Below are positions 1 through 25,813 of a stretch of 25,813 nt of DNA, in pieces (the first letter of the stretch is position 1; each line of letters starts with the position of its first letter). A program made the translations under genes and the position numbers. The notes under the pieces are model-generated. The model ran no database searches and was not told the DNA's origin. It was given only the letters and a program-made list of their open reading frames with translations. Origin of the DNA: Chiloscyllium plagiosum. Taxonomy: Eukaryota. The stretch spans positions 13,584,506-13,610,318 of the forward strand of contig NC_057754.1 of NCBI RefSeq assembly GCF_004010195.1, in the 5' to 3' direction.

Positions 1-1480
1 TGTCCACCCCTCTCACCCACTCCAACCTCTCAGCCTCGCAACGCGCAGCCTCCATTCCCTCCGCTCAACACCAACCTCACTACCAAACTGCAGACAAGGG
101 AGGTGCAGTGGGAGTTTGGCACACCTATCTTTACACCACTGAGGCTAAACGTGAACTCACGGACACCTCCTCCTACTGCCCACTTGGCCATGACCCCACC
201 TCCCACCACCAAACCATTACCTCCCAGACCATCCATAACCTCATCACCTCAGGAGATCTCCCATCCACCGCCTCCAATCTCATAGTCCCACAACCTCACA
301 CCGCTCGTTTCTACCTCCTGCCCAAAATCCACAAACCCGACTGCCCCGGCCGACCCATTATCTCAGCCTACTCCAGCCCCACCAAACTCATCTCTGCATA
401 CCTCTATATGGTCCGGTCCGCCTTAGTCCAAGAACTCCCCACCTACGTTTGGGACACCACCCACACGCTCCACCTCCTCCATGATCTTCGCTTCCACTGC
501 CCCCAATGCCTTATCTTCACGATGGACATCCAGTCCCTACACACTTCCATCCGCCATCATGAAGGTCTCCAAGCCCTCCGCTTCTTCTTCTCCCACTGAT
601 CCAACCAGTACCCTTCCACTGACACCCTCCTTCGACTGACTGAACTGGTCCTCACTCTTAACAACTTCTTCTTCCAATCCTCCCACTTTCTCCAAATCAA
701 ATGAGTAGCCATGGGTACCCCATGGGCCCCAGCTATGCCTGCCTCTTCGTTGTATATGTAGAACAGTCCATCTTCCGCAGCTATACTGGCACCACCCCCC
801 ACCTTTTCCTCCGCTACATTCTTGACTGTATCGCCACTACCTCGTGCTCCCACGAGGAGGCTGAACAGTTCATCCACTTTACTAACACCTTCCGCCCCGA
901 CCTCAAATTTACCTGGACCGTCTCAGCCTACTCCCTCCACTTCCTCAACCTCTCCATTTCTATCTCGGGCGACCGACTCAACACAGACATTTACTACAAA
1001 TCAACCGACACCCACAGTTACCTAGATTACATCTTCTCCCACCCTGCCCCCTGTAAAAACGTCATCCCATATTCCCAATTCCTTCGCATCCGCCGCATCT
1101 GCTCCCAGGACGACCAATTCCAGTACCGATCAACCCAAATGGCCACCTTCTTCAAAGACCGCAATTTCCGCTCTGGTGTGATCGATGATGCTCTCCACTG
1201 CATCTCCTCCACGTCGCGCACCTCTGCACTTGAACTCGACCCTTCCAATCGCCACTAGGACAGAACCCCACTGGTCCTCACCTTCCACCCCACCAACCTT
1301 CGGATACATCGTATCATCTTCCGTCATTTCCGCCACCTCCAAACAGACCCCACCACCAGGGATATATTGCCCTCCCCACCCCTATCAGCGTTCCGGAGAG
1401 ACCACTTCCTCCACGAATCCCTCGTCAGGTCCACAACAGCCCCAACCCAACCTCCACTCCCGGTACCTTCCCATGCAACC
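1..1480 (+). mobile_element. Penelope-like retroelement (PLE), reverse transcriptase region, disrupted; runs into assembly gap
   Basis: PLE RT motifs across frames: ARFYLLPKIHKPDCPGRPIIS, FTMDIQSLHTSI, PMGPSYACLFV, FLRYILDC (YxDD equivalent), DIYYKSTDTHSYLDY..SHP..CK..IPYSQFLRIRRICS. In-frame stops (e.g. 597-599) and frameshifts are present. The GIY-YIG endonuclease would fall in the N gap. Confidence 0.9.
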
Positions 1481-1980
1481 NNNNNNNNNNNNNNNNNNNN
1501 NNNNNNNNNNNNNNNNNNNNNNNNNNNNNNNNNNNNNNNNNNNNNNNNNNNNNNNNNNNNNNNNNNNNNNNNNNNNNNNNNNNNNNNNNNNNNNNNNNNN
1601 NNNNNNNNNNNNNNNNNNNNNNNNNNNNNNNNNNNNNNNNNNNNNNNNNNNNNNNNNNNNNNNNNNNNNNNNNNNNNNNNNNNNNNNNNNNNNNNNNNNN
1701 NNNNNNNNNNNNNNNNNNNNNNNNNNNNNNNNNNNNNNNNNNNNNNNNNNNNNNNNNNNNNNNNNNNNNNNNNNNNNNNNNNNNNNNNNNNNNNNNNNNN
1801 NNNNNNNNNNNNNNNNNNNNNNNNNNNNNNNNNNNNNNNNNNNNNNNNNNNNNNNNNNNNNNNNNNNNNNNNNNNNNNNNNNNNNNNNNNNNNNNNNNNN
1901 NNNNNNNNNNNNNNNNNNNNNNNNNNNNNNNNNNNNNNNNNNNNNNNNNNNNNNNNNNNNNNNNNNNNNNNNNNNNNNNN
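1481..1980. other. Assembly gap (500 N)
   Basis: Run of N; ORFs spanning it are artefacts. Confidence 1.
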
Positions 1981-4095
1981 TGCTCTCCACTAACCTTCAA
2001 ATTTGGTGTCATCTGCAGACTTACTAACTATACCTCTTATGTTCACATAAAAATCATTTATATAAATGACTAAAAGTAGTGGACCCAACACCGATCCTAA
2101 TGACACTCAACTGCTCACAGGCCTCCATTCTGAAGTGCAACCCTCCACCACCACTTTCTGTCTTCTACCTTCGAGCCAGTTCTGGATCCAAATTGCTGCT
2201 CTCCCTGTATTCCATGAAGTCTAACCTTGTGAAGCCGTTTCCAATGGGGAACCATTTTGAATGCCCGACTAAAGTTCATTTAGATCGTATCCCTCACTCT
2301 GCTCTCATAAATCCTCTTTGTTCCTTCTTCAAAAACACAACCAAGTTCGTCAGACATTATTTCCCACGCCATGTTGACTATCCTTGATCAGTCTTTGCCT
2401 TTACAAATAATTGTAAGTCCTGTCCCTCAGGATTCTGTCCAATACCTTGCCAACCACCAACATCAGGCTCACCATTCTATAGTTCCCTGGCTTTTCATTG
2501 CCACCTTTCGTAAGTATTGGTATTGCATTAGCCAACGTGCAATCTTCCTGCAACTCACTGGTTAAAATTCATTACACAAATATGTCAGCAAGGGGCCCAG
2601 CAATCACTTCCTTAGCTTCCCATGAAGTTCGGGGACACACTTCATCAGGCCCTGGGGATTTATCCACTTTCATACATGTCAAGACATCCAGTACCTCTTC
2701 CTCTGTAATATGGATAATTTTCAAGATGTAACTATCTATTTTCCCACACTCTCTGTCTTCCATGTTCTGTTCCACAGTAAATACTGATGCAAAATGCTCG
2801 TTTATAATCTCCCCCATCTCCTGTGGCACCACACATAGGCCGCCATGCTGATCATTGAGAAGCCTCATTCTCTCCCTAGTTATCATTTTGCCCTGATTGT
2901 ATTTATAAAAGCCTTAGGATTATCCTTAACCCTATTTGCCAACGCTATCTCATGTCCCCTTTTTGCCCTCCAGATTTCCCTCTTAAGTATACTCCTACTG
3001 CCATTATACGTTTCTATGGGTTCACTCGATCTCTCCTGTCTATACCTGATAGATGCTTCCTTCTTTGTTTTGTCTAAAACCTCAATTTCTCTCGGTATCC
3101 AGCATTCCATATGCCAGAACCCTTTCCTTTCCCCTACAGGAATGTACTGTCTCTGGACACTAGTTATCTTATTGCTGAAGGCTTCCCATTTTCCAGCAAA
3201 CATCTTCCCCCAACCAGCTTTTGAAAGTTCTTGCCTAATATCGTCAAAATTAGCCTTCATCCAATTTAGAACTTTTAGGTCCGGTCTATCCTTTCCACCA
3301 TTATTTTAAAACTAATAGAATTGTGGTCGCTGGCCCCAAGATGGTCCCCCAATAACAACTCAGTCTCCTGCTCTGCCACATTTCCCAAGATTAGGTCAAG
3401 TTTTGTACCTTCCTTAAAAATTTTTATCCACATACTGAATCAGAAAATTTTATTGCACACACTTAAATTCCCCTCCATCTTAACCATCAACACTATGGAA
3501 GACCCAGTCTAGGTTTGGAAAGTTAAAATACCCTCCCATAACCACCCTATTATTCTTACAGATAACTGAAATCTCCTTAAAAATCTGCTTCTCAATTTCC
3601 TGCTGACTATTAGGGGTTCTATAATAAAATCCCAATAAGGTGATCATCCCTTTCTTATTTCTCAGTTCCACCCAAATAACTTCCCTGAATGTATTCCCCA
3701 GAATATCCTCCCTAAGTACACCTTTAATGCTATCCCTTATCAAAAACACTACTCCCCCTCCTCTCTTGCCCTCCTTCTATCCTTCTCAGAACATTTGTAA
3801 CCTGAAACATTGACCTGCCAGTCCTGTCCATCCATGAGCCACCATTCTGTATTTGCTATGATATCCCAGTTTCATGATCCTAACCATGCCCTGAGTTCAT
3901 CTGCATTGAACGCTCTCTAGCATGGAAGTAAATGCACTTTTATTTATGACGACACTTTGTTCTCTGCTTTTTCCCTGCCCCTCCTGACTGTTTGACTCGC
4001 TTCTTTTCGCAGTATCAGATTGTTCTCTTTCCACACTACCTCCCTGGCTCCCACCCCCTTCCCGCCTCCCCCACATTACTAGTTTAAATGCTCCC
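1981..4095 (-). mobile_element. CR1 LINE fragment (ORF2 endonuclease, tether and N-terminal RT), decayed
   Basis: Minus-strand peptides EVIWVELRNKKGMITLLGFYYRTPNS, VVMGGYFNFPNLDW, KANFDDIRQEL, LANRVKDNPKAF, MKVDKSPGPDEVCPR. The 5' end lies at the CR1 ORF1/ORF2 junction motif (GGGAGCATTTAAACTAG, ~4079-4095). Confidence 0.9.
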
Positions 4096-4096
4096 T

Positions 4097-4363
4097 CAGT
4101 TCGAGGCCTCGCTCTCACAGACAAGAGGGACAGGATGCTAATTTGAACTTCACATGTACCTGCGATGTTTATTCGTTATTCTGGTACCATCAGTACCATG
4201 CAGACGGCTCAAAATTGCAGTCTGGAGGCAGAATAGCAGTGCTGTCTGAAATTAAGGCAGATTTCACTTCGAACCACTTTCCTGAAAGTTCTGCATTCAG
4301 CCAAGTTAATATGTCGGAGCTGCTGTTGCGTGAAACCGCGATGCAATTCTGTGCAATCAGATT
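4097..4363 (+). pseudogene. TCR V(alpha/delta)-like segment pseudogene, 5' end (leader/intron) lost at the CR1 junction
   Basis: QFEASLS/(frameshift)/QEGQDANLNFTCTCDVYSLFWYHQ...SQVNMSELLLRETAMQFCAIR matches the V-set pattern EG..A.L.C, L.WY.Q, L...D.A.Y.CA. The first Cys is mutated (TTC). Followed immediately by heptamer-like CACAGCA at 4364-4370; no convincing nonamer at 23-bp spacing. Confidence 0.75.
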
Positions 4364-4794
4364 CACAGCACTATAAATCTTGCGCAAACATGCTGAAGGT
4401 TTCTAAGTCGCATTTATTGGCGGTTGAGGACTGTTCATAAGTCCATAGGACAACAGATAAAAACAGTTTTTAATATGGTTCACAGTGAATACTGACTCTG
4501 GCTATTTCACCGACCGTGTGAGGGCCGAATTGGTTTCTAAATATTTGGGAATGGCTGTGATCTTCCCACTTACTTTCATTGAGAATATAAACCCTGCAAT
4601 ATGCATAACTATGAATTGACATTCTGGGGGAAAATGTGAACAAATATTTTTCGATTTATTTTCTTATATATTTGTGGGAGTTGGCTCGCCAGCAATAATA
4701 GCACATCCCTATTTGCTCTTAAGAAGATGATGGTGAGCTGCTTTTTTGAATCACTGCCGTCCACTTCCTGTGGGTTGACCCCCTCCACTTTCTG

Positions 4795-4931
4795 AGTAGC
4801 GGCACGGTGGTTCAGTAGTTAGTACTGCTGCCTCACAGCGCCAGGGACCCAAGTTGAATTCCAGCCTCAGGCGACTGTCTGTGTGAAGTTTGCACATTCT
4901 CCCCGTGTCTGTGTGGGTTTCCTCCCACAGT
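4795..4931 (+). mobile_element. HE1-type tRNA-derived SINE (V-SINE), 3'-truncated
   Basis: GCGGCACGGTGGTTCAGTAGTTAG (A box) ... CAAGTTGAATTCC (B box), then the V-SINE core GTCTGTGTGAAGTTTGCACATTCTCCCCGTGTCTGTGTGGGTTTCCTCC typical of elasmobranch HE1. Confidence 0.85.
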
Positions 4932-5797
4932 TAGAGTGTCTCTTATTGGTGATGGTCATTGCTTGGCATTCGTGTGGCGTGAATGTTACCTACCACTTGT
5001 CGGCCCGAGCCTGGATATTGTCCAGATCTTGTTGCATTTGAGCACGGACTACTTTAGTATCAGAGGAGCCGGAATGGTGCTGAACACTGCAATCATTGGC
5101 GAACATCCCCACTTCTGACCTTATGACAGAGGGAAGGTCATTGATGAAACATCTGAAGATTTTTGGGCTTGATGGACTGAAGGACTCCAGCAGAGATGCC
5201 CTGGAGCTGAGATGACTGACCCTCCACAGCGACAATCATCTTCCTTTGTGCCAGGTATAACTCTAACCAGCGGACTGTTTGTTATAAAATCCATTGATTC
5301 CAGTTTTGCCAGTGCTCCTTGATGCCATACTCAGTCAAATGCGGCCTTGATGCCAAGGGCTGTCACTTTCACATCAACTCTGGAATTCAGCTCTTTTGGC
5401 CATGTTTGAACCAAGGTTGTAATGAGATCAGGAGCTGAGTGACCCTGGCGAAACCCAAACTGGTCGGCACTGAGCAGGTGCTGCTGGATAGCTCTGTTGA
5501 TGACCGCTACCATTGCACGCTGATTGGGCGGGAAGTGGCCGGCATGGATTTATCCTGTCTTTTTGTGTACAGGACATACCAGGACAGTTGTCGGGGAGAT
5601 GCAAGTGTTGTAACTGTACTGGAAGAGCTTGGCTAAGGGAGCATCATATTCTGTAGCACACGTCTTCAGTACTAATACAAGAATGTTATCAGGACCCATT
5701 GCCTTTGAAGTATCCCGAGCCTCCAGCCGTTTCTTGATATCACGTCGAATGAATAGAATTGACTGGAGCTTGGTATCTGTGATGCTGGGGACCTCTT

Positions 5798-7535
5798 TAA
5801 AAGCGCGAAGGAGCCGTGGTTTAATAAGGAATTGGAATCCCTTGTTAAATGGAAGAGGGCGGCCTATCTCAAGATGAGACGTGAAGGTTCATTTGGGGCG
5901 ATTGAGAGTTATAGGGTAGCCAGGAAGGACCTGAAGAGAGAGCTAAGAGCAGCAAGGAGGGAACATGAAACGTCCTTAGTCGGTAGGATTAGGGAAAACC
6001 CTAAGGCTTTCTATAGGTATGTTAGGAATAAAAGAATGACTAGGGTAGGAATAGGTCCAGTCAAGGATAGTAGTGGGAAGTTGCGTGTGGAGGCGGAAGA
6101 GATGGGGGAGACACTGAATGAATACTTTTCTTCAGTATTTACTCAGGAACAGGGCATTGTCGTCGATGTGAATACCGAGTCACAAATAAGTAGAATGGAT
6201 GGCTGTGAGGTATGTAGAGAAGAGGTGTTGGAAATCCTGGAAAAGGTGAAAATAGATAAGTCCCCTGGGCCTGATGGCATTTATCCTAGGATTCTCTGGG
6301 AAGCAAGGGAGGAGATTGCAGAGCCATTGGCCTTGATTTTTATGTCCTCTTTGTCTACAGGAGTAGTGCCAGAAGACTGGAGGATAGCAAATGTGGTACC
6401 CTTGTNNNNNNNNNNNNNNNNNNNNNNNNNNNNNNNNNNNNNNNNNNNNNNNNNNNNNNNNNNNNNNNNNNNNNNNNNNNNNNNNNNNNNNNNNNNNNNN
6501 NNNNNNNNNNNNNNNNNNNNNNNNNNNNNNNNNNNNNNNNNNNNNNNNNNNNNNNNNNNNNNNNNNNNNNNNNNNNNNNNNNNNNNNNNNNNNNNNNNNN
6601 NNNNNNNNNNNNNNNNNNNNNNNNNNNNNNNNNNNNNNNNNNNNNNNNNNNNNNNNNNNNNNNNNNNNNNNNNNNNNNNNNNNNNNNNNNNNNNNNNNNN
6701 NNNNNNNNNNNNNNNNNNNNNNNNNNNNNNNNNNNNNNNNNNNNNNNNNNNNNNNNNNNNNNNNNNNNNNNNNNNNNNNNNNNNNNNNNNNNNNNNNNNN
6801 NNNNNNNNNNNNNNNNNNNNNNNNNNNNNNNNNNNNNNNNNNNNNNNNNNNNNNNNNNNNNNNNNNNNNNNNNNNNNNNNNNNNNNNNNNNNNNNNNNNN
6901 NNNNNNNNNNNNNNNNNNNNNNNNNNNNNNNNNNNNNNNNNNNNNNNNNNNNNNNNNNNNNNNNNNNNNNNNNNNNNNNNNNNNNNNNNNNNNNNNNNNN
7001 NNNNNNNNNNNNNNNNNNNNNNNNNNNNNNNNNNNNNNNNNNNNNNNNNNNNNNNNNNNNNNNNNNNNNNNNNNNNNNNNNNNNNNNNNNNNNNNNNNNN
7101 NNNNNNNNNNNNNNNNNNNNNNNNNNNNNNNNNNNNNNNNNNNNNNNNNNNNNNNNNNNNNNNNNNNNNNNNNNNNNNNNNNNNNNNNNNNNNNNNNNNN
7201 NNNNNNNNNNNNNNNNNNNNNNNNNNNNNNNNNNNNNNNNNNNNNNNNNNNNNNNNNNNNNNNNNNNNNNNNNNNNNNNNNNNNNNNNNNNNNNTAAATT
7301 AAGGGGGGGTAGATATAGGACTGAAGTTAGGGGTAGTTTCTTCACTCAGCGAGTCGTAAGTTCATGGAATGCCCTGCCAGTAGCAGTGGTGGAATCTACC
7401 TCTTTATGGGCATTTAAGCGGGCATTGGATAGGTATATGGAGGATAGTGGGTTAGTATAGGTTAGGTGGGCTTGGATCGGCGCAACATCGAGGGCCAAAG
7501 GGCCTGTACTGCGCTGTATTCTTCTATGTTCTATG
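5798..7535 (+). mobile_element. Young 5'-truncated CR1 LINE (ORF2 tether/RT to 3' UTR), spans assembly gap
   Basis: Stop-free frame ..IRENPKAFYRYVRNKR..KIDKSPGPDGIYPRILWEAREEIAEPL..VPEDWRIANVVPL, and after the gap KLRGGRYRTEVRGSFFTQRVVSSWNALP. CR1 3' tail GGGCCAAAGGGCCTGTACTGCGCTGT..TTCTATGTTCTATG. Confidence 0.92.
6406..7293. other. Assembly gap (888 N)
   Basis: Run of N inside the CR1 copy. Confidence 1.
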
Positions 7536-7904
7536 AACCTAAGATGGATAATTCACTCGGCACCTCTGACTGAAGATTGTTGCGAATACATCAAACTTAT
7601 CTGTTGCACTGATGTGCTGGGTTCCTCCATCACTGAGGATGGGGTATCTGTAAAGCCTCCTCCTCCAATGATTTGTTTAATTCTCCATCTCCATTCACGA
7701 CTGGATTTGGAAGGACGAAGATCTGATCGTTTGGTTGTGGGATCGCTTAGCTCTGCCTATCACTTGCTGTTTATGCTGTTTGGCACACAAGTAGTCCGGT
7801 CACCAGGTTGACACCTGATGTTTAGGTATGTCTGATACTGTGAGGACATGTCCTCCTGCAGTCACCGTTGAACCAGGGTTGAGCCCCTGGTTGCATCGGG
7901 TAGA

Positions 7905-8096
7905 GAGGCGAAAGTGAGGACTGCAGATGCTGGAGATCAGAGTCAAGATTAGAGTGGTGCTGGAGAATCACAGCAGGTCAGGCAAGATCCGAGGAGTAGG
8001 CCTCTCATTCCTGATGAAGGGCTCCTCCCCGAACCATCGAGTTTCCTGCTCATTGGATGCTGCCTGACCTGCTGTGCTTTTCCAGCACCACTCTAA
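7905..8096. mobile_element. Penelope terminal-repeat (pLTR)-derived palindromic insertion with degenerate hammerhead core
   Basis: Inverted arms 7949-8000 and 8045-8096 (TTAGAGTGGTGCTGGA..CAGCAGGTCAGGCA vs TGCCTGACCTGCTG..TCCAGCACCACTCTAA). The loop contains CTGATGAAGGGC..CCCGAACCATC. Same family as 16217-16348 and 25645-25813. Confidence 0.75.
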
Positions 8097-8499
8097 CGTT
8101 GAGTAGGGTATATCCCAGGCCATGACGTTGCAGATTGTGCTGGAGTAGAGTTCAACTGCTGTTGATGGCCCACTGTGCATCATGGATGCCCAGTTTTGAG
8201 CTTTTAGATCGGTTTGAAGTCTGCCCAGGTTAGCACAGTGATAGTGCCACACAACACGATGGAGGTTATTCTCAAATGTGAAGGCGGGACTTTGTCTCCA
8301 CCAGGACAGTGCGGTGGTCACTTTTACCTATACTGCCATGGGCATATTAATAAGGATGACATCAAGTGTATTTTTTTTTTCCTTTTGTAGATTCCTTCAC
8401 CATTTGCTGCAGATCTAGTCTAACAGACATATCTTTTCGAACCCGACCAGCTTGATCAGTAATGCTGCTGCTGAGCCACTCTTGTTTATGGACACTGTA

Positions 8500-8772
8500 G
8501 TGGATATCTACTATTGAAGACGTATGTTACAGAATATGCTGTTCCCCTAGCCACGTTCTTACAGTACTGTTACAACACTTGCAACTACCCGGCAATGTGG
8601 AGAACTGACCAGGTGTGTCCTGTACACAAAAAGCAGGACAAATCCATAGCAGCCAATTACTGCTCTTCATCATCAGTAATGTGATAGAAGGGGTCATCAA
8701 CAGAGCTATCCAGCAGCGTCTGCTCAGCAACAACCTGCTCAGTGCCAACCAGTTTGGGTTTTGTCAGGGTCA
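8500..8772 (+). mobile_element. Inverted RT fragment of the same LINE family inserted in its endonuclease region
   Basis: Plus-strand ..IISNVIEGVINRAIQQRLLSNNLLSANQFGFCQGH is homologous to the minus-strand VINRAIQQHLLSADQFGFRQGH at 5440-5513. Flanked on both sides by minus-strand EN sequence. Confidence 0.8.
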
Positions 8773-9269
8773 TCTAGGCCCCCCAGAGTACATTTTGCGC
8801 TGCTGACACACTCAATGCTTCCTTCAAGTGTTGCGCAACATTGCGGAGTACTGGTTAAGACGAAGGAGGATGATATATGATAACCAGTAAGAGGTTTCCT
8901 TGCCCATGTTTAATCTGAGCCATGAGACTTCATGGGGTCCCCAGTCGATATCAAGGACTCCCAGGGCAACTCCCACCCGACCGTATACCACTGTGCTCCC
9001 ACCTCTGCTCAGTCTGCCCTTCCGGTGGGACAAGATGATTCCAGGGATATTAATGGCGGTGTCTGAGGTGTTATTTGTAAAGTATGATTCCGTAAGAATG
9101 ATTACTTCAGGCTGTTGCTTGACTAGTCTAAGAGACAGCTCTCCCATTTTCGGCACTATCCCCCAGGTGTTAGTGAGGAGGACTTTGCACGCCGACAGAG
9201 CTGTTTGTCTTCTTTTTTCTGATTCCAAGGTCAATGCCAGGTCCTTTGTTGTGACTTTCTAGCAATTGA

Positions 9270-9568
9270 TACAACTGAGTGAATTGCTAGGCCATTTCAG
9301 AGGGCAGTTGGGAGTCAACCACAGTGCTGTGGCTCCGAGTTACATGTAGTCCGGACCAGGTAAGGATAGCAGATTTCTTTCCCGAAAGGACATTGGTGAT
9401 CCAGAGGGTTTTTTTCTGACAATTGGCAATGGTCATCAATTGACTCTTAATTTTGAATTCAAATTCCACCGTCTGCCGTGGCGGTATTCAAGCCCAGGTC
9501 CCCAAGCCATTATTCTGGGCTTCAGTATTAATAGTCGACCGATAGTACTACAATGCCACCGCCTCCCC
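9270..9568 (-). mobile_element. SacSINE1/DeuSINE-type head: tRNA-derived Pol III promoter plus Deu-type body
   Basis: Minus strand GGGGAGGCGGTGGCATTGTAG (A-box-like, ~9548-9558), GGCTTGAATAC (B-box-like, ~9484-9494), GGTGGAATTTGAATTC, then AATGTCCTTTCGGGAAAGAAATCTGCTATCCTTACCTGGTCCGGACTACATGTAACTC..GTGGTTGACTC..CTGCCCTCTGAAATGGCCTAGC, recognised as the shark DeuSINE body. Confidence 0.75.
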
Positions 9569-10178
9569 AGGAATATCAGGAGAGATCAGGATGTAGTGTG
9601 AGCAGCAACCCATCAGGTGAGAAAATCCCCAAGCAACTTGATTGAATGCCTATCAATGTTGAATATATACATTAAATCCAGATTAGATGCATCATAAAAT
9701 GAGGCAAAAGAAGTTATTTTCATTATGTGATGAACAAATGATGAAAATAGAACAAAAAGAAAAATAAATAAAATCCGGAAGGGCAGGCATAGAGTATTTT
9801 TGGAACAAATGGCCTAAAACACTATTGAGTATAAAAGTATTTTTTCAAGTGGGATGTGCATTATAGAATAATAGCAGCTTAATGAGAAATGCGATTGGAT
9901 AAGGTCCTACGTGAATAAAATGTCTGAAAGCGCTTTTTAAACCTGCATTAATAGGCTTCTTCATTTACTTGTAGTGTACATCTTTGCTGAGGACACCTTT
10001 TCTCATGATGTTCAGAATGCATTCAATATGAAAAAAAACAGTGCAGAACCAATTTGCTCCTCTTATTATTTACTTGTATTTATTTCATTACAGATTTTCT
10101 GGTAATAAGTTTAGAAAGTTCATGTTTCGCTCAAAACTTACAGAAGATCCCCTTTTAAAACTTGTCACACTGTGTTTA

Positions 10179-10217
10179 CGTTTTCGCATGAGACTCTCTC
10201 TGGTTCTTGCCACTGTG
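10179..10217 (-). promoter_or_regulatory. 23-bp-spacer recombination signal sequence (RSS) of the adjacent V segment
   Basis: Perfect heptamer CACAGTG (10217-10211), exactly 23 nt spacer, nonamer GCGAAAACG (10187-10179; 6/9 to ACAAAAACC), directly after YYCRLKD. Confidence 0.9.
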
Positions 10218-10730
10218 TCCTTCAGCCTGCAGTAATAGATCTTGCTGTCAGAGAGTTGTAACTCACTGATGGTGAAATTCTCTTCACGTTTTAAACTGTC
10301 AATAGATGCAGAAAATCCAGACACCCGCTTTCTGCTCTGAAAACATTTCGATAGCTATGGATATAGAAGAAGAGGTTAGAGCCGTTATCCTTGTCTTGAC
10401 AGTATAGTTACAGGTAATATGAAGTATTTGTAGTTCCATAGCTGCAATTTATCAGCACTGAATCTGCTTCGAAGCATTTCACTGCACCTGGCAGAGACAG
10501 AATCTGCTCAACACCCGCAAAAAAGAAGAGAGGGGAAACGTTAATGCGTTCATTGCCATTATCTCTTTCTCTGAAGCAATCTTTTTTTCTGAAATATAGA
10601 GAACGCACACAAAAAGGAAACCAAATATGATATCAATATCACCATCACGTATTTATTTACAATTTGGTGAACTTGCTAGTTAGAAAAAATGCAGCAATGA
10701 GGAATCAGTAAATGATAAGAGCCAATTCGT
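10218..10730 (-). pseudogene. TCR V(alpha/delta)-like segment pseudogene with leader exon and intron
   Basis: V exon ~10514-10218: (A)DSVS../EADSVLINCSYGTTNTSYYL*LYCQ../SGFSASIDSLKREENFTISELQLSDSKIYYCRLKD. Stop and loss of Trp41 in FR2, frameshifts, acceptor mutated (TTTTGCGG|GT). Putative leader 10730-10677 with ATG->ACG and donor GCAAGT. Intact 23-RSS. Confidence 0.9.
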
Positions 10731-11169
10731 TTTCAGAGCTGACGCCGAATTTGAATAGAGGGAGGTGAAGCTGCATTGTTTCAGTTCGAAACTAAAGTTG
10801 TGTCACACCTTATTGCTGTGGATTGGTTCATTCAATTGACGACACCCAAGCAGCTCACAAATTATTTGTTCTCCATTCCAGAGAGCTAGCTATGTGAATG
10901 CAGATTGGGAACTGGATGAGTCCATTTTGAACTGGAGAAGTCAATTTGAATCTTCAAACCTGCTGCATCATTCAATGAGATAATTGTTGATCCACGTCAA
11001 ATCTAACGCCCTGCGTTATCTTCAAGACTCTCCGTTTACTTTTGATACACCAATCCCTACCGATGTGAAATGAACTCAGCAACAGAACAACCGATTTCTC
11101 TTCGGACAAAATAACAAATGCAGTTCTGGCTCTTTAACAGGGCCAAAAGGGATACTGAATTTTGTCAGA

Positions 11170-11430
11170 ACATCTGTGCCAACATCTTCCATTTAAATAT
11201 CTGCTCACTGGGCATTAGAATATTCACAGCAGATATAACGAGTTATTTAATACTGAATGAAACATATTCAGGCTGTCAGACGTTTGGAAATCTACTTTGT
11301 ACGGTGGAGGACAAGTCATCACTAAGTCTAAGAAAGTTTTTTTCAGGTATTGAAAGTACCGTGGTGCAAAGGTTTGAAGTCAGGATTATGGCATTGATAA
11401 AGACTATTAGTTTTTAACAAATGGCAGGGT
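11170..11430 (+). mobile_element. Highly decayed CR1 3'-end fragment
   Basis: Weak resemblance to the CR1 ORF2 C-terminus/3' UTR seen better at 12630-12920 and 16985-17437 (ATCTTCCATTT..GGGCAT..AGAAT..TTTGGAA.TCT..GGTGGAGG.CAAGTCA). Confidence 0.35.
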
Positions 11431-11548
11431 AGGCTGTAATGACCGAATTGCTACTGCAGCTGCTAATCTCTAAATTTTCGGTGGTCTTATTAGTGCACAA
11501 TGTAGTTCATACACCAGACTCATTGAGTGGAAGTAAGCGTTTCTTCTG

Positions 11549-11587
11549 AGTATTTATATCGGCTGATTTCGACTATGTATTAACGCG
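11549..11587 (-). promoter_or_regulatory. Degenerate 23-RSS
   Basis: Heptamer remnant CGCGTTA (11587-11581), 23 nt spacer, nonamer ATAAATACT (11557-11549; 6/9) right after the V exon end. The essential CAC is mutated, so it is non-functional. Confidence 0.6.
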
Positions 11588-12040
11588 GAGCTCAAAGTAT
11601 AGTACTTCACGGCAAAATCAGAAATAAGACCATGGTCGACTGTCAGAGGAACAGTTTTCTTGTCTTGATCCAAAACAGCAGAAAACCAATCAGGCAGATG
11701 AGGAGTCTTACCTCCCGGTTCCTTGTACAATTTCAGTTGGACATATATTGAAGTTTCCACAGGACACTGGATTTCGCGGAGAAGAGTTTATGCACAAGCA
11801 CTAAGTAGACTCTAATCGTACTGTGTGCCTTTCTAGAACTGGTGTTTCAGGCATGTCCTATAAAACTAAATCTTTACCATTCATCTCTGTGAGAAAATAT
11901 ATTGTGCGTCGAATGTATGTGAACAAATTTAACCAGTGAAATATATGGTGGTTAATTTAATTCAGACTGAGCAGCACGACCATTACTTTCAGTAAAGAAC
12001 CAAGGGAGTAGATTGTTTCTAGTGCTTTTGTAAGCGACAA
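11588..12040 (-). pseudogene. TCR V(alpha)-like segment pseudogene
   Basis: Acceptor TTTTCTCACAG| at 11887. Exon reads (E)MNGKDLVL*DMPETPVLERHTVRLEST*.. then, in another frame, LPDWFSAVLDQDKKTVPLTVDHGLISDFAVKYYTLS (RFSA.LD..KKTVPL.I....SDSAVYYCALS pattern). Weak leader candidate ~12040-11987 ending at GTAATG. Confidence 0.85.
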
Positions 12041-12127
12041 AATTTTTAAAAGATGTTGACACTGTCGTCTTTTAGAAAGACTGAACATAAATCAGAGACA
12101 AGCTTTATTTCGTGAGGAATGGATGGG

Positions 12128-12190
12128 CGACTCATCTTGCGGAGAATGGCTGAGGTCACCAATCTGACGTCGCCTGTGGTCGACTCATTA
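12128..12190. promoter_or_regulatory. Putative V promoter cluster: CRE/AP-1-like sites and CCAAT
   Basis: CGACTCAT (12128), TGAGGTCA (12151), CCAAT (12159), TGACGTCG (12165), CGACTCAT (12181), about 90-150 bp upstream of the leader candidate. CRE motifs are typical of TCR V promoters. Confidence 0.5.
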
Positions 12191-12399
12191 TTATTTAAGA
12201 TCTGATGACTCTTTCCAATCCCTTCACTCGTTGATCTTTGAAGTTTTCTCTACCTGTGCTCTGTCTTACATTTTCAGGAATTCAGTGTGTTCCATAGTTT
12301 AACGGCTTGAATTCCATACTGTAGCCCAAAATCGGGAAATATTTCAGTCTAATTCCATGAAAAGTGAAATGATTCATACTTTCTTGATTGATCTTTAAT

Positions 12400-12920
12400 G
12401 CATCCGATGAATGTATACAATTCTGAACTACTGCTGAAATTGTAGAAAGTTTAAGAATCTATGATCAAATGGGGACATTTAAGTGACTGCTGGACATGCA
12501 CATGGATGGCAGTGAGTTGAGGGGTGCGTAGGTTAAGTTACTATATTTTACATTAGGATTAAACCTCGGCACAACATCGTGGGTCAAAGAGCCTGTTCTG
12601 TGCTGTACATTTCTATGTTCTAAGTTCTAAATGGCGTAAGCTCAGAATTAAATGGCGCCAATTTAAGACTGAAATCAGCAGGAATTTCTTCTCTCAGTTG
12701 ATTGTCAGTCTTTGCAACTATTTACCACAGAGAACTGTGGGGGCAGAACCCTTGTGTGCATTTATAATTGTGGAAAATGTATTTTTGATCAAAAGTGGAA
12801 CTGAGGGTACAGGGAGTATGCAAGAAAACGGACATGTACGACCTGCCATGACTATGTCGAATCGTGGAGCATGCTCCATGGGTGGACTGCCTACTTCTGT
12901 TCTTATTTCAGAAGGTCTTG
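12400..12920 (+). mobile_element. Old CR1 3' fragment with a second CR1 3' end (12470-12629) nested in it
   Basis: 12470-12629 has a CR1 3' UTR ending CCTGTTCTGTGCTGTACATTTCTATGTTCTAAGTTCTA. The flanking sequence resumes GGCGTAAGCTCAGAATT..TTTAAGACTGAAATCAGCAGGAATTTCTTCTCTCAG (G..LR....FKTE..RNFFSQ). Confidence 0.7.
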
Positions 12921-13164
12921 TGGTTTTATTAGAAAACACTGAACTCTGAAGTTGATTGAAGCGCTATTGCAGCTCATATCAATAAATGTAATGTTTCCAT
13001 CAGTTCGTGTTTGTCCCTTAAAAACTCAATGGAAAAACAGTGAAAGCTCTTCTGGCAGAGAAAAGAGGATCACTTTTGAAAGATAGTGTCAGTCAAACAA
13101 GCAACAGATCCACTCATTCCTAAGTGAAGTATGATTCAATAGTTTAACCTGGGTAACTTCAAAT

Positions 13165-13530
13165 GATTATAAGATCGTAAGGATTAGAGTTGGAGCGGGC
13201 CATTCTGCTCGAATTTGTGAGATTTGTTTAATTATTTGGTTTGATTGTGACTTACCTATTTAGTGTTTAAACCAAATTCCTGTTCGCCAACACCTCACAA
13301 AGTCGTTTCACCTGGTATTGAATAAGAGTCTGAACGTGACATGTTTGTAATAGTTCAGACCCCATTATTCTTTTGGAAGGTTTCCGAGTCTTAAAACCTT
13401 TTGACAGACAAAGAGGTTATCTCCACTGAATTGTGACTTTAGTAATTTGAACAATGCCGCAGAATTCCAGATTCTCTCTCAGATTGTACTTGTCAAAGTG
13501 TTCAGCATTTCATATGTTTACCAATGAATT
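13165..13530 (-). mobile_element. Decayed CR1 3'-end fragment
   Basis: Begins ATAAGATCGTAAGGATTAGAGTTGGAGCGGGCCATTC, the reverse complement of a CR1 3' tail; heavily diverged. Confidence 0.4.
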
Positions 13531-13789
13531 TCGAATGATATTACAACGTTTTTGCTGGAGTGATAGCAAGTGTCTAAAGTAGACGATGGATTTTGTTACC
13601 TGCCAAAGATTACACATAGCACAGAACTGATTATTGTTCATCTCAATAGCAGAGATACACTCATGTCAACCTGAATTGTCGAAATTATTCCCTGTGCTTT
13701 ATATCCACACGTGTTTTCCTGGTATCGACCTTTCTCGTTGGAACCTTGTTGGATTTTATGTAAGACTGGGGGACTCTCATTCATTTCAG

Positions 13790-13925
13790 GACTCAGTGCA
13801 CAGTAATACACAACACTGGCTGTCAACTTCAAATCTTTCATAGATGATTGGAAAGTGTGATGTGCCCAGTTGAGTTTCCTCTTGAAATGTTCTCAGCTTC
13901 ATGGAATATTGCAAACCCTTCTGCT
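13790..13925 (-). pseudogene. 3' half (FR3) of a TCR V(alpha)-like segment, truncated by CR1
   Basis: *EHFKRKLNWAHHTFQSSMKDLKLTASVVYYCALS. Followed by a heptamer remnant TGAAATG and ACATAAAAT (13761-13753) with a shortened ~20 nt spacer. The upstream part is replaced by the CR1 at 13928-16642. Confidence 0.8.
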
Positions 13926-16125
13926 TACAGAGCCAGAAGGATATACACCTAAGAAACAGGCATTTTGGACTAACTCAACCATGCTGACCGGAATATCCTA
14001 AAATGTTTAGTCCTATTTGCCAGCACTAGGCCCATATGCCTCTAAACTCTTCCTATTCATATGCACATCCATTAAATGTTGTAACTCTACCAGCCTGCAC
14101 CGCTTCTTCTGGCAGCTTATTTCATTCATGCACCACCCAATGGGTGAAACAACTGGATCTTAGGTATGTGTTAAATTTTTTCCCGGTCATCTTCAACCTC
14201 TGCCGTCAAGTTTGAGACTTTCCCACCTCAGGAAAAGGCCTTGTACTATCCATGCGGCTCATTATTATGTAAACGTCTCTAAGTTCGCCCCTCGGCCTCC
14301 AACGCTCCAGGGAAAATAAGCCCAACCTATTCGGCCTCTCCCTATTGGTAAAACTCTCCTGGCAAACTGGTTGTAAAAATTTTCTGAATTCTTTCAAGTT
14401 TGACAACATCCTTTCTGTAGGAGGAAGACCATAATTCCACACACTATTCCAATAGTGGTCGAACCAATGTCCTCCCAGCCACACCATGACCTCCTAGATT
14501 CAGTACTTAATGCACTGCCCAATAAGGGCAAGCATACCAAAAGCTTACTTCACTCTACTATCGACCTGCGACTCCACTTTCAAGGAACTATGAACATTCA
14601 CTCCAAGTTCCCTTTGCTCAGCAACGCTCCTCAAGACCTTACCATTAAGTGTATAAGTCCTGCCCTGATTTGTCTTTCCAAAATGCAGTACCTCACTTTT
14701 ATCTACATAGATCTCCATCTGCCTTTCCCCATCTGATAAAGATCCTGTTGCATTTTCAGGTAATCTTCTTCGCTGTCTACTATACTTCCAATTATGGTGT
14801 CATCTGCAAACATTCAAACCAAACTTCTTTAGTTGACATCAAAATCATTTATATCAATGATGAAAAGCAATGGGTACAGGACTGATCCGTGTGGCACACC
14901 CCAGGTCATAGGCCTCCAGTCTGAAAAGCAACTCTCCACTACCACCCTCTGCCTTCTATCCTCGAGCCAGTTCTGTGTCCACAAAGCTAGTTGTCACTCT
15001 ATTCCGTGTGATCTAACCTTGCTAACCAGTCGACCATGAGGAACCTTGACGAAAACCTTATTGAACCCCATGTAGATCATGTCCACTGCTCTGCTCTCAT
15101 CAATTTTCTTTGTTGCTTCTTCAAAACTAATAATCAAGTTAGTGAGACACAAATTTACGCGCACAAAGCCTGATTGACTATCCTTAAGTAGTCCTTGCTT
15201 TTCCTAATTCATGCAAATTCTATCCCTCAGGGTTCCCTCCAATGACTTGCCTAACATTGATGTCAGGATCACCGGTCTATAATTACCTATCATATCCTAG
15301 TCGCCATTTTTAAAAAAAAATAGTGGCAACATGGTAGTCAACCTCCAGTCTTCTAATACCTCATCACAGGCTTTTGATAATACAAATATTTCAGCAACGA
15401 GCCTCATAAAAACTTCTATAGCTTCCTACAGAGTTCCAAGTTACACCTGACCACTTACCCACTTTTATACCTTTTAAGACGTAGGATACCTCCTCCTCTG
15501 TATTATGGACATTGTTTTCAAGATATCGCTATTTATTTGCCTTCGTTCTCTATCTTCCACATCCTTCCCCACAGTCAGCTCTGATGGAAAATACTCCCCA
15601 ACTTAGCATCTCCCCAATCTCCTTTGGTTCCACACATAGATGCCTTGCTAATTTTTAAGGGGCAAGATTGTCTCCCTAGTTAGCCTTTTATCCTTAATGT
15701 ATTTGTAGAATCGTTTTGGATTCTCCTTACCTCTATTTTCCAAAACTGTTTCCGGTTCCCTTTTTGTCTCTTGATTTTCCGCTTTAAGTATACTTCTATT
15801 GCCTTGCTACTCTTCAATGGATTCCCTCGTTCTCTTCCGTCTACACCTGACATATATTTCCTTCTTTACCAAACTTTGAATTTCTGTAGTCATCTAGCAT
15901 TCTCTATACTTCCAGCTTGCTCTTTACCCTACAAAAACAGAGTCTCTGGACTCACGTTATCTTATGTTTGAAGGCTTGCCATTTTCCAGCCATCCCTTCA
16001 CCTGGGACATTCGCCCACAATCTCGCTTTTGAAAGATCTTGCCAAATATTATCAAAATGGCTTTAATCGAATTCCAATCACTACTTTAAAAATAATAAAA
16101 TTATGGTCACTAGCCCCAAATTGCT

Positions 16126-16160
16126 CCCCCCCCCCACCCCCACCACCACCACCACCCCCA
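16126..16160 (+). repeat. C-run/(CCA)n microsatellite
   Basis: CCCCCCCCCCACCCCACCACCACCACCACCCCCCA expanded inside CR1; source of the poly-Pro ORF. Confidence 0.9.
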
Positions 16161-16216
16161 CGGATACCTCTGTCACCTGTCTTGTCTTATTTCCCAAGAT
16201 TAGGACAAAGAGTGTG

Positions 16217-16348
16217 GAATTACTGATGAAGGGCTTATGCTCGAAACGTCAACACTCATGCTGCACGGATACTGCCTGACCTGTTGTGCTTTTCCAGCAT
16301 CACACTGTTAGATTCTGACGCCCAGCATCTGCAGTCCTCACTTTCACC
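16217..16348 (+). mobile_element. Penelope pLTR-derived insertion in CR1
   Basis: GAATTACTGATGAAGGGCTTATGCTCGAAACGTC..CTGCCTGACCTGTTGTGCTTTTCCAGCA..CCAGCATCTGCAGTCCTCACTTTC. CR1 sequence homologous to 3381-3450 flanks both sides. Confidence 0.8.
16223..16250 (+). ncRNA. Minimal hammerhead ribozyme core motif
   Basis: CUGAUGA-A-GGGC-UUAU-GCUC-GAAA-CGUC: complete conserved core, 4-bp stem II, palindromic ACGU in place of stem III, GUC cleavage triplet. Stem I is poorly paired in this copy. Confidence 0.65.
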
Positions 16349-16984
16349 AAGAGTAGGTATATTGACATATTCAATCAGAAAATCTTCCTGCGCACACTTA
16401 ATGAAGTCTTCTCCATCTCATCCCTAAACCTATGACAGTCTCAGTCTATGTTTGGAAAGGCAAAATTCCCGACCATTATCACCGTATTATTCTTACAGAT
16501 AACTGAGATCTTTTTACACATCTGTTCTCACTTTCCTGATGACTATTGTGCGATCTTTAGAACAATCCCAATTAGATGGTTATCGCTTTCTTATTTCTCA
16601 TTTCTCATTTCCACCCAAATAACTTCCCTGGGTATATTCCCATGTGACATCAAAAGGATTTGCATCCAAACACATTTCCTTCAGGCATAATCATCAGTAA
16701 CATGAAAACTCTTCCTAATCTCCCACATCCGACTAGAAGACCACATCAGTCTACTAAAGGCAATCTTTGCACTTTAGCAATCCATAGACCCAGAAAATGG
16801 CACAGTCTCCCTGCTCTGTAAACAATGCTCCATGCTAGTTTTATACCTATGTTCTTACATATTTAAAGTTCAATCAAGAGATATATCTCAATAGAAGCAT
16901 ATACAGTTTAAAAAGAACCTACTCGACATATCTTTGTAGATTTACACACAAAAAAGAGAACCAGTAAGGTTTTGTGCCCTATAT

Positions 16985-17437
16985 CTAACGTATGAGGAAT
17001 GTCTAAGGACTCTGAGTGTATACTTAATGGAGTTCAGAAGAATGAAGGGAAACTAATTGAAAGATACAGAATATTGAATAACCAGGACATGGTAGATTTT
17101 GGAAGATGTTTCCATTGGTAGAAAAGACTAGGAGTTGCGGGCATAACCTTAGAGTAAAGGGAAGACCTTTTAAAACGGAGACGAAGAGAAACTTCTTCAG
17201 CCAGGGAATGGTGAATCTGTGGAATTCATTACCACAGAAGGCTCTGGAGACCAGGTCACTGACTGTATTTAAGACTGATGTAGCTAGGTTCTTGAGAACC
17301 AATGGAATCAAGGATTATGATGAGATAGCGGGAGAATGGGGTTGAGAACCTTATCAGCCATGATTGAATGGTGGAGCAGATTAAATGAGCTAAATGGCCT
17401 ACTTTTTGATCGTATGTCTTATAGCCCTATGGTCTTA
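16985..17437 (+). mobile_element. CR1 3' fragment (ORF2 C-terminus and 3' UTR)
   Basis: YEECLRTL..Y.MEFRRM; MFPLVEKTRSCGHNLRVKGRPFKTETKRNFFSQGMVNLWNSLP; tail AATGGCCTACT..TCTTATAGCCCTATGGTCTT. Confidence 0.9.
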
Positions 17438-17465
17438 AGGTTACACTTTAAAATTAGCCAAATAC

Positions 17466-19131
17466 CTGTTCTTCTTCTGTGTTCACACACAGGTTTCTCC
17501 AAGGTCAACTACGAATTTTGTTGTTTTAATTTTCTTAGAACCAACTTCGATGTTCATAGATCATTTGAAATCACTGTAATGGAAAATTAACAAAATTAAC
17601 ATTTAATGTGAAATCTGAGAGAGAATACTTTGCTAAATTTAACACTTTGCCAAATCTTGCAGGTAGACAGCCTGACTTTGCTGAACTTTGCAAACAGGCA
17701 ACCTGACTTTGCAAGCAGTCGAATTCAGCAGAGTCAGGCGAAACATAAAGGCAGTAAGCAATTATATCAACAGCAAAACAACTCCATATGTGGAAAGGAG
17801 CTCGAATGTTCCTAGCTCTTGCCCTTGAGTGTGTGATAAGGATAACCAAAATATAGTACAAAGAGAATATGTGAAAGTTGTTAAGGGCCCTTACATACGA
17901 CGTTTGTGCCAAGTGTATTGGGCCTCCTGCAGAATGTACAATAAAGCTTTTTCTTTGCTCTTGATAGCATTTGAGTCGAGTCGATTTGATTTCCATGACA
18001 ATGGCTCATCAAAAGCAACAGCTCTGCTGGGTATTGGGTCAGACAGCAGTGTGGGTTTCTTCCTATGTTTGAATCACTCCATGTGGCCACTGCCTCTATC
18101 TTTCCTCCTTTTAAAGTGCTATTATTTTGATATTTTTCCCAAAGTATAAAACAATGCCACAGCTTGTAAATGAGAAATTACTGTTCTTATACCTCGAAAG
18201 AAAAATCTCCAACATTGAAAATAGCTCAAAATAGGAGCAGCTCTTGTAGTGACAATTGTTTCCTGTCCTCCATCTTGGATTATCCAAAGGAGAAAGAACA
18301 CAGGAACAAATCATTCGGCAAACCAAGACTGCACCAATGCATGATGCCATTGTTAAAAATGTTCAAGAGATAATTCTCATATATATTGCAATTATTAGCT
18401 CTCCTAAGAATTGTACTGTATTGTACTGTATTTGTATTGTACTCACCATTTGCTGCATCAGGAAATCTGACCACGTTCTGGTGTATTGTTGGCGCTTCCT
18501 GCATTTGCAGTTCTGCAGTTTCCTCGGGTCTCTGGATTTGTATGTAATGGCCATCATCTCTGATAATCTCCAATGTTACCTAACTGAGATTTTAAAAGTT
18601 TACCTGTGATTCTATTAAAATATTCAGGAAACACAAATGAAACGTGCCAAAATATTCACAAATAAACCACACAGAGGTCTTATATACAGGATAACGTGCA
18701 TACCAGCACAGTAACAAATAATTTGGAAACCAAGAATGCGCAGAAACGTGATGTCATTCTAAATTTGTTTTTCTTACCTCTATGCAACACCTCTTCCTTT
18801 TATTATAATGACATAACTTTGGTTATCAGCAAACCCTCTGGAGGCTTGCCATCCACCGTTTCATTCTGCTATGTGTGTTCTGATGTAATGCAATCATAAA
18901 GGATCTCACCTACTTCTTTTTTCTCCACGTCTAAATTCGTGTTTCGCCCTTGGGTGGACCTAACCTTTCCCAAACAATTCTCTTGCTCTTAATATATCGA
19001 TAAAACTACTTGGGAATTATCATAATTCTATTTGTCAAAAACAAAGATATAATATGATATAGGAAAGAATGAAAGAATTGGGATAGCAATTGCAAGATAA
19101 TGTTTCAAAATAAAGTTACCTCTCTGCCCAT
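17466..19131 (-). pseudogene. Candidate multi-exon pseudogene of a type II membrane receptor (Tyr-motif cytoplasmic tail, possible TM, coiled-coil neck; C-type-lectin-like architecture)
   Basis: Phase-compatible exons with GT/AG sites: 19131-19120 (MGRE|GTAACT), 19027-18778 (250 nt, |GTAAGA), 18611-18447 (165 nt, |GTGAGT), 17573-17466 (108 nt, TTTTCCATTACAG|..|GTATTT). A weaker TM-like exon lies at 18283-18191. Eight in-frame stops in the well-defined exons. Product identity is inferred; no lectin domain seen. Confidence 0.4.
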
Positions 19132-19433
19132 TAGCAGCAACTCAACTTGAGAGAGACAGAAAGCTATGGATTCTGCTTCACGTAACCTCACAAGTTGCAA
19201 ACAGCAGTTCACCCACAGGTATAACTGAATTACTCAACTTATCCGAGTAATAAATGAATCGTGAAGTCATGGAAAGTTAGATCGTCTGTTGGTTCATTGA
19301 ACTGTGATTAAACACAAATGTTATAACTTTGTTAATCGTCTCTAACAATGAATAAATATGGGACTCTTTAAACAAGTAATGTTCAACTGCTCTGGAATTC
19401 GTATAGTCTCAAAGACGGTACTTGGTTCAGAGA

Positions 19434-19790
19434 ATGGGCTCTTTCTTGCCATTTGGATCCCATTCTCACTCGTACTGAGGCGCCTGGTAAGTGAAGTGTC
19501 ACAGTTTAGTTGTTACCCCTTGCCACATCTCATGACATTTTGCCGATTCTTTTTCATGATCATTTTGTTTTTTTTTCAATTGTTCAGCGTATCCTGACTA
19601 TGATAAAACGAACTATGAAACGTTGCAAGACGCTATTCAAATCATTTTGTTGTGCATTTACAAATTATATAATTTATTGCATTCCTAACATATTGACCTT
19701 CATGTATGGCGTTGCACGAATATGAATTTATTCAGTATGAACATATGCAAGTGAGAGTCAGCAGTGTACCAATTCCATGCCTGCTCCACC
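19434..19790 (+). pseudogene. Probable highly decayed V segment (leader, intron, V remnant)
   Basis: Hydrophobic leader-like exon ATG/GLFLAIWIPFSLVLRRL ending at GTAAGT (19487). 101-nt intron with strong acceptor TTTTTTTCAATTGTTCAG| (19587). Then YETLQDAIQIILLCIYKLYNLLH (L.C.Y) and FSMNICK*ESAVYQFHA (DSAVYYCA-like). No convincing RSS. Confidence 0.45.
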
Positions 19791-19974
19791 TTTTAACACA
19801 CCATACTGACATAAATGTAACCCCTAATCGACATTTACTCTAAACCAAAAGAGCATTTTGCTCTTTCACTTATAAAGCATCTATTAACATTTACTGAAAT
19901 ATTCAACTCCTCTGAATCCAGCACATGTTCTTGAAAGAAAAGAAGACTAGAGACTATAGTAGTGAAAAACAAAC

Positions 19975-20475
19975 GGGTCATCTCTGTTTTATTTCAGCTC
20001 GCCAATTTCTGATCCAAACCACCAAGTCATCCTCAATCCCATGCCTCCGTATTTTGTGCATTAGCCTACCGTGGGGAAACTTATCTAACGCCTTACTGAA
20101 ATCCATATACACAACTGCTTTACCCTCATCCACGTGTTTGGTCACCATCTCAAAGAACTCAATAAGGTTCAAGAGACACGTCCTATTCTTCACAAAACCG
20201 TGTTGACTATCGCTAACCAACTTATTCCATTCTAGGTTATTATAAATCCTACCTCTTATAGTCTTTCCAACACTTTACCCACAACTGACGTAAGGCTTAC
20301 TGGTCTATACTTATCAGAGTTTATTTTTTCTCTACTCCCCGACTTGAACAATTGGGCAACATTTGCTCTCCTCCAGCCTTCTGGTACTATTCCTATAATA
20401 ATGACGACATAAAGATCAAAGTCAAAGGCTATGCAATCTCCTGTCTGGCTTCCCAGAGAATCCCAGGATAAATCC
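19975..20475 (-). mobile_element. CR1 RT fragment
   Basis: SDSQHGFVKNRTCLLNLIEFFEMVTKHVDEGKAVVYMDFSKALDKFPHGRL; abuts the 5' end of the plus-strand CR1. Confidence 0.9.
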
Positions 20476-23400
20476 AGGAAAGGAGAGTCGCTAATTTAAA
20501 TCTTTAAAACCTTACCTCGAGCGTCGGAGTCCTCCATTTCTGTTTTCAGCAGCAAGAAGAGCGGGTGCTTGGACCAGGGGCCTGCCGGGAAAGGTGAGTC
20601 ACTAATTTAAATCTTTACATCTGACATCGGGGAGCAGAGGGTTCTGGGAAAAGAGGGACTTCTTCCCCTCAGCTAAATAAATGAGTGCTTTCTAAACCCG
20701 ATATCCTACCCTTGTAGGCCTCCTGTCCATCCATCTCCTCTAAACTTAAACACCAGGGACACATCAGGTAAGCTTCTCTTGAGGGAACTAGAAAGGATGA
20801 CAGTGCAGGGAGAGAAATGTTCCTCCTGCACGATGTTTGAGGTGTAGGACGCTATTAGTGTCCTATCCAAGTACATCTGCAGAAAGTGCATCTAGCTCTT
20901 GCTCCTCCAAGACCGCATTAGGGAACTGGAGCGAAAGCTGGATCAACTTGTTTTTTTTTTCGGTAGGCAGAGTCTGTGATAGATAAGAGTTACTGGGAGT
21001 AGTTACTCCTATGCACGAAGAAAGCTGGGTAACTGTTAGAAGGGACATAAAACAGTCAGTGCAGGGATCATTCACCTGGAAAACAAGTATACCATTTTGG
21101 ATACTGTTGGCGGGATGACTTCCCAGGGGCAAGCATTGGGGTGCAGTTCTCTGGTGCAGAGTTTGTCCCTGTTCTACAGAAGGGTAGGGGGGAAAGGAGG
21201 TTAGTCATTGGGAACTCAATAATCAGAGGGTCAGACAGAAGATTTCTTGGGAACGAAAGAGACTCACCGTTGGTGTGTTGCCTCCCAGGTGCCATGGTCC
21301 ATGTTGCCTTAGATCGGTTATTTGGGTTCCTGAAGGAAGTGGGTGACCAGCCACAAATCATGGTCCACACGACATATGTAGAAAGAGGGATAGGTATGTA
21401 AGCCAGGATTTCGTGAAGCTAGGGTGGAAGCTGAGAGCACGAACAAAGTTGTTAACTCTGGTTTGTTACCTGTGCCACATGATAGTAAGGCGAGAAACAG
21501 GCAGAGATATGACCTGAACACGAGGCTGCAGGGATAATGCTGGAGGGAGCATTTCAGGTATATGTATAATTTGGCCTCATTCTGGGAAAGGTGGGACTTC
21601 TACAAACAGGATGGTCTTCACTTGAACCAGAGGGGTACTAATATTCTGGGTGGGAAATTTGCTAGAGCTATTCAGGTGGGTTAACTCGCTCAGCAGGGGG
21701 ATATGAACCTGTGGCGTAGTTCCAGTGCACAGGAGACTTTGAGTAGGGAGGGCATGGACAGAATTTCACAGTCAAGGAATGTGCCGGAAGACAGCAAGGT
21801 GGTTGGAAGTGTGCTTCAAAGCCAGAAGTATTTGGAATAAGATAGGTGAGCTTGCAGCATGGATAGGTGCCTGGTACATTGATGTTGTGGCCAATCCAAA
21901 GACATGGATAGAGCAGGGTCAGGAATGGATGTTGCAGATTCCAGGGTTTAGACCTTCCATTAAGATCAGGGAAGGTGGTAAAAGAAGGGGAGGCGTGGCT
22001 TTATTAGTCAAGGATAGTAAAGCAGTGGCTGAAAGAGCTTTTGACAAGGACTCGTCTACTGAGGTGTAATGGCCTGAGGTTAGAAACAGGAGAGGAGAGG
22101 TCACACTGCTGGGAGTGTTTTTATATAGGACTCCACAAATTTCCAGGAATGTGGAGGAGGGGATTGGCAAAACGATTCTGGGTAAGAGTGAAAGGAAAAG
22201 GATGGTCTTTAACTTCCCCAACATTGACTGGAAAAGCTACAAGTCTAGTATGTAGCATGGATCAATTTTTGTCCAATGTGTGCAGGAGGGTTTCTTGACG
22301 CAGTATGTCAAAGGGCCAACAAGAGGGGAAGCCACATTGGATCTGGTGGTTGGTAATGAACCAGGCCAGGTGTTTGCTTTAGTGGGAGGTGAGCAATTTG
22401 GAGAGAGTGACCGTAATTTGGTTATGTTTGGTTTAGCGATTGAAAGAGGTAGGTGCATGCCACAGGGCAAGACTTATAGTTGAGGGAAGAGCAATTATAA
22501 TATTACGCAAGACGGAAGAGGTATAGAATGGGGTAGCAAAATGCAGGGGAGGGGAACTATCGAAATGTGGAGCTGGTTGAAGGAACAGATATTGCATGTC
22601 CTTGATAGGTATGTCCCTGTCAGGCAGGGAGGAAGTGATAAGTTAAGGGAACGGTGGTTACTAAAGAAATTGTATCTCCTGTTAAGCGGAAGAGGGAAGC
22701 TTATGTGACATTGAGATGAGATGGTTCAGATGAGGCGATGGAGAGTTACAGATTAGCTAGCGAGGATTTAAAGGGAGAGTTAAGATGAGCAACGAGGGGA
22801 CATGAGCAGTCATTAGCAGGAAGAATAAATGAGAACCTTAAAGTTTTCTATGGGTATGTGAGGAATAAAACGATGACTAGGGTAGGAATAAGGCCAGTCA
22901 AAGACAGAAGTAGGAAGTTGTGTATAGACCCTGTGGCAATCGCAGAGTTGCTAAACGAATATTTCTCATCTGCTTTCACTCAGGAAAAGGAGAATATTGT
23001 AGAGGAGAAGACGGAGATGCGACTATTGGACTAGAAAGGTGGAGGTTAGTAAGGAAGAGGTGTTATCAACTCGAAAAGATGTGAAAGTAGATAAGTCCCC
23101 TGGAGAGTGGTGGGATTTATCCAAAGATTCTCTGAAATGCTAGGGAGGAGATGGCGGAGGCTTTGGCCTTGATCTTTGAGTCGTCTTTGTCTCCAGGTCG
23201 AGTACCAGAGGACTGGAGGATTGCAAATGTTGTGCTCTTGTTCAAGAAGGACAATAGAGATGACCCAGGTAATTATATATATCTGTGAGCTTTCCGTCTG
23301 TTGTAGGAAAAGTTTTGGAAAAGAGTATATGAGATAGGATTTAAAATCATGTAGCAAGCAATAATTTGATTGGAGATAGTCAACATGGTTTTTTTAAGGG

Positions 23401-24638
23401 AAGTCGTGTCTCACAATCCTCACTGAGTTTTTTTTTTGAGAAGATGACCAAGCATGTGAATGAAGGTATGGCAGTTGACATGGTGTACATGGACTTCAAA
23501 CAAGCCTTTGATTAGATTCCACATTGATAGGCTTTTGGAGATAATGTGGAGGAATGGGATTGATGGTCATTTAGCAGTTTAGATTAGAAACTGGCTTTCT
23601 AAGAAGGCAGCGAGTGGTGGTTGATGAAAAATATTCAGCCTGGAATCCGGTTACTAGTGGTGTGCCACAAGGATCTGTTTTGGACCATTGCTGTTTGTGG
23701 TTTTTATAAATGACTTAGACGCAGGCATAGGTGGATGGGTTAGTAAGTTTGCAGATTACACTAAAGTCGGTGAGTGATGGACAGTGTGGAAGAATGTTGC
23801 AGTTTGCAGGGGGACTTGGACAAACTGCAGAATTGTTCTGAGAGGTGGCAAACGGAATTCAATGCAGATAAATGTGAAGTGATTCACTTTGGGATGAATA
23901 ACAGGAAGGCAGAATACTGGGTTAGTAGAAATATTCTTGGTAGTGTGGATGTGCAGAAAGATCTTGGTGTCCATGTACATAGATCCCTGAAAGTTGCACC
24001 CAGGTTAATATTGCTGTTAAGAAGGCATACGGTATGCTAGGTTTTATTCGTAGAGGGATTGAGTTCCAGAGTCGTGATGTCACACTGCAGCTGCACAAAA
24101 CGCTGCTGTGGCTTCATTTGGAATATTCATTACAGTTTTGGTCGTCCATGACAGGAAGGATGTGGAAGCATTGGAAAAGGTGCAGAGGAGATCTACCAGG
24201 ATGTTGCCTGGTCTGGAGGGAAGGTCGTATGAGGAAAGACTGACAGACTTGGGTCTGTTCTCATTGGAGAATATGGAGCTAAACGGGGATTTAAGAGAGA
24301 CATCCAAGATGATCAGAGGATTAGATATGGTGGACAGTGAGAGTCTGTTTCATAGGATGATGATGTTGGCTTGTACGAGGGGACATAGCTGCAAATTGAG
24401 GGGTGATAGATTTAAGACAGATGTCAGATGCAGTTTTTTGATAATGCCGTGGAAGGCCCTGCCTCCCAATGTAGTTAACCCAGCCACATGAAGGGCATTT
24501 AAACCATCCTTGGATAAATATATGGAAGATGATGGGATAGTGGAGGGGGATGGACTTGGATTAGTTCACAGGTCGGTGCCTCATCGAGGGTCGAAGTGCC
24601 TCTTCTGTGACGTATTGTTCTATATTCTGCGTTCTATA
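20476..24638 (+). mobile_element. Near full-length CR1 LINE (5' UTR, ORF1, ORF2, 3' UTR), inactivated
   Basis: ORF1 from ATG ~20797: CSSCTMFEV..YICRKCI.LLLLQDRIRELERKLDQL (Zn finger/leucine zipper), then SGNH-esterase-like LVIGNSIIRGSDRRF..VCCLPGA..DGLHLN. ORF2: CFKARSIWNKIGEL, RRGGVALLVKD, PTRGEATLDLV, DKSP, MDF..AFD, GVPQGSV, KFADY, LQGDLDKL, LEKVQRRSTRMLPGL. Tail TTCTATATTCTGCGTTCTAT. Many stops and frameshifts. Confidence 0.93.
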
Positions 24639-24639
24639 T

Positions 24640-25600
24640 GGAGGAAGACCAGGAGACTGCACTGTCTGTGGGCTTCGTGTCATAGAGTCTGGCATAAAAG
24701 GATTTGCTGATCTTCAGTATGTCAGGCCGAAATAACGTTACAGATTTAACTTCTCCCTTCAGGCTCTGAGCACAGAGCTCTTTCTGTGCAACATCTCGAA
24801 GAGCAAACGGGAGCACGTGTCATCCTTCTCCACAGTGTGGACCCTGGTTTGGAAGATCATCTTGGAATCTTCGGAGGTAAAGTGTGAGACTTTCAGGCTC
24901 TTCACCTCCTGGATATTGTCCATGGCATCAACACCCATTATCTGTACCTGGGGTAGATTCTGCATGAATCACTGAAGGATGAACACTTCTCCCCATTTAT
25001 CTCTCACACTGAATAAAAATCCTCTTGATGTTTCCCTTGACAAATTCCCACTAGTTTGATGGAGACTCAGAGTGGCTTCACGTTTCTCAAACCTGCGGAT
25101 TCTCTTTTGAGCTCCTCCATGATTTCTCAGAATAGCAGTTACACATTCAGATTCCACGTTCCCTTGCTGACCAGCAGGAGGCAGTGATCAGAGGAAAAAT
25201 ACTGGTTTGACGTTGATGAATTTCATAAAAACCAATCCCAGCTGGTATAATCTCACTTAACAGGTGAAACACACAAGCCCTGGTAACCGTCCCTCATTCC
25301 CTTCCTCATGAATTTTTCTTTTTAGATGGCAGGCATTGACATGACAGGCAGCATTCAGGCTCCTGAGTCCGTTTGATTGCGATCACCAGGCCCAGTAAAA
25401 TCATTCTTTCTTCTTTGCTGTTGCGTCTTTATTTTTAGCTTCTGTTTCTTGTCCAAATGATGGTGGAGGAAGATGACAGCAGCGACGCCCACAGCAGTGG
25501 CATTGTCAACCTGGAACAAGAATCCTGCTGTTGGGAGTGGGGTCGATGTGGTAGGTCGAGGTACACAATCTTGTTTGTTTTTTTTGAACCAGTATTAATG
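24640..25600 (-). mobile_element. Tx1/L1-clade LINE fragments (ORF2 EN end and tether; upstream part possibly ORF1)
   Basis: Minus-strand FSSDHCLL (EN SDH motif, ~25175-25200), SKMIFQTRVHTVEKDDTCSRLLF (RSR..W.E.GE..SRFF-like) and DILKISKSFYARLYD, typical of Tx1/L1 ORF2. The region beyond 25240 is less certain. Confidence 0.7.
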
Positions 25601-25644
25601 AAACAGTGGAACTGAGGTGTAAAAGCAGGAAGCTTGCAGCATTC

Positions 25645-25813
25645 ACTACCTTTTATCTTAGCCTGCTGGACACACTTTCCTCATTCCTGAAGAAGGGATT
25701 ATGCTCGAAACGTCGATTCTCCTGTTCCTTGGATGCTGCCTGACCTGCTGCGCTTTTCCAGCAACACATTTTCAGCTCTGATCTCCAGCATCTGCAGCCC
25801 TCACTTTCTCTCA
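25645..25813 (+). mobile_element. Penelope 3'/pLTR fragment with hammerhead core (25687-25714)
   Basis: CCTCATTC-CTGAAGA-A-GGGA-TTAT-GCTC-GAAA-CGTC-GATTCTCC..GGATGCTGCCTGACCTGCTGCGCTTTTCCAGCA..CTCCAGCATCTGCAGCCCTCACTTTCTC; same family as 16217-16348. Confidence 0.8.

Follow-up and report, generated by a model that had tools for sequence, protein, structure and literature searches.

A decayed copy of an elasmobranch CR1-Zenon LINE, identified by sequence comparison and broken by four interruptions, occupies positions 9568-4670 of the minus strand of the window, the 25,813-nt stretch of DNA analysed here. The best explanation of its structure is probably a 5'-complete, dead member of a family of about 3.3 kb that has a tRNA-derived type-2 Pol III promoter as its 5' end. 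The LINE family itself is already known; the tRNA-type head on a coding Zenon is present in the deposited sequences and is undescribed in the main text of the paper that catalogued them (PMC13343379).

Structure of the element in the window

The putative Zenon assignment of the window copy rests on the match of its 5' sequence to consensuses classified in PMC13343379. Its first 54 nt are identical to the 5' end of RhiTyp_Zenon-1 at 43 of 54 positions, ungapped and from consensus base 1 (counted by eye), which is more than chance, and by eye the window sequence remains colinear with the elasmobranch Zenon consensuses across the body and linker, within the first 400 nt given for each. The 382 nt that separate the 5' end from the EN motif contain no minus-strand ORF of at least 80 aa upstream of the linker.

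Similarity search placed EN and then RT in the order of P0026, a full-length and, like P0030, more distant relative with the domains Exo_endo_phos_2 and RVT_1 (APE endonuclease and reverse transcriptase): residues 24-105 matched at 9186-8944, 171-313 at 8499-8091, 449-653 at 5789-5250 and 673-751 at 5166-4939. The arrangement claimed in the preliminary description was borne out in order and coordinates, with head, body, an 87-nt linker and the EN motif (~9186-9183) following one another on the minus strand with no tail or poly-A between them; so was its claim that EN and RT run colinearly to a 3' tail, given the ordered P0026 matches and the tail at 4721-4692.

The four interruptions and the lack of a match for about 200 C-terminal codons (P0026 residues 752-967, with no significant match in 4500-9700) mark this copy as a fossil, a state that the preliminary description left out. 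The longest stop-free stretch across the four coding pieces is 120 aa, the decayed EN and RT pieces were unrecognised by Pfam, and a search for a target-site duplication around the copy found none. A decayed A-rich end, a candidate poly-A tail, lies near 4680-4655. The parts of the element and the sequences inserted into it are listed in Table 1.

Table 1. Parts of the interrupted element and its insertions, in window coordinates
Feature	Position	Strand	Remarks
tRNA-derived head	9480..9568	-	decayed A box 9558-9548, B box 9494-9484; 9568 is the family 5' end
Body, common to the LINE and the short (SINE) form	9274..9479	-	in 7/7 elasmobranch Zenon consensuses (first 400 nt given)
LINE-specific linker	9187..9273	-	short form departs for the tail at 9273
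APE endonuclease, N-terminal part, frameshifted	8783..9186	-	P0026 residues 24-105, 34% identity, E 3e-11; 55-68% identity to copies in whale shark
Insertion within EN: inverted RT fragment from the same family	8509..8772	+	75% identical to 5440-5674; in other copies only 14-28 nt separate 8472-8494 from 8782-8783 (among the best 15 of 917 contig joints)
Remaining endonuclease and start of inter-domain region	8103..8500	-	P0026 residues 171-313, E 2e-8
Inserted pair of an unrelated short repeat	7905..8102	.	self-inverted; recurs at 16219-16348 and 25680-25808; presumably a Penelope-type terminal repeat
Inter-domain coding region, decayed	7540..7900	-	P0030 residues 382-408 at 7640-7560, E 0.007
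Inserted 3' fragment of a CR1-type LINE	5810..7535	+	73% identical over 599 nt to 22648-23241; ORF 5763-7460; contains assembly gap 6406-7294
Reverse transcriptase region, decayed	4930..5808	-	P0026 residues 449-751, E 5e-26
Inserted fragment of another tRNA-headed SINE	~4800..4928	+	adjoins the loss of ~200 C-terminal codons; the fragment is presumably HE1/V-SINE-like
ORF end and 3' tail, decayed A-rich end	4670..4760	-	4721-4692 is the tail common to the short form

Family-wide occurrence of the head and the EN junction

Published consensuses, taken from the supplement of Stuart et al. 2026 (PMC13343379) as the first 400 nt per family (1,003 families by the paper's count), revealed the same 5' architecture across sharks and rays. 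Within those 400 nt, all seven shark and ray Zenon consensuses, from five species, have a tRNA-type head and body followed by the EN region with no ORF1; each starts 5-10 nt before the A box and carries the B box, body and linker. The head and body are absent from the same portion of 3/3 hagfish and coelacanth Zenons. In the supplement as sampled, one body motif occurred seven times and three B-box motifs six times, all in elasmobranch Zenon rows. The preliminary description had named a conventional 5' UTR and ORF1 upstream of EN as the structure that would speak against it, and the full-length consensuses, as far as their sequence is given, contain no ORF1 and no other 5' UTR before EN.

These families are substantial: the tabulated data of PMC13343379 give 59-2313 scored copies for each elasmobranch Zenon, longest insertions of 2.9-4.3 kb and 0-3 copies scored intact, one family having no figure for the last. 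Elasmobranch Zenon is already catalogued in that paper, where absence of ORF1 is the rule, and a CR1-Zenon-like LINE also figures in the whale shark genome preprint (10.1101/443036). The terms 'tRNA', 'promoter' and 'polymerase III' occur 0 times in the main text of PMC13343379. The elasmobranch CR1-Zenons (CarCar, HypSab, RhiTyp, ScyCan and SquAca; PMC13343379) share the same 5' 400 nt, a length of ~3.3 kb and a single EN-RT frame with no ORF1 in the sequence given, and the window element, a decayed member, shows no structural difference from them.

The claim of a tRNA-like head with A and B boxes holds for the family consensuses, as judged from their first 400 nt, and is weak for the window copy alone. 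In its decayed head, a tRNA was recognised neither by ARAGORN nor by two Rfam scans of the window; the window boxes have 2+3 mismatches to the standard motifs, and 14% of shuffles are equally good. In the portions of the consensuses given, the boxes are far nearer the standard motifs, with tRNA-like spacing at the 5' end (by eye) and exact B-box motifs in 6/7. Folding of the head was not above shuffles (z 0.09), and the same held for the body end and the tail.

A short form with the same ends

Contigs from sequencing runs X1, X13 and X16, which represent three organisms, contain the junction at other copies. Among the best 15 of 917 joints, EN (9189) is bridged to 9284 in 4, 7 and 8 contigs of X1, X13 and X16 and to 9453 in 2, 3 and 1, the joints in other copies spanning 9189 to 9244-9453. 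Read depth over the linker was 4326, 12163 and 21387 in the three runs, compared with 0-67 in bins upstream of 9602. In addition, among 16 predicted proteins that are extended at the N terminus, four (P0001, P0003, P0015 and P0084) have a match to the body (p 0.001-0.007, uncorrected), compared with 0/15 for a control flank.

The contigs also revealed a short element. Among the best 24 of 3133 loose ends, 286, 304 and 265 contigs of X1, X13 and X16 break at 9273, a single departure point at which the body is joined to the LINE's own 3' tail, starting inside the last codons of the ORF; by eye, the junction has only 1 nt of microhomology. The loose-end consensus matches 23/30 nt of the window tail at 4721-4692, the best match in the window (p 0.002 vs 500 shuffles); a scan of the window with a 20-nt tail motif gave no match at 3 mismatches. 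The short form is made only of the two ends of the LINE, namely head, body and tail, in agreement with the earlier proposal of a SINE that shares all three with the LINE. By a crude measure, linker depth is 8-13% of that of the adjacent body bin, suggesting that the short form is commoner than the long one.

An ATG at 9324-9322, carried at 77-87% of contig depth, was considered as the ORF start. The window copy, P0015 and P0084 have this ATG in frame; we rejected it because it is out of frame by eye in the sequence given for five consensuses and because the window copy has linker indels. Searches for further relatives added little: the window EN retrieved no homologue among longer proteins and P0002 retrieved one spliced gene model, a metagenome scan gave two weak loci (L001 and L002) unrelated at the DNA level, and viral and GTDB scans gave either none or two chance motif matches (L003 and L004).

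Comparison with known elements

The preliminary description assigned the head to SacSINE1 and the body to the DeuSINE type. Neither label survived, and what stands is the architecture, which is real, family-wide and found in catalogued elasmobranch Zenons. By eye, the window head and the Zenon consensus heads differ from SacSINE1 nt 2-78 (Kojima 2018 supplement), two Deu-domain motifs from a published alignment had 0 matches in the window at <=3 mismatches, and the Deu domain alignment shows no colinear likeness. The body also failed to match the Meta and UCON3 domains as printed (by eye), and its motifs are absent from a bivalve SINE supplement. With SacSINE1 rejected as the SINE and the Deu domain as the body, a connection to the ancient DeuSINE superfamily can no longer be upheld, leaving the origin of the Deu domain unexplained, contrary to what the earlier label implied. 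SacSINE1 and the DeuSINEs (PMC5499810, PMC4824008) resemble the short form in pairing a tRNA head with a LINE-derived tail in shark; SacSINE1 differs in its head and in having the Deu domain, absent here, and its tail is all that it has in common with an L2 (L2-2_CM).

Closer parallels exist in other lineages. Lepidopteran Zenon is likewise a single-ORF element with a short partner, Persaeus, built from the 5' end, ORF end and 3' UTR (PMC6740152); in contrast, Persaeus lacks a Pol III promoter and any homology to tRNA, 5S or 7SL, whereas the long and short shark forms are both tRNA-headed. Bov-tA, AfroSINE and CoeSINE4, bipartite LINE-derived SINEs, similarly combine a tRNA head with LINE 5' and 3' parts, although there only the form that is deleted and non-coding has gained the head, with RTE or Vingi as donors, whereas here a coding CR1-group LINE is headed (PMC5786205). 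RTE-1_DAn and elements related to it, of the RTE clade, are LINEs holding tRNA-like sequence, according to the one-sentence description in PMC5786205, and are a possible precedent for a tRNA-bearing LINE. Small RNA/L1 and Alu/L1 chimeras also have a Pol III RNA, in matching orientation, fused 5' of a LINE (PMC13174262), but these are single insertions, mostly of 5'-truncated L1, whereas shark Zenon is multi-copy with one junction.

Transcription of the element

We propose that Pol III would start upstream of the A box, at a distance of a few bases, and read through the apparently T4-depleted body and ORF, and that the one RNA so made would be both message and template for target-primed reverse transcription, so that each full-length copy would regenerate its own promoter. 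Such Pol III transcription from the head, with its single dual-purpose RNA and renewed promoter, is probable given the sequence features. Lacking a cap, a Pol III RNA serves poorly as a message, and translation without a standard in-frame AUG start is a more tentative part of the proposal. The full combination, an autonomous 3.3-kb Pol III-made coding LINE with a sense strand purged of T runs, uncapped translation without a standard in-frame AUG and a SINE arising in one step by ORF deletion, is quite possible while falling somewhat short of probable. Retroelements driven by Pol III have been described as short, at 100-1263 nt (PMC10886601).

The distribution of T4+ runs bears on this proposal and on its main rival, in which the LINE carries the head as a constant component, the coding RNA comes from Pol II (by a promoter in the body or read-through from host genes) and the A and B boxes serve the short form or are a relic. 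Zenon pieces contain 3 such runs in 2779 nt, whereas the CR1 sequence of this window has 51 in 7649 nt (binomial p 7.5e-5), making them about six times rarer in Zenon, and by eye none occurs in the seven visible elasmobranch consensus starts; they are present in 3/3 of the headless Zenon starts given. The scarcity does not, however, exceed that in the element's own shuffles (p 0.12 mononucleotide, 0.54 dinucleotide), and a Penelope-like control of only 944 nt is equally low (TTTT ratio 0.33 vs 0.36). Pol II transcription would also agree with the description of LINEs as Pol II-transcribed (PMC10886601, PMC5786205) and would supply a capped RNA, which is easier to translate. The deficit relative to same-window CR1 and the 5' end just before the A box in 7/7 consensuses, with boxes kept in the LINEs of five species in the sequence given, make the Pol II reading unlikely. 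In RNA run X21, 214 of 12.96 million reads matched, with no pile-up of starts or ends.

Origin of the short form and of the fusion

That the window locus merely records a SINE inserted by chance beside a truncated LINE can practically be dismissed: this copy is old and heavily rearranged, but the junction recurs in contigs from each of three organisms, among whale shark gene models and in the published consensus starts, answering the concern of the preliminary description that it might be unique. Many independent one-off insertion chimeras of the U6/L1 or Alu/L1 type, with a master LINE having some other 5' end, have a documented model in L1 (PMC13174262) and would be expected to have variable truncation points. 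Instead, seven consensuses from five species all pass from one body position into one and the same linker, and among the consensus starts given for those species no Zenon with another 5' end was recovered, so that this reading is already largely refuted and very improbable.

The order of events is a closer question. We slightly favour derivation of the short form from the Zenon LINE by loss of the linker together with almost the entire ORF, its body being the LINE 5' UTR. The reverse order, in which a short SINE with a Zenon-borrowed tail came first and a Zenon lineage later exchanged the 5' UTR it had for the SINE's head and body, captured through template switching, falls only just short of an even chance. 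The Zenon starts given from outside elasmobranchs lack the head, which makes the head a gain, and Persaeus has no Pol III promoter (PMC6740152); in bivalves, CR1-Zenon supplies the tails that drive several tRNA SINEs (PMC11481361), SINE/LINE chimeras arise in mammals (PMC13174262), and the short form seems, by the crude depth measure, to outnumber the long one. On the other hand, Zenon is known to shed deletion derivatives, the lepidopteran element having given the internally deleted Persaeus (PMC6740152), and none of the widespread SINE domains compared is a match for the body, so that nothing shows it to be older than the LINE.

Implications

The standard division assigns Pol II to LINEs and Pol III to SINEs. 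A coding LINE that opens with a tRNA-type promoter, which is otherwise as a rule confined to short SINEs without coding capacity, may be a protein-coding element made by Pol III. If true, a LINE family that retains a tRNA promoter in five shark and ray species, its long copies numbering hundreds to thousands per genome, would break that split and would show that Pol III can produce a coding RNA of 3.3 kb without precluding its translation. The LINE-SINE pair with a common head, body and tail offers a concrete test of where SINE bodies originate (PMC5786205).

Structure and decay of the Zenon copy

By the match of its 5′ end to published consensuses, the element is a decayed minus-strand copy of an elasmobranch CR1-Zenon LINE, which runs from 9568 to ~4670. 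Its head and body are followed by a linker of 87 nt, by remnants of endonuclease (EN) and reverse transcriptase (RT), and by a short tail. Protein comparison with a full-length relative, P0026 (967 aa, with RVT_1 and Exo_endo_phos_2), revealed colinear pieces, bearing out the order head, body, EN, RT and tail on this strand that a preliminary description had proposed; no significant match to P0026 residues 752-967 was found in the copy. The copy is dead, and its stop-free stretches reach 120 aa at most. An inverted RT piece sits within the endonuclease. Orthologous contigs from organisms B and C, two of the three organisms compared, share it, indicating an old rearrangement. Because contigs of both organisms span the junction of this piece, and one contig of C also spans the 5′ flank, the insertion is older than the split of B and C from A.

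Features of the Zenon copy and of the remainder of the window
Feature	Position	Strand	Remarks
P0026 residues 24-105	9186-8944	minus	match to P0026
P0026 residues 171-313	8499-8091	minus	match to P0026
P0026 residues 449-653	5789-5250	minus	match to P0026
P0026 residues 673-751	5166-4939	minus	match to P0026
Inverted RT piece of own family	8509-8772		inserted in Zenon copy; 75% identity to 5440-5674
Short repeat pair	7905-8102		interrupts Zenon copy
CR1 fragment with N gap	5810-7535		interrupts Zenon copy
Fragment of another SINE	~4800-4928		interrupts Zenon copy
Other decayed CR1-type LINE copies	2050-3900, 14300-16700, 20000-20470	minus	70-80% alike; sense strand rich in T runs
Other decayed CR1-type LINE copy	21700-24500	plus	as preceding row
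RT-like region	537-1480	plus	198-aa ORF (662-1258), presumably Penelope-like; no Pfam match
Antigen-receptor V-type pseudogene	10520-10178	minus	V-set E 0.019; stops and frameshift; ends at perfect RSS heptamer (10217), then 23-nt spacer and weak nonamer; second heptamer nearby (10174)
Second V-like remnant	13900-13760	minus	YYC motif at end; no Pfam match, no clear heptamer

The head-to-EN junction in the Zenon family

The head-to-EN junction is a family trait and not unique to the window locus, as it recurs in contigs, in proteins and in seven published consensuses. When positions 8380-9760 were compared at 80% likeness with 4 of 24 runs (contig runs X1, X13 and X16, from three organisms, and one RNA run), the linker bin (9226-9272) reached contig depths of 4326, 12163 and 21387, respectively, versus 0-67 in bins upstream of 9602. 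Among the 15 of 917 joint rows listed, five connected the EN start (9189) with 9244, 9265, 9266, 9284 or 9453, with 4, 2, 4, 4 and 2 contigs in X1, 7, 3, 4, 7 and 3 in X13, and 4, 3, 5, 8 and 1 in X16. In other copies, 8472-8494 is joined directly to 8782-8783, and these copies therefore lack the inverted piece. A filter for EN-start likeness passed 18 of 86 fetched proteins, 15 of them with at least 10 residues upstream, to which P0081 was added by hand (n = 16). Four of these 16 N-terminally extended proteins (P0001, P0003 and P0015, predicted by whale shark gene models, and P0084, encoded on a Logan contig) matched translations of the body (p 0.001-0.007, uncorrected), and the control flank was matched by 0 of 15.

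The family itself is known. Stuart et al. 2026 (PMC13343379, Supplementary Table 2) list 10 Zenon consensuses, and in the first 400 nt compared for each, head, body and linker begin all seven elasmobranch consensuses (five species, 2886-3314 nt) and are absent from the two hagfish and one coelacanth consensuses. Across the 400-nt cells of this supplement, one body motif occurs seven times and three B-box motifs six times, always in elasmobranch Zenon rows. In row SquAca_Zenon-1 of Supplementary Table 3, the intact-ORF proportion is printed as 675852, apparently a spreadsheet conversion. ORF1 is absent from both the window copy and the consensuses. Single-ORF CR1-group members such as ZfL2-2 (excerpts of PMC3880073) are well known, so a Zenon without ORF1 is not new.

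By comparison, the tRNA-headed architecture is apparently undescribed. The terms 'tRNA', 'promoter' and 'polymerase III' have no occurrence in the main text of PMC13343379, and the literature searched, which omits most subscription journals and Repbase Reports, revealed no account of an autonomous LINE family with a Pol III-type head. Alu/L1 and small RNA/L1 chimeras, as excerpts of PMC13174262 describe them, are single insertions, in contrast to the family-wide Zenon junction.

Identity of the head and body

Judged on the window copy alone, the evidence for a tRNA-type head is weak. Neither ARAGORN nor Rfam found a tRNA in the window head, and the best A/B-box pair (9558 and 9494), scored with general A/B-box consensus patterns, had 5 mismatches, a score equalled by 14% of shuffles. 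The minimum-energy fold has a closing 7-bp stem resembling a tRNA acceptor stem, with stability no greater than that of shuffles. By eye, 43 of the first 54 nt are identical, ungapped, to RhiTyp_Zenon-1 from its base 1, indicating that 9568 is the true 5′ end. In all seven elasmobranch consensuses the element starts 5-10 nt ahead of the A box, the position at which transcription from a tRNA-type promoter would be expected to initiate.

The head had been assigned to SacSINE1 and the body to the Deu type, and neither label held. SacSINE1 nt 2-78, as printed in the PMC5786205 supplement, differs by eye from the Zenon head, and this identity was rejected; SacSINE1 has been linked to an L2 through its tail alone (Luchetti et al., PMC5499810, in part). 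A Deu-type body was also rejected: two Deu motifs had no match in the window at ≤3 mismatches, and the body showed no colinear likeness by eye to the Deu alignment in the PMC7245038 supplement, with which the consensus body shares only one 10-nt word. The Meta and UCON3 domains did not match the body by eye. What stood was the order of the architecture and, of the accompanying interpretation, a family-wide junction and a short form with shared body and tail.

The short form and the direction of origin

Loose ends at 9273 (286, 304 and 265 contigs in X1, X13 and X16) match 4692-4721, the top site in the window for their 30-nt consensus (23 of 30 positions, p 0.002), indicating a common short element in which a single junction connects the body with the tail of the LINE itself. 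This tail starts within the last codons of the LINE ORF, as it does in Persaeus, a deletion derivative of lepidopteran Zenon that is described in excerpts of PMC6740152 as lacking a Pol III promoter.

Since other Zenons lack the head, it represents a gain in elasmobranch Zenon. We lean slightly toward an order in which the LINE would first have acquired the tRNA head by fusion and a deletion would then have produced the SINE. A transfer in the opposite direction, in which the LINE would have received head and body from a SINE carrying a Zenon tail, is a serious possibility that falls a little short of even, and it is favoured by the several SINEs driven by CR1-Zenon tails in bivalves (PMC11481361, in part).

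Transcription and translation

We propose a Pol III mechanism as a reading of the Zenon architecture, and Pol III transcription of the elasmobranch LINE appears, on balance, probable. Within the window, 2779 nt of Zenon contain 3 T4+ runs and 7649 nt of CR1 contain 51 (p 7.5e-5), and TTT observed/expected is 0.48 versus 1.51. In the first 400 nt, no T4+ runs are visible in the seven elasmobranch consensuses, whereas all three headless Zenon starts contain them. This scarcity is suggestive of Pol III. The T4+ count was not below that of shuffles of the element itself (p 0.12 and 0.54), and a Penelope-like control, which is short, had an equally low T-run level. The RNA run showed no start site among 214 matching reads, mostly over head and body.

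In the five of seven consensuses that were read by eye, the EN frame extends upstream without interruption through an Arg/Lys-rich stretch until a stop codon at the end of the body, and the interval between this stop and EN contains no ATG in frame. The stop lies two codons after an ATG in the CarCar, HypSab and ScyCan consensuses, relative to which the frame is shifted by one base in RhiTyp and SquAca-1. A linker ATG is conserved but out of the EN frame, and whale shark gene models starting there enter the EN frame at differing places. These features, in consensuses built from old copies of which only HypSab is visible to the EN motif, point to a non-standard translation start of the Zenon ORF, which, if true, would suit an uncapped RNA.
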